A model generated the notes under the pieces. It ran no database searches and was not told the DNA's origin. It was given only the letters and a program-made list of their open reading frames with translations. A program made the position numbers and the translations under genes. From an uncultured Clostridia bacterium (GTDB lineage Bacteria; Bacillota; Clostridia; Christensenellales; Borkfalkiaceae), in the NCBI GenBank assembly GCA_947624215.1, contig CANQJJ010000006.1, positions 3,754 to 67,753 on the forward strand: 64,000 nt of DNA, given 5' to 3'. Positions 1-64,000 of the stretch are shown here, one piece after another (position 1 is the first letter of the stretch; each line of letters starts with the position of its first letter).

Positions 1-145
1 TATGAGGGTCGGACTTCGTTTGAGGGGATACACTCAGCCCCTTATGGGGCTTCGGTATGACAACGTTAGCCCTCACCATCAGTATGAAGATGACGCGCTT
101 ACCCAAGGTCATATCGCGGACATGGTACCCTCGGATGAGGCCCCT

Positions 146-595
146 CTAACGGGTGAGGTGGACGATCTCGCTGCCCGGGAATACCTCGGCAAAGAGTGCC
201 GCAACGAGCCTTCTGTGGCAATGCTCGGGCGTGGGCTCCGAACAGAGCAGGCAGACGGGCGAGGCGCAGTCTTTGTATGCCGCCAAAATGTGTTCCCTTG
301 CACTACGCGCCTTCATGATCTCCGCGAACTCCGCTTCATATCCCTCCCACGGGGTCTCGCCCTTGCGGTAGCGCTTCAAGAGGTCCTCCGTGGGAGCGAG
401 CGACACGTCGTGGCAATAGCCGATGCCCGCGATCGCATGCAGGAAATATTTCAGGTCCTCCCCCTTGGAGAAGGCGGCGAGCTGGGATGAGTTGTTCAGC
501 CGCACGTCGATGAGCGTCTTCACGCCGCTACTGATGAGCAGCCCGAAGAATTCCTCCGCGCTCTTCTGTGTATACCCGATCGTATAAATTTTCAT
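146..595 (-). CDS. DUF488 family protein (150 aa)
   Basis: ORF 146..790(-) trimmed to the ATG at 595 (MKIYTIGYTQKSAEEFF...). It has the N-terminal 'IYTIGY..s.eeF' and C-terminal 'LLCsE..PEHCHR' motifs typical of DUF488. The start lies 1 nt after the stop of the upstream paralog, suggesting translational coupling. Confidence 0.8.
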   Translation of the reverse strand: MKIYTIGYTQKSAEEFFGLLISSGVKTLIDVRLNNSSQLAAFSKGEDLKYFLHAIAGIGYCHDVSLAPTEDLLKRYRKGETPWEGYEAEFAEIMKARSAREHILAAYKDCASPVCLLCSEPTPEHCHRRLVAALFAEVFPGSEIVHLTR

Positions 596-596
596 C

Positions 597-1196
597 TCAT
601 TCCTCCTCGATGCGATAGCCGATCTCGGCATTTCTCCTTCTGTATGCCTCCGCGAGAAGTTCCTCCTCCGTGCGTGTTTCAAAGAGCGAGAGCTGGTCGC
701 GGCGGGGGAAGTAGTGCTCCAAAAGTCTCCCCTCGATGTCCTCCTGCGTTTCCGTGCGTTCCCGCTCGAGATGCACGACGGCATAGCCATGCTCTTTGAG
801 CCGCCGCCCGACGAGGATGCACCTGTGGCAGTTGTAGGGATCTTTCTCCGCGCACATCAGGGCGAAGGTATACCCGCGCGCCATGCCCGCATCGATCTTT
901 TCCATCCCCTCAGAAAACGCCTCCGTCGCGGCAAATTTCTCAAAATCGAGGTACCCGTTCGGATACAGGGACGCGTCGTCCTGCCGTGCGCCGAATTCGC
1001 GGATGTAGTTGCGGTATAAGATGCCGTGCTCCTTCAATTGTTCCTTCAGGTTTTCCGCATTGTAGTCGGTATAATACGACGAACGGGGCACGCTCCTGAC
1101 GTCGATCACGCATCCGATCCCGCGCTCTTTGAGCACGCGCAGGAATTCTTCGAGCGAAAAAGAAGTATACCCGACTGTATAAATGATATTTTTCAT
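597..1196 (-). CDS. DUF488 family protein (199 aa, paralog with C-terminal extension)
   Basis: MKNIIYTVGYTSFSLEEFLRVLKERGIGCVIDVRS ... LMCAEKDPYNCHRCIL carries the same DUF488 motif set as the downstream gene. It sits 10 nt downstream of the preceding gene. Confidence 0.8.
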   Translation of the reverse strand: MKNIIYTVGYTSFSLEEFLRVLKERGIGCVIDVRSVPRSSYYTDYNAENLKEQLKEHGILYRNYIREFGARQDDASLYPNGYLDFEKFAATEAFSEGMEKIDAGMARGYTFALMCAEKDPYNCHRCILVGRRLKEHGYAVVHLERERTETQEDIEGRLLEHYFPRRDQLSLFETRTEEELLAEAYRRRNAEIGYRIEEE

Positions 1197-1206
1197 GTCT
1201 TTTTAT

Positions 1207-2646
1207 TCATACCTCCACCGTGATCCCGAGCCTGCGCAGTCTTGCAACGACTGCCCGCACCGAGCGCTTATGCTTCCGCGCGATCTCATAAAGGGGGCGC
1301 CCCGAGGCGAACTCTGCCCGCAGGTTCTCGTCCTCCTCCCTTTCCCAAGCGCTCCAGCTCCTGCCGCGCTTTTCTTCAAGCACATTCAAAGGGAGAGGAT
1401 GCTCGATCACTTCGACGCACTGCCCGATGTTGTCGATGAAAAATTGCTGCGCCGCTTTTCCGTAGAGCAGGACGGTATACGGGATCCCGTCCACGGTCCG
1501 CCGCTCGTCCGCGGCGATCGCATATTCCCTCCCGCGCGCCGTGGGCATCTTACGGTTGTTCTCCCCCTCGGAGACCAGCCCCGCTTCGAGGAAGAACAGT
1601 CCGACCGCGTGGGCGGTGAGCGCCTTGCCGTATGGCTCCCGCACGGCATTCACCCTGTCTTTGAGCACGCTCGCCGTGACCGCGTCGTCCGACGTCCCGA
1701 TCTCAACGATCCGCCCGCGCAGGAGGTAGGTGCACTTCTTATCTATCTGCTCTATCTGCTCTATCTGCCTCCGCGCTGCGTTAGCCCCCTTCCCCCCAAG
1801 CAGGCTTGCACAATAACTAAACCACGCCGCGTAGGAGGGAGAGAGAAGTTTTTGGGGCTCCAAGGGCCTGTCCGTATCGGGATCACGCCCCGCCGCCAAT
1901 GCCCCGAGAAAGTTCCTCGCGCGGGAAATGTCTTCGGCCGCGGGAAGGTCGCGCGAATAGAGAAAGGACGTTGGTTTTTGCGCCCCTGCGCGGAGCTCAT
2001 CCGCATGCCGTGCCTCGGCCTCGGAGAGCGGAAAGATCTTGGCGACGAATTTATAATAATTGCCGTTGTAGTATGGGATGGCGGGCAGACTTACCGCAAG
2101 GAGGGCGTGGTCGACGGTCTGCCCCGCAAATTCATCTTTGCGATAGACGGGGTCGGTGACGGAGAGGCCGGCGTAGCTCTTGCCCGCATAGAGAAAGCCG
2201 CAGCGGTAGTGCATCTTTCCGTCGTCGCCGAGATAGTAGTCAAACTGCAACGCGTCGACTTTGTAGAGGCCGAAGGAATGGTCCATGCCGCCGATCTCCC
2301 CTTGCTCCAGATAGGAGAGGTCGCCGCCGAGGATGGACGGGGCCGCGCTGAGATAGACGGGGCTGAGGAGCTCATAGAAGGAGAGACGGCCGCGGCGCAC
2401 GGGTTTTTGGCTGAGATCGAGCAGAAAATTCTCCGTCTGACAGCCGCACTTGGCCTCCCCGCGCACTTCCACCTCGAGGATGTCGAGGTCGTCGAAGGAC
2501 TCGAAAAAGTATTTCGGGATCTCGTTCCCCGCCGCATCCGTGCTTGAAACAAAGCGTATCCAACGCTTGGTCTCGAGATCGGCGCCTGCAATGCAGTAGC
2601 CCCCGTATTTATAGGAGCGCGTGAGCAGAGCAAATTTCTTTTTCAT
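1207..2646 (-). CDS. Hypothetical protein (479 aa): OB-like N-terminal region, unknown middle region, C-terminal helix-turn-helix
   Basis: Long ORF. The N-terminus MKKKFALLTRSYKYGGYCIAGADL...WIRFVS resembles, from memory, the 'dual OB-fold' family that starts with a YKxGGxCIAG motif. The C-terminus WSAWEREEDENLRAEFASGRPLYEIARKHKRSVRAVVARLRRLGI is a Myb/sigma-region-4-like HTH. A consensus promoter lies upstream. Confidence 0.7.
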   Translation of the reverse strand: MKKKFALLTRSYKYGGYCIAGADLETKRWIRFVSSTDAAGNEIPKYFFESFDDLDILEVEVRGEAKCGCQTENFLLDLSQKPVRRGRLSFYELLSPVYLSAAPSILGGDLSYLEQGEIGGMDHSFGLYKVDALQFDYYLGDDGKMHYRCGFLYAGKSYAGLSVTDPVYRKDEFAGQTVDHALLAVSLPAIPYYNGNYYKFVAKIFPLSEAEARHADELRAGAQKPTSFLYSRDLPAAEDISRARNFLGALAAGRDPDTDRPLEPQKLLSPSYAAWFSYCASLLGGKGANAARRQIEQIEQIDKKCTYLLRGRIVEIGTSDDAVTASVLKDRVNAVREPYGKALTAHAVGLFFLEAGLVSEGENNRKMPTARGREYAIAADERRTVDGIPYTVLLYGKAAQQFFIDNIGQCVEVIEHPLPLNVLEEKRGRSWSAWEREEDENLRAEFASGRPLYEIARKHKRSVRAVVARLRRLGITVEV

Positions 2647-2748
2647 CGAGTTCCCCTCCCGTGAAAGGTCTTGTCCTGAAAGAAAGTCTTACGTCGCGAT
2701 CGTATGGATAGGACTTTCCCGCGTTTTTCTTCATGATGATACCGTATC

Positions 2749-2777
2749 ATTATACCACATCCCGCCCCCTCTGTCAA
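2749..2777 (-). promoter_or_regulatory. SigmaA-type promoter, TTGACA-17 nt-TGgTATAAT (minus strand)
   Basis: Plus strand shows attata at 2749-2754 and tgtcaa at 2772-2777 with a 17-nt spacer. The reverse complement is a perfect -35/-10 with an extended -10 TG. It lies about 100 nt upstream of the ATG at 2646. Confidence 0.7.
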
Positions 2778-2785
2778 TGCCGCAA

Positions 2786-2921
2786 GGCTCTTTGAAGTTT
2801 AAGGCTCTTTGAAGTTTAAGGCTCTTTGAAGTTTAAGGCTCTTTGAAGTTTAAGACTCTTTGAAGTTTAAGACTCTTTGAAGTTTAAGGCTCTTTGAAGT
2901 TTAGGGCTCTTTGAAGTGTAA
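2786..2921. repeat. Eight head-to-tail copies of a 17-bp unit GGCTCTTTGAAGTTTAA
   Basis: Counted directly: units start at 2786, 2803, 2820, 2837, 2854, 2871, 2888 and 2905. Copies 5-6 have G->A at position 2, and copies 7-8 have single substitutions near the 3' end. Stops occur in all frames. There are no spacers between units. Confidence 0.95.
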
Positions 2922-3128
2922 GGCGCGGTTTCCTGTTTATGGGTTCGCCCGATCTCCCGCCGCACATTTGCCCGAGCGCATTCTCATGACAAATTATCCC
3001 CATACCATGCCCGAAAGTAACGCTAAGATGCGGACATGGGTGCCTCGGAATTCGTATATTGGCCAAATCGGGACAATTTTGCGGGCTTGCTTGCACCACT
3101 TTACATACCACCATGTCCGAGGGATAGC

Positions 3129-3162
3129 AAAACGGACGGCGCTCCTGCCCCGTCCGTTTTTT
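3129..3162 (-). terminator. Intrinsic terminator hairpin immediately after the stop of the 3161..4051 gene (bidirectional in shape)
   Basis: Stem acggacgg (3132-3139) pairs with ccgtccgt (3150-3157). It is flanked by an A-run (3129-3132) and a T-run (3157-3162). Confidence 0.65.
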
Positions 3163-4051
3163 ATTGTCCTTCGAGGAGGCGCATGGCTTGGCTGAAAATC
3201 TCATACCATGCCGCCGTGTGGATGATCTTTTGCTTCACACAGTTGGCCTCCATGAGTTCCCGCTTCGTCTTTTGGCTCAGCTCCTCCCAATTCTCCTTGG
3301 GAATGATGTATGTCGCATTGCCGTAGACGGCGCATTCCAGAACACAGTAATTCTTGAACACATAGGCATAATACCCGTTGAATCCGTTGACGCCCTCCAC
3401 GATCCGCTCCGCCGTGTATTGCTCCACGAAGGCGAGGCGGTCCGCATCGAATGTGTCGGGATTTTTGCCCTGCGAGCGGAGTTGCTCTTTGAGATGTTCA
3501 CTCGGGCGTGCGCCGGGCGGAAGCATCTTCCAATGGCATCTCTGGCGGACATGCCCCACCCCTTCGAGGTCTCCGTTGAAAATGTAGCAGTAGCCGTAAA
3601 TCTCCAAAAAGAGGTTGACTGCCTCATGGAGGTGCTTATTTCTGACCTCCGCCGTCAGAACGGCCATCACATACAAACTCCCCTGCGGATCGGCCGCCAA
3701 GACCAACTCGATCTCCGCGGGCGGGACTTCTACCTTCGGATAACAGGTGCGGTAGACGTCTATCGCGGCGGGATAGGCCTCCTCGTTCCCGTAGGGGCGG
3801 GTCCAAACGGTGGAGACGTAGCGGTATTCCTTCTCCTGCGTCTTGTCGGCATAGGAGGCGCCGTAGGCATTTCTCGTGCAGGCGGGGCCGAACGCGGCGG
3901 ATGGGAGCACGGCGTCGCCGCATTCTTTGAGCCCGACGCGGAGGTGCTCGCCGGCCGTGACGGGGACGCCGATGTTGACCGTTCCGGCGTCATACCCCTT
4001 CGGCAATCTGAGGGCCCCGATCCGCGTCTTTCTGATACAAAAACTCCCCAT
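3161..4051 (-). CDS. Hypothetical cytoplasmic protein (296 aa), no recognisable domain
   Basis: ORF 3161..4069(-). The ATG at 4051 (MGSFCIRK...) has GAGG 7 nt upstream, and a GTG at 4069 is the alternative start. No signal peptide or TM segment. It is the last gene before the terminator. Confidence 0.6.
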   Translation of the reverse strand: MGSFCIRKTRIGALRLPKGYDAGTVNIGVPVTAGEHLRVGLKECGDAVLPSAAFGPACTRNAYGASYADKTQEKEYRYVSTVWTRPYGNEEAYPAAIDVYRTCYPKVEVPPAEIELVLAADPQGSLYVMAVLTAEVRNKHLHEAVNLFLEIYGYCYIFNGDLEGVGHVRQRCHWKMLPPGARPSEHLKEQLRSQGKNPDTFDADRLAFVEQYTAERIVEGVNGFNGYYAYVFKNYCVLECAVYGNATYIIPKENWEELSQKTKRELMEANCVKQKIIHTAAWYEIFSQAMRLLEGQ

Positions 4052-4083
4052 CGCTGGACCTCGGGACACGGAATGGCGGATGA

Positions 4084-7000
4084 TCAGTCCGCCTGCTCCG
4101 TCTCCTCTCCGTCACCGCTCTCGCTCTGAGAAGGGGCGGCAGACTCGATCACCGTCGCGACATTGGTCTCGGAGTCGATGGTGACGGTGAAGACGCGGCT
4201 CCCCGCCGTGAGGGTATAGGCGCCCGTCGCGGCGTCGTATTGGCAATCCTTCTCCTCAAAGAGATAGGTCCCGCTGCCGTTGTAGTAGAGCACAATGCCT
4301 TTATCGTCGTATTCCACATAGCCCTGCCCGTCTTGGGTATAGGCGACCTTCAATTCGCGCAACGTGACGGTCACGGAGACAAACGGCTCGAGCTCACCCA
4401 CCGTATCATCGGCGTCCTCGGGCGTTCTCTGCGCAAAGACGATGCTATAAAGTTTGGTCGTGAGGATCTTGTCCGTCTCCTCCTCCCTCGTCCTCTCGAA
4501 GTAGTAGACCGTTCCGTTGTAGATGTAAACTTCATCGTAGGCGATCTCCTGCCCGTCCTTGCTCAGGGCAAACGTCCAATAGCCGCCGGCGGAGAGGTTG
4601 ATTCGCTCCGTGGAGAGCACGCGCTCTGCCGTGACGGTGTAGCCGTCCGCTTCTAACGTTTCCGTGCGGGTGAAGGCATCGACCCTGTATCCAAACAAGC
4701 CGAGATAGGAGTAAAACGTGTTATCGGGAGAGAAGTGGAGGTTGTAGGTGAAGCCGTCGCTGCCCGTGCAACTGACCGAATATACCCCGCCCTCGGTCGT
4801 GTAGCCGACATTCTCGAAGGAGATCAGTTCGCCCTTGCTATCGACAAAGCCCGAATCGAGACCGAATACGCCCGTTGCCTGCGGCGTGCCCGCGGTGCCC
4901 GTATCGTCGAACTCGGTGACGAGCGTGATGACGCCGAAGGTGTTGGGGATGACATAACCCTGCATCAAGTAGTTGAGGAGGTAGTAGAGGTAGGTGTAGG
5001 AATAGAACGTGCGCTCGGTGCGCATCGCGGTGACTTCGTATTCGCTGGCCTCGTCCTCATAGTCCCCGCGGAAGGTGACGTCGATCTCGAACACGAAGTT
5101 CTGGATCCCGACGTACATCTGATAGGTCCCGTCTTCGAGCAAGACGCGGGAGACGGTGCAATCGACCTTCTGTTCCCCGAGCCAAATGGAGGCGTCGCTG
5201 TCTGTGAATTCCGCACTGCCCGTGGGCGAGAATTCGAGCTGCCCGAGCGAGAGCATTTGATTATCCGTCGTGGGAACGGGATACTTCGCCTTGCTCTCCT
5301 CCTTGCGCGTGAAGAGCAGTTTCATGCTCGAACTGCGATAATACTTCTTCCCCTCGATCTCCTTTTCGTCGGTGAAGCGGCCGAAGAAGTCCTTCTCCAC
5401 GAATCCGTATTTGTTGGCGGCGGGGTCGTCATCATCCCTGAGATAGAGGAGCACATCGCCGTCCTCGTCCACGTTGTAGTAGTAGCGCGTCTCGCCGTCC
5501 ATTATCATGAAGCCGTAGCTCGTGAAGAGCAGCGCGGCGAAATCCTCGGTATAATACGCCCTCTCCGTGAATTTGATAGGATTTGCGGTGCGCTTCTGCC
5601 TGTCGTAGAGATAGATGCAGGCGTCGGAACCCGCGCTGTTGACGTAGTAGAGCATGGTATCGGTGACGAGGGTATAGTTCCCCGTCTCGATGGTCCCGTC
5701 TTCGTTGTATTTCGTCGCATTGCCGCGGTTGTCGAGCACGAGGACAGACCAGTCCTCCTCGTTGACATAGCTCATGACGATCTCGTCGTACAGGGCATAG
5801 AATGCGTTGTATTCGGTGGAGGAGATCGTGATGGTGCCCACCCAACCGACGAGGCTGTGGGGCTGTCCGTCGAGGGTATAGGTCAGGCGGTAGTTGCCGT
5901 CTTCCAGCTTTTCATAGGTGCCGTTCTCGAAGAGGGTCACATCTTCGCTGCTGCTCATGCCGCTGAGATGGCCGTATCCGTCGAAGTGGAAGGCAAGCTC
6001 GCCGATGCTCCTGTTGTTGACATAGAAGTAGGAGCCGTATACCTCGTCGCGGACGGTGAAGGAGTTCCCGCTCTTGAGGTCGAAGTAGTAGAGCCTGTTG
6101 TCCGAGGCGATCATCTGTATGACATTTTCCCCGCTGACGGCATAGATGCCGCTGAGGGCCGTGCCGGCGGCGTCGGTGTAGCTTGCGAGGAAACTGAACC
6201 CGTCGAGGATCAAGGTGCCCGCGTCGGAGGTGTAGGTCCCGTTTGTCTCCTCGTTGAACTTTGCAAAGTATGCGGTGCTGCCGTCGGCGCTGACGATGGC
6301 GAAGCGGAAAGACGTCCCGTCCGTGGCCGTGAACTGATAGACGGTGAGGCCGAATTCGGTGGGCTTTCCGGTATCGGTATAGGTGCCCTCGTGTTCCACC
6401 GTCGTGCTTCCCTCGTCGCCCGTCGTCGTGACCGCATACACGGCCCCGCCTTTGCCGTTGAAGGTGAGCCTCTCATTGGAGGAGACGTTCCCGTTGGCGA
6501 GCAAGACGTTGAGGCTTCCGACAAACCCCGTAAGCAGGGTGAACGTGGGCGTCGTCTCATCGTCGTGCAGTTCGAAGTAGTATGCCTCCTGCGCGACGGC
6601 GTTGTAGAGCGAGGTGATGCCGTTGGAAGTCGTTAAGACGCCCGTGATCGGCTCACCGTCCGCAGGCGTGTAGACCCCGAAGCCGCGGACCGTGACCAAG
6701 GTGGACCCGTCCGCAGCCGTGTAGCGCACATCGTATTTGTCTGTGCCCGCCTCGGTGGTCATCGAATACCAATAGACGACGGAATAGGCGCTGCCCGACG
6801 AGGAGATCACGAGGTCGGTGGAGAAGACGAACGCCTTGACGGAGGCGACGTCGAAGGGTTGCGAGACGAGCACGGCGTCTTCATTGACGTCCGTCACCGT
6901 AAAGACGTAGAGCCCCTCTTCCGTCCCCTCGGTCACATTGCCGTAGAGCACAGGGACGTAACCCGTGGCGGAATACCCGTAGACGGTGGCCTTGCCCTCC

Positions 7001-9102
7001 TCTTTGTCGTTGACGACGGTGATGAGGGTGGAGAGGATGCTGCCGCCCTCCAAGTAGCGGTATTCGGTGTAGCTCAGGGGCTCTTCGTCGAAATAATAGT
7101 GATAGACTCTTTGGGACTCCCCGTCTTCGCCGATGACCGTCTCCGTCTCGGTGCGTGCCAAAAAGAGGCGGCTCTCTATCGTTGTCCGGGTCGCGTCGGA
7201 AACCTGATAGAAGAATTGGACGAGCGTGCCGAACATGGAGGAATAGAGGGTGTAGGTGCCCTCCGTGGCCGCACCGTTTGCATCCGTGTAGGTCGCTTGG
7301 TACATGCCGTCGAGCTTCAGCTTCTCTGCCCCGTTCTCATAGGTGACGTCGTAGGAGGAGGAATAGAGAAGGTAAGCGCGGCTGCCCTGAATGGTCGTCA
7401 GGCGCGCCTCGAACTGCGCAACGCCCATGGAATTCATCACGGTGATGACGTCGTCTTCGCGCAGGTAGTAGTAGGATTGGTTCCCGCTCGGGGCAGCATA
7501 GACGGCATTGCCGAAGCCGTTGAGCGTGAGGGAATAGGCGGAGGTATAGTAGGTCAGCGTTCCCTCGCTCCTGCTGCCTTCCGTCGTGTTGACGGTGCCG
7601 CGGGGGATGGCGCCCCAGCCGAATTCCTCTTCGTCGCGGACCATGAAGATCGCGCCGTTCCTGCCGCCGCTGCTGAGGGCGTAGACAAAGCTCTGCCCTT
7701 GGAGCGGGCCCTCCGTGTAGGTGACGTTGTAGAGCCCGTCCTCTCCGATCGTGTAGCTCCCCTTGGATTCCTTATCGAGGGTGCCATCGGTGTCGATATA
7801 GGTGATCCCGTTGTAGCCGTCGAGCTTGATTCTGTAACGATTGTCCCGCCCCACGCCGTTTTTGAAATAGTAATAGGTGAAGCCGGCGCGGTCTTCATCG
7901 AGATAGGAGAAGGTGCCGTCTGCGTTGAGTTTCCCCTGAAGGATGATCGTCTCGTTGTCGCCGCTGCCGGTGATGAATCGGAAGATCTCCGTGCGGGTAC
8001 TGTATGTGCCCGCGAACATGACGCCGCCGCGCAGGAGGTAGATCTCCTCTGCGTCCTCAGCGAAATGGAAGATGTAATCGTCGCCGCCGAACATGTCGGA
8101 ATACCCCTTCTCCCACACCGCATAGAGCACGCCGTGCGCCTCTGTCTTGTAGGGATCGGAGCCGACCGTTGCGTTGCGGAGAACAGAATCCATATACGCG
8201 GAACGGTATTTCACTTCGCCCGTGCTATCGGGGCTCCATCCGACGAGGCAATACCCCTCGGCCGTAAACGGAACGGGGAGCTCGAACTCCGCCCCGTAGA
8301 GATTGCCCGTCACCACCCTCTCGGCCTCCAGCCCCGCTTCGGCGGGATAGTTGGACTCCAAGACGAGGGTGAACTCCTGCCTGTTCATGTAGAGGGTGAA
8401 TTTGTTTTCGGAGGCGTTTTCGGAGAGCACCTTGGAAGAGACGGAGCCCTCGTGCGGCGCCACCGAAAAGCCCTGCACTTCGGGCGCGGGCGCAAACTCC
8501 GCACCTGCGTATTCATAGCCGACATAGTCGTTTTCCGCCCGCTCGTATTCGCTGCCGTTTTCCAGCTTCTGCAAATACAGTTCGACGGTGTAGGCGACCT
8601 TATAGTGCGCCGTCAGCGTGATCCCGTCCTTTGTCAGGACGTAGCCCGCGGAGAGAGGGGTCCCGCCGACGAGCCATTCCCCGAACTCGTGGTCTTGCAG
8701 GGTGGGAACGTAGTCCTTCATGAAGGCGGAGACGTTGGTCCCCTCTTTTACATACAGCGTCGTGGTGCCGCCCAAAGAGCCGCCGCTAAGTTCCAGCGTG
8801 ATCGCATACATCTGCTCCCACTTGGCGTAGTACGTCGTATTCTTCTCCGCAGTGACGGCCGTCACGGGGGATCCCGTATAGGCGGAGTCCGCGTACCAGC
8901 CCTCGAAGCTGTGTCCCTCCCATACGGGGGTGGGCAGTGTATACGCCTCTCCCGCGTTGAGTTCCACGCTCTCGACGGCGGGTCCGCCGGCCGTATCGAA
9001 ACTCAGTTTGATCTTGTTCGAACCACAGGCCGCAAACAGCATGCATACGGCCGCCACGAGCATGACCAAGCCCAAAAGTAACCCTTTCCTTGTCCTTTTC
9101 AT
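4084..9102 (-). CDS. Giant surface lipoprotein (1672 aa): N-terminal B-repeat (Listeria/Bacteroides repeat) modules followed by about 1300 aa of uncharacterised Tyr/Thr/Gly-rich beta-type sequence
   Basis: The ATG at 9102 has AAGGAG 6 nt upstream (the ORF track started at a TTG at 9117). Signal peptide MKRTRKGLLLGLVMLVAAVCMLFAAC with a probable lipobox. B-repeat signatures: FEGWYADSAYTGSPV, FGEWLVGG, LVGWSPDSTG. Confidence 0.85.
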   Translation of the reverse strand: MKRTRKGLLLGLVMLVAAVCMLFAACGSNKIKLSFDTAGGPAVESVELNAGEAYTLPTPVWEGHSFEGWYADSAYTGSPVTAVTAEKNTTYYAKWEQMYAITLELSGGSLGGTTTLYVKEGTNVSAFMKDYVPTLQDHEFGEWLVGGTPLSAGYVLTKDGITLTAHYKVAYTVELYLQKLENGSEYERAENDYVGYEYAGAEFAPAPEVQGFSVAPHEGSVSSKVLSENASENKFTLYMNRQEFTLVLESNYPAEAGLEAERVVTGNLYGAEFELPVPFTAEGYCLVGWSPDSTGEVKYRSAYMDSVLRNATVGSDPYKTEAHGVLYAVWEKGYSDMFGGDDYIFHFAEDAEEIYLLRGGVMFAGTYSTRTEIFRFITGSGDNETIILQGKLNADGTFSYLDEDRAGFTYYYFKNGVGRDNRYRIKLDGYNGITYIDTDGTLDKESKGSYTIGEDGLYNVTYTEGPLQGQSFVYALSSGGRNGAIFMVRDEEEFGWGAIPRGTVNTTEGSRSEGTLTYYTSAYSLTLNGFGNAVYAAPSGNQSYYYLREDDVITVMNSMGVAQFEARLTTIQGSRAYLLYSSSYDVTYENGAEKLKLDGMYQATYTDANGAATEGTYTLYSSMFGTLVQFFYQVSDATRTTIESRLFLARTETETVIGEDGESQRVYHYYFDEEPLSYTEYRYLEGGSILSTLITVVNDKEEGKATVYGYSATGYVPVLYGNVTEGTEEGLYVFTVTDVNEDAVLVSQPFDVASVKAFVFSTDLVISSSGSAYSVVYWYSMTTEAGTDKYDVRYTAADGSTLVTVRGFGVYTPADGEPITGVLTTSNGITSLYNAVAQEAYYFELHDDETTPTFTLLTGFVGSLNVLLANGNVSSNERLTFNGKGGAVYAVTTTGDEGSTTVEHEGTYTDTGKPTEFGLTVYQFTATDGTSFRFAIVSADGSTAYFAKFNEETNGTYTSDAGTLILDGFSFLASYTDAAGTALSGIYAVSGENVIQMIASDNRLYYFDLKSGNSFTVRDEVYGSYFYVNNRSIGELAFHFDGYGHLSGMSSSEDVTLFENGTYEKLEDGNYRLTYTLDGQPHSLVGWVGTITISSTEYNAFYALYDEIVMSYVNEEDWSVLVLDNRGNATKYNEDGTIETGNYTLVTDTMLYYVNSAGSDACIYLYDRQKRTANPIKFTERAYYTEDFAALLFTSYGFMIMDGETRYYYNVDEDGDVLLYLRDDDDPAANKYGFVEKDFFGRFTDEKEIEGKKYYRSSSMKLLFTRKEESKAKYPVPTTDNQMLSLGQLEFSPTGSAEFTDSDASIWLGEQKVDCTVSRVLLEDGTYQMYVGIQNFVFEIDVTFRGDYEDEASEYEVTAMRTERTFYSYTYLYYLLNYLMQGYVIPNTFGVITLVTEFDDTGTAGTPQATGVFGLDSGFVDSKGELISFENVGYTTEGGVYSVSCTGSDGFTYNLHFSPDNTFYSYLGLFGYRVDAFTRTETLEADGYTVTAERVLSTERINLSAGGYWTFALSKDGQEIAYDEVYIYNGTVYYFERTREEETDKILTTKLYSIVFAQRTPEDADDTVGELEPFVSVTVTLRELKVAYTQDGQGYVEYDDKGIVLYYNGSGTYLFEEKDCQYDAATGAYTLTAGSRVFTVTIDSETNVATVIESAAPSQSESGDGEETEQAD

Positions 9103-9144
9103 TGCTATCTCCTTCAAAAATCCAAGATGATTTGCAGATCCTTT

Positions 9145-12141
9145 TTATGCCGCGGTCTCCCCGCTCTCCTGTTGCAGCCTCTCTTCGAGCCATTCGAGGA
9201 ACTCTTCGAACCACACGTCCGCGTCCTCCTCGGGGGCCTCTTCCCAGACGGAATAGACGGTCGTCCCGCCCGCGAGACCTTCGAGCTCTGCGGCGCTGTA
9301 TACGACCTCCGAACCGCTCTCCGCCGCCCAGCCGGCAAAGACGTAGCCCTCTCTGCCCGGGCCCGAATAGCCGAGACGCGCATGGGGATGGGTGATCTCC
9401 CCCACCGTGACGGCCTGCACATACGAGCCGTCGTCCGAAAGCGTGACGCCCCAGACGGTGGGCCGCTGGGAGGGATTCCACAGCGCGCTCCAATTTGCCC
9501 CCTCTCCCTCCTCCGTGCTGTAAATGGTCAGACGCGGGCAGGCATAGAAGGCGTTTTCGTCGATAATTTCGGGCGAGCCCTTGAGGAGCACGCTCGTCAG
9601 CTCCGTGCAGCCCTTGAACGCGTACAACCCGATGGAGCGGACGCTCGCGGGGATCGTGACGTGAGGGAGTTTGACATTGCCGTAGAAGGCGTAGTGGCCG
9701 ATCGTCTCCACCCCCTCCTCTATGTTGAGCGATTTGAGCCGCTTGCAATTGTAGAAGGCGTAATTTCCGATCGCGGTGACGGTCGCGGGGACGGTCAGCG
9801 TGCGGAGCCACTCGCAGCCCGCGAATGCGTAATCGCTGATCTCTCTCAACCCCGCCCCGAAGGTGATGCTTGTCAGGGAGGAGCAGTTGGAAAAGGCGCG
9901 CTTGCCGATCGAGGTGACGGTATCGGGCAAAACGAGCTCGTTCATGAGCCAGCAGTCGTAGAAGGCATATTCGCCGACGCTTTCCAGCCTCTCCCCCAGC
10001 TCCGCTTCGCGGAGGGAGGAACAGCCGCGGAAGGCATGGTCTCCGATGGAGGAGACCTGCGTCTCCAAAAGGTCGATGCCGTGGAGCTGTTCGCAGCGGT
10101 AGAAGGCGCCGTAGCCGATGGACTGCAACAGGGCGGGGAAGGTCACGGAATAGATGGATCGGCACATATAGAATGTGTAATCCTCGATGACCCTGAGGTT
10201 CCTGTTCAGCGTGACGTTGGAGAGGTCGGAGCAGTAGGCGAACGCGCCCTTGCCGATCCTCGTGACGCCGTTGAGCCCCGTGATGTTTTGCAGCGTCGTG
10301 TCCGCATAGAACGCATAATCGCAGATGCCGGCGGTGCCCTCTCTCAGCTCGACGATGCTCTGCACCTGTTCGCCCTCGGCAACGGGGTCGATGTGATACC
10401 CGACGACCCAATTGCCCGCATAGACGATGCCGTCTGCCGTGGTATCTTCGCTGTTCCAGAGCGCCGTGCCGTAGAAGGCGTTCTCACCCACCCGCGTGAC
10501 GCTGTCGGGGATGATGAGCTCGGGATTGTTGGGGTTGTAATCGAGCAAAGTACAGCGGAAGAACGCACGCGTTCCGATCTCTTTGAGCCCCTCCGTGAAC
10601 TGCACGTTGTTGAGACCCTCGCAGAGCGCAAAGGCATAGGCCCCGATGCTCACAAGGTTTTCGTCCTCGGTCGCGATCAATCTCGCCAAGACGGGTGCGT
10701 GGTAGAATGCCGCCATGCCCACATATCTCAATGAGGAAGGGAAGCGGATCCGCTTCAGCTTCTCGCAGCTGATATACTCCGTGACGGTGTGCATCTCGGG
10801 ATTTCCGTCCTCATCGAGCACGGTGTTGCCCTCTTCGTCTACGGTCTCCTCCTCGAACGTGTGCGTGTAGCGGAACGCGGTATCTGCGATGCCCACCGTT
10901 CCCGTGCGGAAGGTGCCCTCGTCGATGACCTCGACGGTGGTCTTATACTCCTGCGTCGCGTCGACGATCCAATGATCGGCATAGACCAAGCCGTCGCCTT
11001 TCTCCATCTGTTCGGTATACAGTTTGGCGCCGTAGAAGGCATACGGCTCGACCTGCGCCACGCTCGCGGGGATGGAGATCTCGTCTAAGGCGGTATCCAA
11101 TGCAAAGCAATATTGGCTGATGGCCGTGACGCCCTCTGGGAGCACGACGTTGTTGAGTGCGGGGTCCTGCGCGAAGGTGTAGGTGCCGAATGTCAGCTCT
11201 CCGTCGAGTTCGGAAAAGACGAGCTCTTCGAGGACGGCGCAGTTATTGAAGGCCGTGGAGCCGATGGAGCGGATGCCGCTGCCGAAGGTCACTTTGGCGA
11301 GGGCGCCCATCTGGCGGAAGGCACTGCCACCGATCGTCTCGAGGGAATCGGGGAAAGTGAGTTCGGTAAACGAGGAGCAGTTGGTGAATGCGGATTCCCC
11401 GATGCTCACGATGTTTTCGCCGAACTCTATCTCTTCGAGCGCCCTGCAATAGGCAAAGGTGAAGGGCTCGACGGAAGTGAGCGCGGCGGGGAGATGGATC
11501 GCGGCAAGGTTGCTGCACTGCTGGAAGGCCGCCTTGCCGATGGATGTGACGCTCTCGGGGACCTGCACGGAGACAAGGCCCGAGCAATTATAGAATGCGC
11601 TCGCCCCGATGGACGTGACGGTATCGGGGATGACGACGCTTGTGACTTTGGTACTGCCGCGGAAGGCGGTGGCGCCGATGGAGGTGACGGGCTTGCCGCG
11701 GTATTCCCCGTCTATCACGACTTCCCCGCTCGCCGAGCCCACGTTTCTGACTTCATACTCCGTATTCCCGTTGATGAGCGTATAGAGGAGCCCCGAATCG
11801 TGGTCCCTGTGGAAGGCCAGCCTCTCCGACCAATCGGAGAAGATGTCGTTGCTTGCCCCGCCGACGGAGCGGAGCCTGAGCTCGTAGTCCCCCTCCGCGA
11901 GGTGCGAGAGGTCGTAGGAAGTCCTCTGCACGGTGTTCTCCGTCTTGCTGCCGTCTGCGGCGGACGAGATCTCGAGGCGGTAGCTGCGCGCGTTGGGCAC
12001 GGCCGCCCACGAGAGCACGAGCTCGTCGTTGTCGAGCACGGCTACGGGCGTATCCAGCTTGGCGGTGCTGCAATTCGTCGCGAGCACGAGGACAAGAGCG
12101 GCGAGGAACATGCAACAAAGCGATCTCATGAACTTTTTCAT
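9145..12141 (-). CDS. Secreted BspA-type leucine-rich-repeat protein (998 aa) with an N-terminal Fn3-like module and a C-terminal B-repeat
   Basis: Signal peptide MKKFMRSLCCMFLAALVLVLATNCS. Fn3-like segment LVLSWAAVPNARSYRLEIS. Long array of '..TSIG..AF..C..L..' 23-25-aa LRRs. C-terminal GYVFAGWAAESGSEVVY. The start overlaps the upstream stop by 4 nt. Confidence 0.85.
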   Translation of the reverse strand: MKKFMRSLCCMFLAALVLVLATNCSTAKLDTPVAVLDNDELVLSWAAVPNARSYRLEISSAADGSKTENTVQRTSYDLSHLAEGDYELRLRSVGGASNDIFSDWSERLAFHRDHDSGLLYTLINGNTEYEVRNVGSASGEVVIDGEYRGKPVTSIGATAFRGSTKVTSVVIPDTVTSIGASAFYNCSGLVSVQVPESVTSIGKAAFQQCSNLAAIHLPAALTSVEPFTFAYCRALEEIEFGENIVSIGESAFTNCSSFTELTFPDSLETIGGSAFRQMGALAKVTFGSGIRSIGSTAFNNCAVLEELVFSELDGELTFGTYTFAQDPALNNVVLPEGVTAISQYCFALDTALDEISIPASVAQVEPYAFYGAKLYTEQMEKGDGLVYADHWIVDATQEYKTTVEVIDEGTFRTGTVGIADTAFRYTHTFEEETVDEEGNTVLDEDGNPEMHTVTEYISCEKLKRIRFPSSLRYVGMAAFYHAPVLARLIATEDENLVSIGAYAFALCEGLNNVQFTEGLKEIGTRAFFRCTLLDYNPNNPELIIPDSVTRVGENAFYGTALWNSEDTTADGIVYAGNWVVGYHIDPVAEGEQVQSIVELREGTAGICDYAFYADTTLQNITGLNGVTRIGKGAFAYCSDLSNVTLNRNLRVIEDYTFYMCRSIYSVTFPALLQSIGYGAFYRCEQLHGIDLLETQVSSIGDHAFRGCSSLREAELGERLESVGEYAFYDCWLMNELVLPDTVTSIGKRAFSNCSSLTSITFGAGLREISDYAFAGCEWLRTLTVPATVTAIGNYAFYNCKRLKSLNIEEGVETIGHYAFYGNVKLPHVTIPASVRSIGLYAFKGCTELTSVLLKGSPEIIDENAFYACPRLTIYSTEEGEGANWSALWNPSQRPTVWGVTLSDDGSYVQAVTVGEITHPHARLGYSGPGREGYVFAGWAAESGSEVVYSAAELEGLAGGTTVYSVWEEAPEEDADVWFEEFLEWLEERLQQESGETAA

Positions 12142-14951
12142 CCTTTCCCGCCCCCATTTTTTTCTCTGTGCTCACGAACGATCTCGTGGAGCCATTTGAA
12201 TTTGAACTTACGGACCGCAACGTCCATCAGGAAGAGCACGGCCACGGCGATCGCGAGCCACATGGTGGGATCGACCACGCGGTCGTTCCCGATGACGAAG
12301 TCCTTGAAGACGCTCCAAGGGTCGTCGGAGGCGACGGCGGCGCCGTTCCCCTTCACGGCGAGTTCTGCCATGAGCGCCTCGGGATCGGCCTCGGGATCCA
12401 TGAGCATCTCATATTCCTTGGAATAGGAGAAGGACTTATACGTCTCGGCCGTTGCGAGGATGTTTCCGTCCTTGTCCACCTTGTCGAGCACGATCTTGTA
12501 GGTCCCGCTCTTTTTGACGACGAAAGTCGTCCGTGTGTAGTGGTTGTCCGCATTCAGCTCGGCCGTGACGTAGAGGTCTCCGCTCCCGTTCTCGTTTCTC
12601 TCGTTCAGGGAGGTGGCGACTTCGCCGTCCTCGGTGTATTCGATGAGCTTGCCCACGATGGATTCCCCCTCGCCGAGGGTGGTATACACGCTCAGATGGT
12701 TGAAATAATTCTCCTCTTCGAGCTCCATGCGGATGGGATTGGGGCGGATGTTGGACGTCGGCATGAGGTTGGAGACGATGTTGAAGAGCAGTTTCTGCCC
12801 GTTTTTATCCTTGAGGAAATCTGCCGACCAGTGGCCGCTCAGATCGCACATGAAACTGCCGACCATGCCCTCGCCGAACTTCCACTGTGCGTAGATGGGA
12901 ACGTTGTAATCCCCGATGAGGATGGTCTCCGCGCGCTCCCTTGCCCGCACGCCGTAGAAGCCGCCGAGCGTCGTATCGAGCGCACGCGCCGTCTCCTTGA
13001 TGACATCGCCGCTGTCGTTCGTATCCTGCACGAGCCCGTATTTGACGTCGTTGACGACCTGCGAGAGTTCGTTTGCGACAGCGGGATGGAAGGGCTCCTC
13101 CGAAAGTTCCTTGATTGCAGGGGCCTTCAAGTCGTTGGAGATCGCCGAGAGGAGGTCATATTCGCTGCTGGCGAAGAAGAGTTCTCCGTCTCCTTCCGTC
13201 ACGATCTGCTTCATGACGTCTGCGGAATCCGAGCCCTCCGTCATGTCGATGCCGATGGCCGAGAAGGTGATCCCGTTGTTGCGGTAATACCGCCTGACCT
13301 CGGGGAGATACTCCTCGGGCTGATCCCCGGGGAGACCGTCCGTAATGAGGATGACGTGCCGCCTGTCGATGCGTTTTTCCGCAACGAGCGCCTGCCCCGC
13401 ACGCGTGATGGCGGGCCTATACATGGTCCCGCCGCCGACCGAGAGCCTGTCGATGGTCTCCTTGATGGTCGTCTCCTCCATGCGGGAGGTGAGCTGCAAT
13501 TCGGTGTGGTAGCTCGTCTCCAATGTGACGATGCCCATGTAGTCGCGCTCGGTGAGGGCTTGCAGGCAGATGTTCGCGCCGTTCTTGGCCCAATCCAGCT
13601 TATCGCCCGCCATACTGCCCGAGATATCCACGACGATGACGACGCCGACGGGGGGCGTGTAGTCGATGGCCTGCACGGGCATCATCTGTTGGAACAAGGA
13701 ATTTTTGAGGTCGAAGCGGTTGTAGGCGTGCGCATTGCCGTCCGCATCGTTGCCGCCGACGGTGAACAGGCCGCCGCCGTATTCATAGACATAGGAATAA
13801 AGCAGCTTATCCAGCCCGTACGGCGTCAGATCGGCGTTTGCGATATTATTGAGGATGATCTGGTCGTATGCGAGGAGCTCATCCACGGTGGAGGGCACAT
13901 GCTCGGCGGAGGCGAGGTGCAGCTCTTCCGTATCGTAATCTGCCCCCTCCTGCTTCAAGAGTTCGGAGAGCGCGTCCGATTCGCCGTCGTTTTTCCCTTG
14001 GTCGATGATGAGCACATGGTCGTAGACTTCGAGGTAGAGATAGGAATAGTAGGTATTGTTCTCCTCGAGCTTGTCGCCGCTCTCCGTGACCTTCACGCGG
14101 ATCTCGTGGAGCCCCTCCGTCTCAAAGGTCTTGTTGAAAGTGACGACCTGCGTCCCCGTCGAGATGTCCACCGTCCGCACGCCGTTCTCGCTGTCGAAAT
14201 CGCCGTTGTCGTAGAGCTCGATCACGGTGGAACGGGCGCCGTTTTTGGAGATGACGTCGACGCCGATGGTGCACTCTTCGTTGACGTTCACATGGTAGGT
14301 GGGAAACTCCACCCCCACGACCTGCACGTTGTCGGTGCTGTAATCGGAGGAGATGTAGACGGTGTCTACCTTGGTCCCCTGCGCCGAGATGGAGCGGATG
14401 ACCGTCGTCGCCGTCTCGTCTGTCTCCTTGCCGTCAGATATGAGCACGATCTTGGCCGTTTCGCGGTGTTCGAGCAGGCCGCTCGCATACCGCAGGGCCG
14501 CGGCGATGTCCGTCCCGCTCGTGTCGGGGAGCGGGGCGTTTTGGTAGCGCTCGAAGATGCTCTCCGTGTCAAAGGTCAGGGGCACCGCATATTCCTGCGT
14601 GAAGCCGAAGGTGACGACGCCCACCTTGAAATTGTCGTATTTGCTTTCGCTGATGACCGTCTGCATGAACTCTTCGCGCGCGCCCCGCGATTCCTCGGCC
14701 GTATCCGAAACATCCACGAGGAGCAGGATCTCGTTCTCCACGTTGGGGACGCGGTATTCAAACTTGAGGCCCGAGAGGATGCCGATGCTGAACACCATGA
14801 TGAGCATGTGAAGGACCATGGAGGTGATGCGGTTGCGCGTGTTGCGGAACTTCTTGGGGCGCAAAAAGTATGTCAAAACGGTCAGTGCGGCTGCCGGGAT
14901 CAAGAGAAGCAACAGCCACGGTCTGGCAAATGTTATGGTAAGATCCGTCAT
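12138..14951 (-). CDS. BatA-like membrane protein with two von Willebrand factor A domains (937 aa)
   Basis: N-terminal 'TITFARPWLLLLLIP' aerotolerance-regulator-type TM segment. VWA/MIDAS motifs LLLVDVSDT and VVIVVDISGSMAGDK. A central GATase-like (DUF1355-type) segment. A C-terminal TM segment. Confidence 0.85.
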   Translation of the reverse strand: MTDLTITFARPWLLLLLIPAAALTVLTYFLRPKKFRNTRNRITSMVLHMLIMVFSIGILSGLKFEYRVPNVENEILLLVDVSDTAEESRGAREEFMQTVISESKYDNFKVGVVTFGFTQEYAVPLTFDTESIFERYQNAPLPDTSGTDIAAALRYASGLLEHRETAKIVLISDGKETDETATTVIRSISAQGTKVDTVYISSDYSTDNVQVVGVEFPTYHVNVNEECTIGVDVISKNGARSTVIELYDNGDFDSENGVRTVDISTGTQVVTFNKTFETEGLHEIRVKVTESGDKLEENNTYYSYLYLEVYDHVLIIDQGKNDGESDALSELLKQEGADYDTEELHLASAEHVPSTVDELLAYDQIILNNIANADLTPYGLDKLLYSYVYEYGGGLFTVGGNDADGNAHAYNRFDLKNSLFQQMMPVQAIDYTPPVGVVIVVDISGSMAGDKLDWAKNGANICLQALTERDYMGIVTLETSYHTELQLTSRMEETTIKETIDRLSVGGGTMYRPAITRAGQALVAEKRIDRRHVILITDGLPGDQPEEYLPEVRRYYRNNGITFSAIGIDMTEGSDSADVMKQIVTEGDGELFFASSEYDLLSAISNDLKAPAIKELSEEPFHPAVANELSQVVNDVKYGLVQDTNDSGDVIKETARALDTTLGGFYGVRARERAETILIGDYNVPIYAQWKFGEGMVGSFMCDLSGHWSADFLKDKNGQKLLFNIVSNLMPTSNIRPNPIRMELEEENYFNHLSVYTTLGEGESIVGKLIEYTEDGEVATSLNERNENGSGDLYVTAELNADNHYTRTTFVVKKSGTYKIVLDKVDKDGNILATAETYKSFSYSKEYEMLMDPEADPEALMAELAVKGNGAAVASDDPWSVFKDFVIGNDRVVDPTMWLAIAVAVLFLMDVAVRKFKFKWLHEIVREHREKNGGGKG

Positions 14952-14962
14952 GATGCCCCTCC

Positions 14963-16960
14963 TTATCGGTTATCTAGCGCTTGCAGCAGCCACTCGATGA
15001 ACAATAGCGCGACGAGTGCCACCGCGACCCACAGCAAGAGTTCTTGGATGGAATTGTCGGGTTTTTGTTCGATGACGGGCTCCGCCAAGGCGTCTTCCAC
15101 CCGCCAGATGTTGCTTTCGGCGGCGGGGATCTTGACGAAGATGTTGAGATCTGTGACGGCGCCGTCGAAATAGGAATCCTGTTGGAGATCATATACCCCC
15201 GGGGCCGCGAAGGAGAGCGGGACGGTGAACGTCACGTCGTCCTCTCCTCTCTCATAGGTCCCGAGCCGGTTCCTGCCCGCGTCGAACACTTTCAGGGAAG
15301 GACCGCGGGGAGAGACCGTGACCTGCTCCCCCACCTCGAACGAATTGCCCCTGACCGTGCCCGGGATGAAGTAGTTCATGGTATTGAACAGCATGACGTA
15401 CCATTCGGGCAGTTGCACGATGTTGGAATAGTGCACGCTGAAGGACATCAGAACGATCTTGGCGTTCCCCTCGTTCCTGACGAGCAGGAGGGGGTTGGTG
15501 TCGCAGGACATCAGCACATGATACGAGCTGTCGTAGGTGAGCATGGTGTACCGCGTCACGGAGATATAATCCGCCACGACGTGACTGACGATCGGGTGCT
15601 CTTCCTCCGCGGAGAGATACATGGAGCTCTGGTAGCGCTGGTTCCCGACGATGGTGAATCCCGCACCCGCGGGCGCCTTGTCGGGGTCTGCGAGGAAGAC
15701 GACGCCGTCCGAGGGAAGCGGATCGGGCACTTCGTGTTCATAGATATAGAAGTCGTAGCCGTTCGTCACGAAGGGATCCTTTAAGAGCCCGCCCTTGCGC
15801 TCGATCTCCGTGATGCGCATATCCCACCACTCGGCGAAATCATTCCTGAGCACGTCGAGCGCGCTCGTGAAGAAGGGATTGGGATTGGTGCTCGAATAGA
15901 GGATGTTCACGATGGGCTTGCGGCCGCCGTAGATCTGGTAGGAATTGTCGTCACGGAAGTTGTCCCGCTCGTCGATCGTGATGCTGATGGACTGGTAGGA
16001 TGTGAACGCACTGTCCGTTTCTTGCAGGTCGCTGTAAACAAAGCCCTCCATGTCTTCACCTCCGCCCTTGCGGAAGATGATGGTCTGCGTCTCCCCGTCT
16101 TTGCAGTCGACGGAACGGCTGAACGTCAGCGTGCGCCCCTCGCTCGAGAGGTTGGCATTCGCGCCGTTCACCTGCACGTTGACATCCATCGAGAGGGCCA
16201 TGCCGCCCTGCCCGTAGCAGGCGACTTCCACGGTGAGGGTATAATACCCGTCTTCGAGCGTCGCCTCCGCATTGAGGATGGCCGCGTTCCACTCTTCGCT
16301 GCCCATGACGGGCACCACCTCCACGCTCTTGGGGACATAGCCGTACGTCGTGTCCGTGTAGAGATAGATCTTCGCGGCGGGATTTTCGGCCAAGATCTCC
16401 TCGCACAGCTTGATGGCCCCTTCGATGTCGGCGGAGCCGTAAGAGCACGCGATGCTGCCGTCTAAATATTCCCCGAGGGTATCCATGAGGACGGAACGGT
16501 TTTTGAGCTCGGTGCGCGTCGCGAGGTATTCGGGGTCCTCGTCTGCGAGGATGACGGTCATTGCCCCGCCCTCGGAGAGAATGCTGTCCGAGAGCGACAT
16601 CACGTCCTCCACCGCGCGGTGGAAGCGGGTCTCCCCGCCCGTCTCGGCATACATGCTCGCCGAGGAATCGAGGATGGCGATGACGTCCGAACGGTCGGTG
16701 TTTCTGTCATAGAGGATGGCCGGCCGCGAGACGATCAACGCGACGGCCGTGAGGATCAAGAGCTGACAAATAAAAATAAGAATGTTTCTGAGTCTGTTGA
16801 TCGGGATCCTCTTTCTGCGGTATTGCAAGCTGAGCTTCCAGATATGCGTACTCGAAATGTGCTTCACCTGGTAGTTCGGCTTCAAAATGTGGATGAGGAT
16901 CAGGATGGGGATCGTCAACAGCGCCAGAAGACCTAAGGGCACCAATAATTCCAAACTCAT
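14963..16960 (-). CDS. BatA-like membrane protein with a VWA domain (665 aa)
   Basis: N-terminal LELLVPLGLLALLTIPILILIHILK plus a second TM segment. VWA MIDAS motif VIAILDSSASM. C-terminal TM segment LLLWVAVALVALLFIEWLL. Confidence 0.85.
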   Translation of the reverse strand: MSLELLVPLGLLALLTIPILILIHILKPNYQVKHISSTHIWKLSLQYRRKRIPINRLRNILIFICQLLILTAVALIVSRPAILYDRNTDRSDVIAILDSSASMYAETGGETRFHRAVEDVMSLSDSILSEGGAMTVILADEDPEYLATRTELKNRSVLMDTLGEYLDGSIACSYGSADIEGAIKLCEEILAENPAAKIYLYTDTTYGYVPKSVEVVPVMGSEEWNAAILNAEATLEDGYYTLTVEVACYGQGGMALSMDVNVQVNGANANLSSEGRTLTFSRSVDCKDGETQTIIFRKGGGEDMEGFVYSDLQETDSAFTSYQSISITIDERDNFRDDNSYQIYGGRKPIVNILYSSTNPNPFFTSALDVLRNDFAEWWDMRITEIERKGGLLKDPFVTNGYDFYIYEHEVPDPLPSDGVVFLADPDKAPAGAGFTIVGNQRYQSSMYLSAEEEHPIVSHVVADYISVTRYTMLTYDSSYHVLMSCDTNPLLLVRNEGNAKIVLMSFSVHYSNIVQLPEWYVMLFNTMNYFIPGTVRGNSFEVGEQVTVSPRGPSLKVFDAGRNRLGTYERGEDDVTFTVPLSFAAPGVYDLQQDSYFDGAVTDLNIFVKIPAAESNIWRVEDALAEPVIEQKPDNSIQELLLWVAVALVALLFIEWLLQALDNR

Positions 16961-17856
16961 GACATGATACCTACCTTCAAGAACTCGCCGAACAGGACGC
17001 GTTCGATGGCCGTGTCCGTCGAGACCGTGATATAGCCCGCCTCGCGTTTATTGCAAAAGGTGTGCATGTCCTCCCGGAAGTCCTTCAGCGCTTCACGGTA
17101 TGCCTCGAGCATCCCGCGCGTGATCCGCAGCTTCATGTTCCGCGGATCCTCTATGCTGTCCGACTCCGAGTCCATCAGGTGCACTCTGCCCTCGTACCCG
17201 GGATCCAGCTCGTCGGGCGTCAGCACCTGCAACAACAGTACCTGCCGCTTCTTGTAGCACAGGTAGTCCACCGCCTTCTTCCAATCGCTCTCCGTGCAAA
17301 AGTCCGAGACGATCACCGTCAGGCCGTTGTTCTCGCTGATGTTCGGGCAGCCCGTGATGCAGGCCGCCATGTCCGTATCGCCGTCGAACTCCACGCTCTC
17401 TAAGCTCCCTACCGCGCGGAAAAAGGAGTTCTTCCCCACGATCGTTCCGAACGGGTCCTCCGCTCTCTCCCCGCGCATCAGATATACCGAGAGCTTATCC
17501 ATGTTCTGTACGGCCAAAAAGCCCAGCGCGGCCGTCGCGGCCACCGCATATTCTGCCTTCTGCGGGCTGTCCTTTCCCATCGACCCCGAACAATCCAAAA
17601 AGATCTGCACCTGCATCTGCCGCTCGTCCGTGAACAGTTTCAGAAAGTACTTCTCAAAGCGGCTGTACAGGTTCCAGTCGATCCTGCGGATGTCGTCCCC
17701 GAGCTGGTACTCACGGTAGTCCGCAAACTCCACCGTCTGTCCGTACGTCCTCACAAGGTGCTTCCCTCCGAAATACCCCGCTAAGCTCGATTTCAAATTC
17801 AATGACATCGTCTCCAATCTGCTGAAAAACGCGTCATCCAGCTTGTTTGATCTCAT
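16957..17856 (-). CDS. DUF58 domain protein (299 aa)
   Basis: The FADYREYQLGDDIRRIDWNLYSRFEKYFLKLF...IFLDCSGSM motif is characteristic of DUF58 proteins that follow MoxR ATPases. Overlaps the next gene by 4 nt. Confidence 0.9.
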   Translation of the reverse strand: MRSNKLDDAFFSRLETMSLNLKSSLAGYFGGKHLVRTYGQTVEFADYREYQLGDDIRRIDWNLYSRFEKYFLKLFTDERQMQVQIFLDCSGSMGKDSPQKAEYAVAATAALGFLAVQNMDKLSVYLMRGERAEDPFGTIVGKNSFFRAVGSLESVEFDGDTDMAACITGCPNISENNGLTVIVSDFCTESDWKKAVDYLCYKKRQVLLLQVLTPDELDPGYEGRVHLMDSESDSIEDPRNMKLRITRGMLEAYREALKDFREDMHTFCNKREAGYITVSTDTAIERVLFGEFLKVGIMS

Positions 17857-17874
17857 TCTCTTCTCCGAAGCCGA

Positions 17875-18990
17875 TTACTTCCGTGCAAACAGTCCTTTCT
17901 TCTTCTTTTTCCCCTCTTCCGCCTGTTCCTCTTCCGTCACAGGTTCCGCCGCTGCGGGCTCCTCTGCGGGTGCGGGCGCAGGCGCGATGCGGGCTCCGGG
18001 GATCCTCTGACGCCGCGAGATCTCGTCTACGATCATCTCGATCACTCGGTCGGCCGTCACGCGCTCTGCGATCGCCTCGAAGTTCAGCTTGATACGGTGC
18101 CGCAATACGGGATACGCGAGCTCGTTGATATCCGAATAGGCCACGTTGAACCGTCCCTTGATGAGCGCCATGACCTTCGCCGCCGAGATGAGCGCCTGTC
18201 CCGCACGGGGTGACGCGCCAAGCCGCACATATTTCTTTGCCGCCTCGCTCGCGCACTCGCTGTCGGGGTGCGTCGCCGATGTCAGGATCATCGCATATCT
18301 GAGCACTTCCTCCGCAACGGGGATCTGGTTGGCTGTCGCGCGCATCTGCAATAGCTGTTCGCCCGTGCACGCCCTGTCTGCAACTTCCGCCATCGTCTTC
18401 TGCGTCATGTTTACGATCTCCATCAGCTCATCCAGCTTGGGATTGGGCACGAGGAGCTTGAACATGAAGCGGTCCATCTGCGCTTCGGGAAGCGGATAGG
18501 TACCGTCCTGCTCGATGGGGTTCTGCGTCGCGAGCACGAAGAAGGGCTCGGCGAGCCTGCGCGAGACGCCCATGACCGTCACCGTGTGCTCCTGCATCGC
18601 CTCCAACAGGGCGGACTGCGTCTTCGGCGTCGCACGGTTGATCTCATCCGCGAGGATGATATTGCTGAACACGGGGCCCGGCTGGAAGGAAAACTGCGAG
18701 TTGCCGTCTTCCCCCTTCACGATGATGTTGGTACCCGTCACGTCTGCGGGCATGAGGTCGGGCGTGAACTGGATACGCGAGAACGGAAGGTCGAAAACGC
18801 GCCCCAAGGAACGCACGAGCCTCGTCTTGCCGACCCCGGGAACGCCCTCCAAAAGCACGTTGCCGCCCGCGATCATCGCGATGACCGTGCCGCGCACCAC
18901 TTCTTCCTGCCCGATGATATCGCGGGAAAGTTGCCCGAAGATCTCTTCGCATTGTTTGCTGAATTGTTTGATGTCGTTTTCCGTTACCAT
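17875..18990 (-). CDS. MoxR-family AAA+ ATPase (371 aa) with an Ala/Pro/Glu/Lys-rich C-terminal tail
   Basis: Walker A LLEGVPGVGKT. The motif FSRIQFTPDLMPADVTGT. Walker B ILADEINR. The motif ATQNPIEQDGTYPLPEAQMDRF. Confidence 0.95.
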   Translation of the reverse strand: MVTENDIKQFSKQCEEIFGQLSRDIIGQEEVVRGTVIAMIAGGNVLLEGVPGVGKTRLVRSLGRVFDLPFSRIQFTPDLMPADVTGTNIIVKGEDGNSQFSFQPGPVFSNIILADEINRATPKTQSALLEAMQEHTVTVMGVSRRLAEPFFVLATQNPIEQDGTYPLPEAQMDRFMFKLLVPNPKLDELMEIVNMTQKTMAEVADRACTGEQLLQMRATANQIPVAEEVLRYAMILTSATHPDSECASEAAKKYVRLGASPRAGQALISAAKVMALIKGRFNVAYSDINELAYPVLRHRIKLNFEAIAERVTADRVIEMIVDEISRRQRIPGARIAPAPAPAEEPAAAEPVTEEEQAEEGKKKKKGLFARK

Positions 18991-19027
18991 GTCTTTCTCT
19001 TATGCTTATTTTTTTCGCACGGAGGGT

Positions 19028-20200
19028 TTAATTCCCGCCGTCTTCCCCCTCGGCATCGCCCGTCTGGGAGGAATCCTGTTGAATGGAATCATAGTATTGC
19101 GAGACGCCCCCTTTCAGGCTGTCGTCCATCTCTTCGTCCGAGCCGAGGCGGTCCATGGCGCTACTGTGGGCGTCTTCATAGGTATCGCCGTAGAAGGTCT
19201 GTCCGTCGATGATCTGGTTGCCGTCGTCTCCCTGCGTGGCGGCCCCGGGGCCCGTGCCGCCCATGCCGTCGGGGTTGGCCTCCCCTGTGTCCGAATCGGA
19301 CTGTTCGGGCGGCCAAGGCGGTGCGTCGGGGTCGGGGGGCGTATTGTTTTCGTCATCCCTGTCGCTCGGCTCTTTGTAGATCTCGGGCGTATCGAATTTC
19401 TGCCGCTCGGGGTCTTCGACGGTCTCGACGGTCTTCAAGAAGACGGCGCGGAGCTCCATGTTGCCCTTGACGTCGACGTCCTGCCGATAGGCCTCGGTGA
19501 CGCCGTCGGACCAGCCGATGAAGATGTAGTTCTCATCCTCGACTGCGAGCACGGCGGGAGCGTCTTCCCCTTCCGTGACGATGAACTCCTCCGAGACGGC
19601 CTTCTCGCTCGTCCAGTCGTCCGTGTACATCACGATGGAGCCGCCGCCACCGTTGCCGACGGAGTAGCTGATCGTGTAGGTATTGGGGAGCACGTCGGGC
19701 GTGACGAGCTCCATCCCGCTCGGGATGACGTCGGCGGTATACAGCGCCCCCACGACGGTGGAGGAGGTGCCGATCACCAATCCGAGGCTGAACGGCACGA
19801 TGAGCGCGGCGCCGATCGCCACCTTGACGAGCATATGGTTGACGGATGAGAGCGCTTTGAGCGCGTCTTCCCGCTGGGCCTTTGCCATGAAGGAGGGATC
19901 GCTTTGCAATTCGACCATGGTGAGCATGCGCTCTTCGAGGCCGAGTTCGTCCACGCGGCGGGCGATCGCCTTGGCCGTGGGGCGGTAGAGCTTGATATAG
20001 AAGACGGGGGCGAGCACGCCGACGCACACTGCAAACAGGCCGATCCCTATCCACAATCCCGCCTTGAAGCCGAAGAACCACGAGATGAGCACGGTGAGCG
20101 AGAGCGCGCCGAGCCCGATGCAGACGCTCAGAAGGATCGCTTTGAGGATGCCCTCCCGTGCGATGCGGGCGCGATACTTTTTGAATACGTTATCAGCCAT
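19028..20200 (-). CDS. Membrane protein (390 aa): several predicted N-terminal TM helices, a B-repeat-like segment and an acidic C-terminal tail
   Basis: AGGAGG lies 5 nt upstream of the ATG. Hydrophobic segments ILLSVCIGLGALSLTVLISWFF, LWIGIGLFAVCVGVLAPVFY and VAIGAALIVPFSLGLVIG. The segment YIFIGWSDG. The tail is rich in D/E/P/G. Confidence 0.75.
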   Translation of the reverse strand: MADNVFKKYRARIAREGILKAILLSVCIGLGALSLTVLISWFFGFKAGLWIGIGLFAVCVGVLAPVFYIKLYRPTAKAIARRVDELGLEERMLTMVELQSDPSFMAKAQREDALKALSSVNHMLVKVAIGAALIVPFSLGLVIGTSSTVVGALYTADVIPSGMELVTPDVLPNTYTISYSVGNGGGGSIVMYTDDWTSEKAVSEEFIVTEGEDAPAVLAVEDENYIFIGWSDGVTEAYRQDVDVKGNMELRAVFLKTVETVEDPERQKFDTPEIYKEPSDRDDENNTPPDPDAPPWPPEQSDSDTGEANPDGMGGTGPGAATQGDDGNQIIDGQTFYGDTYEDAHSSAMDRLGSDEEMDDSLKGGVSQYYDSIQQDSSQTGDAEGEDGGN

Positions 20201-20243
20201 AATTTCCTCCTGTTGAAAGAAAGTTCCTTTTTAAGCACGTATG

Positions 20244-20296
20244 CCTCCGCACGCTTCCGAGAGGAAGCGGCGGAGGTTTTCGTGAATTTTTTGTGT
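20244..20296 (+). terminator. Very stable 14-bp hairpin with a GAGA loop, followed by a T-run on the plus strand only
   Basis: cctccgc-a-cgcttcc GAGA ggaagcg-gcggagg (20244-20276), then ttttcgtgaatttttt. It lies in the 125-nt gap between two minus-strand genes, so its terminator polarity is antisense to them. Confidence 0.5.
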
Positions 20297-20325
20297 ATTT
20301 TTATGAAATTTTCGGATGCGGAGGC

Positions 20326-23300
20326 TCAGGCCTGCGCATCGGGCGCGGGAGCCTCGGGAACGTAGTCGAAGACGATCGTTGCATCCGTGAAGTCCATCCA
20401 GTCGATGCCGAGCAGGGCATAGGTAGTATAGCGCGAGGTCCTGAAACAGATCTTCTGCTGCGACGTCCAGCCCGAGAATGCTATGCCCGTTGCACTTGCC
20501 GCCGAGTTGGCGCTCGTGGGTTTCAAGGCGATGACGCTCTCGGGGATGACGAGCTCCATGAGCGAAGTGCAGTTCTCGAGCGCACGGCTATTGATGAGCT
20601 GGAGGCCCTCGGAGAGCGTCAGCGAACTAAGCGACGTGCAATCGAGGAAGGCCGAAGTCGTGAGCTGTGTATAGCCCGTGCCGATGTAAGCCGTCTCGAG
20701 ATTCTCATCGTTCTTGAAGAACTGGTTGATTGTCAGCGCGCGCTCCAATCCTTCCGCACTGTCCTCGAACCGCGCTTCGGTGAGCTGCGGGCAGAGGGAG
20801 GCGATGTTGTGGCCGATCGTGATGACGGTGCCGGGCACGACGAGCCTTGTGATGGCACTGCCGCAGAAGACGTAGTTGCCAACGGAGGTGACCGTTTCGG
20901 GGATGGTGCCATCCTTGAGTGCGCTGTACCCGAAGGCGAGCGCGCCGAGTTCAGTGGTCTCGGGGGCAAGTTCCACGGTCTCCAGCGCGGAGTAAGCGAA
21001 CATCCCGTCTGCGACTTTCTTCAACCTCCCGGGAAGAGAGATGTGTTTGATGCCGGAGCCCTCGAATGCGCCGATCTTTTTATCCTCATCCTTCTCCTTC
21101 GCGCTACCGTAACCAGCTATCACGGTGAGAGGCTGTTCCTCCGTGCCCTCTGCGGCTTTGAGGAAGGTGACATTCTCGAGGTTAAGTGTGTTCGCAAAGA
21201 CGGCGGAACCCTTATCGGGCGTCGGATGCTTCGGCCGAGTAGGTGAACCAAGCGACGTGACGGATGCGGGGATCTCGATGCTCTTCAAGCCGCTGCCGTA
21301 GAAGGCATAGTCTTCGATGGTCGTGAGCGTGTCGGGCAGCACAACGGTATTCAGCGAGAGCGTGTTCATGAACGCGCCCGGGGCGATGACGGTCAGCCTA
21401 TCGGGAAGGGTGATGTTTTCGATCGACGAGCCGAAGAATACGCCCGTGGTGCCCGTTGCCGAGGTGGAACCTGCCGCAAAGGTGAGCGGCTGAGGCTCCC
21501 CGCTCTCGGGCTCGAGGAAGGTGACCTGCTTGAGTGCAAAGGTGTTCGCAAACGCGTTGGTCCCGATGGAGGTGACGCTCGCGGGGATCTCGACTTCCTG
21601 CACGCCGCTATCGGCAAACAGGTAGGCGGGGATCTCCGTCATGCCGTCGGGCAGGATGACCTTGGTGATGTTGGTGAGCCCTGCGAAGAGATATGTGGTA
21701 AGGACGACGTTCTTATAATCCATTCCGTTCAGATTGAGCACGCCTTCTTCGGCCGAGAACCCGCCCGGAAGCGCATAGAGCGTGCCGTCCGTGCCGACGA
21801 GCGCATTCGCGTCGTTTACGGTGAAGTCGTCGTTCCCTGCGCCCACGTTATAGCCTGTGATCTGCGTGCAACCCGTGAAGGGATAGACATTGCTCGAAGC
21901 GCGGATGTTTGCAAGCTCGGCGGAGAGCGTGATCGTGCCCGTGAGCCCGGCGTTCTGGAAGGCGCCGCCGCCCAAATCGGTCACGCCCGAGAAGTCGAAA
22001 CTCGTGAGCCTCTCGCAGTCGCGGAAGGTAAACGCACCCACGACCTTGATCTGGGAGAGCTTGGTCGTCACGGTCTGCAAATTGACGCACCCGTCGAAGA
22101 GATAAGTCGTCGCACTCCCGTTGCCCGTCTTGCTCGAGGCGAGGTTGGTCACCGCGGTGTTGGAGATGTCGATGCCCGTGAGCGAGGTGCAGCCCTGGAA
22201 GGTGTTGGTCCCGAGGAAGCTGAGCTTGTCGCCGAGGAGCACTTCGTTGAGGGAAGTGCAGCCCTTGAACATGTAGTCGCCGAGGGACGCTATGGTGAGC
22301 TTGGAGAGATCTGCCCTTTCGAGGTTGGAGCAGTTGTAGAAGACATAGGTCCCCATCGTGCCCGTGAGCTCTGCGGGAAGGGTGATCTCGGTGAGGCTGA
22401 GGCATTCGGCAAAGGTCGCGACCGTGAGTGCCTTCAAGCGAGGGCTGAACGTGATGTTCTCAACGGCGCTCCTTGCAAACACGCCCGGCTTGCTGATGGC
22501 GCCAGTGGAGGCGGTAATGCTGCCAGCGGTGAGCGCGACGGTGCCCGTGCCGGGAGCGAAGGTGACGTCTTTCAGGCTTGCACAGTCTGAGAATGCCCCC
22601 TCATAGACATTGGTCGCGGCGGCGGGGACGGTCACGGAGGTGAGGCCGCTGCCCGCAAAGGCATAGCGCCCGATGGTCGTGATGCCCGTGAGGTCGATGC
22701 CCGTGAGCGCGGTGCAGCCCTGGAAGGAGTAGCCGCCGAGCAGGGTGAAGCCCTCGGGAAGCACGACGTTTGCGATGCTCGTGCAGCCTGCGAAGAGATA
22801 GCTATCGGTAGATGAGGTGACGTTGGCCGTTGCGCTTGTGCTGAATCTCGTAAGGCTCGTGAGCCCGCTGAGGTTGATCTCCCCCTCTTCGTCGGCCTCG
22901 GCCTTCGAGGAGTTGATGTTCTTGAGCGAGATGCAGTTCTGGAAGGTCTTGGTCCCGAGATACTTGAGATTGTCGCCCACGGGGAGTTTCACGGTGGTAA
23001 GCTCGGTGCAACCCGCAAACATGGAGTTGGAAAGCGCCGTGAGGGCAAACCTGCTGAGATCCATCGACTGCAAGGAAGCGCAATTCTCGAAAACGTTCGC
23101 GCCGAAGCTCGTGATGCCGTCGGGAAGTTGCACGCTCGTCAGAGCCGAGCAGTTCTGGAAGGTATTGGCGGGGATCATGTTGAGCACTTTACTCGAGGCC
23201 GTAGTCCCCGTGCTCGATGTGATCGTGGCCTGCGAGAGATCGACGGTTTCGAGCTGTGCGCACTTTGCAAACACGTGCGTGCCCATCGCGATCTCATTGG

Positions 23301-26300
23301 CGGGCAGGGTGAAGCTCGTAAGTCCCGTGTTCTCGAAGGCGTGGTAGCAGAGCATGGTCACCTTGTCGATGCCTTTGATGGTCGCAAGGCTCGTACAGTT
23401 CTGGAAGGTGTACCCACCGATGACCTCTACGCTCGAGGGCAGGGTGATCTCTTTGAGAGCCGAGCAGCCGACGAAGACATAGGAGGGTCCGGTGCCCGCG
23501 TGTGAGGGAGCGGTATTCGCCTTATCCGCTATGTATTTGAGGCTCGTGTTGTTGCCGAAGTCTACGGTGGTGAGCGCCGTATCCCCATAGAAGCTGTACG
23601 TCCCGAGGAAGGTGAGGGTCGTGGGGAACTTGACCGTCGTCAGTTTGGTGCTCTGCGAGAAGACGCCAACAGTACCCGAGCTGTATCCCGTAGGAAGCGC
23701 TTCGATCTTGGTCGCGGAGAAATCGAGCTCAGCAACGCCGCTCTCGTGGAACATGTAGTCTCCGAGTTTCTGCACCGACGCGGGGAATGTGATCTTGAGC
23801 GGATTCGCGCTCTTCGTGCCCGTCTTCTGGAAGACGCCCTTTGCGCTCTGGGAAGAGGAGGAAGCGCCGTTGCCGAAGTTCTGCAAGTGCGTGGCTGCCT
23901 CGAGGTTGATGGATTCGAGGGCGGTGCAGTTGTAGAACGCACCCTCTTCGATGGTCTCGAGCACGCTGCCCGTGGCAATGATGACCTGCTTCAAGTTGAT
24001 GCAGTTCTCAAAGGCCTTCGCCCCGATGGTCCTGACGGTCGCGGGGATCACGACGGTCTCGAGGAGGGTCTGGTTTGCGAAGGCGCCGCCGCCGATGGAG
24101 GACCCGCTTGCGATCTCGAACTTCGCGTTATCATACTCGCCGTAGATGAGCGCAATGGCCTTGCTCGCCTTGTCGTAGATGATGGGAAGTTCTTTGTCTA
24201 CTTCGAAGTATTTGCTGTCAGGCGAAACGGTGACCGTCTTCACGTTGCAGCCCGCGAACACATTCGAGATGGTGGCAACGGAGCTCGAAAGGTATACCTC
24301 GGTGAGGTTGGGGCAGGACTTGAAGATCTGCGCCGTCGCGTCGTTCTTGGAATTGGTGAACGTGATGGGCTCTTCGCTCTCGGGGAATCTGAAACTCGAG
24401 ATGCCCGTCTTGGAGAACGCCCACTTCTCGATGGTGGTGAGCTTGGACTTGGCAGTCGTGCTCTCGGCAAATGTGATGCTCGTGAGGTTTGCAAGCCCGA
24501 GGAACGTGTTCTCGCCGATCCTCTTGAGGTGCAGAGGAAGCACGATGGACGTGAGCGCGGTGTCGCCCGAGAATACGCCCGTGCCGCCCGCATACTGCGA
24601 TGCGGGAGCGCTGCCGAGCTCGAAGCCCGCCGAGGAGTTTGAGACACCGAAGTCTACCGAGGTGAGCGACTTCATCTGGCCGAATGCGCCGCCGCCGATG
24701 GAGAGGATCAAGCTGTCGTCCTCAAATTTGATGGCCGAGAACCCGGTGCCCGTGAAGGCGTTGTCGCCGATGGTCTTGACGGACTTGGGGATGGTGAGCG
24801 TGCCCGTGAGGGCTCCGTTGCTGCCGAACGCGGAGGCGCCGATGGTCTCGAGGTTGGCGGGAAGTTTCAAGCTCGTGAGCCCCGTGTTGTTGAAGGCATT
24901 GGATCCGATCTCCCTGAGGGTCTCGGGGAACTTGATCTCGGTGAGACCCTTGCAGCTCTGGAAGGCGCCCTGCCCGATGACGAAATCCGAACCCGCACCG
25001 AGGAAGGTGACGGAAGTGAGCAAGTTGCACTCCTGGAAAGCATACGCGCCTATCCGCGTGATCCTTGCAGGGAAGATGACGGAGGTCAGCTTCATCCCCG
25101 AGAATGCGCCCTGCCTGGAAGCGCCGTCTTCGATGAGGAGCGGGGTCACCTTCTTTTCGGTGCCCTCTTCTCCCTCTTCGGCCGTCGGAGCCGCCTCGGC
25201 GGGATCGTCGGGATCGAAGGTAAGCGTGCTGAGGTTCGTGACACTGTAGAACGCCTTCGCCATGATGGTCGTGACGGTGTTCGGGATGTTGACGGTAGTC
25301 AGTGCCGTGCAGTTCTCGAAGAGGTATTGCTCGAGCGAGACGAGGCCCTTCGGCAAGTGCACCGTGAGGAGCGACTTGAGGTTGGAGAAGGGCGACATGA
25401 AGGTGTCCGTCGTAGGCATGGTGATCTGCGTGCTCTGCAACTCGCCCGTCTCGGGATCGTAAGTGGGGACGGCGTCCTTAAAGTCGATCTCCGTGATCGC
25501 CGGGGTATCATAGGAGGCGAAGCGGCCGATCGAGTACGTCGCAACGGTGCGCACATAGCCCGAGACCGTGATCTTCCCCGTCCTGCCCTTCGGGCAATAG
25601 AGAAGCTGATCGGGAACGTAGCTTACTTCTGCATCCGTCGGGCTCTTCTTGACGGCGCGCGCCGTGTAGAGAATGCCGTCCTCGGAGACGAAGTGCGTGT
25701 TTTCCGGGTCGACCTTGATCTCCTTGAGAAGATCGCAATCCTCGAAGATGCGGAGGGAGTCGTTGTAGAGCGAGAAGAGCTCCAGCTCCTCGGTATCCTT
25801 GGGGATGGTGAACTCGGTGAGGGAGGCACATTCCATGAAGGCGTCCGTGCCGATGCTCTTGAGCCGATCGGGCAGATCGACCTTGGTGAGCAGTTTGCAG
25901 TTCTGGAATGCGGAAACGCCGATGGTGAGGGGCTCCGTTCCGCCCTCGTCGAAAGTGACATATTGAAGCCCCGTGCAATCCTTGAAGGCCTCTTTGCCGA
26001 TCGCGGTGACGTTCTTATGGATGGTGATGCCCGTAAGCCCCGCCCTGCCGTTGAACATACCTGCGGCAATGTTGGTGATCATGTCGGGGATCTTGTAATC
26101 CTTGTTCCAATCGCCCGGGAAGAAGACGAGTTTGGTCATCTCCTTGTCGTAGAGCACACCCTCGTCATCCTGCACATAGTTGGGGTTTCCGTCATCCACG
26201 TCGACCTCATCCATGTTGGAGCCGAAGATATCCGTGACTTCGAGCGCGGGCACCCCGGGGCCGAGGTGAACGACGCGGACATAGGAGGCGTCGTAAATGG

Positions 26301-29300
26301 AGCCGGGCACGGTGCCGTCGAAAGCGCCCTTGGCAAACTCGACGGATTCTCTGTCGACGTTGACAAAAACTTCCTGCAAACCGGTGTTGTTCTTTGCGCT
26401 GCCGGAGAGGCTGCCGAATGCGTGCGCGCCCAACTTGGTGAGGTTGGCGGGCAGGGTGAGCGTCTTGAGGGAATTGTTGCGGCCCGAGGGATTCCTTTCG
26501 CTCTTTTCATCCCATCTCTCGCCGAGGAATGCCCTCTCGGCGATCTCGAGGTCCAGATCCTCTTTTTCGCCTTGGAACTCGATCTCGGAGAGGCTGGTCG
26601 TGCCCTCGAAGGCACTCACGCCGATATAGCGGACCTGCGGCGTGATGACGACCTTTCTGAGGTTCGTGTTCTTGGCCGCGCTGTCTCCGATGGCATAGAT
26701 CTCTTCGGGAACGACGAATTCCGTCGCGCGATCCAATGTAGAGAAGTCTGTGGGGACATAGGCATGGCCGATTGCGTCAACGTGCCTGTTGTTGGGATAG
26801 AACACGAGCTCAAGGCCGTATTCGCCTGTCTTGCAGAGAAGACCGTTGAGCGAGGTGTAAGTCCCGCCGATCTCCACATCCACATAGGCGAGGTAGGTCA
26901 TGCTGCGGAGCGCCTCGGTGGGATCCGCGGAGAGACGCTTGGGGAACTTGATGCTCTTGATCCGCGAGGTAGACATGTTTTCCTTGGGATCGCCGAACGC
27001 GTTCTGGCGGATGGTGAGCGTTTTCGCCTCTTCCTCACCCCTCTTGACGGAGTTGAAGTTGAGGATGCTCAAGTCAAAGAAGTTGTAGAATGCCCCGCCC
27101 TCGATGAGCGAAACCGTCGAGGGGATGTTGAGCGTTACGAGCGGGCAGACGTCGTAGTCGTTTGCGTGGAACGCGCCCTCGGGAATGGTCGTGACGGGCT
27201 TTGCGCCTTCATCCGTCTCGATCATGCCCGGAATGGTGTACTCCGTGGCCTGCCGTGCATACGGGTAGTATTCGAGCTCCATGCGCCCGCCGTCTGCCCC
27301 GGCATTGAAGCGGAACAGAACGCCGTCGACGGAGTAGAAAGAGACGTCTGCGGGGATGCTCGACTCGACCATGTTGATCTCGGTGAGCGCGTCGCAGTCT
27401 CTGAATGCGGCACCGTCGCCCGCCAACGTGATCGACGTGACGGAATTCGGGATGGTGATCTTCTGCAAACGGGTAGACTTGGAGAAGTCTCCGATCGTCG
27501 AGACGGTCTTGCTGCCGAATTTTTCGGGCACGGTGACTTCGGTCACATAGTTGATGCCCTGCCCCTTGGACACCGTGACGGTGCCGTCGGTGTTGTCGGC
27601 AAAGGAGAAGATCGCGACCCACGAGGCCGTCAGCGTGACGTTGTCTGCATCGAGCCAATCGCCGAGGCTGTCGCCCTTGTAGTCGGTATACTGCGTCCTG
27701 AGCGTGGAATCGAACCAGCCGCGGAAGGCATACATATTATTGTTCGTCTTGGGCACGGAAAGGTGGTAGGTATCGCCGAAGTAGACCTGCTCCTTTTCAA
27801 GCTCGCCCTCTCCGTACTCACCAAGATCGAAGGTGACCGTGTAGAGATTGGGGTTCCATTTTGCATAGACCGTGCGGTTGTATTCGTCTTGGAAGGTCTC
27901 GCCGTCGTAAGGATCGCCCTGCCCGTCCGCCGCCGTGTACCACTTGTCGAACGTATAGCCCAAGAGGTCGGGGGGAGTGGGAAGGTCGAGGGGATCGCCC
28001 TTTGCCCTGTAACGGGGAGCGGGATCTTCCCCGCCCTGCGCGTCGAACAGGATGGCGTAGACGGTGACCGTGACGCTCTTCCACGAGGAGCGCGTGCCGT
28101 CCGCGGAGACTGCGCACACGGAGATGGTGTTTTCTCCATCCTCCGTGAAGGTGATGGTGCATGCGGTGGCGCCGGAGACCGTCTCCTCCTCCCCGTCGTT
28201 GACCTTGACGATGTAGGAGCTGACGCCGAACACTGCATCCCACGAGGCCTTGCCGCCGGCATAGGTGATCTCACCCATCTCGCCGCTGCGGACGACGTAG
28301 TCGGGCGCCCACAGGGAGGTGCCGTTTGCGCCGACGGCACGTACGGACAGCGTGTAGGAAGTCTTGCTTTCATCGTAATACTCTGCCAGCGAGAAGGCAA
28401 GATCCGACGTGCGGTGGACGATCCCGTCGAGCATGACGTCGTATGATTGGGCTTCCTTCACTTCGTCCCATACGAACGTGGAGGCGGAGAGAAGGAGGCC
28501 GCCGGGCGTTGCGAGGCGCGTCTTCGTATAGGAGACGGTGGCAGCCTCGGGCGAAGCCCAGCCGAAAGCGGCGGGGATGACGGATACGGTGACTTCCCCG
28601 CTGTTACAATATTGTAAATCTAAACTGCGCTTGTCGCTGACGCTGGTCGTGGAGACTTCCTCTCCGTCGACGGACACGGTGACAAGGTAAGAGGTCGCCT
28701 CTTTCGCCGCATTCCACGAGACGGTGTCTCTGTTCGCGTCGATGGAAAGGCCCGTGACGGGATCCAGCGTTCTCGTGAAGGTATAGGTCTCGGAGACCGA
28801 GGTGAGATACCCCTCGGCCGTCGCCTTCACGACGAACTCGATGCCGCCCTCTTTCATGTCGCATTCGCTGAAATCGAAGCTGCACTCGGTGCCGCAGTCG
28901 ATATCGGTGTGGACATGCCCCTCGGAGCCGCAGTTGACGCTCACGAGATAGTTGGTCGCATTGGGAACGGCGTTGAAGAGAAGGGTGGAGCCCGTCACGT
29001 CGAAGGTGGAGACGCGGGCAAGCCCCTTATTCTTATAGTAAGCCGTCGCGGTCTCGCCGTTCATCGTGACCGTCACGACATAGTCGCCCGCCTTTTGGGC
29101 GGAGAAATCGTAATCGTAATTTGCAACGGCCACGGAGAAATCTTTCACGATGTCCCCGTCCGGGCCGCTCATGCTGATCGTATAGGCATTATTCCCCGTG
29201 AGCCCCTGCCAGACGACGCCGCTCTCCGAGACGGAGATGGCGGGCTTTTCGGCCGTGCCGTCCGACCATACCGCATAGAGCGTGATGGGCTCGTCGATGT

Positions 29301-30045
29301 TCTGGTCCACATACTGCGCGGTGAGTTTCTCGGCAGTATCATAGTGGCTGAACCACCAGCCGACAAAAGTATATCCCTCCCGCTCGGGCTTGGGAAGATT
29401 GTAGAGCTTGTGCCCCGCCGTCTGCTGCGCGGGGATCTCCTCGCCCTCGGGATAGTTGACGTTGAAGCTCACTTCGAATTCGGGGTTGATATTCTCGACG
29501 AAGCGGGCGTAGAGGGTGAGGTTGCCTCTCACGGGCTGGCTGAAATCATACAGACTGCGGAAAGCGCTGTCGGTATACCACCCGATAAAGACTTGCCCCT
29601 CCTCGGCGGGGCTTTCGGGCTTGGCGACCGTCTTTCCGTTCGTCACCTCGACGTCGTCGAGGTCGGCGCCGCTGAACTTGACCGTGTATGTAATCTTTTT
29701 AAGGAACGTGTACCCCCCCCCACGGTAATCGGTCAACCTGAGGGTATCGTTTTCGAGCGTGCCTTCGGCGGTCGCGGGGTCGCCGCCGTCGTTGAATTTC
29801 AGCGTCAATGCCGCGTCATCCAAGACATACGTCCCCTCCCGCGTCTCATCGCCCATTTCGAGAGAGAACGCCGTCTCCTCGGCAAGGGTCAACAGATACT
29901 CCTTTCCGTTGACTTCGCAATAGTATACGCCCATTTCTTCGCCGCTGACGCCCTTCTCATCCGAAGAGTTGCAGGCGGAGAAGACGGCCATTGCGCTGAT
30001 CAAAGCAAAGAGTATGCTAAGGATCGTTAATACTCTGCGCTTCAT
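20326..30045 (-). CDS. Giant surface lipoprotein (3239 aa): B-repeats, several Fn3-like modules and very long BspA-type LRR arrays
   Basis: AAGGAG lies 9 nt upstream. Lipobox signal MKRRVLTILSILFALISAMAVFSAC. B-repeats FIGWYTDSAF, FVGWWFSHYD, FDKWYTAADG and FRGWFDS. Repeated 'W..V..A..Y.V' Fn3-like modules. Hundreds of residues of '..IG..AF..C..L..I.' LRRs. Confidence 0.9.
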   Translation of the reverse strand: MKRRVLTILSILFALISAMAVFSACNSSDEKGVSGEEMGVYYCEVNGKEYLLTLAEETAFSLEMGDETREGTYVLDDAALTLKFNDGGDPATAEGTLENDTLRLTDYRGGGYTFLKKITYTVKFSGADLDDVEVTNGKTVAKPESPAEEGQVFIGWYTDSAFRSLYDFSQPVRGNLTLYARFVENINPEFEVSFNVNYPEGEEIPAQQTAGHKLYNLPKPEREGYTFVGWWFSHYDTAEKLTAQYVDQNIDEPITLYAVWSDGTAEKPAISVSESGVVWQGLTGNNAYTISMSGPDGDIVKDFSVAVANYDYDFSAQKAGDYVVTVTMNGETATAYYKNKGLARVSTFDVTGSTLLFNAVPNATNYLVSVNCGSEGHVHTDIDCGTECSFDFSECDMKEGGIEFVVKATAEGYLTSVSETYTFTRTLDPVTGLSIDANRDTVSWNAAKEATSYLVTVSVDGEEVSTTSVSDKRSLDLQYCNSGEVTVSVIPAAFGWASPEAATVSYTKTRLATPGGLLLSASTFVWDEVKEAQSYDVMLDGIVHRTSDLAFSLAEYYDESKTSYTLSVRAVGANGTSLWAPDYVVRSGEMGEITYAGGKASWDAVFGVSSYIVKVNDGEEETVSGATACTITFTEDGENTISVCAVSADGTRSSWKSVTVTVYAILFDAQGGEDPAPRYRAKGDPLDLPTPPDLLGYTFDKWYTAADGQGDPYDGETFQDEYNRTVYAKWNPNLYTVTFDLGEYGEGELEKEQVYFGDTYHLSVPKTNNNMYAFRGWFDSTLRTQYTDYKGDSLGDWLDADNVTLTASWVAIFSFADNTDGTVTVSKGQGINYVTEVTVPEKFGSKTVSTIGDFSKSTRLQKITIPNSVTSITLAGDGAAFRDCDALTEINMVESSIPADVSFYSVDGVLFRFNAGADGGRMELEYYPYARQATEYTIPGMIETDEGAKPVTTIPEGAFHANDYDVCPLVTLNIPSTVSLIEGGAFYNFFDLSILNFNSVKRGEEEAKTLTIRQNAFGDPKENMSTSRIKSIKFPKRLSADPTEALRSMTYLAYVDVEIGGTYTSLNGLLCKTGEYGLELVFYPNNRHVDAIGHAYVPTDFSTLDRATEFVVPEEIYAIGDSAAKNTNLRKVVITPQVRYIGVSAFEGTTSLSEIEFQGEKEDLDLEIAERAFLGERWDEKSERNPSGRNNSLKTLTLPANLTKLGAHAFGSLSGSAKNNTGLQEVFVNVDRESVEFAKGAFDGTVPGSIYDASYVRVVHLGPGVPALEVTDIFGSNMDEVDVDDGNPNYVQDDEGVLYDKEMTKLVFFPGDWNKDYKIPDMITNIAAGMFNGRAGLTGITIHKNVTAIGKEAFKDCTGLQYVTFDEGGTEPLTIGVSAFQNCKLLTKVDLPDRLKSIGTDAFMECASLTEFTIPKDTEELELFSLYNDSLRIFEDCDLLKEIKVDPENTHFVSEDGILYTARAVKKSPTDAEVSYVPDQLLYCPKGRTGKITVSGYVRTVATYSIGRFASYDTPAITEIDFKDAVPTYDPETGELQSTQITMPTTDTFMSPFSNLKSLLTVHLPKGLVSLEQYLFENCTALTTVNIPNTVTTIMAKAFYSVTNLSTLTFDPDDPAEAAPTAEEGEEGTEKKVTPLLIEDGASRQGAFSGMKLTSVIFPARITRIGAYAFQECNLLTSVTFLGAGSDFVIGQGAFQSCKGLTEIKFPETLREIGSNAFNNTGLTSLKLPANLETIGASAFGSNGALTGTLTIPKSVKTIGDNAFTGTGFSAIKFEDDSLILSIGGGAFGQMKSLTSVDFGVSNSSAGFELGSAPASQYAGGTGVFSGDTALTSIVLPLHLKRIGENTFLGLANLTSITFAESTTAKSKLTTIEKWAFSKTGISSFRFPESEEPITFTNSKNDATAQIFKSCPNLTEVYLSSSVATISNVFAGCNVKTVTVSPDSKYFEVDKELPIIYDKASKAIALIYGEYDNAKFEIASGSSIGGGAFANQTLLETVVIPATVRTIGAKAFENCINLKQVIIATGSVLETIEEGAFYNCTALESINLEAATHLQNFGNGASSSSQSAKGVFQKTGTKSANPLKITFPASVQKLGDYMFHESGVAELDFSATKIEALPTGYSSGTVGVFSQSTKLTTVKFPTTLTFLGTYSFYGDTALTTVDFGNNTSLKYIADKANTAPSHAGTGPSYVFVGCSALKEITLPSSVEVIGGYTFQNCTSLATIKGIDKVTMLCYHAFENTGLTSFTLPANEIAMGTHVFAKCAQLETVDLSQATITSSTGTTASSKVLNMIPANTFQNCSALTSVQLPDGITSFGANVFENCASLQSMDLSRFALTALSNSMFAGCTELTTVKLPVGDNLKYLGTKTFQNCISLKNINSSKAEADEEGEINLSGLTSLTRFSTSATANVTSSTDSYLFAGCTSIANVVLPEGFTLLGGYSFQGCTALTGIDLTGITTIGRYAFAGSGLTSVTVPAAATNVYEGAFSDCASLKDVTFAPGTGTVALTAGSITASTGAISKPGVFARSAVENITFSPRLKALTVATFAECLSLTEITLPAELTGTMGTYVFYNCSNLERADLSKLTIASLGDYMFKGCTSLNEVLLGDKLSFLGTNTFQGCTSLTGIDISNTAVTNLASSKTGNGSATTYLFDGCVNLQTVTTKLSQIKVVGAFTFRDCERLTSFDFSGVTDLGGGAFQNAGLTGTITLSAELANIRASSNVYPFTGCTQITGYNVGAGNDDFTVNDANALVGTDGTLYALPGGFSAEEGVLNLNGMDYKNVVLTTYLFAGLTNITKVILPDGMTEIPAYLFADSGVQEVEIPASVTSIGTNAFANTFALKQVTFLEPESGEPQPLTFAAGSTSATGTTGVFFGSSIENITLPDRLTVIAPGAFMNTLSLNTVVLPDTLTTIEDYAFYGSGLKSIEIPASVTSLGSPTRPKHPTPDKGSAVFANTLNLENVTFLKAAEGTEEQPLTVIAGYGSAKEKDEDKKIGAFEGSGIKHISLPGRLKKVADGMFAYSALETVELAPETTELGALAFGYSALKDGTIPETVTSVGNYVFCGSAITRLVVPGTVITIGHNIASLCPQLTEARFEDSAEGLERALTINQFFKNDENLETAYIGTGYTQLTTSAFLDCTSLSSLTLSEGLQLINSRALENCTSLMELVIPESVIALKPTSANSAASATGIAFSGWTSQQKICFRTSRYTTYALLGIDWMDFTDATIVFDYVPEAPAPDAQA

Positions 30046-30081
30046 AACTCTGCTCTCCTTTTTATGGAATGTATTAGGATG

Positions 30082-30111
30082 ATTATATCACATCTTATGG
30101 AGGCGTGTCAA
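30082..30111 (-). promoter_or_regulatory. SigmaA-type promoter, TTGACA-18 nt-TGaTATAAT (minus strand), for the giant-gene operon
   Basis: Plus strand shows attata at 30082-30087, tca at 30088-30090 (the extended -10 TG on the minus strand) and tgtcaa at 30106-30111. An AT-rich tract lies upstream at 30120-30210. Confidence 0.7.
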
Positions 30112-30328
30112 ACGACGTTGCCGCATTTTTTTATAAAATACAAAAAAATCCTATTAGAATTTCTTATAACTACATGAAGTTATACTTATTTTATACACGT
30201 TTTTTATAAAATCGGGGGCGAAAACCTATCTATTCGGCAAAACAGGAGCGGGTGCGGGGAAAGACTTCTCGCGCGCCAACGCGTGCGAAAAGTAAAAAAT
30301 AAGAAAAAAACCAAAAAATAACATCTTT

Positions 30329-30429
30329 GCGGGAAGCGCTCTTGCCCCCCTCCTTGGGACACACAAGGGGCCGCGCGGGCAGCGCTTTCGGACATGGTAC
30401 CCCTCTTTTCTCTCGGCCCATCTTCCCGC
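30329..30429 (-). other. About 100-nt GC-rich structured element closed by an 8-bp inverted repeat (possible sRNA, terminator or REP-like element)
   Basis: gcgggaag (30329-30336) pairs with cttcccgc (30422-30429). An internal hairpin is ccttg..caagg (30351-30368). On the minus strand an AT-rich island precedes it (30431-30490) and a T-rich run follows it (reverse complement of 30280-30328). Confidence 0.3.
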
Positions 30430-30714
30430 GAAAATGTATAGATATTGCATATATTACATGTATACTCATTTATGATATGCGTATATTTTACCGCAGACGG
30501 CCTTATCCCTCCCCGAAAGAAAAGCCCTGCCGCCCCGCCCGCGGGATCAAAAAAGAGCCCCCTGCGCCGCATGCTCTGCGGGGAAACCGCACGGTCGGTG
30601 CATTTTGACCCGTTTTGCGGTTTTCGGAAGCTCTCTTTCAGACATGGTTTGGGGGAATGCGGTCTATCCGCAAATTTTTCCGCTGTTTTGGCCGCCCCTA
30701 AGCCGGGGCAAAAG

Positions 30715-31020
30715 TCAATCGTCTTCTTCTTCGAGGAGGTCGTAGTATGCCTCAAAGACCTCGATGGCCTTGAGCTCGTCGTGCTCCACCATGAGAACGG
30801 GCGGGGCGTCGGGGGACTCTTCCACATAAAAGACTATGGCCTCGTCCTCGGCGACCCCCTCGATGCGGGTGATGGGCTTCAAAATACAATAGATCTTTTC
30901 TTCATACGGGATGACCGCCACCTGCTCGAAGAGGAGCTCGCGGCCCTCGCTGTCGGCAAGGCGGATGGGGTCACGGTCGTCCTCGTCCATGAGGACGTCT
31001 AAGATGCTCAGCACGGTCAC
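30715..31020 (-). CDS. DUF1292 (UPF0473) family protein (101 aa)
   Basis: A small acidic protein, ...DSEGRELLFEQVAVIPYEEKIYCILKP....DEAIVFYV.....L..V.DE.E...V...Y, the typical DUF1292 pattern. Confidence 0.8.
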   Translation of the reverse strand: MTVLSILDVLMDEDDRDPIRLADSEGRELLFEQVAVIPYEEKIYCILKPITRIEGVAEDEAIVFYVEESPDAPPVLMVEHDELKAIEVFEAYYDLLEEEDD

Positions 31021-31024
31021 CTCC

Positions 31025-32515
31025 TCAGCCGAGCGGCCCGTAGAGCTTTTCGAACTTCTCTTTGGTGATGAGCACGGCGCGCGTCCGCATCGTCTCGTCG
31101 AAGCGGGAGACGTACCCCATGTCCTCCATCCACTCGATGATCTTGGCCGCGTGGTTGTAGCCGACGCCGCACCTGCGCTGGACGAGACAGATGCTCGCCT
31201 CTCCCGCCTCGATGACGACTTTCAGCGCCTTGATGCAGCTCTCGTCCTCGGGGTACATGGGCCCGCCGCGGCGCTCCCCGATGAGTTCCTGCCCCGTCCG
31301 CGCGATGAACGTTTGGGCCTGTTTATGAAACTTGCGGGGATAGTTTGTTTTGGCGGCCGAGACGGCCATGGCGAGTTCCTCGCGGGAGGTATACGCCGCG
31401 CGGATGCGCCTGCCCTGAAGATCCGCGGTCCCCTTCATGAGCATGTCCCCGCGGACAGGCAATTTTTCCGCACCGCGCTCGTCGAGGATGACCCGCGATT
31501 GGAGCTCCTCGTAGACCCTGAACGCGACGCGCGTCGGGAAATTGCATTTGACCGCGCCCGTCATGACGGTGACGGATGTCATAAAGGTGGCGAGCACGAG
31601 GTGGATGCCCGCGGCACGGGATTTTTGCGCGAGGCGCTGGATACAGTCTTCGATGTCTCGCTTGGCCTGAAGGATGAGATCTGCAAACTCGTCGACGATG
31701 ATGACGATGCGGGGAAGCCTCTCCCCCTCCGCGCAGACGGCATTGTAGCCCGCAATGTCTCTCACGGGTTCGCCCGCCGCCGTCTTCTCCGCGAAGAGCC
31801 CGTATCGGCGCTCCATCTCCACGATCGCCCAGCGGAGCGCGGGGATCGCCTGCTCTACCTCGCTCAACACCTCCCCCGTGAGCAGATGCGGCATGTCCTC
31901 ATAGAGCGTAAACTCCGTCCGCTTGGGGTCGCACAAAATGAGCCGCACCTCGTCGGGGGTGTAGTGCATGAGAAAACTGTAGATCATGGTGTGCAGGAAG
32001 GAGGACTTCCCCATCCCCGCGCCGCCGCCGATGAGGATGTGGGCGAGCCGCGAAAGGTCGCCATAGACAAGCTCTCCCCCCGCGCCCCTGCCGACGGCAA
32101 AGAGAAGGCCATCCTCCCACCGCCCGTCGCCGCCGACGACGAGCTCCTCCGCGCGCACGGTCATATGTTCTTCCGCTTCTTCCGCGGGGGATACGTCCTC
32201 CCCGTCTTCGGAGCGGAGCGTCTTCATCGCCCTTGCGATCAGTTGCTGCCTACGTTCTTCGAGAGACGCCCGTCTTCTCGCGATCTCCTCCGCCTTGTCT
32301 TGCACCGCGCCATCCTGCACCGCACCCGTCACGGTGTATGTCACGCCGCCCGCGAATTTGAGCTCGCCATCGTCGACGAGCCTGCGCACGAGCCGCGCGA
32401 CCGTGAAGTAATCCGCCGAGAACCGCCTCTGCAGGGCGGGGATGGTCACCTCCCTCTGCTCCTTGATATATGCAACGATCCGCCCGGTCGGAGCGGCCTG
32501 TTCTTTTTCCGCCAT
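31025..32515 (-). CDS. Soluble FtsK/SpoIIIE-family DNA translocase-like ATPase (496 aa, no TM domain)
   Basis: Walker A GGGAGMGKSS. Walker B RIVIIVDEFADL. C-terminal gamma-domain-like wHTH ASICLVQRRCGVGYNHAAKIIEWMEDMGYVS. An extra N-terminal wHTH-like segment IPALQRRFSADYFTVARLVRRLVDDGEL. Confidence 0.85.
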   Translation of the reverse strand: MAEKEQAAPTGRIVAYIKEQREVTIPALQRRFSADYFTVARLVRRLVDDGELKFAGGVTYTVTGAVQDGAVQDKAEEIARRRASLEERRQQLIARAMKTLRSEDGEDVSPAEEAEEHMTVRAEELVVGGDGRWEDGLLFAVGRGAGGELVYGDLSRLAHILIGGGAGMGKSSFLHTMIYSFLMHYTPDEVRLILCDPKRTEFTLYEDMPHLLTGEVLSEVEQAIPALRWAIVEMERRYGLFAEKTAAGEPVRDIAGYNAVCAEGERLPRIVIIVDEFADLILQAKRDIEDCIQRLAQKSRAAGIHLVLATFMTSVTVMTGAVKCNFPTRVAFRVYEELQSRVILDERGAEKLPVRGDMLMKGTADLQGRRIRAAYTSREELAMAVSAAKTNYPRKFHKQAQTFIARTGQELIGERRGGPMYPEDESCIKALKVVIEAGEASICLVQRRCGVGYNHAAKIIEWMEDMGYVSRFDETMRTRAVLITKEKFEKLYGPLG

Positions 32516-32580
32516 CGTCGTCTCCTTTGGGAAATTTTTCCCCGAAGTCCTGCGGGAGGATGCCGCGGGACTACGCGAAA

Positions 32581-32609
32581 ATTATACCACAGACGGCAGA
32601 AAAAATCAA
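32581..32609 (-). promoter_or_regulatory. Candidate promoter, TTGATT-17 nt-TGgTATAAT (minus strand), upstream of the FtsK-like gene
   Basis: Plus strand shows attata at 32581-32586, cca at 32587-32589 and aatcaa at 32604-32609. Confidence 0.5.
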
Positions 32610-32736
32610 GACGTACGCAGGAAAGCGTACGCCCGTTTTGAAAATTTTTACCGCGCCGCTCTCTTTTTTCCGGCGGCTTGGAAAAGTATCCCCGGACCGA
32701 GGAGCAAACAGAGGGCGGCCCCGCTATGAGGAGGCG

Positions 32737-33363
32737 CTATGAAGAGGCGGAGGCGCCCACCTTCATGAGGCGGACGATGGAGGCGCGCTCGTTCTCGTCG
32801 AGCTTGTCGCGGATGTATTTGATGGTCTCCTCGAGCTGGGGGATCATGATGTATTCGAGGGCGTTGACGCGGCGCTTGTTGCGCTCGATCTCATAGGAGA
32901 GCAGCCTTACTGCCTTTTCCACCTCGGCGAGGCGGAGAAGTTTGGGCAGGAGCGCGGAGACCATCCGCACCGAGCCGTCGGCCTCGCTCGTGATCTCGGA
33001 GAAGGCATACGGGAGCGCCACGGGGACCTCTGCCGCCGAGAGGGAGATCTTGGGCACGTCCACCCCCATGATGCTCTCCGTTTGGCAATCGGCCTGCAAG
33101 TTCACCGTGGGCATGGAGAAGGCCGTCTCCTGCACATAGGGCGCCGTGAGCGCACCCGCCAGCGCAAACTGTTTGAGGGCGGCGGCAAGGTCCCCCTCCA
33201 CTTCGTCGCGGAGACGCTTGTCTTCTTTGAGGAGCACGGTGAAGCGGCGCACCATCTCGTCGGACTTGTCTTTGAGCAACTTGTGCCCGCGCTCGGCCGT
33301 CGAGAGGCGCGCTTTGAGCTTTTTGAGCTCCATGCGCGTTGGGTTTACATTCAGTCTTGCCAT
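32737..33363 (-). CDS. ntpD: V/A-type ATP synthase subunit D
   Basis: MARLNVNPTRMELKKLKARLSTAERGHKLLKDKSDEMV is the canonical subunit D N-terminus. It is the last gene of the operon. Confidence 0.95.
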   Translation of the reverse strand: MARLNVNPTRMELKKLKARLSTAERGHKLLKDKSDEMVRRFTVLLKEDKRLRDEVEGDLAAALKQFALAGALTAPYVQETAFSMPTVNLQADCQTESIMGVDVPKISLSAAEVPVALPYAFSEITSEADGSVRMVSALLPKLLRLAEVEKAVRLLSYEIERNKRRVNALEYIMIPQLEETIKYIRDKLDENERASIVRLMKVGASASS

Positions 33364-33402
33364 AATTTCTTGATTTGATTTTGACGTCCCGCATCGAAGA
33401 CG

Positions 33403-33482
33403 CAGACATGGGTGGCACGTTTTCAGACGTCATCTGCGGGTACCATGTCCGCATCTTGCGGTAAGTTTCGGACATGGGTGGC
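33403..33482 (-). other. Intra-operon structured segment: two direct copies and one inverted copy of C(A/G)GACATGGGTGG
   Basis: cagacatgggtgg at 33403-33415, ggtaccatgtccg (inverted) at 33439-33451 and cggacatgggtgg at 33469-33481, all inside the 133-nt ntpB-ntpD gap. The middle copy can pair with either flanking copy. Confidence 0.5.
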
Positions 33483-33496
33483 CGATTTTCGTCCCG

Positions 33497-34867
33497 TCAT
33501 TCCCTCATATATTTCTCGATATACGACGTGCGGATGCGTTTGAGTTCGCTTTTCGGCAGGATCTTCAAAAGTTTCCAGCCGAGGTCGAGGGTCTCCTCGA
33601 TGGTCCTGTCCGTCTCGAACCCCTGCGCGACGTATTCCTCCTCGAAGGCCTCTGCGAATTTGGCATAGAGCTTGTCGACGTCGGAGAGCGCCGCTTCGCC
33701 GAGGATGGCCGAGAGTTCCTTGCTCTCCTTCCCGCGGGCATATGCCGCGAAGAGCTGGTTCATGGTGTCGGCGTGGTCCTCACGCGTCTTGCCGTCGCCG
33801 ATGCCCTTGTCTTTGAGGCGGGAGAGGGAGGGAAGCACGTCGATGGGCGGGTTGATCCCCTTCTTATAGAGGTCGCGCGAGAGGATGATCTGTCCCTCGG
33901 TGATGTAGCCCGTGAGGTCGGGGATGGGGTGCGTCTTGTCGTCTTCGGGCATCGTGAGGATGGGGATCTGGGTGATGGAGCCCTTGCAGCCGCGGATCCT
34001 GCCCGCCCGCTCATAGAGGGAGGCGAGGTCGGTATAGAGGTAGCCGGGGTAGCCCCGCCGCCCGGGGATCTCCCGCCTTGCCGCGGAGACCTCACGGAGC
34101 GCTTCCGCATAGTTGGTGATGTCCGTCATGATGACGAGCACGTGCATGCCGCACTCGAAGGCGAGATACTCGGCACAGGTGAGGGCAATGCGCGGCGTGG
34201 CGATGCGCTCGACGGCGGGATCGTTCGCGAGGTTGGTAAAGAGCACCGTCCGTTCGATGGCGCCCGTGCGGCGGAAGTCGTCGATGAAATACTGCGCCTC
34301 CTCGAAGGTGATGCCGATGGCGGCAAACACGACGGCGAACGTGCTGCCGGAGCCCCTCACCTTTGCCTGCCGCGCGATCTGGGCGGCGAGCTCGGCGTGC
34401 GGAAGCCCGCTCATCGAGAAGACGGGGAGCTTTTGCCCGCGCACGAGCGTGTTGAGGCCGTCGATCGCGGAGACGCCCGTCTCGATGAACTCGTTGGGGT
34501 AGTCGCGCGCGGCGGGATTGATGGGCTCGCCGTTGATATCGAGCATCTTTTCGGGGATGACGGGGGCGCCGCCGTCGCGGGGGTTGCCCATGCCGTCGAA
34601 GACGCGGCCGAGCATATCCTTGGAGACGGCGAGCTGCTGCGCATGGCCCAAAAAGCGCGCCTTGGCCGTGGCAATCTGCAAGCCCTGTGCATTTTCAAAG
34701 AGCTGTACGACTGCCCTGTCGCGGTCGACTTCGAGCACCTTTCCCCGCCGCACTTCGCCGTTTTGGCACAAGATCTCGACGAGCTCGTTGTAAGTCACCC
34801 CTTCGACGCCCTCCACGAGCATCAAAGGGCCCACGACCTCGCGGATCGTCTTATATTCCTTATACAT
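33497..34867 (-). CDS. ntpB: V/A-type ATP synthase subunit B
   Basis: 456 aa with ...[15 protein letters not shown] and ...[22 protein letters not shown], typical of the non-catalytic B subunit. Confidence 0.97.
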
Positions 34868-36641
34868 CGCTCTCTCCTCCCTCGGCGAGCGCCTTGATCT
34901 CCGCGCTCATCTCGCCGATGAGTTCGTCGAAGGCGGCAAGATCGCTCTCCTCGATATATTTCGCCCGCCCGATCTTCTCCATGAAGGGGCATTTCAGAAT
35001 GTCGTCGAGGGCGACAAACCTCTCCACGGCCTCCCCGGCGAGGGTATAGAACTGATAGATGGTGAGCAGCATCTGAAGCTGTTTGCGCAGGGAAGTGTAG
35101 GTGTCCACCTCGTGGAAGGCGTTCTGGTGCAAGTAGTCCTCGCGGATCATCTTGGCCGTCTCCATGATGAGGCGGTCGTGCGAGGAGAGGGCGTCCATGC
35201 CGACGAGACGGACGATCTCATCGAGCGCGGCCTCCTCCTGCAAAGTCGTCATGGCGAATTGGCGGTATTTGAAGAAGCCCTTGCCGACGTTCCTGTCGTA
35301 CCACCCCTTCATCCTGTCTGCATAGAGCGAATAGCTGATGAGCCAGTCGATGGCGGGGAAGTGCCGCTTGTAGGCAAGGGAGGCGGAAAGCCCCCAGAAC
35401 ACTTTGACGATGCGCAGCGTGGCCTGCGAGACGGGCTCGGAGAGGTCCCCGCCGGGAGGGGAAACGGCGCCGATCGCGGTGACCGACCCCACCCTTTCGT
35501 CGCTCCCGAGCAGTTTCACATAGCCCGCGCGCTCATAGAACTCGGCGAGACGGCTGGCAAGGTAGGCGGGATAGCCCTCGTCGCCCGGCATCTCCTCGAG
35601 ACGGCCGCTCATTTCGCGCAGTGCCTCGGCCCAGCGGGAGGTGGAATCGGCCATGATCGCGACGTTGTAGCCCATGTCGCGGTAGTACTCGGCGATCGTG
35701 ATGCCCGTATAGATGGAGGCCTCGCGCGCCGCCACGGGCATATCCGAGGTATTGGCGATGAGCACCGTGCGCTTCATCAATGGCTCCCCCGTCTTGGGGT
35801 CCTTGAGGGCGGGGAATTCGTTGAGGACGTCCGTCATCTCGTTGCCGCGCTCCCCGCAGCCGACGTAGACGATGATGTCCGCGTCTGCCCACTTGGCGAG
35901 CTGGTGCTGGACGACCGTCTTGCCGCTCCCGAAGGGCCCTGGCACGGCCGCGACCCCCCCGCGGGCAATGGGAAAGAGCGTGTCGATGACGCGCTGGCCC
36001 GTCACCATGGGGCGGTCGGGGGAGAACTTCTCGCGGTACGGCCTCCCCTTGCGGACAGGCCACTTGCGGAGCATGCAGACCTGCTCCTCCCCCCTCTCCG
36101 TCTTGATGCGGGCGACGGGGTCTTCGATCGTGAAATCGCCCTCCGAGATCGAGATGATCCTGCCCTCCATGCCGTTGGGGACGAGGACGCGGTGCTCGAC
36201 GATCTCCGTCTCCTGCACGACGCCGAGAATGTCTCCCTCGCGGACATGGTCCCCCGCTTTGAGCTTGGGCGTGAAGTGCCACTTCTTATCGCGGCTCAGC
36301 GAATTGACGGCGACGCCGCGCGAGATGCGGTTGCCGTATTTGAAACTGAGCGTCGTGAGCGGGCGCTGGATGCCGTCGAAAATGCCCGTGAGAAGCCCGG
36401 GCGCGAGCTCCACCGAGAGCGGCTCGCCCGTGGAGACGACGTCTTCCCCCGGCCCCAAGCCCGAGGTCTCCTCATAGACCTGAATGGACGCCTTGTCGCC
36501 GCGGAGCTCGATGATCTCGCCGACGAGATCCAGCTTCGAGACGTGGACGACGTCGTAGAGCTTGGCGTCTGCCATGTTCTCGGCGACGATGAGCGGCCCG
36601 GAAATTTTTACCGTTTTACCAACATTACCAACCATATCCAT
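34860..36641 (-). CDS. ntpA: V/A-type ATP synthase catalytic subunit A
   Basis: 593 aa. Walker [10 protein letters not shown]. The motifs [11 protein letters not shown] and [22 protein letters not shown]. Confidence 0.97.
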
Positions 36642-36664
36642 CCTTCTTATGATAAGCGACTTCT

Positions 36665-36982
36665 CTATTTTTGGAACAGGATGTCCACGCCGAGGGCGCG
36701 CTCCATGGAAGTCTTCAAAAATGCCTCGCCGTAGCCCGTCTCTTTGCCCGCGGGAATGGGCAGCACGACGGGATAGGCCTCCTCGTCGAACCGTTTGAGA
36801 AGGTCTTGGAGGGGCCCCGCGTATTCCTCCGAGAGGAAGACGACGGGATAGTCGTGCGCCACCCTGCGGAGGGTCTCCCGCGCACTCTTTTCATCCGCGG
36901 CGGCAAAGGCGTCCACCCCTGCGGCCTTGAATACCGTAATCGTCTCGGACGGGCCGACGACTGCCATCTTTCCCTGCATCAT
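36665..36982 (-). CDS. ntpF: V/A-type ATP synthase subunit F
   Basis: 105 aa, [21 protein letters not shown].... Its size and its position between C and A match subunit F. Confidence 0.85.
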
Positions 36983-37872
36983 TTCACCCCCGTAAGCCGT
37001 TTCTCGATCTCCTTAGGGGGAACGCCCGCCCTGAGCGAGACGAGGATCATGCGCACATTCCGGATCTCCGCGCGGCGGCGGAAGACATAGTAGAGGAAGG
37101 GCTCCCGCCCGTCCAGCCCGAAACGGCGCCCGAAATAGCTCTGCTCCTCGAAGCTCTCGAGGATGCGCTCCGCCCCGGTGTAGGGCGGTTTCCCTGCGGC
37201 AAGGCAGGCATTGTAGAAGGCGCGGTAGGGCGTCCCGTCGAAAGCGTGCTCCGATTTTTCCCCTTCTCCGGGGAGCGGAAACTGCTCCTTTTTCAGCGTC
37301 CCGCCCGCGAGGAAGAGCTCATCCGTGGCACCCATGTCTTGAACACGGCATGCAGTGAGGATGTTTGTCATGTCCACGCGCATCCGCAGAAGTTTTTTGA
37401 GGTCTCCCCTTTTTGCACACACGCGGAAGAGGTAGGCATACATCGCCCCGTCGAAGGCGGCGCCGATCTCCGCACCCGCCGCGTCCTCTCTCACGCGGGG
37501 CACGGGCGGCTTGTTTTGCGCGAGCATCTCCCTGAGCTCCCCCTCTTCCCACAGCCCCCAAGGTGCGAGCATGGGGGCGGGATCTACGCCCAACCGTTGC
37601 GCTTTGTAGAGGGCTTTGAGGTTATGAAAGTCGCGCGGGGCGAGAAAATACGCCCTGTCTGCCTGCGTGGGCGCGTATTCGCGGATGAACGCGTCGAGCG
37701 CTCTCTCCTCGGCGAGGACGGGGTCTTCGCTGCCCGTGCCGAATCCGCTCTCCGAGAGCGCGCGGAGGACTTCCCCCTCCGTCATATCCGGAAAGCGCAG
37801 GAGCTTTTCACCCAAGAGCTGCCCCTCTTTTACGGCGATCACGCCGTTTGTATACACCGTGCCGTATCCCAT
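36979..37872 (-). CDS. ntpC: V/A-type ATP synthase subunit C (d-type)
   Basis: A 297-aa helical protein between E and F. Its C-terminus ...FYYVFRRRAEIRNVRMIL... is typical of subunit C. Confidence 0.8.
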   Translation of the reverse strand: MGYGTVYTNGVIAVKEGQLLGEKLLRFPDMTEGEVLRALSESGFGTGSEDPVLAEERALDAFIREYAPTQADRAYFLAPRDFHNLKALYKAQRLGVDPAPMLAPWGLWEEGELREMLAQNKPPVPRVREDAAGAEIGAAFDGAMYAYLFRVCAKRGDLKKLLRMRVDMTNILTACRVQDMGATDELFLAGGTLKKEQFPLPGEGEKSEHAFDGTPYRAFYNACLAAGKPPYTGAERILESFEEQSYFGRRFGLDGREPFLYYVFRRRAEIRNVRMILVSLRAGVPPKEIEKRLTGVK

Positions 37873-38448
37873 TCAGTGGTCTCCGAAGAGCGCGAGCGCG
37901 ATCTCTGCCTGATGCGCCTCCCTGTCTGCCGCGAGCAGGGCGGGGTAGGTCACATCCTTGTCGGAATTTGTTCCGCGGAGCAAAAAGCCCCCACCCATGT
38001 CCGGATGTTCCGCGCTCACAGTGAGTTTTCTCTCTTTGACGACGGGGAGATCCGCCACCTCCTCACAGCAGGAAAATCCCGCGGAGAAGACGATCTCATC
38101 CCCCTCTTCCGCGTTCTCGCAGAGCAGCCGTTCGGCGAGCGAGAGCGTGTCGTGTGCGTCGAGGCACAGAAGGGCCGCGAGGGCGCGCGTGTAGACGGCG
38201 TCGATGACCTTTCTCCTCCCCGCAAGGCGGATCTTGGCCCCGTCGAGCCTTGCCAGCGCCGCTTTTCCCTCACGGATACGCATGCCCTGCGCCTCCGCCT
38301 CGTTCTCCGACCCGACGCGCTCCTTCTCGCATTGCCTGCGGGCGGCTTCGAGGATCTCCTCCGCACGGGCCTTGGCGGCCTGCACGGTCTCCCCTGCCTC
38401 CCGCTCCGCATCCGAGAGAATGCGTTCAACGACTTCGTCCCTTCCCAT
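37873..38448 (-). CDS. ntpE: V/A-type ATP synthase subunit E
   Basis: 191 aa. Coiled-coil N-terminus ILSDAEREAGETVQAAKARAEEILEAARRQ, globular C-terminus. Position after K. Confidence 0.85.
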   Translation of the reverse strand: MGRDEVVERILSDAEREAGETVQAAKARAEEILEAARRQCEKERVGSENEAEAQGMRIREGKAALARLDGAKIRLAGRRKVIDAVYTRALAALLCLDAHDTLSLAERLLCENAEEGDEIVFSAGFSCCEEVADLPVVKERKLTVSAEHPDMGGGFLLRGTNSDKDVTYPALLAADREAHQAEIALALFGDH

Positions 38449-38451
38449 AGC

Positions 38452-38922
38452 TCAGATCCTGATGACGAGGAGCAGGGAGATGACGAGGCCGAGGAGGGCA
38501 TAGAACTCGATCATCGCGGGACCCATGGCCACTTTGAAGCCGAGGTCCTGCTTGGCCGCCGCATAGATGCAGTTGACGGCCGCCTTCGCCTGGAAGAACG
38601 CCGAGACGAAGCCCGAGATCGCCATGGGCAGGCACGCCGCAAAGACAGACCACCCCTGCGCGAGAGCCTGCGAGGCTTCGGTCACCTCCAAGAGCACGCC
38701 GAGCTTGTTCACGGCGAGAATTGCGATGAGGAAACCGTAGAGCCCCTGCGTGGCGGGGAGCAGCATGAGGATGATGAGCTTGCCGAACTTCTTCGGGTTT
38801 TCGCCGAGGACGCCCGCGGTGGCGCTCGCCGTCTTGTAGAGGCCGAGCCCGGACCCCACACCGCACAGGACCACGCACAGCGCGATCCCGATGATGGCGA
38901 TCACATAACCGGTTGAATACAT
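38452..38922 (-). CDS. ntpK: V/A-type ATP synthase proteolipid subunit K (double-hairpin c subunit)
   Basis: 156 aa with four hydrophobic helices. Motifs LLPATQGLYGF, FFQAKAAV and AMIEFYALLGLVIS. Confidence 0.92.
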   Translation of the reverse strand: MYSTGYVIAIIGIALCVVLCGVGSGLGLYKTASATAGVLGENPKKFGKLIILMLLPATQGLYGFLIAILAVNKLGVLLEVTEASQALAQGWSVFAACLPMAISGFVSAFFQAKAAVNCIYAAAKQDLGFKVAMGPAMIEFYALLGLVISLLLVIRI

Positions 38923-38949
38923 GATGAGAAACCTCCGTAAATTTTATCG

Positions 38950-40905
38950 TTAAGCCGCTCTTTCGTGCGGCGTTTCCGCCGATCTTTCCAATGAGATATA
39001 TTTTGCATGCGAGCCGAGCGGTTCGAAGAGCCGTCCCTCGCCTTCATAAAACCTGCCGAAGAACTCCACATATTGCAGGCGCGCCGTGTGGATGTAGGCG
39101 CCGAGCAGGCTGATCGCGAGGTTGAAGACGTGCCCCACGACCATGAGCACCGCCCCGAGCACAATGAGCACCGAGCCCGAGGCAAGAAATTGCAGGGAGT
39201 AATCGGAGATGACCTGCGCGATGACCGCGCCCGTGAGCATGAGCCCGTAGAGGCGGATGTAGCTCAGAACGTCGGTGAAGTAGTTGATGAGGCCGTAGAG
39301 CGAGCCGAAACCCTTGGTGATCTTCCCGAGCACTCTCTCGTGCCGCCCCGCCGTGAAGACGGCAACGAGCAGCGAGACGCCCGCCGTGACCCCGCCGACA
39401 GCCGTGAGCGCGGGAGCCGAGAATTCCTCCGTGAGCCCCACGACGGCGAGAAAGGCGCCGAGGGAGAAGACGGCCCAGACCAAGCCCTCGAACACGCCGT
39501 CCCACGGCCGCTTATGGTGCACGCATTGGGCAAATTTGCACAGATACCCCGCGCACAGCTGAAAGATGCCGAGCAGCAGCGCGATGATGAGCACGGCGGG
39601 AAGTTGTATCCCCGCGAGGGTATACATGGCCGTCTGCGCGTCGGGCATGACCGTGAAGGGCAGAACGCGTTCGCCGAAGAGGGAGTTGAACAGGATGCCC
39701 CACAAAAAGGCAAATGCCCCGCCGATGCCGAACACGCCGCCGAGGCTCGCCATGTCTCCCTTTTTCTTCTTCCAAATGAAAAAGCCGCCGAGCATCATCA
39801 TGAGCCCGTAGCCCATGTCCGCCATGATGAAGCCCAAAAACAGGCTGTAAAAGAAGGACATGACGGCGTTGGGGTCGAGCTCCCTTGCGTTCGGCACGGA
39901 ATACATGTTGGTGACCGTCTCAAAATTGGAGACAAGTTTGTTGTTGCGCGTGAGGGTGGGAACGAACTCATCCTCCGCGGGGTCGGAAAATTCGTAAAAG
40001 AGGGGGATATCGAGGGCGTCGAGGGCCTTTTTTACCCCCTCCTCGCCGTCTGCGGGCACGAATGCCTCCATGAAGACGGCGTGCGCGGTGGCCTGCATCT
40101 TGGCGGACGCCTCGGCCTTTTCGAGCTCGAAGCCCACGTAGTCGCAGTAGATCTTGAGCGGGCGGAGTTCCGAAAAGAGCGCGGCAAGCGCCTCTCCGGC
40201 GGCCCGTCCCCTTTCGGCCTGTGCGGCGCATTCCCCCTCGAGGGAAGCGAGAAGTTCGGCGCCCGTCCGGTCCCCCGTATAGGGGCACGAGGAAAAGGAC
40301 GCACCCGAAAGAAGCGACTCGAACTCCTGCAAGCCGCTCTTGTGGCAGACAGCAAAAAGCAACACCCCGTCCGCGGACATGGTGGCCTCGTAAGCGGTCA
40401 AAGGCATGGAATCAAGCTGTTTTTGCAGGCCATCCCACGCGGGAACGGGCACAATGCCGAACCGCACCGCCGTATTCTTGGTGTCACGGCATTGGGAGAA
40501 CCTGACCGCGGACACGGTATAGGGCTGCACTGCGGAGATCTCGCGCGTGAGCCTTGCGACTTCGCCGTCGGCGGCAGTCTTCTCCTCGGTGAGACGCGCG
40601 GTCTCGCGGATGAGCTCCTCTGCGCGCGGGCGGAAGTCTTTGGCGGCGACAAACTCCGAATAGGCGACATCGAAGCCGTCTTGAAGCCCTTCGGCCTGTT
40701 TCTCCGCGGGGGCATGGGAGAGAATGATCCCGAGCGCGGCCTCCAGCGAGGCGAGGTAGGAAGAGAGCTCCTCCCCGCCGGGGGTGCACAGCGGGGAGAC
40801 CTCCGTCTCGGCATGCTCCTTGATCTCGGCGGCACGGGTGCGCTCGAGGGCGTTCAATACCTTGTCGCGGTCGTAGGAGAGCGATGCAAGATGCAGTTTT
40901 CGCAT
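38950..40905 (-). CDS. ntpI: V/A-type ATP synthase subunit I (a-type stator/channel subunit)
   Basis: ORF 38950..41082 trimmed to the ATG at 40905 (MRKLHLASLSYDRDKVLNALE...). The upstream 59 codons are Arg-rich and overlap ntpG. The C-terminal half has multiple TM helices and ends ...YIHTARLQYVEFFGRFYEGEG. Confidence 0.9.
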   Translation of the reverse strand: MRKLHLASLSYDRDKVLNALERTRAAEIKEHAETEVSPLCTPGGEELSSYLASLEAALGIILSHAPAEKQAEGLQDGFDVAYSEFVAAKDFRPRAEELIRETARLTEEKTAADGEVARLTREISAVQPYTVSAVRFSQCRDTKNTAVRFGIVPVPAWDGLQKQLDSMPLTAYEATMSADGVLLFAVCHKSGLQEFESLLSGASFSSCPYTGDRTGAELLASLEGECAAQAERGRAAGEALAALFSELRPLKIYCDYVGFELEKAEASAKMQATAHAVFMEAFVPADGEEGVKKALDALDIPLFYEFSDPAEDEFVPTLTRNNKLVSNFETVTNMYSVPNARELDPNAVMSFFYSLFLGFIMADMGYGLMMMLGGFFIWKKKKGDMASLGGVFGIGGAFAFLWGILFNSLFGERVLPFTVMPDAQTAMYTLAGIQLPAVLIIALLLGIFQLCAGYLCKFAQCVHHKRPWDGVFEGLVWAVFSLGAFLAVVGLTEEFSAPALTAVGGVTAGVSLLVAVFTAGRHERVLGKITKGFGSLYGLINYFTDVLSYIRLYGLMLTGAVIAQVISDYSLQFLASGSVLIVLGAVLMVVGHVFNLAISLLGAYIHTARLQYVEFFGRFYEGEGRLFEPLGSHAKYISLERSAETPHERAA

Positions 40906-40913
40906 CGCAACGA

Positions 40914-41225
40914 TCACTTCAAGATCCTCCCCACGACGGCCAAAACGTGCGGCCCGATCTTTTCTATGCAGCTCTCCGCGTAGACGGCGGCCTCCTTTTG
41001 CACGGCCTCGATCGCGACATGGTATGCCTCTTCGGCGTCTGAATGTGCTTTCTTTACGATCTCCTCCGCGTGCTGAGCGCATGCGGACTCAGAGGCCTTG
41101 GTGAGCTCCATTGCCCTCTTTTCGGCCTCCAAAATGATCGCGGCGGCCTCGGCCTCCGCCTGTTTTTGCATTTCCGCCGCCTGCGCCTCGGCGTTCATGA
41201 CGGCAGTGATGATGTCAACTTCCAT
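40914..41225 (-). CDS. ntpG: V/A-type ATP synthase subunit G/H-like (small coiled-coil stator subunit)
   Basis: A 103-aa Ala/Glu-rich helical protein, first gene of the operon. This matches the G-I-K(L)-E-C-F-A-B-D order known from bacterial A/V-ATPases such as Thermus. Confidence 0.7.
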   Translation of the reverse strand: MEVDIITAVMNAEAQAAEMQKQAEAEAAAIILEAEKRAMELTKASESACAQHAEEIVKKAHSDAEEAYHVAIEAVQKEAAVYAESCIEKIGPHVLAVVGRILK

Positions 41226-41263
41226 TGCATCCGCCCCGCATCGTGTACTTTGTTTCTCCTATT

Positions 41264-41293
41264 ATTGTACCCCATTTTGGGAGATTTTGTCAA
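41264..41293 (-). promoter_or_regulatory. SigmaA-type promoter, TTGACA-18 nt-TACAAT (minus strand), for the V-ATPase operon
   Basis: Plus strand shows attgta at 41264-41269 and tgtcaa at 41288-41293. It lies about 40 nt upstream of the ntpG ATG. Confidence 0.65.
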
Positions 41294-41339
41294 GAGAAAT
41301 CGTGATATTGAAGAGGGATTTCAGATTTGTTCACACGGG

Positions 41340-41465
41340 CCTCATCCGCCCCTTACGGGCACCTTCCCCATGGGGGAAGGCAAGGAATAGGACTTCGTAC
41401 CTGCTCCGTCGCCGCCGCCTCCTCATCCGCCCTGCGGGCACCTTCCCCAGAGGGGAAGGCAAGGG
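41340..41465. repeat. Two direct copies of a ~45-bp element, each with a ccttcccc-NNN-ggggaagg hairpin
   Basis: cctcatccgccccttacgggcaccttccccatgggggaaggcaagg at 41340-41385, and cctcatccgccctgcgggcaccttccccagaggggaaggcaagg at 41421-41465. Confidence 0.9.
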
Positions 41466-41471
41466 GGCGCT

Positions 41472-41503
41472 CAAAAAATATCCCCCGCTTAGGGCGGGGG
41501 ATA
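41472..41503 (-). terminator. Intrinsic terminator after the 1201-aa lipoprotein gene
   Basis: A 10-bp stem, tatcccccgc (41479-41488) with gcgggggata (41494-41503). An A-run at 41473-41478 gives a U-tract on the minus strand. It starts 20 nt after the stop at 41523. Confidence 0.75.
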
Positions 41504-41522
41504 CCGTTTGTTTTCATGCCGC

Positions 41523-44500
41523 TCAGGCCTGCAGTTCCTCGGCGTTCTTGGCGAGATAGGCCGCAAATTCCCTTTCATACTGGACGAAACGGATCGCGAA
41601 ATTTTTCAGATCTGCATCGCTATCCCAAATCGCATTGCCTTCCTCCGTCGGAAGCACCCTGGAGAACATGAAGCGAAATCCGTGGAGCTGTTCGAGCAAG
41701 GCGGCCTTCTCGTCATCGGTCTCGGTATCGAATTTGGTGAAATCCCACTTCGTCCCGTCTTTGCCGTCGATCTTGCATTCTCCGATTTGATCGTAGAGCG
41801 CTTGGCCTGCCTGTTTGATGACGTCTTTGAGCGCGGTCGCGACGGTCTTTTCCGTTTCGCCTTTGATGAGTTCATTGTCCAGCTCGGTGAGAGCGGTGAC
41901 TTTTTTGTCAAGTGCTGTTTGTTCGGCTTCTGCGAGCCAAGTCGGCTTCAAATCGGACACCCACGTATTTCCCCACGCCATCGTGGTACCATTGTACAGA
42001 TTGGACGTCCAAAAATCGTTGCCGTTGTACAAGGCGTAAGCGGCGGAGAGCTTCTTCATTGTTTTAAGAAGGTCTTCGATCTTCGCCTCTTTGCCCTGCT
42101 CGATCAGCTTTTCCAACTCGCCTTTGACCGTTTCGTACTCCGCCGTCGCCTCGTCGATGTTCTTTTCATAGATCGTTGCGACATAGTCTTGATAGTTCGT
42201 GACGAGCTTCTGATTCTTTGCGGTGAGTTTGTCGTAGGCCGGCTTGAAGTCTTTTACGATCTCGGTGAGCGCTTCGGTGAGGTCGTCGTGCGTCGTCGCG
42301 GTTTCATATTTCGCCTTGCTCGCCGCGATCTTGTCAATCAGCTGCAGTACAAGCGGATTCTCGTGCGTATCGCGGGCGGTCTCGTATGCCGTGATGCGGG
42401 TCTCCCCGATGTAGGTTTTCATTCCGACGCTGTCTTTGACGGCGGGGATGTCGACGCCGAGATCATATTGGTGGGACGTATCGGCTTTGTCGTACAGGCT
42501 GTTGATCGCATCCCAATTTTCGAATCCCTTGTAGTCGTCATCTTCGGGCAGCAGCGCTTTGAACGCCTCCGCGCGCGCAAGGTACAGCTCATAGATGACG
42601 TGCAGCTTGGAATAGGTTTCGCCGTTATACGATGTATCCGCCATATAGGAGGCGTTGGAGACGAGCGTCTGCACGTTGGCGGGGAACGCATCGAACTCCT
42701 CTTTGAGGGCGTCTACCGCCGGAATGTATTCTTCGGTGAGGGCAACGTTCTCGATGTACGGTTGAAGTTTTTTCGCAAAGGCGTCGGCCGTCTCGTTGTC
42801 TTTTGCGTTCTGTGCGAGCAGCGCGTCTGCCGTCTCTTTGCAAGCCGAAAGGGCGGTTTGCTGTTCGGGCGTAAGGGGATCCCGATCGGTGAAGGTCAGC
42901 GCGAGGAGACGTCTTTCGGAATAATCCTCATTATCGTCATACTGGGGAATGCCTTTGATCGCAAAGTCGAACATCACTTTGCCGTCGTCGTTCGTGCCGA
43001 GGAAGAACTCAAGATTGGTGATTTGGGCGCCGATCATACTCTGAATGAGCGCGCCGGCAATGGGGCCCATCAAGTCGCCGGCAGATTGCGCGACATAGTC
43101 TGCCGCCGTTTGGACAAGTTGTCCGTATGCCGCATTCACGGCCTCCACAATGGGAGCCCCCAACGCGAAGAGGACGCCGTTTGCCTTCTTTTCAAAACGA
43201 AACTCGGAGAGCAACATTGCGGCCCCGTTTGCGGGAAGCGCGGGCATTTGCACGGTTTTGAGGTCTATCTGCGTGACGAAGAGGGGATCTTGTTCCATGT
43301 TGTTGAGCGCCAGCGTCAAAACGCCGTCGCCCGCGTAGTAGACGTCGAGGCTGTTCAGAGCGGGACCGACAAACGGGGGCAAACTTCCCGCGGGTGCAAA
43401 TCCACCGACCATCTGCAAAATGATGGAGGCGGGCGTAAGGCCGAGGTGCAGGTGCCCGAGCGCGATCGCGTAGTTGTCTGCCCACAGGGCGGCAGGGTTG
43501 AGGCGAAGCTCAAGATCGCCCGCGAACGAACCCATCAGCATCTGAGAGAGGGGCAGGCCGATTTCGATGTCGAAACCGATCGCCTCGCCCGTTCTCTCTG
43601 CGGGCGTACTGTCGAGGGCGGCGGAAAGACCCGTGATGGTCTCCTTGCCCTCCGCCGTCGCCGTGGCGAGTTCGAGTTTGAGGCCGTCGAACGTGAGGTC
43701 GAGGAGGGAGGGAAGGAAGTCGCCGAGCGTCGTCTTGAGGCTCTCGAGGAGACCCGCATAGGCCGCGTTGAGCTTTTCGAGGGCGGCGGCTTTGAGGGTG
43801 ACGGTGTAGCCCGCCTCCGTCTTTTCAAAGGTGACGAACGCATTCAAAGTCTCTTTGAGCTGTTCGGGCTGAAGGGCGTCTCCCTGCGGAAGACGGTCTT
43901 TGAGGTCAATGGGGTAGCTCAGGACCTTGCTCGTCGCCGTCTCCGTCTTGTTCTCGAGCGTGAGAAGCAGCACGCCGTCTCCCACATAGCGGAGGGAGAG
44001 CGCGTTTGCAAGGCCCGAGAGAAGGGGGATCTCGGAGAGGCCGAGGTCGAGGCGGAGCGTGAAGGCATTGAGATAGTCGCCGCTCGCAAGCCCGGCCTGT
44101 TTGAGGGCGAGCGAAAGGTTGCCTTGGAGCGTCTTTACGCCTTCCGCAACGCCGAGCTTCACGGAGACGGGAAGGGCGAGCTCGCTCTTTTCATCGAGCG
44201 TGTTGCCGAACGCGGAGAGCATCTGCATGGCGGGATCTTGCTCCGTGACCTGTTCGATCTCCGAGGGCGTCGAGCCGATCATGCTGTTGAACGCGTCAAC
44301 GTCGGGGATCGCGACGGCTTCGTTGACCGAAGAATAGGTGCAGGTGATGTTCTGCTCAACGCTCATGTTGAACACCTTTTTGGCGTCGTAGGAGCACGAA
44401 GAGGTGTAGGAGACGGGCGTCCAATCCTTTTTGACGGTGAGGTGGATGTCCACGTCGGAGTAGGCGGGCAGATTGTCGAGGGAGCCGTATGCCTTGGACT

Positions 44501-45128
44501 GCAAACGCAACGCCGCGGTGGCAGATTCCGTCGCCGCGCCGCTCTCGAGAGATTGGTCCCCCGCGAGGCGCAGATAGTATGTAAAGGTATCCCCCTCCGT
44601 GCTCTCCAAAGTCACGTAGCGGAGGGTCTTGGCGTTGATGATGTAGCCGCCGAGGGTGACGTCGTCCGCCGTGAACCCGTATACCTTTATATAATCTTGC
44701 TTTTCGGCGACCTTCATGTCTCCCTCGAAGGCGTCGCGGTAGACGACTTTACCGTTCTTGGAGAAGGATTGGTGCTTCATCTTGACGAGAACGGAATCGG
44801 AGGAGGCCTCGTTGAGGTAGTCGTCGCCGTTCTTATAGGTGGTGTTGTGGATGTCTTGCTCATACCCCGCAAGGCTGGCGACCGCCGAGCCCTCCGAGAC
44901 GATCTTGTAGCTTTGCAGCTCGCTCTGCTTCTGCAAGAAGGCATAGACCGCGTTTTCGGGCGTGAGCTGGTCGGGCGATTTGTTCGTTTCGAGCGTCGTC
45001 GAACTGCCGCTCTCGACCGTGGGCGTTTCCCCCTTGGGAAGGTCGAGGGTGCATGCCCCCACCCCCGCCGCCGTAGCAAGAATACAGCCGCCGGCCAGGA
45101 AGGTCATCAGAACTTTTGATATTCTCAT
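41523..45128 (-). CDS. Large lipoprotein (1201 aa), function unknown
   Basis: Lipobox signal MRISKVLMTFLAGGCILATAAGVGAC. Long uninterrupted ORF with its own promoter and terminator. I recognised no domain. Confidence 0.8.
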   Translation of the reverse strand: MRISKVLMTFLAGGCILATAAGVGACTLDLPKGETPTVESGSSTTLETNKSPDQLTPENAVYAFLQKQSELQSYKIVSEGSAVASLAGYEQDIHNTTYKNGDDYLNEASSDSVLVKMKHQSFSKNGKVVYRDAFEGDMKVAEKQDYIKVYGFTADDVTLGGYIINAKTLRYVTLESTEGDTFTYYLRLAGDQSLESGAATESATAALRLQSKAYGSLDNLPAYSDVDIHLTVKKDWTPVSYTSSCSYDAKKVFNMSVEQNITCTYSSVNEAVAIPDVDAFNSMIGSTPSEIEQVTEQDPAMQMLSAFGNTLDEKSELALPVSVKLGVAEGVKTLQGNLSLALKQAGLASGDYLNAFTLRLDLGLSEIPLLSGLANALSLRYVGDGVLLLTLENKTETATSKVLSYPIDLKDRLPQGDALQPEQLKETLNAFVTFEKTEAGYTVTLKAAALEKLNAAYAGLLESLKTTLGDFLPSLLDLTFDGLKLELATATAEGKETITGLSAALDSTPAERTGEAIGFDIEIGLPLSQMLMGSFAGDLELRLNPAALWADNYAIALGHLHLGLTPASIILQMVGGFAPAGSLPPFVGPALNSLDVYYAGDGVLTLALNNMEQDPLFVTQIDLKTVQMPALPANGAAMLLSEFRFEKKANGVLFALGAPIVEAVNAAYGQLVQTAADYVAQSAGDLMGPIAGALIQSMIGAQITNLEFFLGTNDDGKVMFDFAIKGIPQYDDNEDYSERRLLALTFTDRDPLTPEQQTALSACKETADALLAQNAKDNETADAFAKKLQPYIENVALTEEYIPAVDALKEEFDAFPANVQTLVSNASYMADTSYNGETYSKLHVIYELYLARAEAFKALLPEDDDYKGFENWDAINSLYDKADTSHQYDLGVDIPAVKDSVGMKTYIGETRITAYETARDTHENPLVLQLIDKIAASKAKYETATTHDDLTEALTEIVKDFKPAYDKLTAKNQKLVTNYQDYVATIYEKNIDEATAEYETVKGELEKLIEQGKEAKIEDLLKTMKKLSAAYALYNGNDFWTSNLYNGTTMAWGNTWVSDLKPTWLAEAEQTALDKKVTALTELDNELIKGETEKTVATALKDVIKQAGQALYDQIGECKIDGKDGTKWDFTKFDTETDDEKAALLEQLHGFRFMFSRVLPTEEGNAIWDSDADLKNFAIRFVQYEREFAAYLAKNAEELQA

Positions 45129-45190
45129 ATGTCATCCCTTTGGTACAGGTGGAATTGGGAGAAGCCTCCCTGCTGTATGTACCAAAATCA

Positions 45191-45219
45191 AGTATACACC
45201 TTGCATGACAGTTTGTCAA
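45191..45219 (-). promoter_or_regulatory. Candidate promoter, TTGACA-17 nt-TATACT (minus strand), for the 1201-aa lipoprotein gene
   Basis: Plus strand shows agtata at 45191-45196 and tgtcaa at 45214-45219. Confidence 0.55.
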
Positions 45220-45303
45220 ATAGTAATAAGAAATTATGACAATTTTTTTTGGGTATGACAAAAATTTTTTTGCGGGAGGAAGGCAGGCGGCGGAAAAGAA
45301 GGG

Positions 45304-45344
45304 TTGCCAAACGCGCGCGCATGTGATATAATGTGTGATATAAT
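45304..45344 (+). promoter_or_regulatory. Promoter, TTGCCA-17 nt-TGaTATAAT, with a second GTGATATAAT copy 12 nt downstream
   Basis: ttgcca at 45304-45309 and tgatataat ending at 45332. A duplicate gtgatataat lies at 45335-45344. It is divergent from the lipoprotein promoter and about 85-95 nt upstream of the ATG at 45427. Confidence 0.7.
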
Positions 45345-45426
45345 GGAAAAAACGGGGGAGCGGAGCCCGTTCGCGCCTTAGCGGACCCCCATTCCCACCC
45401 ATGCGGGCAGGATACAGGAGAAAAAA

Positions 45427-47463
45427 ATGTCTTTGTGGAAAGAAAATATATGCAGCAATTGCGGGGCGATGGTGGACCCGCGGGAGGCCGTGGACGGCGT
45501 GCTCAAATGCCGTCACTGCGGCATGCCTCTCACTTTCCCCAAGCCCGATTCCAAGGTGTTGTCTTTTTTACAACAGGGCGAGCACGACTTGGACAGCCGT
45601 GATTTCGAACGCGCCTATGCGGCGTATTCCAAGGCCGCCGAACTCGACCCTACCGAGCCCGAGGCCTACTTCGGCATGGCACTTGCGACCTTCAAGGTGC
45701 AATACCTCAAAGACGAGGTGCACGGGTGTCTGCAACCCATCTGCTATGAGATCTCGGAGGACAAATTTACCGAGGATCCCAACTACAAAAAGGCCCTCGA
45801 ATTTGCCACGAGTGAGCAAAAAGAGGTATACCATGTCCGCGGTAAGGCCATCGACAGCATCCGCGAGGAGTTCTATGAATTTGAAAAGAGCGGGCTCTGG
45901 TACGATTGTTTCCTGTGTGCCAAAGTGAGCGAATCCGACGGGAGCCATACGGCCGACTGCGAGCGCGCGAACGACATTTACCACTACCTCAAAGACAACG
46001 GCTACAAGCCATTCTTCTCGGAGCGGGAGGTGAAGGGGCGCGTGGGGAGCGCCTACGAGGCCTTCATTCTGTACGCGCTCTATAAGTCGGAGTGCATGCT
46101 CATCGTGTGCTCGGACGAGGCGTATTTGCAGACCAAGTGGGTGAAGAACGAGTATCTCCGCTTTTTGAAGATGATGAAGGACGAAGACAAGGAGCGGGAC
46201 GCGCTGACCTTTGTGTTCTGCGGCAAGCCCATTGAAAAACTCCCTTTTGGCACGAGTAAAAAAATCCAAGGCATTGATTTTTCCAAAGAGCGTGACGCGT
46301 ACCCGTTGATCACAAAGTATGTCGAGGAGCACACCCCCGCAGCCCGTGCGAAGCGGCTTGCCATGGAGCAGGCCCGTGTCGCCGAGGAGAAACGCAGACA
46401 GGAGGAGGATGAGCGCCGCCGCGAGGAGGATCAAAAGCGCGAGGAAGAATTGAGGATGTTGCGAGAGAAAGTCGCACAAATGGAAACCGAGCGTTCCCCT
46501 GCGGCCCTGCTCGCCATGCTGCGCCAAGCCGAAGAGGAGGAGCGGAAGTGCAAGGAAGAGGAACTCAGGCAAAAACCGTGGCTGGCCTCCGATTACCCCA
46601 CGCTCGAAAACTACGACAAAGATCTCTTTGAGATCGACGGGGCAACACTTGTCAAGTTTAAGCAGAAAGAGTTCCAAGGCGAAGTCAAGATCCCCCTCGG
46701 TGTAACGTCGATTGGGGATTCTGCGTTCTCGGGTTGCAGCGGACTGACGGGAGACTTGAAAATCCCTGACAGCGTGACCTCAATTGGGGAGTGTGCGTTT
46801 AGGAATTGCTGCGGGCTTACGAGTGTGGCGATAGGCAGTAGCGTAACCTCGATTGGAGATAATGCGTTCTGGGGTTGCAGTGGGCTGAAGAGCATCGCGA
46901 TTCCCACGAGCGTGACCTCAATCGGAGGTAATGCTTTTTCTCATTGCAGTGGACTGACAAGTATCACCATCCCCAAAAGCGTAACCTCGATTGGGAATGA
47001 CGCATTCGATGATTGCCCTAGCTTAACGAGTATCACCATTCCCGCCGGCGTGACCTCGATTGGAGATCACGCGTTCTGGGGTTGCAGAAGCTTGACGAGT
47101 ATCACCATCCCCGACAGCGTGACCTCAATTGGAGATTGCGCGTTCTACGGTTGCAGTGGACTGACGAGTATCACCATTCCGGACAGCGTGACCTCAATTG
47201 GAGAATTGGCGTTCAGTGATTGCAGTGGTCTGACAAGCATCACCATTCCGGACAGCGTGACCTCAATTGGAGAATCCGCATTCTACGGTTGCAGTGGACT
47301 GACGAGTATCACCATTCCGGACAGCGTGACCTCAATTGGAGAGTGGGCATTCGATGATTGTCCGAATCTTACTATCTATTGCGAAGCTGAAAGCCAGCCC
47401 GAAGGATGGGATGAATATTGGAATCATTCTAATTGCCCTGTCGTTTGGGGATATAAAGGATAA
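45427..47463 (+). CDS. Cytoplasmic Zn-ribbon / TPR-like / TIR domain / coiled-coil / BspA-type LRR protein (678 aa)
   Basis: CAGGAG RBS 6 nt upstream. Zn-ribbon CSNC..(x16)..CRHC. TIR-like core from YDCFLCAKVSE to IVCSDEAYLQTKWVKNEYLRF (Glu242). E/R/K-rich coiled coil at about aa 303-385. Ten 23-aa repeats of the form VTSIGxxAFxxCSGLTSITIPDS. No signal peptide or TM segment. Confidence 0.85.
   Translation: MSLWKENICSNCGAMVDPREAVDGVLKCRHCGMPLTFPKPDSKVLSFLQQGEHDLDSRDFERAYAAYSKAAELDPTEPEAYFGMALATFKVQYLKDEVHGCLQPICYEISEDKFTEDPNYKKALEFATSEQKEVYHVRGKAIDSIREEFYEFEKSGLWYDCFLCAKVSESDGSHTADCERANDIYHYLKDNGYKPFFSEREVKGRVGSAYEAFILYALYKSECMLIVCSDEAYLQTKWVKNEYLRFLKMMKDEDKERDALTFVFCGKPIEKLPFGTSKKIQGIDFSKERDAYPLITKYVEEHTPAARAKRLAMEQARVAEEKRRQEEDERRREEDQKREEELRMLREKVAQMETERSPAALLAMLRQAEEEERKCKEEELRQKPWLASDYPTLENYDKDLFEIDGATLVKFKQKEFQGEVKIPLGVTSIGDSAFSGCSGLTGDLKIPDSVTSIGECAFRNCCGLTSVAIGSSVTSIGDNAFWGCSGLKSIAIPTSVTSIGGNAFSHCSGLTSITIPKSVTSIGNDAFDDCPSLTSITIPAGVTSIGDHAFWGCRSLTSITIPDSVTSIGDCAFYGCSGLTSITIPDSVTSIGELAFSDCSGLTSITIPDSVTSIGESAFYGCSGLTSITIPDSVTSIGEWAFDDCPNLTIYCEAESQPEGWDEYWNHSNCPVVWGYKG
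46702..47394 (+). repeat. Ten tandem 69-bp (one 72-bp) coding repeats forming the LRR array; the last five are near-identical at the DNA level
   Basis: Examples: gtgacctcaattggaga(ttgc|attg|atcc|gtgg)gc(g|a)ttc....tgcagtgg(a|t)ctgac(g|a)ag(t|c)atcaccattccggacagc. The repeats start at 46702 and then fall into register every 69 nt from 46774. Confidence 0.9.
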
Positions 47464-47517
47464 TTGGCAAGCAGACGGAAGACGGGCATACCATGTCTGA
47501 GGGGGAGGCTCACGGAG

Positions 47518-48459
47518 ATGGAGAATATGGATGAAAATTCAGAAGCGATCGTGCTCTTTTGCAGCCATCTCGCAGGCGAGGGTGCCAAGCCGCTCGGGCC
47601 CAAGGAGTGGAGCGATCTCTCCCATTTGCTCGCGGAGAAAAATCTCTCCCCCGCCGCCCTGCTCCGCCAAACGGAGGCAGAACTTCGCGACATGCTCGGC
47701 TTTGACAGTGAGTTTGCCTCCCGCCTCAGGCGGCTTGCAGACAGAAAAGCGCGCCTTGCCGCCGAGCTCGAACAGCGCCGTGGCATGGGTATTCATCTCA
47801 TCACCGCCGCCGATGAAAAGTTTCCCGCCAAGCTCAAAGAGGGGCTGGGCAAAACGTGTCCCCCGCTTCTCTACTGTGCGGGGGATCTGAGCCTGCTCGG
47901 GCATGCCGCCGCGGGCTATGTCGGCTCGCGGAGGGCGGAGGAGGAGGCCTGCGCATTCGCGCGGAGAGCCGTGGAGAAGACGGCCGCGCGGGGATACGGC
48001 GTCGTATCGGGCGGGGCGCGGGGCATCGACAGCGTCTCGGCACAAAGAGCGCTCGAGCTCGGCTCCTTCGCCATCGAATATCTTGCAGACGATTTGACAA
48101 AGTGCTTGCAGAGCGGCCGCACGGAGCGGGCAGTGGAGGAGGGCAGGCTGCTCTTGCTCACGGCCGTCGCCCCCGGGGAGCCCTTCCACATCCGCAATGC
48201 CTTGATACGCAACAAGTTCATCTACACGCAGTCGGAGGGGACTGTCGTCGTGCGGGCCGATTTCCATACGGGCGGGACCTGGAGGGGCGCTACGGAGGCC
48301 CTTTTCAGCGGACGGTGCACGGTGTTTTGCTGGGAAAATGCCAACTACCCCGGCAACCTCGGGCTCATCGCAAAGGGTGCCGTCCCCATCGGAGAGGGGT
48401 GGGACGGAGACCTCGCTTCCCCGCCCAAAAAGGCTGTTCAGACGAGCCTGTTCGATTGA
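47518..48459 (+). CDS. Divergent DprA/Smf-family (SLOG superfamily) protein (313 aa)
   Basis: The ATG at 47518 has GGGGGAGG 9 nt upstream (the ORF track started at a TTG at 47464). N-terminal helical SAM/HhH-like region. The DprA Rossmann core aligns by eye to B. subtilis Smf: ...PPLLYCAGDLSLL, YVGSRRA, VVSGGARGIDSVSAQRALE, LLLLTAVAPGEPF.IRN..IRNKFI and VVVRA....GGTW. Confidence 0.75.
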   Translation: MENMDENSEAIVLFCSHLAGEGAKPLGPKEWSDLSHLLAEKNLSPAALLRQTEAELRDMLGFDSEFASRLRRLADRKARLAAELEQRRGMGIHLITAADEKFPAKLKEGLGKTCPPLLYCAGDLSLLGHAAAGYVGSRRAEEEACAFARRAVEKTAARGYGVVSGGARGIDSVSAQRALELGSFAIEYLADDLTKCLQSGRTERAVEEGRLLLLTAVAPGEPFHIRNALIRNKFIYTQSEGTVVVRADFHTGGTWRGATEALFSGRCTVFCWENANYPGNLGLIAKGAVPIGEGWDGDLASPPKKAVQTSLFD

Positions 48460-48597
48460 ACAGACCGCGTTGCCCATACCCATGCCCGAGACCCCTATCG
48501 CTCAAGATTCACTCGGGTCCTTGAGGGACCCTCGGGACTTTGCACAGGCCCTGTCGCCACCCCACCCCCCTCCCCCCCTCCCATGGAGGGGGCACGC

Positions 48598-48706
48598 TGC
48601 ACGGGCTTGGGGACCAAGGGGGCACGCTTTGCACGGGCTCGGGTGCCAAAGGAGCGCTCACACGGGCTTGGGGACCAAGGGGGCACGCATGCACGGGCTT
48701 GGGCGC
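48598..48706. repeat. About 3.5 tandem copies of a ~31-bp GC-rich unit, GCACGGGCTTGGGGACCAAGGGGGCACGC
   Basis: Copies at 48598-48627, 48630-48657 (degenerate), 48661-48689 and 48691-48706 (partial). Each contains a cttgg-gga-ccaag mini-hairpin. The region is noncoding and lies between the DprA-like gene and the terminator. Confidence 0.85.
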
Positions 48707-48724
48707 TATGTTGCATTTTCTATT

Positions 48725-48752
48725 GAAAAAACCCGCGGGAGGCGGGTTTTTC
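48725..48752. terminator. Bidirectional intrinsic terminator between the convergent DprA-like and Opp-operon transcripts
   Basis: gaaaaaa-acccgc-gggag-gcgggt-ttttt: stem 48731-48736 with 48742-48747, flanked by an A-run and a T-run. Confidence 0.75.
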
Positions 48753-48787
48753 TCTTAAAATTCTTTCTGAACTTCCTTTCAGAGATC

Positions 48788-49051
48788 TTATGTCCATTGG
48801 CCTGTGAGGAGCATCAGCAGAACGAACACCATCGTCATTGCAAGAAGCGTCACGAGCAGGGGCAGGATCATGTGCTTGACCGTCGTGATGTAGGTATGCC
48901 ACTTCTCCTTCATCGTCGACTTCTTGCGCGGCGGGCCGCTCCGTGTGCCGCTCATGTCGGCGACCGTCGATCCGTCGTCGATGTAGACGATCTTCTGCTC
49001 CTTTTTCTTGGGGGCGTCTTCCGCTTGGGCGGGGTCCCTGCGCTTTTTCAT
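48788..49051 (-). CDS. Small membrane protein (87 aa), unknown function
   Basis: The ATG at 49051 overlaps the oppF-like stop (ATGA), with AGGAGG upstream. Basic N-terminus MKKRRDPAQ... and one C-terminal TM segment ILPLLVTLLAMTMVFVLLMLL. Confidence 0.6.
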   Translation of the reverse strand: MKKRRDPAQAEDAPKKKEQKIVYIDDGSTVADMSGTRSGPPRKKSTMKEKWHTYITTVKHMILPLLVTLLAMTMVFVLLMLLTGQWT

Positions 49052-50268
49052 GCTTCCTCCTGCGGATAGCAATGGCAGGCCACGAAATGCCCGGGCTCGT
49101 ATTCCTTATACACGGGCGCGACATGCTTGCAGATCTCCATGCACTTGGGGCAGCGCGTGTGGAACTTGCACCCCTTGGGCGGGTCTGCGGGCGAAGGGAT
49201 GTCTCCCTTCAAGACGATGCGGTCCATCTTGATGTCGGGATTGGGATTGGGCACGGCCGAGAAGAGCGCCTGCGTGTACGGGTGCATCGGGTGGGAGAAG
49301 ATGGACTTCTTGTCGCCGAATTCCACCATGGAGCCAAGGTACATGACGCCGATCCTGTCGGAGATGTGTTTGACGACGGAGAGGTCGTGCGAGATGAACA
49401 CGTAGGTGAGCCCTCTCTGCTTCTGCAAACGGCGGAGAAGGTTGATGATCTGGGCCTGTATGGAGACGTCGAGCGCGGACACGGGCTCATCGCAGACGAC
49501 GAGCTTGGGGTTCACCGACAGCGCGCGGGCGATGCAGATACGCTGGCGCTGGCCGCCCGAGAACTCATGCGGATAGCGCTCGAAATAGTAATCCCTGAGG
49601 CCGCACTGGTCCATGACGTCGAGGACGTAGTCCTTGGTCTTCTCCTTGGGCACAATGTTGTGCACGCGCACGGGCTCGGAGAGGATGCCCCCCACCGTGC
49701 TGCGGGGCGGGAGCGAGGAATACGGGTCCTGGAAGATGATCTGCATCTGCGTGCGCAGGGGCCGCATGCCGGCAGAATTGTAGGGCGCGATGTCCTTCCC
49801 GTCAAAGAAGATCTGCCCGCCCGTGGGCTTGTAGAGTTTTAAGATGGCACGGCCCATGGTCGTCTTGCCGCAGCCGGATTCCCCGACGATGCCGAGCGTC
49901 TCGCCCGCTTTGAGGGTAAAGGAGACGTCGTCTACGGCACGGAGCCACACCTTGACCTTCCCGCCGATGGTCTTTTTGAGCGGGAAATACATTTTGAGGT
50001 GGCGCACTTCGAGGAGCGCATCGGGATCGGGCTCGCGCGTTTTATCCTCTTCGGCCTTCTGCTCGCGCGCGGTCGCCTCTTTTCTCGCCTGTAATTCGTC
50101 GTCGAAGCCCTCGAAATCTCCCGAGGCGATGCACGCGGCGTTGTTGGCCTCGCGCTCTTCTTCGGTGAGCTCTGTGCGGGTTTCCTGCGTTTTTGCATCG
50201 GCATCCTCAGACATGGGTGCCCCGTTTTCTGTCTCTTCGAGCGTTTCGTCCTTCTTCTCGTCTATCAT
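49048..50268 (-). CDS. oppF: Oligopeptide/dipeptide-type ABC transporter ATP-binding protein (OppF-like) with an ~85-aa acidic N-terminal extension
   Basis: Walker A GESGCGKTT, signature FSGGQRQR, Walker B LVVCDEPVSALD. C-terminal oligopeptide-ABC motif PSP.DPP.GC.F..RC. Confidence 0.9.
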   Translation of the reverse strand: MIDEKKDETLEETENGAPMSEDADAKTQETRTELTEEEREANNAACIASGDFEGFDDELQARKEATAREQKAEEDKTREPDPDALLEVRHLKMYFPLKKTIGGKVKVWLRAVDDVSFTLKAGETLGIVGESGCGKTTMGRAILKLYKPTGGQIFFDGKDIAPYNSAGMRPLRTQMQIIFQDPYSSLPPRSTVGGILSEPVRVHNIVPKEKTKDYVLDVMDQCGLRDYYFERYPHEFSGGQRQRICIARALSVNPKLVVCDEPVSALDVSIQAQIINLLRRLQKQRGLTYVFISHDLSVVKHISDRIGVMYLGSMVEFGDKKSIFSHPMHPYTQALFSAVPNPNPDIKMDRIVLKGDIPSPADPPKGCKFHTRCPKCMEICKHVAPVYKEYEPGHFVACHCYPQEEA

Positions 50269-51587
50269 TTGGTCTCCTTATCGTAGAGGTGGCAGGCAAC
50301 GAAATGCGTGGGGCTCACCTGCACCATGGGCGGATATTCGCCGAAGCACGCCTTTACGCAACCTGAGCAGCGCTCGCGGAAGTAGCAGTAGTCGGGCATG
50401 TCGATGGGGTTGGGAACGTTGCCCGGGATATTGAAGAGCGAATCGCTCTCGGAGTCCATCGTGGGCTTGGATTTTTGCAACCCGATCGTGTAGGGATGTT
50501 TGGGATGGTGGAAGATCTCCGAGGCCGTCCCGCGTTCGATGATGCGGCCCGCGTACATGACGACGACGTAGTCCGCCATCTCGGCGATGATGCCGAGGTC
50601 GTGCGTGATGAGCAGGATGGAGCCGTTGATGCGCTGTTTCAGATCGCGCAAGAGGTCCAAGATCTGGGCCTGTATGGTGACGTCGAGCGCCGTCGTGGGC
50701 TCGTCTGCGATGATGAGGCGGGGGTCGCCCGCGAGAGCCATGGAGATCATGACGCGCTGGCGCATGCCGCCCGAGAGCTCGTGGGGATAGGACTTATAGA
50801 CGCGCTCGGGCATGGCGATGCCGACGAGGTCGAGCATCTCGATGGAGCGGCGCTTTGCATCCTCCTTGGTTGCCCCGGGGAAGTGCAGCAGGGTCACTTC
50901 GTCGAGCTGGTTGCCGATCGTGAAGACGGGGTTGAGGCTGGTCATGGGCTCCTGGAAGATCATCGCGATCTGGCGCCCGCGCAGGCGGTACATCTCCTTG
51001 GTGGGCATTTGGGCGATGTCGTAGGTCTTCTCCTCCATCTCGAACTGCAAGGTGCCGTAGGCGTCGCGCTTCTGGCGGCGCACCATGACGGGCTTGCCCT
51101 CTTTGTCGAGCTTGGGGTTCCCCTTCCTGTCTTTTGCTTCGTCATATTGCGGGTTGCCCGCTTCGTCGTCGTCCCAAATGGGGATGGGCTCCCCCTTTTC
51201 ATCGCGCTTGTAGTCGTAAGATTTGAAGCGGATACTGCCCGAATAGATCTGCCCGGCGGGGCCTTGCAACAGCTGCATCACGGACATGCTGGTCACCGAT
51301 TTGCCGCAACCCGATTCCCCGACGACGCCGACGGTGGAGCCCTGCGGGATCTCGAACGAGACGCCGTTGACGGCTTTTACCACGCCTTGGTCGGTGAAAA
51401 AGTAGGTGTGCAGATCTTCGATCTCGAGGATGTTGGCGGGATCCTTCATCTCGGAGAGGAATTCGCTCTCCGCGGCCTTGCGCTTCTTTCTCTTTTCGAG
51501 CGCGCGCGTGATCTTTGCATTTTCCTTGGCAATGGAACGGACTTCTTTGCCCGTAAGATAGTGCCGGTTCTTTTTTTCTTCTGCCAT
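50265..51587 (-). CDS. oppD: Oligopeptide/dipeptide-type ABC transporter ATP-binding protein (OppD-like) with an N-terminal extension and an internal ~65-aa charged insertion
   Basis: Walker [10 protein letters not shown], signature LSGGMRQR, Walker [13 protein letters not shown]. The insertion [65 protein letters not shown] lies between Walker A and the Q-loop region. Confidence 0.9.
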
Positions 51588-51590
51588 AGC

Positions 51591-52709
51591 TTATCTCCTT
51601 GCCTTGGGATCGAGCGCGTCGCGGAGGCCGTCGCCGATGAAGTTGAACCCGAGCACCGCGATGATGATGCAGATGCCGGGAGGCCCCCATACGTTGAAGA
51701 AGTTTCTGAGCACGTTGGTATCCTCGGTGACGATGTTGATCATCACGCCCCACGAGGCGCCGCCCTTCATGCCGAGGCCCAAGTAGGAGAGCGTGGCCTC
51801 GGAGAGGATCATGCTGCCGAGCGAAAGCGTCATGGAGACGATGAGCTGCGGAAGCACGTTGGGGATGAGGTGTTTGAAGATCTTTCTCGACGTGGAGAAG
51901 CCCATTGCCTCGGCGGCGACCATGTATTCCTGCTCGCGGAGGAACAGGATCTGCCCGCGCACGAGACGGGCGATGCCCGGCCACGAGAGAAGGGTCAAAA
52001 ACAACATGAGATAGTAGATACGCATATACGATTCCACATGCCATGAGTCGAACAGCGTACCGATGATGAGCATCAAGGGAAGGCTGGGCAGGCACATGAG
52101 GATATCGCATAGTCGCATGATGACGTTATCCACCCAGCCGCCGAAGTAGCCCGAGATGCCGCCGAAGATGACGCCCAGGATGGTGACGACAAAGACGGCG
52201 AGGAAGCTGATGGACATGGAGACGCGGCCGCCGTACATGAGACGGGTGAGCACGTCGCGTCCGCTCTTGTCCGTGCCGAGGATGTGGTCCCCCGACATGG
52301 GCGAGAGGATGTTGATCTCACGGTAGGTCTCGGCGACCTGGTAGTAGGTATGCTCCACGCCGCTGTCGTCGGTATAGGTGACGATGTCGTAGCTATACTC
52401 CGTCTTGCCGGAGAAGTCCATCGTCTCCTCGCCCCATTGGTTGTAGAACACGGGGCCGAGCCATGCGAAGAGGAGCAGGGCCACGATCATGACGAGGCCG
52501 ATGACGGAGAGCTTGGAACGGAAGAAGCGGCGGGCGACCATGCGGCCGGGCGAGAGCAAGCGCACGTTCTTATCGAGCGCGTTCTCCTCATCGCGGGCCT
52601 CCATGAGGGCCTCTTCATCCGAGACGGGCACGCTGCCGAGCATGCCGAGCTCTTCCTCGGAGCGAAGTTCGGTTTCGGGAATGTTTTGTTCGTTCTTGAA
52701 TTCGTCCAT
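51591..52709 (-). CDS. oppC: ABC transporter permease (OppC-like) with an acidic N-terminal extension
   Basis: TM-rich protein with the BPD-transport EAA-type region EAAEAMGFSTSRKIFKHLIPN. Sits between the OppB-like and OppD-like genes. Confidence 0.9.
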   Translation of the reverse strand: MDEFKNEQNIPETELRSEEELGMLGSVPVSDEEALMEARDEENALDKNVRLLSPGRMVARRFFRSKLSVIGLVMIVALLLFAWLGPVFYNQWGEETMDFSGKTEYSYDIVTYTDDSGVEHTYYQVAETYREINILSPMSGDHILGTDKSGRDVLTRLMYGGRVSMSISFLAVFVVTILGVIFGGISGYFGGWVDNVIMRLCDILMCLPSLPLMLIIGTLFDSWHVESYMRIYYLMLFLTLLSWPGIARLVRGQILFLREQEYMVAAEAMGFSTSRKIFKHLIPNVLPQLIVSMTLSLGSMILSEATLSYLGLGMKGGASWGVMINIVTEDTNVLRNFFNVWGPPGICIIIAVLGFNFIGDGLRDALDPKARR

Positions 52710-52719
52710 ATCGTCCTCC

Positions 52720-53712
52720 TCAGTAGAGCTTGACGCGCGGGTCTACGACGGCATACATGAGGTCGGACAAGAGCACGCCGATGACGCTGAGAAGCGCAAG
52801 GAACATGTTATACCCCATGATGAAGGGGATATCGCCTGCCTGCATTGCCGAGAGTGCGATGTTCCCGATGCCGGGGAGGTCGAAGACCTGCTCGGTGATC
52901 ATGGCGCCCGAGAAGAGCGAGGGAAGAACGCCCGCGAGCATGGTGACGATGGGGATCATCGTGTTGCGGAAGGCATGCTTATAGATGACTTTATTTTCGG
53001 GAAGGCCCTTCGCACGCGCGGTGCGGATGTAGTCGGCGTTCAGCACTTCGAGCATGTTGGTGCGCATATAGCGCATCGTGCCGCCGATGCTCAGGATGGT
53101 CATGACGAAGATGGGCAGCATAACGTGCCAGAATTGGTCGATCATGACCATGATGCCCGTGTAGCCCTTGGAGGTATCCTCGAGGCCTGCGGGCGGGAAC
53201 CAGCCAAAGTTCATCGCGAGAACGCTCTGCAAGAAGCGCCCGAAGAAGAAGGAGGGCAGGGAGATGCCGATCATGACGAGCACGGTGACGGTGTAGTCGC
53301 GCACGGAATATTGGTGCGTGGCGGCCGTGACGCCGAGCGGAATGGCGATGAGATATTCGAAGATCATCGAGATGAAGGCGATGATGAAGGAGGTCCCCAT
53401 GTGGGAGACGATCTCGTCGAGGACGGGGCCGCCGTATTTCCAGCTCGTGCCGAGGTCGCCCTTCAAGAGCGCGCCGAGCCAATTGCCATAGCCGCTGAGG
53501 ATCCCCAAAAAGCTGCTGTCGTCCAGACCGTACATCTTATACATCGCCTGCACAACTTCCTCGGGGATCTGCGCGCCGCCCTGGTTCATCGCATTGATCT
53601 TATCCTGAACAAAGCTCACGGGCATCATGCGCACGAGCACATATAGGATGAGGGAGACGCCCAAAAGGATGAGGATCGCGAGACCCAATCGTTTGAGAAT
53701 GTATTTCAGCAT
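52720..53712 (-). CDS. oppB: ABC transporter permease (OppB-like)
   Basis: ORF trimmed to the ATG at 53712 (MLKYILKRLGLAILILLGVSLILYVL..., the canonical OppB/DppB N-terminus). EAA-type region DYIRTARAKGLPENKVIYKHAFRN. Confidence 0.9.
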   Translation of the reverse strand: MLKYILKRLGLAILILLGVSLILYVLVRMMPVSFVQDKINAMNQGGAQIPEEVVQAMYKMYGLDDSSFLGILSGYGNWLGALLKGDLGTSWKYGGPVLDEIVSHMGTSFIIAFISMIFEYLIAIPLGVTAATHQYSVRDYTVTVLVMIGISLPSFFFGRFLQSVLAMNFGWFPPAGLEDTSKGYTGIMVMIDQFWHVMLPIFVMTILSIGGTMRYMRTNMLEVLNADYIRTARAKGLPENKVIYKHAFRNTMIPIVTMLAGVLPSLFSGAMITEQVFDLPGIGNIALSAMQAGDIPFIMGYNMFLALLSVIGVLLSDLMYAVVDPRVKLY

Positions 53713-53781
53713 GAAACTTCTCCGCGTGTTTTTTTGTTTATTTCCTGTCTGCCCCGCCGTCGGGGGCAATAAAACGGGATG

Positions 53782-53810
53782 CCTTCCCCGCAAAAATTTC
53801 ACGGGGAAGG
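53782..53810 (-). promoter_or_regulatory. 9-bp stem hairpin between the binding-protein and permease genes (possible partial terminator or mRNA-stability element)
   Basis: ccttccccg (53782-53790) pairs with cggggaagg (53802-53810). On the minus strand it is followed by catcccgtttta and a second small hairpin at 53750-53768. Confidence 0.45.
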
Positions 53811-53848
53811 TCCCTTTCTACCTGTTTGCTCTGTATGTTCCGCTTTTT

Positions 53849-56635
53849 TTAGGCGAATTTCACTTCCCAGATACGGGAGAGCGGCGAGGTGTAGGAGTTG
53901 ATCTCTTCGGGCAGGGAGTTCTTGTCGATGACGTTCGCGTTGTAGGCATAGAGCGTCTTGCGCTGGTAGACGGGAAGCTCCACGGCGAGGTCGAGCACTT
54001 TGCCCATCGCCTGCTTGTAGAGGTCGGCACGGTCTTTGATCACATTGGTCTCGCGGGCCTTTTCGATGAGCGTCGAGAGGCTGGTGAGTATCGACATCTC
54101 CTCCTTATAGGTGGTCTGATTGGCAAGGATCTCGCGGTAGCCCCACGCATAGACGGAGGTCGCCGTGGAATTCTTGTGGTAGACCTGATACATATCGGGG
54201 TCGATGGTGGAGCCCCACGCCGCCGCCCACACGGTAAGGCTACCCGTGGCGAGCTTGGTGAGTGCCTGCACGTCGGAGATGACCTCGACGTTCCAGCCGC
54301 AGTCGTTCAGAAGCTCTTTGGCGTGCTCCATGACGTTGTAGCAAGGGTGATCGGTGAGGTTGGAGCCCGCGATCGTGAACTGGAAGGTGAGCGCGGACCT
54401 GTCGTTTGCGTTGACGCCCGCCTGCTGCATGTACTTTCTGATGTTCGCCTTGGCCGTCTCGTCGTTGATGAATCTGGTGTAGTCGTGGTCGGTGCCGTTG
54501 TTGTCTTCCTTGTTGAGGAGCGGGTTGGCGGGATCGAGCGTGTTGCCAGCGGTGCGGGGATATGCCCAGCTGACGAGGGACATCGGCCAATAGATGGTGG
54601 CGGCGTCGCCGGGGTTATAGTAGCTGATGGCGAGCGTGGTGTTCATGGCCGACATGATGGCCTTGCGGAGGGCGAGCTTGGGTACCTTGCCCGCATTGAT
54701 GCCGATGTAGCCGTAGCCGAGCTGCCACGTGTTGACGCTCTCGAAGCCGTCCTTTGCCATGTTCTGCAAGGTCTGCCCGTTCTCCTTGGTGAGCTGGGGC
54801 TCGACGAAGTGGACGCTGCCGCTCTGCAACTGGTAGAGGGCGTTGGTCGAGGAGACGACCTGATAGTTCATGCGCTTGATGAACGGAGGATGCAGGGTGT
54901 CTGCGGCGTCCTCGACGTTGGCAAAGAAGTTCTCGTTGGCCTTATAGTAGACGATGTTGTTGCTGAGGAAGTCGTTTGCCGCGGGGTTGTCGCCGCCGTC
55001 GCGGTTGGTCGCGACATAGGGCCCTGCGCCGAGCGGCACCTTGTTCTTGCTCACGCCGTGGGAATTGGGACCCTGCAGCACGTCGGTGTGGTAGCTGAAG
55101 GAACCCCATTCAAGGCCGAACTTGTTCGCCTTGATGTCGATGGGATACTTCGCGGGGTCGGAATAGTAGTGATAGGGCGCAATGGTGAGGCCGAAGTTCC
55201 AGATGGCCTTGGGGTCGATCTTGTTGATGCGGATGCGGAGAACGGCATATTCGCCCGCGTTCTTCACGGTGCCGTCCGCATTGTAGTCGTGGGCGACCGT
55301 GTATTCCTTGACGGTGCCGTCTTCATGCGTGATGGAGACCTTCTGCTCCGTCGTGGTGTGGCCGAGAGACTGGATGCCCGAGATGTTGGGATAGGGCTTC
55401 TCGCCGCCTTTCAGACGCTCGTGCAGGATGACGTCCTTGGCCTTACCGACGTAGTTGCCGAGCACGGTGCTGCCCGTCGCCCATAAGGTGAGGACCTGGT
55501 CGAGATGGTTGGAGATCTTGCTCTCGAGAACAAATTTGATGGCATTCTCGCGGGCTACGGCGGGGTCGCTGTTTTCCAAAGCAAGGGCGTAGGTCTTTTC
55601 GGAAGTTGCGATGTCGTTTTTCTTGACGATGTGGTTCTTGTCCTCTTTCATCACGCCGTCGACCATCTGTCTATCAAAGGCGAGGGTGATGTAGCCCTCC
55701 ATATACATGAAGGAGATGAAGTCCTTATCGGGGCCGTCGAACTTGATGTCGGAGTCGTTCGCACCCTCTTTGCCCGCCTTGGGAACATAGGGCGGCTCCT
55801 GATAGGCGTCCTTGGCGGCGTTGTAGTCGTTGTTGAGTTCCTCTTCGAAGAGCCTTACGACTTCGTTGTAGTCGGCAAGGATCTGCTCGCGTGCGAGCGC
55901 CTCGGCGTCGCCTTCGGTAGGCGTTCCGTTGGGCCAGATCGCCTTCTTATAGGCAGGAGAGGTGTTGTATTCGTTTTTGAGGAAGTCCCGCATGTCTTCG
56001 ATGGGGGCGTCGTAGGATTCGGGCGAGGGCGTGTTGCCGTCGAGCTTGGTGTCGAGGGCCTTAAACGCCGTGATGAGCTCCTCCCTGCGGTCCTTTGCGC
56101 GGCCGGCCGCACCCGTCGTGAGCGCTTCGTCGTTGGCCGTGCCGCCGTCGGAAGTGCGCTGCTGCGTGCGATACTCGTTGAGGCCGACGATGTCCGTCGA
56201 GTACATGGTCGAGGAGCCCGTGTAGGCGGGGTCGAGGTAGACGTAAATGTTGAAGAGCACGTCGTTCATCGTGAGGGGGGTGCCGTCCGAGAAGACGATG
56301 CCGTTCTTCAGGACGAACGTGTAGTCGGTATACTGCTTGCCGCCCTCCGTGAGCGTCTGCTGCATGAAGTCCTTGACGACGACGGGTTCGGCGTCGCCAT
56401 AGGAGATCTCGCCCTTGCTGTCCGTGTTGAACATGGAGATCTGCGTCTGCCCGACGACGTCCATATCCGTCCCTGCCGTCGAATAGAAGGGATTGAAGAG
56501 TCCGTTCAGTTCCTCCGTCATGATGACGAGGGTCTTCTCGCCGGACTGGCAACCGGCCAGCACCGAGAAGGCGCCGAGCCCGAGAGCCGCCGCGAGGACG
56601 AGGGATACTGTCTTCACTGCCTTTTTGTGTTTCAT
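53849..56635 (-). CDS. Family-5 (OppA/DppA-type) ABC substrate-binding lipoprotein, unusually large (928 aa)
   Basis: Canonical lipobox MKHKKAVKTVSLVLAAALGLGAFSVLAGC. SBP_bac_5-like stretches (LNGLFNPFYSTAGTD..., GAGPYV, ...YGYIGINAGKVP). Positioned at the head of the permease/ATPase genes. Confidence 0.85.
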   Translation of the reverse strand: MKHKKAVKTVSLVLAAALGLGAFSVLAGCQSGEKTLVIMTEELNGLFNPFYSTAGTDMDVVGQTQISMFNTDSKGEISYGDAEPVVVKDFMQQTLTEGGKQYTDYTFVLKNGIVFSDGTPLTMNDVLFNIYVYLDPAYTGSSTMYSTDIVGLNEYRTQQRTSDGGTANDEALTTGAAGRAKDRREELITAFKALDTKLDGNTPSPESYDAPIEDMRDFLKNEYNTSPAYKKAIWPNGTPTEGDAEALAREQILADYNEVVRLFEEELNNDYNAAKDAYQEPPYVPKAGKEGANDSDIKFDGPDKDFISFMYMEGYITLAFDRQMVDGVMKEDKNHIVKKNDIATSEKTYALALENSDPAVARENAIKFVLESKISNHLDQVLTLWATGSTVLGNYVGKAKDVILHERLKGGEKPYPNISGIQSLGHTTTEQKVSITHEDGTVKEYTVAHDYNADGTVKNAGEYAVLRIRINKIDPKAIWNFGLTIAPYHYYSDPAKYPIDIKANKFGLEWGSFSYHTDVLQGPNSHGVSKNKVPLGAGPYVATNRDGGDNPAANDFLSNNIVYYKANENFFANVEDAADTLHPPFIKRMNYQVVSSTNALYQLQSGSVHFVEPQLTKENGQTLQNMAKDGFESVNTWQLGYGYIGINAGKVPKLALRKAIMSAMNTTLAISYYNPGDAATIYWPMSLVSWAYPRTAGNTLDPANPLLNKEDNNGTDHDYTRFINDETAKANIRKYMQQAGVNANDRSALTFQFTIAGSNLTDHPCYNVMEHAKELLNDCGWNVEVISDVQALTKLATGSLTVWAAAWGSTIDPDMYQVYHKNSTATSVYAWGYREILANQTTYKEEMSILTSLSTLIEKARETNVIKDRADLYKQAMGKVLDLAVELPVYQRKTLYAYNANVIDKNSLPEEINSYTSPLSRIWEVKFA

Positions 56636-56663
56636 TTCTATGTCCTCCGTTTTATTTCCGAAT

Positions 56664-58214
56664 TTAATTTGCTTGGGGATTGGGGTCTTGGCCGGGCGTG
56701 TCGTTTACGGTGACGGTGACCCTGCCGTCTGCGCCTGCGGACGCCTTGACCGTCCATTTGTAGGTCCATCCGCCCGCGGTCTCGTCGTATCTGTCTTCCA
56801 CCTTGTCGACGACGACGTTGATGTTGTCTGAGGAGATGCCGCACGTCTCGAGGTTGCCGCTCAAAAGCCCGATCTCATAGTTGGTGAAGTTGCTCGTTGC
56901 AATGAGATCGCCGAGGTGGAGCGTGCCCGAGACGGTGACCCCCTCGATGTCCGCGTCCGCGCTGAGCGTGCCCGCGAACAGACCGTAGCTGCCGCCCTGC
57001 CGCGTGGTGCCGACGAGGGTGAGGGAGATGTTCTCGAACTTGACGTTTTCGATCTTCGCCTTCTCGGTGATCGAGGCAAAGACGCCGCCTGCCGTGAGAG
57101 TACCGTTCTCCTGATTCCCCGCGATATTGCGGATCGTGTGGTCATTGCCCACGATGACGCCCCCGAAGGAGAGGTTGCTGCCGCTCCACGAGACCTCGTT
57201 TACGGTCACGTTCCCCTCTTCATCCTCCACCGTAGGCCTGAAATCGAGGTCGGCGAGGATCTCATAGGCGCCGTCGGAGGTGAGGTTGCTGCTGAACTGC
57301 TGGGGCGTCTTGATGTGATACCAGACGCGCTCGCGCCATGTGGTGTAGATGCGCTTGACATTGTCGACGCCGACGCCGTGTTGCATATCGAAACTGCCGC
57401 CGTGCGGGATGGCGGGCACCTGCGTTCCCGTGGCCCCCACCGTCGCGGAGCAATTGTCCGCGGTGACGTCGTCCATATTGTTGTCTGCGAGGGGCTTTGT
57501 GAGGGCCTCGTCGAGGTACATCCCGGTGAGCGAGTAGGTCATCTCCTCGGTGCTGTACACGGGGACGTTGTTGTAGTCGAGGCGGCCCGTTTCCTCATTC
57601 CATGCGGGGACGGCGATGTCTCCGCCCGTGGGCCTCGTCGCACTGCCGTAATACACCCATTTGCCCTCCTCCTGCCGGTAGAAATCATAGCTGAAGTTGG
57701 GCGTCCATGCGGCGTAGAGGGTGAGGCGGTAAGTCGTCCCCCACGTCTCCTCTTGGGGAGTGAGATCCTGAAGGGTAAGGGCGCGGGAGCCGAACTCCCA
57801 CAGCCCGCTGTAAGTATACCCCTGCTCGCGGCCGGATACCTCGCAGAGCTCGCCGTAGTCGTCGACGGGCTTGCCGCCCTCCGCGCGGGGTTGGCGCTCC
57901 GTATACCATCCGATGAGCTGGTAGCCCGAGCGGGTGATCGTGCTCCTGCTCGCGGCGTCCTTCCCGCGTGCGGCGTCCCCGGGGGGAAGAAGTTTGAGCC
58001 CCGCCTCGACGTCGCCGTAGCGGTAGACGTCGTTGATGGCGATGTTCGGGTCGCCCGCGAAGAGGCCGCCGTTCCGTTCGAACGTCACGATGACGTTGGC
58101 CCCGCTCTCGCCGAAATCGGAGTAGGTGGTGTCGGCATGGGCACACGCGCCGAGCGCAAACGTGCCCACCATGGCCGCACCGAGAACTATCAGAAGTTTC
58201 GTCTTTCTTTTCAT
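56664..58214 (-). CDS. Surface lipoprotein (516 aa) with a B-repeat module and a GLUG-like beta-rich C-terminal region
   Basis: Lipobox MKRKTKLLIVLGAAMVGTFALGAC. B-repeat YQLIGWYTERQP. The segments GGVFASITEKAKIENVKF and YGLFAGTLSADADIEGVTVSG. Confidence 0.75.
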   Translation of the reverse strand: MKRKTKLLIVLGAAMVGTFALGACAHADTTYSDFGESGANVIVTFERNGGLFAGDPNIAINDVYRYGDVEAGLKLLPPGDAARGKDAASRSTITRSGYQLIGWYTERQPRAEGGKPVDDYGELCEVSGREQGYTYSGLWEFGSRALTLQDLTPQEETWGTTYRLTLYAAWTPNFSYDFYRQEEGKWVYYGSATRPTGGDIAVPAWNEETGRLDYNNVPVYSTEEMTYSLTGMYLDEALTKPLADNNMDDVTADNCSATVGATGTQVPAIPHGGSFDMQHGVGVDNVKRIYTTWRERVWYHIKTPQQFSSNLTSDGAYEILADLDFRPTVEDEEGNVTVNEVSWSGSNLSFGGVIVGNDHTIRNIAGNQENGTLTAGGVFASITEKAKIENVKFENISLTLVGTTRQGGSYGLFAGTLSADADIEGVTVSGTLHLGDLIATSNFTNYEIGLLSGNLETCGISSDNINVVVDKVEDRYDETAGGWTYKWTVKASAGADGRVTVTVNDTPGQDPNPQAN

Positions 58215-58232
58215 GCTTCACCTACCGCGGGT

Positions 58233-61200
58233 TCATTCGGAAATGCTGTCGTCGGGGCTGTCGGGGCCGTCTTGGCCGTCTTGGCCGTTCTGGTCCTCTT
58301 GGCCTTCGCCCGTTTCGTCTTTGTTCGCTTTCGCGATCTTGCGGCGGGTGACGAAGAGGAGCACGAACCCGACGATCGCCGCGGCGCCGAAGACGCCCAC
58401 GAGCACGCTCAAGGTGATGACGAGCGCATCGGGTTTTTCTCCGTCTGTTGCGGGCGGGTTAGGCGGCACCTCTCCGCCCTGCTGGGCCTTGAGGAAGTCG
58501 ATGGTGTTCTCCGCGGAGGTCAGCTTGTTGTACCAACCGCCGTTGAACACGATGCCGCGCTGTTCGTCGGAGACGATGAGGTCATACAGCCTGCGCGCCT
58601 CGGCGACCTGTGCCTCGTGGTCGAGGGTGATGGCGTCGGGAAGTGCCTCGATGGCGGCAATGGCGGTGAGAGTCGTCTGATCTGCCGCGGGCGCACCGTC
58701 GAGCGTGGAGCTGAAATACTGCCCGTAGATGAAGGAATCGTAGCCGACGCCGTTGGAGGGACGTACCATGACGAGGTCTCCCTCCCACCGGCCGATGTAG
58801 CCGACGAAGTTGGCGCCGAAGAAGAAGTTCGGGGGATCGAAGCTCATCGACGGGAATTTGAGGATCCCGAGGTCGGTGAACGCAACGCCATCCCGGAACG
58901 TGCCTGCGGCGGGCTGGGACGGGAAGTGGGTGACGTATCTGCCCTCCCCATCCACGATCTCCCGGCCGTTTTCATCCGTCTGCGTCAGTTCGGCGTAGGA
59001 TTCGTCGTACTGCTCTTCGAGGATGGGTGCGTCGAGGCTTTGGAAGGTGACGATGTTGAGGTTGTTGCACTCGTAGAAGGCCTTGTCGCCGATCGCACGC
59101 AGCGTGCTCGGTAGGGTGACCGCGAAGACGTTGCTCCCGCGGAAGGCATATGCGGAGATGCGGACGGTGTTATCCGCCACAACGAACTCGCGCGTATCCG
59201 CCGTCATGGGATAGGTGACGAGCACGCGGCCCGCAGGGGTGCCCTTGTAGAGGACGCCGCCGATGACTTCGATGCCCGCCTCTTCGTTGATGACAAAGTC
59301 GAAGACGGTGTTCGTTCCGACGGTCTGGCCGTGGAACTTCTCCTCCTCCGTCAGCGAGAAGGGCTTGAGCGGGCAGCCTGCGAAGGGATTTTCCCCGAGC
59401 TTTCCGAGCTTGCCCGTGAAGGTCACCGAGGTGATGCCCGTCGACATGAAGGCAAAGTCGCCGATCTCGGTGGCCGCGAGGCTGATGTCTCCCGCGAGCT
59501 TGGTGCTTGCAAACGCGCTCGCACCGATCGTCGCGACCTTGTCGAGACCATGGACGGTCGCAAGGTCGTCGGCAAGATAGAAGGCACCGTCGCCGAGGGT
59601 AACCCCCTCTTTGAGCGTGACCTCGGTGAACCATGTGCCCGCGAAGGCGAGCGCCCCGATCTCATCGAGCTTGGAAAGGTCTGCCTCGCCGAGCAAAGCC
59701 GCTAAGAAGGCAGCCTCCCCCACCTTGGTGACATTCTTGAGGTCCAACGTGGAGACGCTCGAGTAGGCAAAGGCAAATGCGGGGATCTCGGTGAGCTTGT
59801 CGCCGAGCGTAAGGCTGCCCGTGACGTCATTCTGGCTGTCGCCGAGGATGCGGTTGTAGGCAAAGGCGCTTTGCCCGAGCGTTTCGGCGGAGCTGAGATC
59901 GACGTTCATGATCTGGGGCGCCTGATACCACCCCAAGGCTCCAAGTTCGCGCTCTTCCCCGTCATTATAGACGATAAGCACCGTGGAGGCGGGACCCGAG
60001 AAGGCCTCGGCACCGACGGACTTGACCTTGGAGAGGTCGGCCGTGAGCGAAATAAAGCGATAATTTGTGACATTGCCCTGCGAATCGAGAATAGCTTCGA
60101 AATCCGAGCATCCGTAGAAGGCACCGTCGCCGATCACGGAGTTCTCACCTACGGTGAGGTTTTGCAGCACCGTGTTGAAAGAGAAGGCGTACGGGCCGAT
60201 TTCGACGTTATTGCCGATCGTGACGCTCGTGAGCGTCTCAGGCGAGATGATGTGAGTGTAATATTGGGTGTAAGAGGTCGTTTCGTCCACCCGGTAGCTT
60301 CTCATCGCGATGCGTTCGATGGCGATAACGGACTCGAATGCTTCGCTCCCGACAATGATATTGTTGCCGAGGGTGACGCTTGTGGCCGTCGTCCCGTAGA
60401 ACGCGCCTTCGCCGATCGTGAACGTCTCATCCCCTTTGCCCTCAATATTGATGGTCTTGAGCGCGGTGCCCGCGAAGGCGTAGCTGCCGATGGTATCGAG
60501 GGTGGCCGCAAATTTGGGAAGTTCCCTGATGGAGGTGCTTGCAAAGGCATAGCTGCCGATGGACTCAAGCTCACCGAGACTGACGCTGTTCAGCGCCGTG
60601 CACCCGTAGAAGGCGTTGTCGCCCACCCGCGTGACATTGGGCATGGTGACCGTCTTCACCGCCGTGAAGCTCGAGAAGGCGCCTGCGCCGATCTCCGTCA
60701 CTTGCACATCCTTGCCGTCCACCTTTACGGTGCTGAGCGAGAAAGCGGTGTTGGCGTTCGGGGCGACGTAGACGAGTTTCTCCCCTCCCTTGGCGACGAG
60801 GTAGGATTTCTCCGTGAGGGCCTCGAAGTTGGGGTTCTCGGAGGAGACGGTGAAGGCAGAGACGCCCGTGCCCGCGAAGGCCGCGGGGCCGATGCTCTCC
60901 ACATCCTTGCCGAGGGTGACGGTCTTGAAGTTAGTGCAGCCGTTGAAGGTGTCGTCGGGGATGACGGAGGCGTTCACGGTCATGCCGACGAGATAGGTGC
61001 ACCCTGCGAAGGCCGAGGGACCGAGCTTGATCTTGGAGGCGCGGATCTCGACGGTGATGAGTTCACTGTTTGCAAAGGCGGAGGCGCCGATGCTCTGTGC
61101 CGATGCGGGCAGGATGATGTTTCTCAGCTTGGTGGCGCGGAAGGCCTGATCGCCGATGGCGATGACTTTCGAGAAGGAATTCTGGCCGACGTTCGTGAGC

Positions 61201-64000
61201 GGCGCCGCATCGTATCCGTTCCCGTTCGCGGGCCCGAAGAAGGCGTCCTGGTTGATGAACTTGACGTTTTCGAGGCCGACGACGTCGGTGAGGGCGGTAC
61301 AGCCGTAGAAGGCGCCCATGCCGATCTTGTTGAGGGTGGTGGGAAGTACGACGCGTTTGAGGCCTGTCATGCCCGCGAAGGCATAGTTGCCGATGACCTC
61401 GACGCCCTCGGGGATGACCACCTCTTCGACGTCTTGGTTCTCGCCGTAATACCATATCTTGGTGTAGCTCGGGTCTTCCCTGTCGATGACGTCGCCCGCC
61501 GCGGTATCCTTGGCGATATAGTCATAGCCCGAGAAGGCGAACTGGTAGATCTCGGTGAAGCCGAGCTCCTGCGGGATGACGACGGCGTGTTCGTGCACAT
61601 TGCCGTCCGCGTCGGTATACGACGACATGCCGCCGCCGCGGTAGGCGGTCAGATAGGGACCGTTGCGCTCGTAGGGATCCTTGACGGTGACGGAGATCGT
61701 CCTGTCGTACAGCGTGCCGGACTCGTTGCCCTCTTCATCCACCGTTACGACGCGCACCGTCACGGACGTGATGCCCTGTGCCACTGCGGTGATCTGCCCT
61801 TTGTCGTTGACCGTGACGAAGTTCTCGTTGCCGCTCTCATAGACGACTTTGGTCGTGGCGGGGTCGTAGGCGATGAGCTCGTGCAGGACGGTGACTTGCT
61901 CGGACGGGAACATGGAGAGCGCATAGCTCGTCGCATTGGCCGAGAAGTCCGTCGTGCTGTCGGTAAGGCCGATCTCACGGTCGGAATTGGAGAGCATGTA
62001 GAATGCGTGGTCTGCCCTGTATCCCGTCAGGCGGAAGACGTCGACCACGGGCTTGGTATACTCCTCGTAGCCCTCTTCGCCCTCGCCGAGCACCTTGACG
62101 GTGAGCTCTGCCTTGACGTTGGGATCCGTCGCGCTCGTCGCAACGACCGTAGTCGTGCCCTGCGCGATCGCGAGCAACTTGCCGTTCACGATGCGCACGA
62201 CGTCTTCGTTGTCGCTCGTGTAGAGAAGGGTCTCGCGCCACGAGGTGCTGCCGTAGGGAACGGACTCCGCGGAGGGATACAGCACGGGCTCGAGCACATA
62301 GGTCTCGTTGGGGCTCAGCGTGACACCGAACTCTCCCTCGCCGAGGGGGGTGCCGTCTTCATGGTCCATCTCCTTGAAGTAGAGGGCCTTGACGGTGTCG
62401 GGGATGTGGATCTCGAAGGCGCCCGCGTTCATCGCATAGTCGTAGAGCACGACGCAGAAGGTGTTGGGCTCGAGAGAATCTTTGAGACTTTCGAGATTAT
62501 CGGTGAGCTCCACGACGAGCTCGCTGGTCGCATTGAAGCTCGAATAGACGGGAGTGAGGTAGCTGTCGAAGTAGTTCATGGAGATCTCATACTCCGAGCC
62601 GGGCTCCGCATGGACGAGCTGGCCGATGTTGGCCGCCATCGTATAATGATTGTCGTATACATACAGGCGCGCGAAGAGCCTGTTCTTCTTGGTGGTGGTG
62701 TCGTATTCGGTGTAGAACTGCGCGTCCGTGATGACGGGCGCCTCGAAGTCCGTCACGAACGGGAACTCGAAGACAGATTTCTTGTTGTTCTGTTCGCCCG
62801 GGAAATCGAGGTATGCCTCTGCGCGGAAGAGATACTGCGTGTTGTTTTTGAGGTCGTAGTCGGTGACGTGGAAGTCTACGTCGATGATGCCGGGATACGC
62901 GGATCCGCCGTTGTTGAACGACTTGCGCTGGTTCCATCCCGTCTTGGACCAGATGACCTCGCCCGTGACGGAATCGGTGATGCTCATCTCGACGCGCTTT
63001 GCACTGCGCAACATGCCCGCATAGAGGGAGTCGATCTCATTGACGCCGCCCGCCTCCCCTTCCTGGTTGGTGAGAGAGATGTGCTCGCGTGCAGCGGCGA
63101 TGGGCGTGGCCGAGGGGTTCTGCATGAAGTAGTAGGAGCCGAGGGCGCTGTTGTAGTCGAGGAACATGCGGCCGATGGGGATGGTCGCAAAGATGTCGGG
63201 CAACGTCCTGTCGAGCGGGTTGAGGATGGCGTCGTTGAGCTCGTCCTTGTCGGTGTCGAAGTAGTCGAGGTCGAAGATGGGAGCTTCCGTCCAGTCGCCG
63301 TAGTAGGCGAGGTAAGGGACGTTGAGGTCGACGCCGCCCTCCTGCTGCGATTTGAGGGTGATGTAGCCCTCGATGTACATGCCGTTTTCGAAGACGCCGA
63401 GCGCATTGCCCGCGGCGTCCTTTCTCTCGGACATCTGCTCGAGGTAGGCCTTGTCGCGCTCGCCGAGCTTGATGGTGACGAGGACGGTCGCCTTCCCCTT
63501 TCCGTTTACGGTGACGACGGTGCCGTTGTTGGTGCCGCCCGTGACGCTGTCGACGGTGAAGGCGGCGTCGTCGAGCATGTAGCCCTCCTGCGTGACCGTT
63601 TGGTCGCCCTTATAGGTCTTGGTCACGCTGATGCCTTCCGTCATGACGATGGCGCCCACGTTGTAGGAGACGGCCGCGTCGGAGATGTTGTTGAGGTCGA
63701 ATTTGAGCTGGTAGACGCCCGTCCTGTCCTTGTCGTCGCCGTATTCGATCTTGGCCTTATCGATCACCTCATCGGTGAAGCGGACGGGGTTGTTCTCGGC
63801 CACGGCGTTGTCGTCGCGGGCATAGGTGCTGATGTACGCGGGCGTCGTGGTGGCCTTGATGACGTTGGCGAGCCCCGCGCCCTGCTTGCGCACGGAATAG
63901 GGCAGGTTGTTGATGTTTCTCGCGATGTCCGTGGTGGACATCATGATCTGGTTGGTGTAGTAAAGCTGCTCGACGCGGGTGGCATTCGGGAATGTCTCCT
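58233..64000 (-). CDS. Giant cell-envelope subtilase (S8, C5a-peptidase/lactocepin-like) with Big_2-like modules, BspA-type LRR arrays and a C-terminal TM anchor; 5' end outside the window
   Basis: The reading frame stays open upstream of the listed Met to position 64000 (…ETFPNATRVEQLYYTNQIMMSTTDIARN…). RKQGAGLANVIKA is the end of a subtilase catalytic domain. LNVPYLAYYGDWTEAPIFD is the hallmark of the Fn3-like domain that follows it in C5a peptidase-type enzymes. C-terminal TM segment LVITLSVLVGVFGAAAIVGFVLLFV plus an acidic tail. Confidence 0.8.
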   Translation of the reverse strand, partial: ETFPNATRVEQLYYTNQIMMSTTDIARNINNLPYSVRKQGAGLANVIKATTTPAYISTYARDDNAVAENNPVRFTDEVIDKAKIEYGDDKDRTGVYQLKFDLNNISDAAVSYNVGAIVMTEGISVTKTYKGDQTVTQEGYMLDDAAFTVDSVTGGTNNGTVVTVNGKGKATVLVTIKLGERDKAYLEQMSERKDAAGNALGVFENGMYIEGYITLKSQQEGGVDLNVPYLAYYGDWTEAPIFDLDYFDTDKDELNDAILNPLDRTLPDIFATIPIGRMFLDYNSALGSYYFMQNPSATPIAAAREHISLTNQEGEAGGVNEIDSLYAGMLRSAKRVEMSITDSVTGEVIWSKTGWNQRKSFNNGGSAYPGIIDVDFHVTDYDLKNNTQYLFRAEAYLDFPGEQNNKKSVFEFPFVTDFEAPVITDAQFYTEYDTTTKKNRLFARLYVYDNHYTMAANIGQLVHAEPGSEYEISMNYFDSYLTPVYSSFNATSELVVELTDNLESLKDSLEPNTFCVVLYDYAMNAGAFEIHIPDTVKALYFKEMDHEDGTPLGEGEFGVTLSPNETYVLEPVLYPSAESVPYGSTSWRETLLYTSDNEDVVRIVNGKLLAIAQGTTTVVATSATDPNVKAELTVKVLGEGEEGYEEYTKPVVDVFRLTGYRADHAFYMLSNSDREIGLTDSTTDFSANATSYALSMFPSEQVTVLHELIAYDPATTKVVYESGNENFVTVNDKGQITAVAQGITSVTVRVVTVDEEGNESGTLYDRTISVTVKDPYERNGPYLTAYRGGGMSSYTDADGNVHEHAVVIPQELGFTEIYQFAFSGYDYIAKDTAAGDVIDREDPSYTKIWYYGENQDVEEVVIPEGVEVIGNYAFAGMTGLKRVVLPTTLNKIGMGAFYGCTALTDVVGLENVKFINQDAFFGPANGNGYDAAPLTNVGQNSFSKVIAIGDQAFRATKLRNIILPASAQSIGASAFANSELITVEIRASKIKLGPSAFAGCTYLVGMTVNASVIPDDTFNGCTNFKTVTLGKDVESIGPAAFAGTGVSAFTVSSENPNFEALTEKSYLVAKGGEKLVYVAPNANTAFSLSTVKVDGKDVQVTEIGAGAFSSFTAVKTVTMPNVTRVGDNAFYGCTALNSVSLGELESIGSYAFASTSIRELPKFAATLDTIGSYAFAGTALKTINIEGKGDETFTIGEGAFYGTTATSVTLGNNIIVGSEAFESVIAIERIAMRSYRVDETTSYTQYYTHIISPETLTSVTIGNNVEIGPYAFSFNTVLQNLTVGENSVIGDGAFYGCSDFEAILDSQGNVTNYRFISLTADLSKVKSVGAEAFSGPASTVLIVYNDGEERELGALGWYQAPQIMNVDLSSAETLGQSAFAYNRILGDSQNDVTGSLTLGDKLTEIPAFAFAYSSVSTLDLKNVTKVGEAAFLAALLGEADLSKLDEIGALAFAGTWFTEVTLKEGVTLGDGAFYLADDLATVHGLDKVATIGASAFASTKLAGDISLAATEIGDFAFMSTGITSVTFTGKLGKLGENPFAGCPLKPFSLTEEEKFHGQTVGTNTVFDFVINEEAGIEVIGGVLYKGTPAGRVLVTYPMTADTREFVVADNTVRISAYAFRGSNVFAVTLPSTLRAIGDKAFYECNNLNIVTFQSLDAPILEEQYDESYAELTQTDENGREIVDGEGRYVTHFPSQPAAGTFRDGVAFTDLGILKFPSMSFDPPNFFFGANFVGYIGRWEGDLVMVRPSNGVGYDSFIYGQYFSSTLDGAPAADQTTLTAIAAIEALPDAITLDHEAQVAEARRLYDLIVSDEQRGIVFNGGWYNKLTSAENTIDFLKAQQGGEVPPNPPATDGEKPDALVITLSVLVGVFGAAAIVGFVLLFVTRRKIAKANKDETGEGQEDQNGQDGQDGPDSPDDSISE

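Follow-up and report, generated by a model that had tools for sequence, protein, structure and literature searches.

The window, by which we mean the whole 64,000-nucleotide stretch of DNA that was analysed, contains two adjacent plus-strand genes, one encoding a TIR-domain protein with leucine-rich repeats (LRRs) and the other a DprA-like protein. A preliminary description had proposed that the two form an undescribed two-gene immune module. This raises the question of whether the genes belong together functionally or merely share a transcript.

Organization of the locus

The features of the locus are as follows.

45304..45344, + strand: sigma-70-type promoter; -35 TTGCCA at 45304-45309, 17-nt spacer, extended -10 TGaTATAAT at 45324-45332
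45416..45420, + strand: ribosome-binding site (RBS) of gene 1, AGGAG, 6 nt before the ATG, read from the sequence
45427..47463, + strand: gene 1, 678 aa; Zn ribbon, TPR-like helices, beta-hairpin, TIR, coiled coil, ten BspA-type LRRs
45451..45519, + strand: Zn ribbon C9, C12 ... C28, C31 (weak Pfam Zn_ribbon_3 match)
45898..46326, + strand: TIR domain, about residues 158-300 (Pfam TIR_2, AF2 model and Foldseek)
46150..46152, + strand: codon of Glu242, equivalent to the catalytic Glu, in W238-V-K-N-E242 (alignment to RUN1 TIR)
46336..46581, + strand: coiled-coil linker rich in E/R/K, about residues 304-385 (sequence; AF2 model, with a long helix at 304-339)
46684..47376, + strand: ten BspA-type LRR units, LRR_5 (Pfam, repeat analysis); GC3 0.57
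47501..47508, + strand: RBS of gene 2, GGGGGAGG, within the 54-nt intergenic gap, 9 nt before the ATG
47518..48459, + strand: gene 2, 313 aa, PsyrA-family DprA-like protein; N-terminal helical domain and DprA Rossmann domain
48598..48706, + strand: direct repeats within the 3′ UTR, three units of about 28-30 nt
48726..48751, bidirectional: intrinsic terminator; CCCGC-GGGAG-GCGGG between an A run and a T run

Sequence reading and a consensus scan agreed on the promoter, which matched the consensus at 11 of 12 positions with the TG present, and a second copy of TGaTATAAT was located at 45336-45344. For gene 1, the start at 45427 was preferred to the M15 start of public gene calls because of the AGGAG at 45416..45420. 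The consensus scan detected neither a promoter-like nor a terminator-like site in the gap between the genes, and RNA folding of the 3′ UTR repeats gave no significant fold. The terminator was visible in the sequence and as a predicted RNA hairpin, and was missing from the consensus-scan list. Having one strand, one promoter and one terminator in common, the two genes, both of them real, are probably co-transcribed.

In base composition, the LRR half of gene 1 (GC 0.51) had a GC3 of 0.57, against 0.74 in its own N-terminal half and 0.83-0.87 in the housekeeping neighbours; the value for gene 2 was 0.76. The values for the head of gene 1 and for gene 2 both lie below those of the housekeeping genes, which fits joint acquisition. 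The surroundings are housekeeping in character rather than a defence island, since a V-type ATPase operon, a lipoprotein gene and an Opp transporter flank the pair. Other large plus-strand ORFs in the window had no Pfam matches, whereas their minus-strand counterparts did; among the large ORFs checked, this is consistent with the earlier reading of the pair as the only plus-strand genes in 64 kb. The other local features that had been described, namely a near-consensus promoter of the pair's own with a duplicated -10, a 54-nt gap with an RBS, a bidirectional terminator behind the pair and an LRR half poorer in GC, were all recovered.

The TIR-LRR protein and its family

Pfam assigned to the gene 1 protein a weak Zn ribbon (residues 6-35), TPR_11 (59-90), TIR_2 (176-288; E 1.5e-11) and LRR_5/BspA repeats (E 6.5e-83). 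Foldseek placed an AF2 model of residues 1-340 (pLDDT 92.4) in the TIR fold, with matches to MyD88, SARM1, TIR-STING and SPARTA (TM by target 0.65-0.69) and a probability of 1.00 for the MyD88 and SARM1 TIRs. The long helix modelled at 304-339 supports the coiled coil, and a comparable linker was also present in gene 1 homologues. Within the LRR DNA, a 69-nt unit is repeated 7.3 times in tandem (46840-47342), and the protein carries ten copies of VTSIG with a period of about 23 residues. Neither a signal peptide nor a TM segment was found in this protein, whose highest 19-residue hydropathy is 1.2, whereas lipoprotein-type signal peptides were present in three of four other large window proteins checked, including two LRR proteins.

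Conservation across 61 family representatives was concentrated at the expected sites: C12, C28 and C31 of the ribbon were invariant, as were W238 and E242, and C9 was at least 90% conserved. When the family profile was aligned with the TIR of RUN1, Glu242 fell on the catalytic E100, and the E100A mutant entry 7s2z had Ala in the same column; the residue thus occupies the catalytic position in a W-x-x-x-E motif of the alphaC region. Together, the fold and the conserved catalytic site make the gene 1 protein a candidate NADase. These results bear out the earlier domain calls of a cytoplasmic protein with a CxxC..CxxC ribbon, a TIR-like core with a catalytic-type Glu, an E/R/K coiled coil and ten LRRs, and agree with the claim that the other LRR proteins of the window are exported.

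The TIR fold and the W-x-x-x-E at the position of RUN1 E100 are shared with enzymatic TIRs (RUN1/TNL, SARM1, ThsB, SPARTA), and the combination of TIR and LRR matches the way in which TNLs and TLRs couple a sensor to an effector. Unlike these proteins, gene 1 lacks both an NB-ARC/STAND NTPase and a TM segment, its Zn-ribbon/TPR module and coiled coil are specific to its own family, and its LRRs are of the BspA type. The ten LRR_5 repeats and their usual C-terminal cap resemble those of BspA-type surface proteins, but the latter, including others in the window, are secreted or lipoproteins, whereas the repeats here stand behind a cytoplasmic TIR head. Despite the TIR fold that it shares with Thoeris ThsB, gene 1 matched no PADLOC model at E≤0.1.

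The family of gene 1 is large, with 4,274 clusters at E≤1e-30. All 61 sampled members contained TIR_2 and 34 contained LRR_5. In the common plan, the Zn-ribbon/TPR/TIR head is conserved and is followed by a coiled coil and a tail that varies between members. Some members were solitary within housekeeping operons (purM-X-purN in two MAGs, and miaB-X-mutS), and others formed tandem arrays of two to four. We examined 36 loci from this family of thousands (at least 1 kb downstream in 20, at least 1 kb upstream in 26). No PsyrA-family ORF was detected beside the TIR-family genes of these loci at E≤1, and positive controls for the search scored 1e-119 to 1e-141. The family of the TIR-LRR gene usually occurs alone. 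Gene 1 thereby draws attention to bacterial TIR proteins of the cytoplasm that make up a very large and uncharacterised family. They keep the NADase catalytic Glu, bear exchangeable and often BspA-LRR tails, and are found both in tandem arrays and inserted in housekeeping operons. Its Zn-ribbon/TPR/TIR/coiled-coil/BspA-LRR members may be undescribed single-gene bacterial "TIR-LRR" immune receptors with a putative role in defence. If they act as single-protein sensor/effectors, they would represent bacterial receptors that combine TIR and LRRs but have no NTPase module.

The DprA-like protein and its relatives

Gene 2 matched the PADLOC PsyrA model PDLC03927 with E 1.5e-76 and 256 bits (residues 3-295, model positions 2-297 of 398), and the ShosA model far more weakly (E 1.8e-22, 78 bits). 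Pfam gave DNA_processg_A (PF02481; E 2e-31) and a weak match to LDcluster4. For an AF2 model with pLDDT 93.4, the top Foldseek match was DprA (3uqz) and the second ShosA (8zva; E 4.8e-16), both at about 4e-16. These matches confirm the earlier view of gene 2 as a divergent DprA-like protein of the SLOG superfamily related to defence antitoxins. On its sequence, gene 2 is a member of the described PsyrA family, the antitoxin of PsyrTA/RqlHI. It retains 26 of the 27 positions that are at least 95% conserved among PsyrT-paired relatives, and in a neighbour-joining tree its protein was sister to a PsyrT-paired one. The changed motifs noted previously, ALIRNKFI and GGTW, are indeed present, but gene 2 has them in common with its family, as the PsyrA consensus reads AMMRNRxIY and GGTWxGA.

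It is improbable that gene 2 is simply the organism's ordinary DprA, the recombination mediator of transformation, lying beside an unrelated gene. The DNA_processg_A match, the S. pneumoniae DprA as the top structural match and the retained GGAxGxD and RN motifs would agree with this reading. However, the score of 77.4 bits for the NCBIfam dprA equivalog TIGR00732 is well below its cutoff of 191.15, compared with 256 bits for the PsyrA model, and that for PRK10736 is 52.5 against a cutoff of 495. A Pfam search detected neither the DprA winged-helix domain PF17782 nor the HhH domain in gene 2, whereas canonical relatives carry PF17782 and PF14520, and the nearest relatives of gene 2 are PsyrT antitoxins.

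The toxin of PsyrTA/RqlHI is PsyrT, in which a RecQ-like helicase is combined with a PRTase domain. Of 572 PsyrA-like matches in genomes we examined the best 80, which yielded 76 GTDB-representative loci with upstream DNA. PsyrT was directly upstream in 66 of these 76; three had PsyrT remnants and seven (~9%) were orphans. The viral loci had PsyrT upstream in 7/7. Relatives of gene 2 at 60%, 59% and 51% identity were all PsyrT-paired, and one at 55% was an orphan with its own promoter. Orphan PsyrA genes adjoined a gene for a secreted Flg_new+LRR_5 protein, thrB or IetA, and their proteins retained 26-27 of the 27 core positions, which argues that PsyrA genes without PsyrT are viable and kept by selection.

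The locus thus resembles PsyrTA/RqlHI in that gene 2 matches the PsyrA profile, has a DprA-like fold, follows a larger gene within one transcript and has true PsyrT-adjacent genes as its nearest relatives. It differs in that the TIR-LRR gene takes the upstream place; when two PsyrT proteins were used as tblastn queries, no PsyrT was found within the 64-kb window. The 54-nt gap with an RBS also contrasts with the abutting or overlapping codons of canonical pairs. At about 315 aa, the gene 2 protein ends without the HTH that E. coli RqlI carries at its C-terminus, a short form that it shares with its PsyrT-paired clostridial relatives. With ShosTA it has the DprA-like fold in common, but not a ShosT PRTase gene.

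Interpretation of the pairing

The proposed module would predict that homologues of the two genes recur side by side across genomes. No TIR gene was found upstream of PsyrA in the 76 genomic loci (from the best 80 of 572 matches) or in the seven viral loci, and Pfam annotation of the homologues revealed no TIR/PsyrA domain fusion in either family. With 0/36 TIR-family loci and 0/76 + 7 PsyrA loci, the two families show no adjacency beyond chance. Because gene 2 also belongs to a known family, the proposal of an undescribed two-gene immune module is not supported, and the two genes seem to have come together in a single instance rather than to form a new two-gene immune system. The pair itself was present in all four metagenome assemblies bearing gene 2, and it keeps the toxin-then-antitoxin order of PsyrTA.

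We favour, with a probability of about 0.6, a composite transcription unit in which a stand-alone TIR-LRR sensor/NADase candidate is followed by an independent orphan PsyrA. The LRR tail of gene 1 would bind a ligand, which might be a protein of a phage or of another foreign source; assembly through the coiled coil would then gather the TIR domains, and Glu242 would cleave NAD+ or produce an ADPR-derived product, making gene 1 a single-protein sensor/effector. Gene 2 would descend from a PsyrT-PsyrA pair that lost PsyrT and would now be carried as the last gene on the TIR-LRR transcript, like the orphans behind thrB or the secreted LRR gene. Alone, it might have a DprA-like function linked to ssDNA and RecA, or provide immunity against incoming PsyrT-type PRTase toxins. 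The domains, folds, conserved catalytic site, operon anatomy and partner counts are observed directly, and from them we infer the NADase activity, ligand sensing, a defence role and the role of the orphan antitoxin.

TIR NADases act as toxic effectors in other systems, and a toxin swap can be envisaged in which the TIR-LRR gene replaced PsyrT to give a recently formed, working toxin-antitoxin or defence pair. The PsyrA-like protein would restrain the TIR enzyme or counter its effect until infection frees the enzyme. The gene order, the single promoter and terminator, the strong RBS of gene 2, the similar GC3 of the TIR head and gene 2, and the 26 of 27 retained core residues all suit this scenario, but we consider it unlikely. 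The pairing recurred in 0/36 TIR-family and 0/83 PsyrA loci (best 80 of 572 genomic matches plus viral), and upwards of 30 TIR-protein homologues exist without a partner of this kind, so an antitoxin is not required in the family. Moreover, RqlI (PsyrA) co-immunoprecipitates with RqlH via the PRTase domain (PMC4670107), and ShosA works through ssDNA and RecA rather than toxin binding (PMC11961720, PMC12961424). These mechanisms do not predict neutralisation of a TIR enzyme, and known DprA-like antitoxins, which target the PRTase domain or use RecA/ssDNA, offer no obvious route to a TIR (PMC4670107, PMC12961424).

Far less plausible still is a Thoeris-like relay, in which LRR sensing would lead the TIR to make a cADPR-type signal received by the gene 2 protein. 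The analogy, drawn in the preliminary description, stands as far as the TIR with its catalytic Glu and the SLOG-superfamily fold of gene 2 are concerned; Foldseek matches to LOG and MoCo-carrier structures and the weak LDcluster4 hit agree with that fold. ThsA senses TIR products by its SLOG domain (PMC11204291). The analogy fails at the effector: ThsA fuses a SLOG or Macro sensor to a SIR2 or TM effector, whereas the 313 aa of gene 2 comprise a helical domain and a DprA Rossmann domain with no effector domain. In addition, gene 2 nests among PsyrT-paired antitoxins in the neighbour-joining tree, PADLOC gave no ThsA or ThsB match, and the adjacency is unconserved (0/36 TIR-family loci).

If the composite-unit reading is correct, the pair does not amount to a new system, and no family of defence systems should be founded on it. 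Were the toxin swap true instead, DprA-like antitoxins could buffer an unrelated class of nucleotide-targeting toxin. Orphan PsyrA genes occur on unrelated transcripts in roughly one in ten loci, and a toxin-independent function therefore appears likely.

Predicted transcription unit and surroundings

The pair consists of a gene for a Zn-ribbon/TPR/TIR/coiled-coil/BspA-LRR protein (gene 1) and a DprA-like gene 3′ of it (gene 2). Its open reading frames, the promoter with a duplicated −10 element, the 54-nt gap with a ribosome-binding site and the terminator, all noted in the preliminary description, were borne out by the sequence.

Features of the predicted transcription unit
45304-45332, plus strand: sigma-70-type promoter, TTGCCA-17 nt-TGaTATAAT, 11/12 matches, with the −10 element again 12 nt later
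45427-47463, plus strand: gene 1 open reading frame, 678 aa
47518-48459, plus strand: gene 2 open reading frame, 313 aa
48726-48751: hairpin with an A run on one side and a T run on the other, between the pair and the convergent opp operon (sequence and predicted fold)

The hairpin was absent from the output of the consensus terminator scan. Within the 54-nt gap between the genes, GGGGGAGG lies 9 nt 5′ of the gene 2 ATG, and a consensus scan of this gap detected neither a promoter-like nor a terminator-like site. Downstream of the gene 2 stop, three direct repeats of ~28-30 nt (CACGGGCTTGGGGACCAAGGGGGCACGC; two exact, one at 75%) occupy 48598-48706 of the 3′ UTR, ahead of the terminator; they are found nowhere else in the window, and the RNA fold of the region is not significant (z −0.07). 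Rfam searches and folding of the UTRs of the pair gave nothing significant.

The neighbours of the pair are a V-type ATPase operon, a 1201-aa lipoprotein gene and an Opp transporter. Since these are housekeeping and envelope genes, the pair lies outside any defence island, a location that had been put forward for checking. The predicted lipoprotein gene (41523-45128, minus strand) is directly upstream on the opposite strand, and its product matches nothing in Pfam at E ≤ 0.001. Exact-protein look-ups with OppF and an 87-aa neighbour, made in search of an empty site or strain variation, returned contigs that all carry the pair. Of the four low-coverage metagenome contigs with the pair, L011, L013 and L014 stop inside gene 1 or no more than ~120 nt 5′ of it (window ~45310-45430), and L012 stops ~200 nt 5′ of gene 2. 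Among the assemblies, only the 71-kb record connects the lipoprotein gene upstream with the pair. At the window edge, a DUF488 gene of the active N3 subclade (146-790, minus strand) adjoins a DuOB (dual OB-fold) gene (1207-2646, minus strand); these two genes may be a pair of their own, related to conflict or to nucleic acids.

The TIR-LRR protein encoded by gene 1

Pfam searches of the gene 1 protein detected a weak Zn ribbon, TPR_11, TIR_2 (E 1.5e-11) and BspA-type LRR_5 (E 6.5e-83). In the AF2 model of residues 1-340 (pLDDT 92.4), segment 158-300 was superposed by Foldseek on the TIR domains of MyD88, SARM1, TIR-STING and SPARTA with TM scores by target of 0.65-0.69, which, with the TIR_2 match, upholds the TIR domain first proposed by eye. 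A PDB profile search with the whole N-terminal module gave TPR and LRR matches only, and the TIR-only family profile reached the plant RUN1 TIR as its best match, placing WVKNE242Y over WCLDE100L. The deposited RUN1 E100A mutant carries Ala in the very column aligned to E242, and both W238 and E242 are invariant across 61 diverse family representatives. This is consistent with the earlier placement of Glu242 as a putative catalytic Glu.

The ten LRRs and the lack of a signal peptide or TM segment were likewise confirmed: the protein has ten VTSIG repeats and no hydrophobic segment (maximum 19-residue hydropathy, 1.2). The accompanying statement that every other LRR protein of the window is secreted or a lipoprotein held for the two checked, as lipoprotein-type signal peptides occur in three of the four other large window proteins examined, two of the three being LRR proteins. 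The LRR half has a GC3 of 0.57 vs 0.74 in the head, in line with the lower GC previously noted, and at 46840-47342 its DNA consists of a 69-nt unit repeated in tandem (7.3 copies, 78% matches); together these suggest a recent tail exchange or repeat expansion. In public calls (P0176) the gene begins at Met15, which leaves out 45427-45468, gives 664 aa and loses the first CxxC of the family-conserved Zn ribbon. The start at 45427 is better supported than M15 because C9 and C12 are conserved in the family and AGGAG lies 6 nt upstream.

Gene 2 and its PsyrA relatives

Gene 2 encodes a DprA fold (AF2 pLDDT 93.4), for which Foldseek returned S. pneumoniae DprA and ShosA at ~4e-16, with LOG and MoCo-carrier proteins lower in the list. 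The divergent DprA of the preliminary description therefore stands as to fold, but its "changed motifs" are the PsyrA family consensus. The best PADLOC model for the protein was PsyrA (E 1.5e-76), and ShosA scored much lower. In the PsyrTA system (alias RqlHI), PsyrA is the antitoxin, a DprA-like protein, and the toxin has a PRTase domain (10.1101/2022.05.11.491447; PMC4670107). We rejected canonical DprA, as the dprA equivalog scored 77 bits vs a cutoff of 191, no winged-helix/HhH domain is present, and the protein falls within a group of PsyrT-paired relatives. Neither PsyrT nor a second DprA was found elsewhere within the 64-kb window.

Relatives with 60% (P0002, in L001/L015) and 42% (P0048) identity each lie directly 3′ of a ~690-aa DEAD/Helicase_C/PRTase gene, identified in L001 as PsyrT by PADLOC (E 6e-222). 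The short contigs of the 59% and 51% relatives terminate in the PsyrT PRTase C-terminus, and the 55% relative is an orphan, that is, a PsyrA-family gene without PsyrT, with its own promoter. We fetched 80 species-representative loci, the best 80 of 572 PsyrA-like genomic matches, with usable upstream DNA in 76: PsyrT was directly upstream in 66, remnants of it were seen in 3, and 7 were orphans. All seven viral PsyrA loci have PsyrT. An NJ tree places the gene 2 protein as the sister of one that is paired with PsyrT. Of the 27 positions with at least 95% conservation among paired members, 26-27 are retained in the gene 2 protein and in the orphans. Because of this kinship with PsyrT-paired proteins and the retained core, gene 2 is, judged from its sequence, an intact antitoxin whose toxin has been lost; the same condition is seen in ~9% of loci.

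By Pfam, orphan neighbours include a secreted Flg_new+LRR_5 protein, thrB, DUF499 and IetA, among others; no TIR gene was detected beside them (upstream genes of 7/7 orphans, downstream of 6/7). The PsyrA core is kept in L019 (4191-6942), where the orphan follows the secreted Flg_new+LRR_5 gene by 11 nt, in L031 (5106-6930), where it overlaps thrB, and in L037 and L039 (~3576-6882), where it adjoins the gene for the defence ATPase IetA. L019 had appeared to be a second "TIR-LRR + PsyrA" locus (phmmer 4e-25) and was dismissed on Pfam and sequence, its secreted upstream protein having no TIR.

The TIR-head family and the relation between the two genes

The 300-residue head of gene 1 homologues, the Zn-ribbon/TPR/TIR module, is strongly conserved (41-60% identity), and the tails behind it vary: LRR_5, TPR, L7/L12-C-like or TM segments. 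An exhaustive HMMER search recovered 4274 50%-identity clusters at E ≤ 1e-30; in the best 150 of these the module always begins at residues 1-6, and lengths range from 438 to 3167 aa. Among sampled members, TIR_2 was present in 61/61 and LRR_5 in 34/61. The closest TIR-LRR homologues sit inside housekeeping operons: two MAGs have the order purM-[TIR-LRR]-purN, and a third has miaB-[TIR-LRR]-mutS.

Nearest TIR-LRR homologues in housekeeping operons
L007, 6001-7764
L134, 4375-5931
L008, 6001-7539

Among members further removed, 2-4 paralogues that differ in their tails stand in tandem (L114, 1428-8378; L116, L117, L120, L122). In 36 TIR-family loci, with at least 1 kb downstream in 20 and upstream in 26, no PsyrA-family ORF was found even at E ≤ 1 (positive controls 1e-119 or better). 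Given this result and the placement in housekeeping operons and arrays, the family clearly works without a PsyrA partner.

The new two-gene immune module proposed earlier is thus unsupported, since the 76 informative genomic and 7 viral PsyrA loci have no TIR gene upstream and the 36 TIR loci no PsyrA-family ORF; adjacency beyond the present case, whose lack the preliminary description had listed among the findings that would refute the module, is absent among the loci surveyed on both sides. We favour, with a probability of about 0.6, a stand-alone TIR-LRR sensor/NADase candidate with which an orphan PsyrA antitoxin would be co-expressed. The main rival, a recent functional re-partnering in which gene 1 replaced PsyrT as the toxin, appears unlikely. 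The single promoter and terminator, the tight spacing, the toxin-then-antitoxin order, the GC3 of the TIR head, close to that of gene 2 with both under the housekeeping level, and the presence of both genes in every assembly of the strain are in keeping with such a swap, but they agree just as well with capture of an orphan antitoxin by the transcript next to it, as occurred downstream of thrB (L031) and of the secreted LRR gene (L019). RqlI co-immunoprecipitates with RqlH only if the PRTase domain is present (PMC4670107), and ShosA counters ShosT via ssDNA and RecA without binding it (PMC11961720, PMC12961424); neither route predicts that a TIR NADase would be controlled. Against gene 2 serving as a receptor, as in Thoeris, stands its lack of an effector domain.

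The larger lead is the gene 1 family itself: its members are cytoplasmic bacterial TIR proteins whose tails are exchangeable, and the group is very large and, it appears, undescribed. Literature searches for bacterial TIR + BspA-LRR proteins gave nothing relevant, and a check for carriage of the family by phages or plasmids found no member in IMG/VR or PLSDB. An AAA ATPase near a TIR-family gene (L113) was considered as a link to the ATPases beside orphan PsyrA genes (L037, L039) and discarded, given 23% identity and the assignment of the L037 protein to IetA, a different defence system. L134 has another LRR_5 gene, located just 5′ of the TIR-LRR gene. The L114 array is bordered by HEPN (pEK499_p136) and ORF6N/Rha genes, and one of its members has a weak PADLOC match, to the candidate PDC-S66 (E 1.2e-5). 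In two independent metagenome contigs, an SPFH/Band-7 gene with a C-terminal double Zn ribbon is located just 5′ of the TIR-family gene (L095, 3566-4624; L100, 3847-4884).
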